Shown piece after piece: positions 1-12,782 of a DNA stretch of 12,782 nucleotides. The notes under the pieces are model-generated. The model saw only the letters and a list, made by a program, of their open reading frames with translations. It made no database searches and had not been told where the DNA came from. Source of the DNA: a bacterium (lineage in GTDB: Bacteria; Zhuqueibacterota; Zhuqueibacteria; Oceanimicrobiales; Oceanimicrobiaceae). How positions within the stretch are numbered: the stretch's first letter is position 1; every line of letters begins with the position of its first letter. The position numbers and the translations under genes are program-made. The stretch spans positions 1-12,782 of the forward strand of contig JBHHXN010000150.1 in the NCBI GenBank assembly GCA_046757025.1, in the 5' to 3' direction.

Positions 1-195
1 TTATTAGAAGATGCTTTAAAATTGCGACCCGTAGAGAGAGCTCATTTAATTGAGGGATTAATGGCAAGTTTAGAGAAACCCGATCCTGAAATAGAAGCGA
101 TATGGGAACAGGAAGCCCTACGAAGATATGAAGCTTATAAACAAAAACGTGCAAAAGCTAAAGATTTGGAAAAGGTATTAAAAAAGTATGAGTAA
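1..195 (+). CDS. Putative addiction-module antitoxin (TIGR02574-like), 5'-truncated by the window edge
   Basis: Frame 1 is open from base 1 to TAA at 193-195 and reads LLEDALKLRPVERAHLIEGLMASLEKPDPEIEAIWEQEALRRYEAYKQKRAKAKDLEKVLKKYE. The 'AL.L...ERA.L...L..SL......I...W..E..RR' pattern is typical of this family. The stop overlaps the toxin ATG at 188. It is absent from the ORF track. Confidence 0.85.
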   Translation, partial: LLEDALKLRPVERAHLIEGLMASLEKPDPEIEAIWEQEALRRYEAYKQKRAKAKDLEKVLKKYE

Positions 196-496
196 AATGC
201 GGTTTAAAATACTTGAGCAAGCTGAGCTAGAGTTAGATGATGCGTATGATTATTATGAATATGAATTGCAAGGATTAGGGCAAAAATTTATTGTTGAATT
301 TAGGAAAGGAATAAAACGTATCCTCAATCATCCTCATGCTTGGAGTCCTATACAAGATAATGTTCGAAAATGCATATTAAAAAAGTTTCCATACAATATT
401 ATGTATGCTATAGAAGATAATTGGCTTATAATTCTCGCTGTGGCACATCAACATAGACGACCTGATTATTGGATTGATAGGCTTAATAATTTATGA
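188..496 (+). CDS. Type II toxin, RelE/ParE superfamily
   Basis: 102 aa with 'A..EL.DA..YYE....GLG..F..E....I..I...P..W......R...L..FPY.I.Y.......ILAVAH.R.P.YW', the signature of ParE-like toxins paired with addiction-module antitoxins. Alternative start ATG at 197. Confidence 0.9.
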   Translation: MSKMRFKILEQAELELDDAYDYYEYELQGLGQKFIVEFRKGIKRILNHPHAWSPIQDNVRKCILKKFPYNIMYAIEDNWLIILAVAHQHRRPDYWIDRLNNL

Positions 497-591
497 CCTC
501 CAGACAACAGTATAGTAAATTTTCCTAATTTTACTGCATGTATTTATTATACAAGGTAAATTTTAGAAAATGCAGTAGATGGCCTAATTAT

Positions 592-695
592 TACGTGGAG
601 TGCACGAAAGGGCTCTGACTTGTTGAACAGTTTTGTGCCCGCTCAAAGTTTTATTTTAACAGTGAGTTATTTGCTCTAAGACTTTTCGCCACGTA
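592..695 (+). promoter_or_regulatory. Candidate structured leader (or decayed inverted-repeat element) upstream of metH
   Basis: TACGTGG (592-598) pairs with CCACGTA (689-695). After a 6-nt bulge, CGAAAGG (605-611) pairs with CTTTTCG (682-688). I recognised no known riboswitch consensus. Confidence 0.3.
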
Positions 696-761
696 CACCC
701 GTGATCATTCGCAATCGTATTTGCCTTAAACTGCAAGAACACCATTCAGAGGATTTTAGTT

Positions 762-3700
762 TTGAGCGCTAATTATACCAAACTGATAGAGCTGCTGAAC
801 CAGCGCATTCTAATTCTCGACGGCGCCATGGGCACCATGATCCAGAAATATGGATTGGAGGAAGAAGATTTTCGGGGCCATCGTTTTCAGGATCATCCCC
901 ACGCTTTAAAAGGCGACAACGATTTGCTCAGTCTCACTCGGCCGGAAATCATCCAGGAGATTCACCGGGACTTTCTCCAGGCCGGCGCCGATATTATCGA
1001 GACCAACACCTTCAACGCCACGCCGATTTCACAGGCGGATTATCAGCTTGAGGGACTGGTTTATGAGATGAACCTCGCGTCTGTAAAAATTGCCCGAGAG
1101 GAGGCGCTGGAATTCACTCGTCGAAATCCAAACAAACCCAGATTCGTGGCCGGCGCCATCGGCCCCACCAGCAAAACTTTATCCATTTCCCCCGATGTCA
1201 ATGATCCCGGCTATCGGGCGGTCACCTTCGATGAAATGGCGGACGCGTATTTACAGCAGGTCAAAGGGCTGGTGGATGGCGGCGTGGATATTCTGGTGGT
1301 GGAAACCATTTTCGACACCTTGAACGCCAAAGCCGCTCTGCTGGCCATCCAGAATTATTTGACGAAAACCGGCAAGCAAATTCCCATCATCGTTTCCGGC
1401 ACCATTGCGGACGCCAGCGGCCGAACTCTCTCCGGTCAGACTCCCGAAGCGTTCTGGATTTCCATTTCGCATGCAAAAAACCTGCTCGGCGTCGGGCTCA
1501 ACTGCGCGCTGGGCTCCGCGCAGATGCGGCCTTATATCGAAGAGATCGCTCAGGTGGCTTCCACCCGGGTGAGTTTGTACCCCAATGCCGGCTTACCCAA
1601 TGAATTTGGCCAGTACGAGGAAACGCCGGAATTCATGGCCGGGCAAATTGCCGAGTATGCCCGCAGCGGATTTCTGAACTTAGTGGGCGGTTGCTGCGGC
1701 ACCACGGAAGCGCACATCAAAGCCATCGCCGAGGTGGCGGAACAGTACCCGCCAAGAACCGCGCCGGAAATCAAACCGTATCTGCGGCTCAGTGGACTGG
1801 AACCGCTGGTGATGCGGCCGGATTCGAATTTCATCAACGTGGGCGAGCGCACCAACGTTGCCGGCTCGAGAAAATTCGCAAAAATGATTCTCGAAGGCGA
1901 CTATGAAAGCGCGCTCTCGGTTGCCCGGCAGCAGGTGGAAAATGGCGCGCAGTTGATCGACGTCAACATGGACGAAGGCATGCTCGATTCCGAAGCCGCC
2001 ATGGTGAAGTTTTTGAATCTGCTGGGGGCGGAGCCGGACATTTGCCGGGTGCCCATCATGCTCGATTCGTCGAAATGGTCGGTCATCGAAGGCGGCTTGA
2101 AATGTTTACAGGGGAAGGGCGTGGTCAATTCCATCAGTTTGAAAGAGGGGGAAGAAGTTTTTAAAGAGCGAGCGCGACTAATTTTGCAGTACGGCGCTGC
2201 GGTGATCGTCATGGCATTTGATGAATCCGGGCAGGCCGATACTTTTGAGAGAAAAATTGCGATATGCGAAAGGGCGTATCGCATCCTGACCGAGGAAATC
2301 GGATTTCTGCCACAGGACATCATCTTTGATCCCAACATTCTCACTGTGGCCACGGGTATGGAAGAACACAACAATTATGCGGTAAACTACCTCAAAGCCG
2401 TGCGCTGGATCAAGAAGCATCTCCTGCTGGCCAAAGTCAGCGGCGGCGTCAGCAATATTTCTTTTTCATTTCGTGGCAACAATACGGTGCGGGAAGCCAT
2501 GCACTCGGCGTTTTTGTTTCACGCAGTACATGCGGGTATGGACATGGGGATTGTTAACGCCGGCCAGTTAGAAGTGTACGAAGAAATCCCGAAAGATTTG
2601 CTGCAGTTGGTGGAAGATGTGTTGCTGAATCGGCGACCGGACGCCACAGAACGCCTGATCGCTTATGCAGAAAAGATGAAACCCCAGGAGAAGAGTGAAG
2701 TACGACAAGAAGCTTGGCGGGAAGGCAGTGTGGAAGAACGTCTGAAGCATGCGCTGGTGAAAGGCATTGTGGATCACATCGAAGAAGACACCGAAGAAGC
2801 GCGGCAGAAATACACCCAACCGTTGGAGGTCATCGAAAGGCCGTTGATGGACGGGATGCATATCGTGGGGAATCTCTTTGGTTCGGGTAAAATGTTTTTA
2901 CCGCAGGTGGTGAAAAGTGCGCGTGTGATGAAAAAATCCGTGGCTTACCTGATTCCGTTTATCGAAGCGGAAAAAGCCCGCTCCGCCACCGCCAGCGCGC
3001 GCGCGCGAGTGTTGCTGGCCACGGTGAAAGGTGACGTCCATGACATCGGCAAAAACATCGTCGGCGTGGTTCTGGCCTGCAACAATTATGAAGTCATCGA
3101 TCTCGGCGTGATGGTTTCCATTGAAAAAATTTTGCAAACCGCCAGCGAGAAAAGGGTCGATATCATCGGTTTGAGCGGTTTGATCACCCCCTCCTTGGAC
3201 GAGATGGTGCACAATGCCAGGGAAATGCAGCGGCGGGGTTTCCAAATCCCGTTGCTGATCGGCGGGGCTACCACCTCCCGAATTCACACCGCCGTGAAAA
3301 TTGCCCCGAATTACGCGAATCCGGTCATCCACGTTCTGGATGCCTCACGCAGTGTCACCGTGGTCAACAATTTGATCAATTCCAAATTGCGGGGTTCGTT
3401 TTGTCAGGAAGTCGCGGAGGAATATGAGCGCCTGCGTTCAGAACGCTCACGGCGTACAAGCACAAAAAAGTATTTGACTCTGGAGCAAGCCAGAGCTAAC
3501 CGAGTCAAAATCGACTGGCAATCGCAAACCATCGAGGTTCCCAAAAAGCTCGGAGTCACCACGCTTAAAAATTACCCGCTGAATGAAATTCGAAATTACA
3601 TCGACTGGACGCCGTTTTTCCAAACCTGGGAGCTACCGGGCAAGTACCCGGCTATTTTACAGGATGCCATTCTGGGTGACGAAGCGCGCAAGCTTTTCGA

Positions 3701-4442
3701 TGATGTGAATCAATTGTTGGAAAAGGTCATTTCAAATAACTTGCTGCAGGCCAACGCCGTGCTGGGAATTTTTCCGGCCAATTCAGTGGGCGACGATATC
3801 GAACTGTACGCCAGCGATGGGCGCCAACAGGTGCGCGCGATATTTCACACCCTGCGGCAGCAGGCTCAAAAAACCGGCCGCCATCCCAATCAGGCGCTGG
3901 CGGATTTCATCGCACCCAAAGAGTCGGGTGTTGGGGATTTTCTTGGGGCGTTTGCCGTCACCGCCGGCCTGGGCATCGAAAGTGTCATCGAAAGATTTAA
4001 AGAAGCCCACGATGATTATAACGTCATCATGATTAAAGCGCTGGCTGACCGTCTGGCCGAAGCCTTTGCCGAGCTGCTGCATGAAAAAGTCCGTAAAGAA
4101 TTCTGGGGATACGCCGCCGATGAAAACTTGAGCTCTGCAGAACTTATTCAGGAACGATTCCGCGGCATTCGTCCAGCGCCGGGTTATCCAGCCTGTCCCG
4201 ATCATACTGAAAAACGCACTTTGTTTGATTTACTGGAGGTGGAAAAACATACGGAAATTTCTTTAACTGAAAATTACGCGATGACGCCGGCGGCTTCGGT
4301 CTGCGGTTTGTATTTTGCGCACCCGCAGGCAAATTATTTTTCGGTTGGAAAGATTTGCCGAGATCAGGTTCTGGACTATCAAAAGCGCAAAGGGTGTGCG
4401 GTTGAAGAAGTAGAAAAGTGGCTGCGGCAGTCTATTGCTTAA
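762..4442 (+). CDS. metH: Cobalamin-dependent methionine synthase
   Basis: 1226 aa, TTG start after AGAGGA (748-753). Hcy-binding domain (LDGAMGT, GLNC, GGCCG Zn ligands), pterin domain ([19 protein letters not shown]), B12-binding motif ([22 protein letters not shown]) and activation domain ([15 protein letters not shown]). Confidence 0.98.
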
Positions 4443-4465
4443 AATAACTGCTTTACATACTGAAC

Positions 4466-4584
4466 GAAGGCTTGAAATCCCAATTTTCAAAAACAAATTA
4501 CCAACAAATTCCAATATTCAATTTCAAAGTTTTAAACCGCCTTCAGCGCAAGTGACCCTTTAAATTGGAATTTGAAATTTTTTG
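4466..4584. repeat. Degenerate heptamer-unit (AAATTCC-like) inverted repeat element
   Basis: Units aaatccc/aattttc/aaaaac/aaattac/aaattcc/aatattc/aatttc at 4475-4528. CAAATTCCAAT (4505-4515) is the exact reverse complement of ATTGGAATTTG (4564-4574). GAAGGC (4466-4471) and GCCTTC (4539-4544) bracket the left arm. Confidence 0.6.
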
Positions 4585-4601
4585 TGATAGGAGGTGTGGC
4601 C

Positions 4602-5162
4602 ATGAACGTCGCCATAACTATCGTTGTTTTTGCTGCAATTCTCATCGTCTCATTCCTTGTTTTGCGTCCCCTGTTCAAAGCCTACTGGCGCCATAAAGGC
4701 AAAATGATGGTCACGTGCCCTGAAACCGAACAACCCGCGGGAGTGGAAGTGGATGCTAAACATGCTGCATTCACTGCTACATTCGGTGAGAAAAACCTGC
4801 TGTTAAAAGAATGCACACGCTGGCCGGAGCGTCAGAATTGTGGCCAGGAATGCCTGCAACAAGTGGAGGAATCGCCAGAAAATTGTCTTGTGCGGGTCAT
4901 TTTGACCAACTGGTATCAGGGAAAATCTTGCAATTATTGCGGCAAGGTCTTTGAAGAAATTCAATGGCATGACCACAAACCCGCGCTTTTGAGCCCCGAC
5001 AACGAATTTGTTGACTGGGCAAAGATGCCGGTGGAAGCGCTACCTGAATTGCTCTCCACCAGCCAGCCGGTGTGCTGGGATTGCAACCTCGCGGAAACCT
5101 TTCGGAGGGAGCACGCTGATTTGGTCACCGAGCGCCCCTGGAAACGCGGCCGTCTGATTTGA
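4602..5162 (+). CDS. Uncharacterised membrane-anchored Cys-rich protein (probable metal binding)
   Basis: A strong AGGAGGTG RBS precedes ATG 4602, so the TTG at 4572 is rejected. 186 aa with an N-terminal hydrophobic helix followed by a basic patch, and 9 Cys: CPET, CTRWP, CGQEC, ENC, CNYC, CWDC. Confidence 0.85.
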   Translation: MNVAITIVVFAAILIVSFLVLRPLFKAYWRHKGKMMVTCPETEQPAGVEVDAKHAAFTATFGEKNLLLKECTRWPERQNCGQECLQQVEESPENCLVRVILTNWYQGKSCNYCGKVFEEIQWHDHKPALLSPDNEFVDWAKMPVEALPELLSTSQPVCWDCNLAETFRREHADLVTERPWKRGRLI

Positions 5163-5200
5163 ACGGCGACTGTTTCATCAAATGGCCTTTCGGTGCTAAA

Positions 5201-5617
5201 CTAACTCCTATCGCTTTCAGCTGTAAATGTATAACACCAAGCTTCGCCACTCAGAACGGTTTCTCCCGTCTGACGAAACACCTCTACCTTCAATTGGCAA
5301 ACGGGTTTGTCTGCATGAACGTCCAGCACCTCCACTTTTGCTGTGATGGTGTCGCCGATGAAAACCGGTGCGGTGAATTTCCAGTTCTGACTTAAAAAAA
5401 CGGTACCCGATCCCGGCAAATCGGTGGCGACTAAAGCATGCAGCAATCCCGTGGTTAAACCACCCTGCACGATCAGCTTCTTGAATTTGGTTTTTTCAAC
5501 GAAAGCAGTATCGTAATGGAGCGGGTTATAATCACCGGTAATTTCAGAATATTTTTGTACATGGTTGCGTGTGAGGGTGATTTTACGCGTGGCTACCTGG
5601 CCGATTTTTAATTCCAT
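5201..5617 (-). CDS. MaoC-family (R)-specific enoyl-CoA hydratase/dehydratase, hotdog fold
   Basis: Hydratase motif 'ITGDYNPLHYD', then 'IVQGGL', 'LPGSGTVFLSQNWKFTAPVFIGDT'. ATG at 5617 is preceded by GGAG on the minus strand. Confidence 0.9.
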   Translation of the reverse strand: MELKIGQVATRKITLTRNHVQKYSEITGDYNPLHYDTAFVEKTKFKKLIVQGGLTTGLLHALVATDLPGSGTVFLSQNWKFTAPVFIGDTITAKVEVLDVHADKPVCQLKVEVFRQTGETVLSGEAWCYTFTAESDRS

Positions 5618-5705
5618 TTTTATCTCCAAAGAGTTTTATATAAAAACATCGCAAACTTGAAATAAATTTCCATGATTTAGTTTAGATTCACGGTTGAGAA
5701 ATACT

Positions 5706-5734
5706 TTGACTTACTGCCTTAGAATTTTTAATTT
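5706..5734 (+). promoter_or_regulatory. Putative sigma70-type promoter for the EVE gene
   Basis: TTGACT (5706-5711), 17-bp spacer, TAATTT (5729-5734), in the AT-rich divergent spacer. Confidence 0.45.
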
Positions 5735-5837
5735 CACTGCTAATTTTCGATTCATTAATAAATTTTATTTGGGAAATTAAGATTTCTGAGGAATCAAAAT
5801 AAAAAATTATAATACGTCAAATACATGAGGAAATGAC

Positions 5838-6305
5838 ATGTCCATAAAATACTGGTTATTCAAATCTGAACCGCATGTGTTTTCTTTTGAGGATTTGAAA
5901 AATAGTCCAGACGCCACAACCCACTGGGATGGCGTACGAAATTACCAGGCCAGAAATTTCATGCGGGATGAGATGAAAAAAGGCGACCAGGTGCTGTTTT
6001 ACCATTCACATTGCGATGAAATGGGAATGGTTGGTGTTGCGGAAGTGACCAGAGACGCCTATCCCGATCACACCTCCTGGGACGCCAGCTCAAAATATTT
6101 CGATGCCAAATCCAGTCCGCAAAACCCACGATGGTTTATGGTGGACATTACCTATAAACAGGCATTTCGAAAGAAGGTCACCCTGTCTGAATTGAAAGCC
6201 ACGCCGGCGTTAAGCGGGATGCGGGTGGTGCAACAGGGCCAGCGGCTTTCCATTCAGCCGGTGGAAAAGGAGCATTTCGATATCGTGTGTAAAATGGGAA
6301 TGTAA
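5838..6305 (+). CDS. EVE-domain protein (THYN1-like, PUA-related modified-base reader)
   Basis: 'YWLFKSEP', 'WDGVRNYQARNFMR', 'GD.VLFYHS', 'AYPD', 'PRW.MVD', 'RLSIQPV'; GAGGA RBS. Confidence 0.93.
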   Translation: MSIKYWLFKSEPHVFSFEDLKNSPDATTHWDGVRNYQARNFMRDEMKKGDQVLFYHSHCDEMGMVGVAEVTRDAYPDHTSWDASSKYFDAKSSPQNPRWFMVDITYKQAFRKKVTLSELKATPALSGMRVVQQGQRLSIQPVEKEHFDIVCKMGM

Positions 6306-6314
6306 ATAAAATTA

Positions 6315-6525
6315 CTAACATTTCTCACTTCAAATACGATTAAAAAAAGTGTACTGTAGCTGACATTCCCCGCCTTGCGGGACAGGCAGGAGGAATCTTT
6401 TTGATTGTCAGTACAGTTGCTAGTTCAATACTCATTTCGTAGAACTAAAAAGATTCTTCCAGAATGACATATAAAGCCTTGTTTATATGACAGATTAATC
6501 AACTTATTGAAGTGAGAAATGTTAG
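6315..6525. mobile_element. 211-bp MITE with 19-bp TIRs and 8-bp target-site duplication
   Basis: CTAACATTTCTCACTTCAA (6315-6333) and TTGAAGTGAGAAATGTTAG (6507-6525) are a perfect inverted repeat. TAAAATTA is directly repeated at 6307-6314 and 6526-6533. There is no internal ORF. Confidence 0.88.
6361..6469. repeat. TGTC-tagged REP-like palindrome inside the MITE, with a 19-bp nested mini-hairpin
   Basis: The left arm TGACATTC+AGGAGGAATCTTTTT matches the reverse complement of 6447-6469 at 20/23 once the insert CCCGCCTTGCGGG-ACAGGC (6369-6387) is removed. Confidence 0.75.
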
Positions 6526-6607
6526 TAAAATTATTTACGGATGAATTTAGAATTAGGAAGATGATGATTGGTAGTAACAAACCGTTCGCGGTTCAAAGAG
6601 TATTTGT

Positions 6608-6659
6608 AGTACTATCTCTCATCTTTTGCGTTTTTTTGCAAAAGATGAGAGATAGTACT
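6608..6659. repeat. Perfect 22-bp-arm palindrome; possible bidirectional terminator between convergent EVE and nth genes
   Basis: AGTACTATCTCTCATCTTTTGC (6608-6629), 8-nt loop GTTTTTTT, GCAAAAGATGAGAGATAGTACT (6638-6659). It lies 7 nt past the nth stop codon. Confidence 0.85.
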
Positions 6660-6666
6660 CTGTGGA

Positions 6667-7302
6667 TTATCCGAACAACTCCTTCCTGCCAATTTTGCTG
6701 CAAAGCGGACAGTTTTCTGCTCGATGGTTGCGCGCTGGGCAATATTCTCTTCCAAAATAAATAATTTGCAAATGCAGCTTGTTCCACAGTTTTTTTGGGA
6801 AAATGCGTTTCAAATCCTTTTCCGTTTGAACCACCGATTTGCCGCTGGACAAACCCCAGCGGTGAGCCAGTCGGTGGATGTGCGTATCCACGGGAAAGGC
6901 GGGGATGCCAAATGCCTGCGCCATGACCACGGAGGCGGTTTTGTGGCCCACGCCCGGCAGCGATTCCAGCGCTTCAAAATCGGCTGGCACACAACCCTGG
7001 TGGTTTTCCAGCAAAATCTGTGAGAGCTTATGAATGGCCTCGGCCTTGCGCGGCGCCAGTCCGCACGGTTTGATTACTTCGAGAATTTCCTGCACGCTCA
7101 ACTCAATCATTTTTTGCGGTGTGTGGGCTCTTTCGAAGAGAACCGGCGTCACGCGATTGACCATGACATCCGTGGTTTGCGCGGAAAGCAGCACCGAAAT
7201 CAGCAATGTGTAAGGGTCACGGTGGTTGAGAGGAATCGGAGGCAACGGAAACAGCTTGTCCAGCGTTTTGACGATGAGTTTGGCTTTTTCTTGTACGGTC
7301 AT
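6667..7302 (-). CDS. nth: Endonuclease III (HhH-GPD DNA glycosylase/AP lyase)
   Basis: 'LLISVLLSAQTTD..VN.VTP.LF', HhH 'LPGVGHKTA' with the catalytic Lys, 'FPVDTHI.R' with the catalytic Asp. The C-terminus has only three Cys (CPARNHRAENCPLC). Confidence 0.93.
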   Translation of the reverse strand: MTVQEKAKLIVKTLDKLFPLPPIPLNHRDPYTLLISVLLSAQTTDVMVNRVTPVLFERAHTPQKMIELSVQEILEVIKPCGLAPRKAEAIHKLSQILLENHQGCVPADFEALESLPGVGHKTASVVMAQAFGIPAFPVDTHIHRLAHRWGLSSGKSVVQTEKDLKRIFPKKLWNKLHLQIIYFGREYCPARNHRAENCPLCSKIGRKELFG

Positions 7303-7402
7303 GTTTTTATTTTTTTTGATGATAAAATATGGGTACTATATTATTTTGAGCGCCGCATGGAATAGTTGTTTCATTTTTCAGGCGGAACAACCTTTTCCGG
7401 CC

Positions 7403-7492
7403 TGCCATTTTGTAAGAATCTTTTTGCAACCGACAGTAACACTGTTTTAGTAAATTTTCTCTGTAAACTAACAAGATGCTTCCAGCATGACA
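7403..7492. repeat. Second, degenerate copy of the TGTC-tagged REP-like element
   Basis: 7466-7492 AACTAACAAGATGCTTCCAGCATGACA matches 6443-6469 AACTAAAAAGATTCTTCCAGAATGACA at 24/27. GAATCTTTTTG is shared in the left arm. Confidence 0.7.
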
Positions 7493-7526
7493 AATCAGGG
7501 TCGCGATTAGAACTGAACGAGCCCAG

Positions 7527-7612
7527 CTTATTTTCCCAACGAGATTTACAAGATTGACAGGATATGAATCCAATTTGCTCTGATAAACCAGGAAAACCCG
7601 TCGAAAAATAAG
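7527..7612. repeat. Degenerate nonamer-unit (ACAGGATTT-like) inverted repeat element
   Basis: Tandem units acgagattt/acaagattg/acaggatat (7539-7565), decayed complementary units aaaccagga/aaacccgtc (about 7585-7602), closed by CTTATTTT (7527-7534) and AAAATAAG (7605-7612). Confidence 0.5.
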
Positions 7613-7645
7613 AAATTTATCCAAGCAGATCAATATAGAGCCGGT

Positions 7646-8455
7646 TTAAATCGAAATTTCATCAAACCAAAACGACTGGCCCGGCGCAAGGATATGATCT
7701 CGAAAAGCGATCATGCCGTCTGTTCGCACCAGCCTTCGGTCTCCTAACACCGCTCGCAACGCACTGATAAAAGTACCGTGAGTAAAAGCAAGGATGATTT
7801 TCTCTCGAAAGTTTTTGTTCAGAGATTTCACCAGGCCGGCAGCGCGCATCATGACATCCAGGAAACTTTCGCCGCTGCCCTGCCAGTCGATGGTGGCATT
7901 TTGGGCAGTTCGATAATTTATGACCAGTTGTTTGAAATGCTCGTCGTCGATGTCTGCCAAGGCACAACCGTCGTAACTGCCAAAGGATACTTCACGAAGC
8001 CCTTGCTCAATTTGCGTTTGCAAAAGTAAGCCGGTTTGGTTTTGAAAGGTATCGAGAAAAATATCCGCGGTGTCGCGAGCGCGGGTCAGGGGACTCGTGA
8101 GTATGACTAATTTGCCGGTGCGGGCAAAATCAACGAGCTCATTTTGCCCAAATCGCCGTTCAAGGTCGGTCAGCAAGCGGCAGGCGGTTTCCCGGGCTTG
8201 CTTTCGGCCCATAGCATTCAGTTGATTCTCAGACGCGTCCACCTGACCCTGCAGCACATGCTTCAAAACGCCGTCGGTTTCGCCGTGTCGTACCACAGCC
8301 ATGGGCAAATGCAATTTCACCACCGCTCCCTTCATGAATATCTGGCCAGTGTGGGGATTCACCGCGATTTGGTGTTGCAATTCCGGAATAGTTCTCACCG
8401 GTTGGAGGTTTCTTGAATCAGGCGGCATTTGGTTTGGAAAATTAAGAATGTCCAC
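7646..8455 (-). CDS. Histidine phosphatase family protein (PGM/CobC-like branch 1)
   Basis: 'VVRHGETD' catalytic RHG, 'TSPLTRARDTA', 'LREVSFGSYDG', 'GESF', 'FTHG'. The start is uncertain (GTG 8455 or a later ATG). Confidence 0.9.
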   Translation of the reverse strand: MDILNFPNQMPPDSRNLQPVRTIPELQHQIAVNPHTGQIFMKGAVVKLHLPMAVVRHGETDGVLKHVLQGQVDASENQLNAMGRKQARETACRLLTDLERRFGQNELVDFARTGKLVILTSPLTRARDTADIFLDTFQNQTGLLLQTQIEQGLREVSFGSYDGCALADIDDEHFKQLVINYRTAQNATIDWQGSGESFLDVMMRAAGLVKSLNKNFREKIILAFTHGTFISALRAVLGDRRLVRTDGMIAFRDHILAPGQSFWFDEISI

Positions 8456-8489
8456 TTAAAAACTATGGATGTGAATTAGTGCAGGACAC

Positions 8490-8527
8490 TCCCTTATATC
8501 CCCCCCTCTTGAAGGGGCAAAGGGGGG
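8490..8527. repeat. C-run/G-run palindromic short repeat
   Basis: TCCCTTATATCCCCCCCTCTTGAAGGGGCAAAGGGGGG, in which the C-tracts can pair with either downstream G-tract. Confidence 0.55.
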
Positions 8528-8898
8528 CTGCTTGATCATTAATTGAAGTAAGTGCTGACCAATATGAGGTCTTGATGTTGCTATTTCAGCAGATTATGTC
8601 TGTTGTATAATCTTTCTGCTGCAAACTCATATTGCAAAAAAATAAATATCCATTAGGAAAAAGTTGAATTAAGTCTCAATATCAGAATTCATGGTTAACA
8701 AATCAAGTAAATTCTATTTTTCCTGAGAGAATTTACTGAGCCGCGTTGCGTTGTATATGCTATTCCGGCTTTGCCGGAAGAATTGCAAAATTTGCTCTAA
8801 TGAAATTTGGCCGAGCGTATGGAATCGCACCTGAGTGCATATGGAGATGGAGTGGTGCCCACAAAATAGATGTGAATTGTGGCAACTGTACAAAAGTT

Positions 8899-8927
8899 TT
8901 GCATTGCATTTTAAAAATGCTTAATTT
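8899..8927 (+). promoter_or_regulatory. Putative promoter of the sirtuin operon with a palindrome in the spacer
   Basis: TTGCAT (8899-8904), 17-bp spacer, TAATTT (8922-8927). The spacer contains the perfect dyad GCATTTT-A-AAAATGC (8906-8920). Confidence 0.45.
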
Positions 8928-8961
8928 AGGCTGTTTAAAATCAACTCAATACAGGAAAAGA

Positions 8962-9729
8962 ATGAGGATGACAACAAACTTACAATTCGTTGAGCTGTTG
9001 CGGACGCACAACGAAATTCTCATTTTCACTGGCGCCGGTATTTCTACCGGCAGCGGTATTCCGGATTACCGCGGTCCGCAGGGCGTTTGGAAGACCCGGC
9101 AGCCGGTCTATTATCAGGATTTTATGAGCTCGGAAGCGGCCAGAATCGAATACTGGCATCAGAAATGGCAGGGCTGGGAAGAGTTCAAGAAGGCGCAACC
9201 CAATGCGGTGCATTGCGCGGTGGCTGAGCTTGAAAAAGCCGGGAAAGTTTGCATGGTGGTGACCCAAAACATCGACGGTTTGCATGCCCGGGCTGGCACC
9301 ACCACCGAGAAATTGGTGGAGCTGCACGGCACCAATCTGGCCACCGAGTGTCAAACCTGTCACGAACGAAGCGATCCCGATGCGCATTTTAAGAATTTTG
9401 CGGAAACCGGCCGGGCGCCAGTCTGCCATTGCGGCGGCTACCTTAAACCGGCCACCATCAGTTTCGGCCAGAATTTGCGTGATGAAGATTTGCGCCGGGC
9501 GAGTCAGGCTGCGGAGCGCACTGATATGGTGGTGGCGCTGGGGTCCACACTGTCTGTACATCCTGCCGCTTCCATTCCGCTCATGGCTGCCAGCAAAGGC
9601 GTGCCGTACGTTATCATCAATCGCGGCGTAACCGATCAGGACCATCATCCGGCGGTGAGCTTGCGGCTTGAAGGAGATGTGGTGGAGCTGTTTCCACTGG
9701 CGGTGGCTGCAGCTTTACAAGAACAGTAA
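8962..9729 (+). CDS. cobB: NAD-dependent protein deacylase (Sir2/CobB family)
   Basis: 'FTGAGISTGSGIPDYRG', 'TQNIDGLH', 'ELHG', Zn ligands CQTC...CHC, 'LGSTL.V.PAA', 'IINR'. The start is ATG 8962 or 8968 after AGGA; the ORF-track extension from 8746 is not sirtuin-like. Confidence 0.93.
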   Translation: MRMTTNLQFVELLRTHNEILIFTGAGISTGSGIPDYRGPQGVWKTRQPVYYQDFMSSEAARIEYWHQKWQGWEEFKKAQPNAVHCAVAELEKAGKVCMVVTQNIDGLHARAGTTTEKLVELHGTNLATECQTCHERSDPDAHFKNFAETGRAPVCHCGGYLKPATISFGQNLRDEDLRRASQAAERTDMVVALGSTLSVHPAASIPLMAASKGVPYVIINRGVTDQDHHPAVSLRLEGDVVELFPLAVAAALQEQ

Positions 9730-9787
9730 AAGCAGGAGAGGAAGCACTGTTGTTTTTAAAATGAAAAGGTAACAAGGTTCGGAAATC

Positions 9788-10237
9788 ATGGAACATTTAA
9801 TCGAACAGGTCAAAAGCATTTTTAACGATCAGATCCCGTTCAACAAACTTCTGGGCATGGAAATCGAAACCCTCAGTTTGGAAACGGCTCGCATCAAAAT
9901 TCAAATGAAAGAAGAGCTCATCGGCAATTTTATGCAGGGTACCTTGCACGGCGGGGTCATCTCGTCGGTGTTGGATGTGATGGGCGGCATCACCGCTTTT
10001 ATGAGTCTGCTTAAAAAAATGACTAACGTTGCCAATGAAGAAAAATTAAAGCGGTTGGCCAAGTTCGGCACCATCGATTTGCGCATCGATTATTTACGGC
10101 CGGGTCGGGGCAAATATTTTATCGCCACCGGTTCGGTGCTGCGCACAGGCAACCGGGTGGCGGTGACGCGCATGGAGCTGCACAACGATAAACAGATTCT
10201 CATCGCCGTGGGCACGGGAACCTATGTGGTGGTTTGA
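9788..10237 (+). CDS. PaaI/YigI-like hotdog acyl-CoA thioesterase
   Basis: 'IPFN.LLG', 'LIGN....LHGGVISSVLD..GG', 'GTIDLRIDYLRPGRG', 'R.GNRVAV.RMELHN', 'A.GTGTY'. Confidence 0.9.
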   Translation: MEHLIEQVKSIFNDQIPFNKLLGMEIETLSLETARIKIQMKEELIGNFMQGTLHGGVISSVLDVMGGITAFMSLLKKMTNVANEEKLKRLAKFGTIDLRIDYLRPGRGKYFIATGSVLRTGNRVAVTRMELHNDKQILIAVGTGTYVVV

Positions 10238-10256
10238 TTAGAGAAAGCAGGTGACA

Positions 10257-10727
10257 ATGATCATCATTTCTGCCATGACCAAAGAACGGCTGATCGGCAA
10301 CGGCAACGGCATGCCGTGGAATGTGCCGGAAGAATTTCGGCAATTCCAGGATTTCATTGCAGGGCAAACCGTCATCATGGGCAGCCGCTCGTACGAGATT
10401 TTCAAGGATCATTTAACCAGTAAACACAATCTCGTAATCAGCCGCAGTCGGCACCAACTAGCGGGCGCCACCGTTTGTGGCAGCATCGAAGAAGCCGTCG
10501 AACAGGCACAACTTTTTGGTCAGACTATTTTCTGTGCGGGCGGCGCGGCGATTTATGAATTGTTTCTGCCGTTTGCACAGTATATGTATCTGTCATTCAT
10601 AAAAGGAAATTACTCGGGAGACACCTATTTCCCGGCGTGGAAGAAGGGGGAATGGGTGGCCACTCAACGCGCTGATCATCCGCAATATGAATTCGTAATT
10701 TACAAAAGAAAGCAGGTTAGCCAATGA
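10257..10727 (+). CDS. folA: Dihydrofolate reductase (divergent active site)
   Basis: 'IG....MPW..PEE...F', 'VIMG', 'NLVISR', 'GGA.IY', 'GDTYFP'. The start is ATG 10257 (or GTG 10251). The stop overlaps the next start (ATGA 10724-10727). Confidence 0.9.
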   Translation: MIIISAMTKERLIGNGNGMPWNVPEEFRQFQDFIAGQTVIMGSRSYEIFKDHLTSKHNLVISRSRHQLAGATVCGSIEEAVEQAQLFGQTIFCAGGAAIYELFLPFAQYMYLSFIKGNYSGDTYFPAWKKGEWVATQRADHPQYEFVIYKRKQVSQ

Positions 10728-11449
10728 AAACGAAACAGGTGTTTTTGTTGATTTGGGTGTGGTTGCTGTTCCGGATATCAGCCTGTGGTCACTCTTCCAC
10801 CGGATCTGAAACGGCGAATGAGAAGAAGCCGAAAATTTTAAACGCCGGCTTTCTCTGCATCGATGGCGTGTACAATTCTGAGCTCATGGCGCCGTACGAC
10901 GTGCTGCAGCATTCGGTGTTTCGTGATTCCAGCAATTACATTCGCTGTTTCATCGTCACACCCGACGGCAAACCGTTCACCACCTTTGAGGGTATCCACA
11001 TCGCGCCGGATTACGCGTTTGCCAACGTTCCGCCCATGGACATTTTGATTATCCCTAGCACGGCGACCAGCATGAACGCGGACATCAAAAACACCCCACT
11101 CATAAAGTGGCTGAAGAAAACCGTGCAAACGGCTTCCTATGTAATCACGGTTTGCGACGGCGCGTTTCCGTTGGCAGCCACCGGCGCCCTGGATAACCGA
11201 CTCGCCACCACCTTTCCCACAGATCGCCAGCGGTTGGCTGAGTTGTACCCCAAAGTGAAGGTGCAGCATGACGTCAATTTAGTGGTGGATGGTAAATATA
11301 TCACCTCGGCCGGCGGCGCTTTGAGTTACCAGCCGGCGCTGTATTTAGTTGAAAAAATCTACTCACCCGAGCACGCCCAGCGCACAGCACAGGGTCTGGT
11401 TTTGGAGTGGGATTTAAAGAAGTTGCCGCACAAGTTGGCAGGTGAATAG
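10724..11449 (+). CDS. DJ-1/PfpI-family protein, predicted lipoprotein
   Basis: Basic N-terminus, hydrophobic stretch and lipobox ISA-C. Conserved Glu ('YNSELMAPYDV'), 'DILIIP', nucleophile elbow 'TVCDGAF', 'LVVDGKYITSAG'. Confidence 0.88.
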   Translation: MKTKQVFLLIWVWLLFRISACGHSSTGSETANEKKPKILNAGFLCIDGVYNSELMAPYDVLQHSVFRDSSNYIRCFIVTPDGKPFTTFEGIHIAPDYAFANVPPMDILIIPSTATSMNADIKNTPLIKWLKKTVQTASYVITVCDGAFPLAATGALDNRLATTFPTDRQRLAELYPKVKVQHDVNLVVDGKYITSAGGALSYQPALYLVEKIYSPEHAQRTAQGLVLEWDLKKLPHKLAGE

Positions 11450-11464
11450 GGTACGAACCAAAAG

Positions 11465-11661
11465 TGTCATTCTGAGGGAGCCCGCGACCGAAGAATCTTT
11501 TCCCACAGAGTCTATTTGTCCAGATCACGATCCCTCTGCACTAATTCACAACTTTTGCATTTTAGCAAATTTGGTTGCATGAGATTCTTCGTCGTGGAAT
11601 TTATCCCTTCTTGAGGTTCAGGGCAGGCTCTGAGCCTCAAGAAGGACTCCTCAGAAAGACA
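11465..11661. repeat. Large TGTC-tagged REP-like palindrome with nested hairpin, between convergent genes
   Basis: TGTCATTCTGAGG (11465-11477) pairs with CCTCAGAAAGACA (11649-11661, 1 mismatch). CGAAGAATCT (11489-11498) pairs with AGATTCTTCG (11582-11591). Inner hairpin CCTTCTTGAGGTTCAG (11606-11621) pairs with CTGAGCCTCAAGAAGG (11630-11645). Confidence 0.85.
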
Positions 11662-11708
11662 AAAAACGGAGTTTTCGTTCAATCACTAAATAGTCTGTTT
11701 ATCTATTT

Positions 11709-12599
11709 CTACCGGTTTGAAACCAGCGTGATTTTTTTACCGTCGGCGCTCACCGCCAGCCGGCTGATGCGCTGCAAACCCGGCTGCTCGAACCGTTTCA
11801 CCTCCACCCAATATTCGTCCTTTTGGGGATGCCATTTGAAAAGCGTGGCGTCTTTTGCCATGAGCAAAGTACCGTCGGGTGTCCAGGTGTGATCCTCGCT
11901 GCCGGGCAGGGTTTTGATCAGCGGGGTAATCTTGCGGGTGTTTATGTCCAACCTTTTCAGCCACGATTCCTTTTCGGAGACTTTTTGCACGAAACTCACG
12001 GCCCGCTGGTTTGGAATTTTCTGCAGGGAGCGGCCGATATTTGCCGCAATTTTTTCGCTTTTACCGCTGCTCACATTCGCCAGCTGCAACGAAGGCGGCC
12101 GCCCTAAAATGAACAAAGCCACCCAATTTTCATCACCCCAGGCGTGGTAGCCCACGGGCTTGATTTCCGGCAAAAGTAAGAACGGGTGACTGCCGTCAAG
12201 CGTGAATTGCCACAAACGCTGGCTGGAATCCGCTTCCACCCGCACCACGGAAAAGTGGTGCCCATCCGGCATGACCGTCGGCGAGTACTCGCTTTCCGCA
12301 GATATCGTTATTTGGGTGGTTGTTGCCTCATCCCAGTTGTAGAGGTAGGTGTCGGCCTGGCCGTCTGCTCTTATGGAAGTATAAAGCAGAGCTGGACTAA
12401 CTGGTAAAAACATGGGCTGGTTGTCGTAACCATCTCGATCAGTGATATTCATCGGTGCCTGCACGGAGATGTTTCCCGAATTTACTGTGAGATCAGCCAG
12501 ATAAATATCGGTGGCGGGTGGGCCGGTCTGGCTGAAGGATGGAGCAGACAATAATAGTACGAACAGGCAAAGAGGCCGCGTTTTTGAAAAATGAGTCAC
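11709..12599 (-). CDS. Secreted TolB-like/PD40 beta-propeller protein
   Basis: GTG at 12599 is preceded by AGAGGA. Signal peptide (KTRPLCLFVLLLSAPSFS), propeller blades 'GYDNQPMF', 'SEYSPT..PDG', 'VGYHAW', 'WTPDG', 'LAVSADGK'. The ORF-track ATG at 12653 lies inside a MITE TIR. Confidence 0.85.
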   Translation of the reverse strand: MTHFSKTRPLCLFVLLLSAPSFSQTGPPATDIYLADLTVNSGNISVQAPMNITDRDGYDNQPMFLPVSPALLYTSIRADGQADTYLYNWDEATTTQITISAESEYSPTVMPDGHHFSVVRVEADSSQRLWQFTLDGSHPFLLLPEIKPVGYHAWGDENWVALFILGRPPSLQLANVSSGKSEKIAANIGRSLQKIPNQRAVSFVQKVSEKESWLKRLDINTRKITPLIKTLPGSEDHTWTPDGTLLMAKDATLFKWHPQKDEYWVEVKRFEQPGLQRISRLAVSADGKKITLVSNR

Positions 12600-12646
12600 G
12601 ATTTGTGTATCCTCTTTTTTTGATTCTAAATTGAATAAATTAAAAG

Positions 12647-12782
12647 TTAACATTTCTCACTTCGTGACGTGATTCACAAACCAACTGTTAATTAAGAGGT
12701 TACTGATTGTTCTACTTTCACCCTGATCCCTTCGACAAGCTCAGGATAAACTGCGTCGAAGGGTGACTAGTTCTGGCTGTAA
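12647..12782. mobile_element. Probable second MITE of the 6315-6525 family; other end outside the window
   Basis: TAACATTTCTCACTTC (12648-12663) is identical to 16 bp of the TIR at 6316-6331, and is followed by a REP-like palindrome as in the first copy. Confidence 0.6.
12718..12766. repeat. REP-like palindrome with nested module
   Basis: TCACCCT (12718-12724) pairs with AGGGTGA (12760-12766), and CCCTTCGAC (12728-12736) pairs with GTCGAAGGG (12755-12763). The inner module is CCCTTCGACAAGCTCAGG-ATAAACT. Confidence 0.7.

What the first reader, a model, noticed from the sequence alone, without database searches (positions are those of the whole stretch)
6307..6533. Intact non-autonomous element (MITE) with perfect 19-bp TIRs and an exact 8-bp TSD right after the EVE stop codon
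Seen: perfect TIRs beginning CTAACATTTCTCACTT, flanked on both sides by TAAAATTA, with a 211-bp non-coding body. Established: TIR plus TSD is the footprint of DDE transposition. Inference: unmutated ends suggest a recent insertion mobilised in trans. I cannot assign the TIR to a named IS family, so it may mark an undescribed MITE/IS.
Basis: partly seen in the sequence, partly recalled or inferred. Interest (0 to 1): 0.7.

Follow-up and report, generated by a model that had tools for sequence, protein, structure and literature searches.

The report
IS4-type MITE carrying a REP dimer
This is a 211-base non-coding jumping element, one of many in the genome whose ends match those of IS4-family insertion sequences and which are likely moved by that family's transposase, so it is an ordinary, apparently unnamed member of a known kind.

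Summary
Observation confirmed: element 6315-6525 (211 bp), 19-bp perfect arms, TAAAATTA on both sides. Its ends are assignable. The 15-bp core occurs 37 times exactly in the genome (0.008 expected). It bounds 15 complete MITEs in two body types, 10 with an exact target duplication (nine 7 bp, this one 8 bp; control 0 of 420). The same ends bound 1.55-1.61 kb insertion sequences whose DDE/YREK transposase passes NCBIfam NF049925 (IS4 family), as ISBf8 of subgroup ISPepr1 does. The 3' end of such a transposase with its terminal repeat lies at the start of contig C115 of this genome. Ends, duplication length, size and AT-rich target fit the published ISPepr1 definition.

Corrections: the family repeat is 16 bp and the usual duplication is 7 bp. 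'Recent' is not supported: paralogues are 80-89% identical, and no empty allele was seen in four runs of one study. The body is a TGTC-tagged REP-like dimer, also found at about 100 loci outside these ends.

Verdict: new member of a known kind, low interest.

The parts
6307..6314 (.). left copy of the 8-bp target-site duplication TAAAATTA
6315..6330 (+). left terminal inverted repeat, family core CTAACATTTCTCACTT (perfect match to the other end runs to 6333 in this copy)
6361..6397 (+). left half-site of a TGTC-tagged REP-like dimer (tag reads TGAC here), interrupted by a 19-nt hairpin insert
6369..6387 (+). 19-nt hairpin insert, present in 2 of 7 same-body MITE copies; its first 15 nt match 26 genome sites with at most 1 mismatch, nearly all at the same place in the REP half-site
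6452..6469 (-). right (inverted) half-site of the REP-like dimer
6510..6525 (-). right terminal inverted repeat (19-bp arm from 6507)
6526..6533 (.). right copy of the 8-bp target-site duplication
6315..6525 (.). whole MITE (body type A), in the gap between the convergent EVE gene (5838-6305, +) and an HhH-GPD/endonuclease III-like gene (6667-7302, -)
12647..12782 (+). second MITE with the same terminal repeat but body type B, cut off by the contig end

Best explanation
It is a 211-bp MITE with the 16-bp ends of an IS4-family (ISPepr1-type) insertion sequence, and it was likely inserted by that element's DDE transposase acting in trans on an AT-rich target. SHOWN: ends, target duplication, multi-copy family, identical ends on transposase-coding elements, a transposase 3' end plus terminal repeat in the same genome, and a loose palindromic target preference (T-n-A-w-T-n-A). 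INFERRED from IS4-family knowledge (Tn5/Tn10-type chemistry, recalled): the transposase binds both ends, cuts the element out through hairpin intermediates and joins it at staggered cuts 7 bp apart (8 bp here); repair makes the duplication. INFERRED: the body is passenger DNA, a REP-like dimer that also exists free of these ends. UNTESTED: any effect on the two convergent transcripts; the element would fold into a long hairpin if transcribed.
For: 37 exact core copies vs 0.008 expected. 15 complete elements of 184-230 bp, 10 with exact 7-8 bp duplications vs 0 of 420 mismatched flank pairs; relatives 15 of 37 vs 13 of 2664. Elements of 1573 and 1614 bp with these ends enclose 482- and 488-aa ORFs (L080, L043). 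Among 43 metagenome loci found by transposase homology alone, 30 have both ends 1555-1613 bp apart and 40 have at least one end within 2 mismatches. NF049925 scores 299, 313 and 317 bits vs cut-off 250; ISBf8 scores 459 on the same model. D135, D250, E365 and Y358-R361-E365-K372 are invariant in the 6-sequence alignment. G000:C115:1-270 holds 84 codons of transposase C-terminus (56% identical over 68 aa to the L144 transposase) whose stop lies inside the terminal repeat. Contigs covering that part have depth 25-35 vs 9.5-11 for the flank in 3 of 4 runs, a hint that it is a collapsed repeat (the tool warns depth is no copy number). One paralogous site without the element shows a single target copy (C123 vs C273, 82% over 57 nt).
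Against: No empty allele of this locus was seen: no joint skips 6315-6525 in 4 of 4 runs, all one study, three possibly the source, and a flank pattern found 0 metagenome records. No full-length transposase is in the assembly, so present-day activity in this genome is not shown. 5 of 15 own copies and 19 of 37 copies in relatives have no exact duplication. Only 3 of 30 full-length metagenome ISs show one (mixed flanks of collapsed repeats are a likely but untested cause). The C170 empty-site comparison was not clean: its paralogues lack the 7-mer altogether. Position 5 of the end is C where the published ISPepr1 consensus has A.
Confidence: 0.92

Rival explanations
1. One reading: the copy is a very recent insertion from an ongoing burst.
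For: Both ends and the duplication are intact. Most body type B copies, which use the same ends, are 95-99% identical and often break contigs, so the transposase was active recently. Run X4 has contigs that join the flank at C115 to non-IS sequence, which may be an empty allele of the IS (short, not confirmed).
Against: No near-identical donor: the closest paralogue is 89% identical, and a copy in another genus is 86% identical over 115 nt. The element is shared by X1-X3 and by X4, which differs at base 6363 and lacks the 56-bp hairpin.
Confidence: 0.25
2. The segment is kept by selection as a bidirectional terminator or RNA-stability element between two convergent genes; its mobile origin is incidental.
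For: It lies between convergent genes and folds strongly as RNA (z -7.5). REP dimers and MITEs are often placed next to gene 3' ends (PMC3733652, passages).
Against: 0 terminator-like sites in 6150-6800. Much of the fold comes from the terminal repeats; the body alone scores z -2.9. None of 9 EVE homologue loci in the family carries the element.
Confidence: 0.12
3. The 16-bp motif is a protein-binding site (operator) and the pairs are regulatory boxes, not transposon ends.
For: The motif is strongly conserved across 15 of 20 family genomes.
Against: Paired inverted copies carry flanking duplications far above control and bound transposase genes, with the stop codon inside the repeat in 34 of 35 cases.
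Confidence: 0.02

Closest known systems
IS4 family, subgroup ISPepr1 (ISPepr1, ISBf8, IS943, ISLre1, ISDha5; De Palmenaer et al. 2008, PMC2266710, passages incl. Table 1 and supplementary file S7 seen)
   Same: Ends match 7 of 8 defined positions of YT-AA-YTT---A; duplications 7-8 bp; AT-rich targets; parent size 1555-1614 bp; YREK present; same NCBIfam model as ISBf8. The ISBf8-family record begins CTAAAGTTTCCCACCC, 11 of 16 identical to this end.
   Different: C instead of A at position 5. The transposases are only about 23-29% identical to ISBf8, ISTeha4 and the Geobacillus element, so they form a separate, apparently unnamed lineage. The element here has no transposase.
Bacterial type I MITEs (ends shared with a resident IS), e.g. 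P. gingivalis BrickBuilt and MITEPgRS (PMC4596501, passages seen); RUP, NEMIS, ERIC as listed in PMC3733652
   Same: Short, non-coding, IS-matching ends, several body types on one end sequence, repeats carried inside, intergenic location.
   Different: Those P. gingivalis MITEs use IS5 ends. My search for ISPepr1-derived MITEs listed none in the passages read.
CGTC-superfamily REP dimers (Di Nocera et al. 2013, PMC3733652, passages seen)
   Same: TGTC tag followed by an AT-led stem, inverted dimers, many intergenic copies. That paper also reports REP dimers regularly set inside longer palindromic elements.
   Different: The stem here is about 5 bp, shorter than the 8-9 bp described, and the dimer sits inside IS-type ends with target duplications.

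Membership tests
Bacterial MITE | short (70-300 bp), non-coding | tested here: met
   211 bp; no ORF of 50 aa or more wholly inside
Bacterial MITE | terminal inverted repeats of 15-30 bp | tested here: met
   16-bp family core, 19 bp in this copy
Bacterial MITE | target-site duplication | tested here: met
   8 bp here; 10 of 15 copies exact vs 0 of 420 control pairs
Bacterial MITE | multiple dispersed copies | tested here: met
   7 type A and 8 complete type B copies; 12 further ends run off contigs
Bacterial MITE (type I) | ends shared with an autonomous IS | tested here: met
   L080, L043, L144, 30 of 43 metagenome loci with both ends, and G000:C115
Bacterial MITE | mobilisation in trans shown experimentally | not testable with these tools
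   needs a transposition assay
IS4 family, subgroup ISPepr1 (parent IS) | ends YT-AA-YTT---A | tested here: met
   7 of 8 defined positions; position 5 is C
IS4 family, subgroup ISPepr1 (parent IS) | 7-8 bp direct repeats, AT-rich target | tested here: met
   MITEs: 21 of 7 bp, 4 of 8 bp, 3 of 6 bp and 24 with none among 52; target T 88%, A 80%, T 63%, A 66% at positions 1, 3, 5, 7. Full-length ISs from metagenomes: exact repeat in only 3 of 30
IS4 family, subgroup ISPepr1 (parent IS) | size 1500-1600 bp | tested here: met
   1555-1613 bp in 30 loci; 1573 and 1614 bp; the two longest slightly exceed 1600
IS4 family, subgroup ISPepr1 (parent IS) | DDE triad with complete YREK motif | tested here: met
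   D135, D250, E365; Y358 R361 E365 K372 invariant
IS4 family, subgroup ISPepr1 (parent IS) | transposase groups with named members | tested here: inconclusive
   Passes the cut-off of NF049925, as ISBf8 does, but only 25% identical to it; no tree against the ISfinder subgroup set was built
IS701 family | 4-bp duplication, incomplete YREK, IS701 profile | tested here: not met
   7-8 bp duplications, full YREK, IS701 models below their cut-offs
CGTC-superfamily REP (internal cargo) | CGTC/TGTC tag with 8-9 bp stem and 4-5 nt loop | tested here: inconclusive
   Tag and inverted dimers present, 130 half-sites vs 1 in the reversed control; stem shorter than defined
CGTC-superfamily REP (internal cargo) | associated mobilising enzyme gene | tested here: inconclusive
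   A broken GIY-YIG gene at C259 is flanked by these half-sites; the intact Y1 transposase at C146 is not visibly flanked by them

The most novel reading that the evidence does not exclude
A lineage of ISPepr1-type transposases keeps one invariant 16-bp end across 51-66% protein identity and several phyla, partly because its stop codon sits inside the end. That makes it a shared carrier: at least 11 unrelated MITE bodies ride on the same ends, many holding REP-like dimers. REP repeats would then spread within and between genera by hitch-hiking in DDE-moved MITEs rather than through their own tyrosine transposase.
Probability: 0.25. Interest if true: 0.42.

Novelty: new member of a known kind. 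Interest (0 to 1): 0.2.

Why it matters
Modest. It supplies the ends, target preference and MITE families of an apparently unnamed ISPepr1-type lineage that is common in this bacterial family (exact end motif in 15 of 20 genomes). It also helps explain assembly breaks: 12 ends run off contigs unpaired. The nesting of REP-like dimers inside IS-type ends is a testable route for REP dispersal, but REP dimers inside larger palindromes and repeats inside MITEs have precedents (PMC3733652, PMC4596501).

Tried and rejected
Rfam: no match in the window. Terminator scan: 0 sites; promoter-like sites at chance level, 2 vs 1.7. Viral contigs: no relative of the transposase. Empty allele: none in runs X1-X4, and 0 hits for a 24-nt left-flank pattern in JGI metagenomes. 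EVE homologues in 9 of 20 family genomes have no element nearby, but their downstream genes differ, so these are not true empty sites. In-genome empty-site test on 15 copies: 2 gave spanning hits, one usable (C273/C123), one unclear (C170). No RNA holder was listed, so expression was not examined. The second weak own-genome hit (C130) scores best as IS701-like and was set aside. ISNCY/ISDol1 was considered from memory; 2 papers name it, and the one read in passages gave no ends, so it was not tested further. Literature: the end motif as text found 0 papers; MITE + IS4 + ISPepr1 and MITE + REP dimer listed no description of this family. ISfinder itself could not be searched, and the end alignments in PMC2266710 file S7 are pictures that could not be read, so a named identical IS cannot be excluded. 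One review was not held. The 32-bp extended inverted repeat was rejected as the element boundary because all other copies start at YTAAC.

Full report
Observation. The element runs from 6315 to 6525 (211 bp). Its 19 terminal bases are perfect inverted repeats and TAAAATTA flanks it on both sides. It starts nine bases after the stop of an EVE-domain gene (5838-6305) and lies in the gap before a convergent HhH-GPD glycosylase gene (6667-7302, minus strand). The duplication is truly 8 bp in this copy. The repeat finder's 32-bp arm reflects a near-palindromic target and is not the boundary.

Family in the genome. The 15-nt core TAACATTTCTCACTT occurs 37 times exactly; 0.008 are expected. Pairing ends with up to 2 mismatches gives 15 complete elements of 184-230 bp. 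They fall into two body types. Type A has 7 copies, including this one, 77-89% identical to each other. Type B has 8 complete copies, six of them 95-99% identical and two more distant (68-83%). Twelve further ends run off contigs, among them window 12647-12782 (one of the 13 rows listed belongs to a complete element). Nine copies have an exact 7-bp duplication, this one 8 bp, five none; mismatched flank pairs give 0 of 420.

Relatives. The exact core is in 15 of 20 other genomes of the same family and 0 of 20 genomes from other families of the order and class; the reversed control found none. I fetched 60 stretches around listed hits and used 18 loci returned; this is part, not all, of the hits. 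Of these 78 loci, 37 gave distinct paired elements of 66-367 bp: 12 with 7-bp, 3 with 8-bp, 3 with 6-bp and 19 with no exact duplication; control 13 of 2664. The 52 bodies form 11 clusters. Type A also occurs in two other genera. Targets show T, A, T, A at positions 1, 3, 5, 7.

The transposase. Two loci had these ends 1573 and 1614 bp apart around ORFs of 482 and 488 aa. A family genome holds a third, 479 aa (L144). All three pass the cut-off of NCBIfam NF049925, IS4 family (299, 313, 317 bits vs 250), and stay below the IS701 cut-offs. The DDE triad and YREK motif are invariant. Searching metagenomes by protein alone gave 43 loci at 32-70% identity: 30 have both ends 1555-1613 bp apart and 40 have at least one end; the stop codon lies inside the right repeat in 34 of 35; only 3 of 30 show an exact duplication. 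In the own genome, contig C115 begins with 84 codons of such a transposase followed by the right repeat. In three of four runs the contigs over this part are 2-4 times deeper than the flank, and one extends 1200 bases further left, which suggests a collapsed repeat left out of the assembly.

Assignment. Table 1 of PMC2266710 (passages read) defines subgroup ISPepr1 by ends YT-AA-YTT---A, 7-8 bp repeats, 1500-1600 bp, YREK and AT-rich targets. All fit, with one of eight end positions differing. ISBf8 is listed in that subgroup (file S7). A RefSeq ISBf8-family record scores 459 bits on the same model, shares 11 of 16 end bases, and is 25% identical in protein. No tree against ISfinder was possible, so subgroup membership is well supported but not proven, and a named identical IS is not excluded.

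The body. Type A holds an inverted pair of TGTC-tagged half-sites at 6361-6397 and 6452-6469, the left one split by a 19-nt hairpin. Such half-sites number 130 at 103 loci (reversed control 1); only 7 loci lie within these ends, and two lie inside a different MITE-like element with GAG(G/C/A)CTGTGTGAAAA-type ends. They resemble the CGTC REP superfamily (PMC3733652, passages) but have a shorter stem. Type B carries a different REP-like pair. Sixteen of 37 elements in relatives carry the tag (no shuffle control, and kin are not independent).

Age. No run shows an empty allele (4 runs, one study, contigs only). Run X4 carries the element at both junctions while differing at base 6363 and lacking the 56-bp hairpin at 6605-6660, so the insertion predates that split. 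With no donor above 89% identity, 'recent' is not supported for this copy, though type B shows the system was active lately.

Mechanism and verdict. The best reading is cut-and-paste insertion in trans by the cognate IS4-family transposase (chemistry recalled from Tn5/Tn10, not tested). An effect on the flanking transcripts is possible (RNA fold z -7.5) but no terminator motif was found. Searches for the end motif and for ISPepr1 MITEs in the held literature listed no description; the scan's own index had no look-alike by sequence or words. This is a new, ordinary member of a known kind: interest 0.2.

Noticed in passing
window 6605-6660 (arms 6608-6629 and 6638-6659): A 52-nt perfect hairpin flanked by TGT on both sides is missing from one same-species contig of run X4 (joint 6604 to 6661). 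A second copy with the same TTTGT..TGTG flanks is at G000:C256:153-214, and its first 40 nt resemble an end motif found 48 times in the genome. It looks like a target-specific, polymorphic micro-element from a second mobile family.
   Followed up: partly
window 12647-12782: A type B MITE with the same terminal repeat is cut by the contig end; its REP-like core carries a 23-nt hairpin insert seen in 3 of 8 complete type B copies.
   Followed up: yes
G000:C115:1-270 (L142): 3' end of the cognate transposase with its right repeat; short contigs in run X4 join the flank to non-IS sequence, which may be an empty allele. The loose letters were not found in the assembly.
   Followed up: partly
G000:C259:2670-3044: A broken GIY-YIG nuclease gene is bracketed by the same TGTC-tagged half-sites; the genome has 11 GIY-YIG matches, several with stops.
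   Followed up: partly
G000:C6:28063, C76:8277 and similar loci: The same REP-like dimer sits inside ~154-bp elements with other inverted ends (GAG(G/C/A)CTGTGTGAAAA-like); family not identified.
   Followed up: no
window 7475-7491: A lone degenerate half-site of the same REP-like family lies upstream of the nth-like gene.
   Followed up: no
window 1-496: Addiction-module antitoxin (PF09720) and ParE toxin (PF05016) pair at the contig start, low GC.
   Followed up: no
window 4572-5162: 196-aa cysteine-rich ORF with an N-terminal hydrophobic stretch and no Pfam match.
   Followed up: no
window 11606-11645: A 19-bp inverted pair resembling the REP-like repeats of type B.
   Followed up: no
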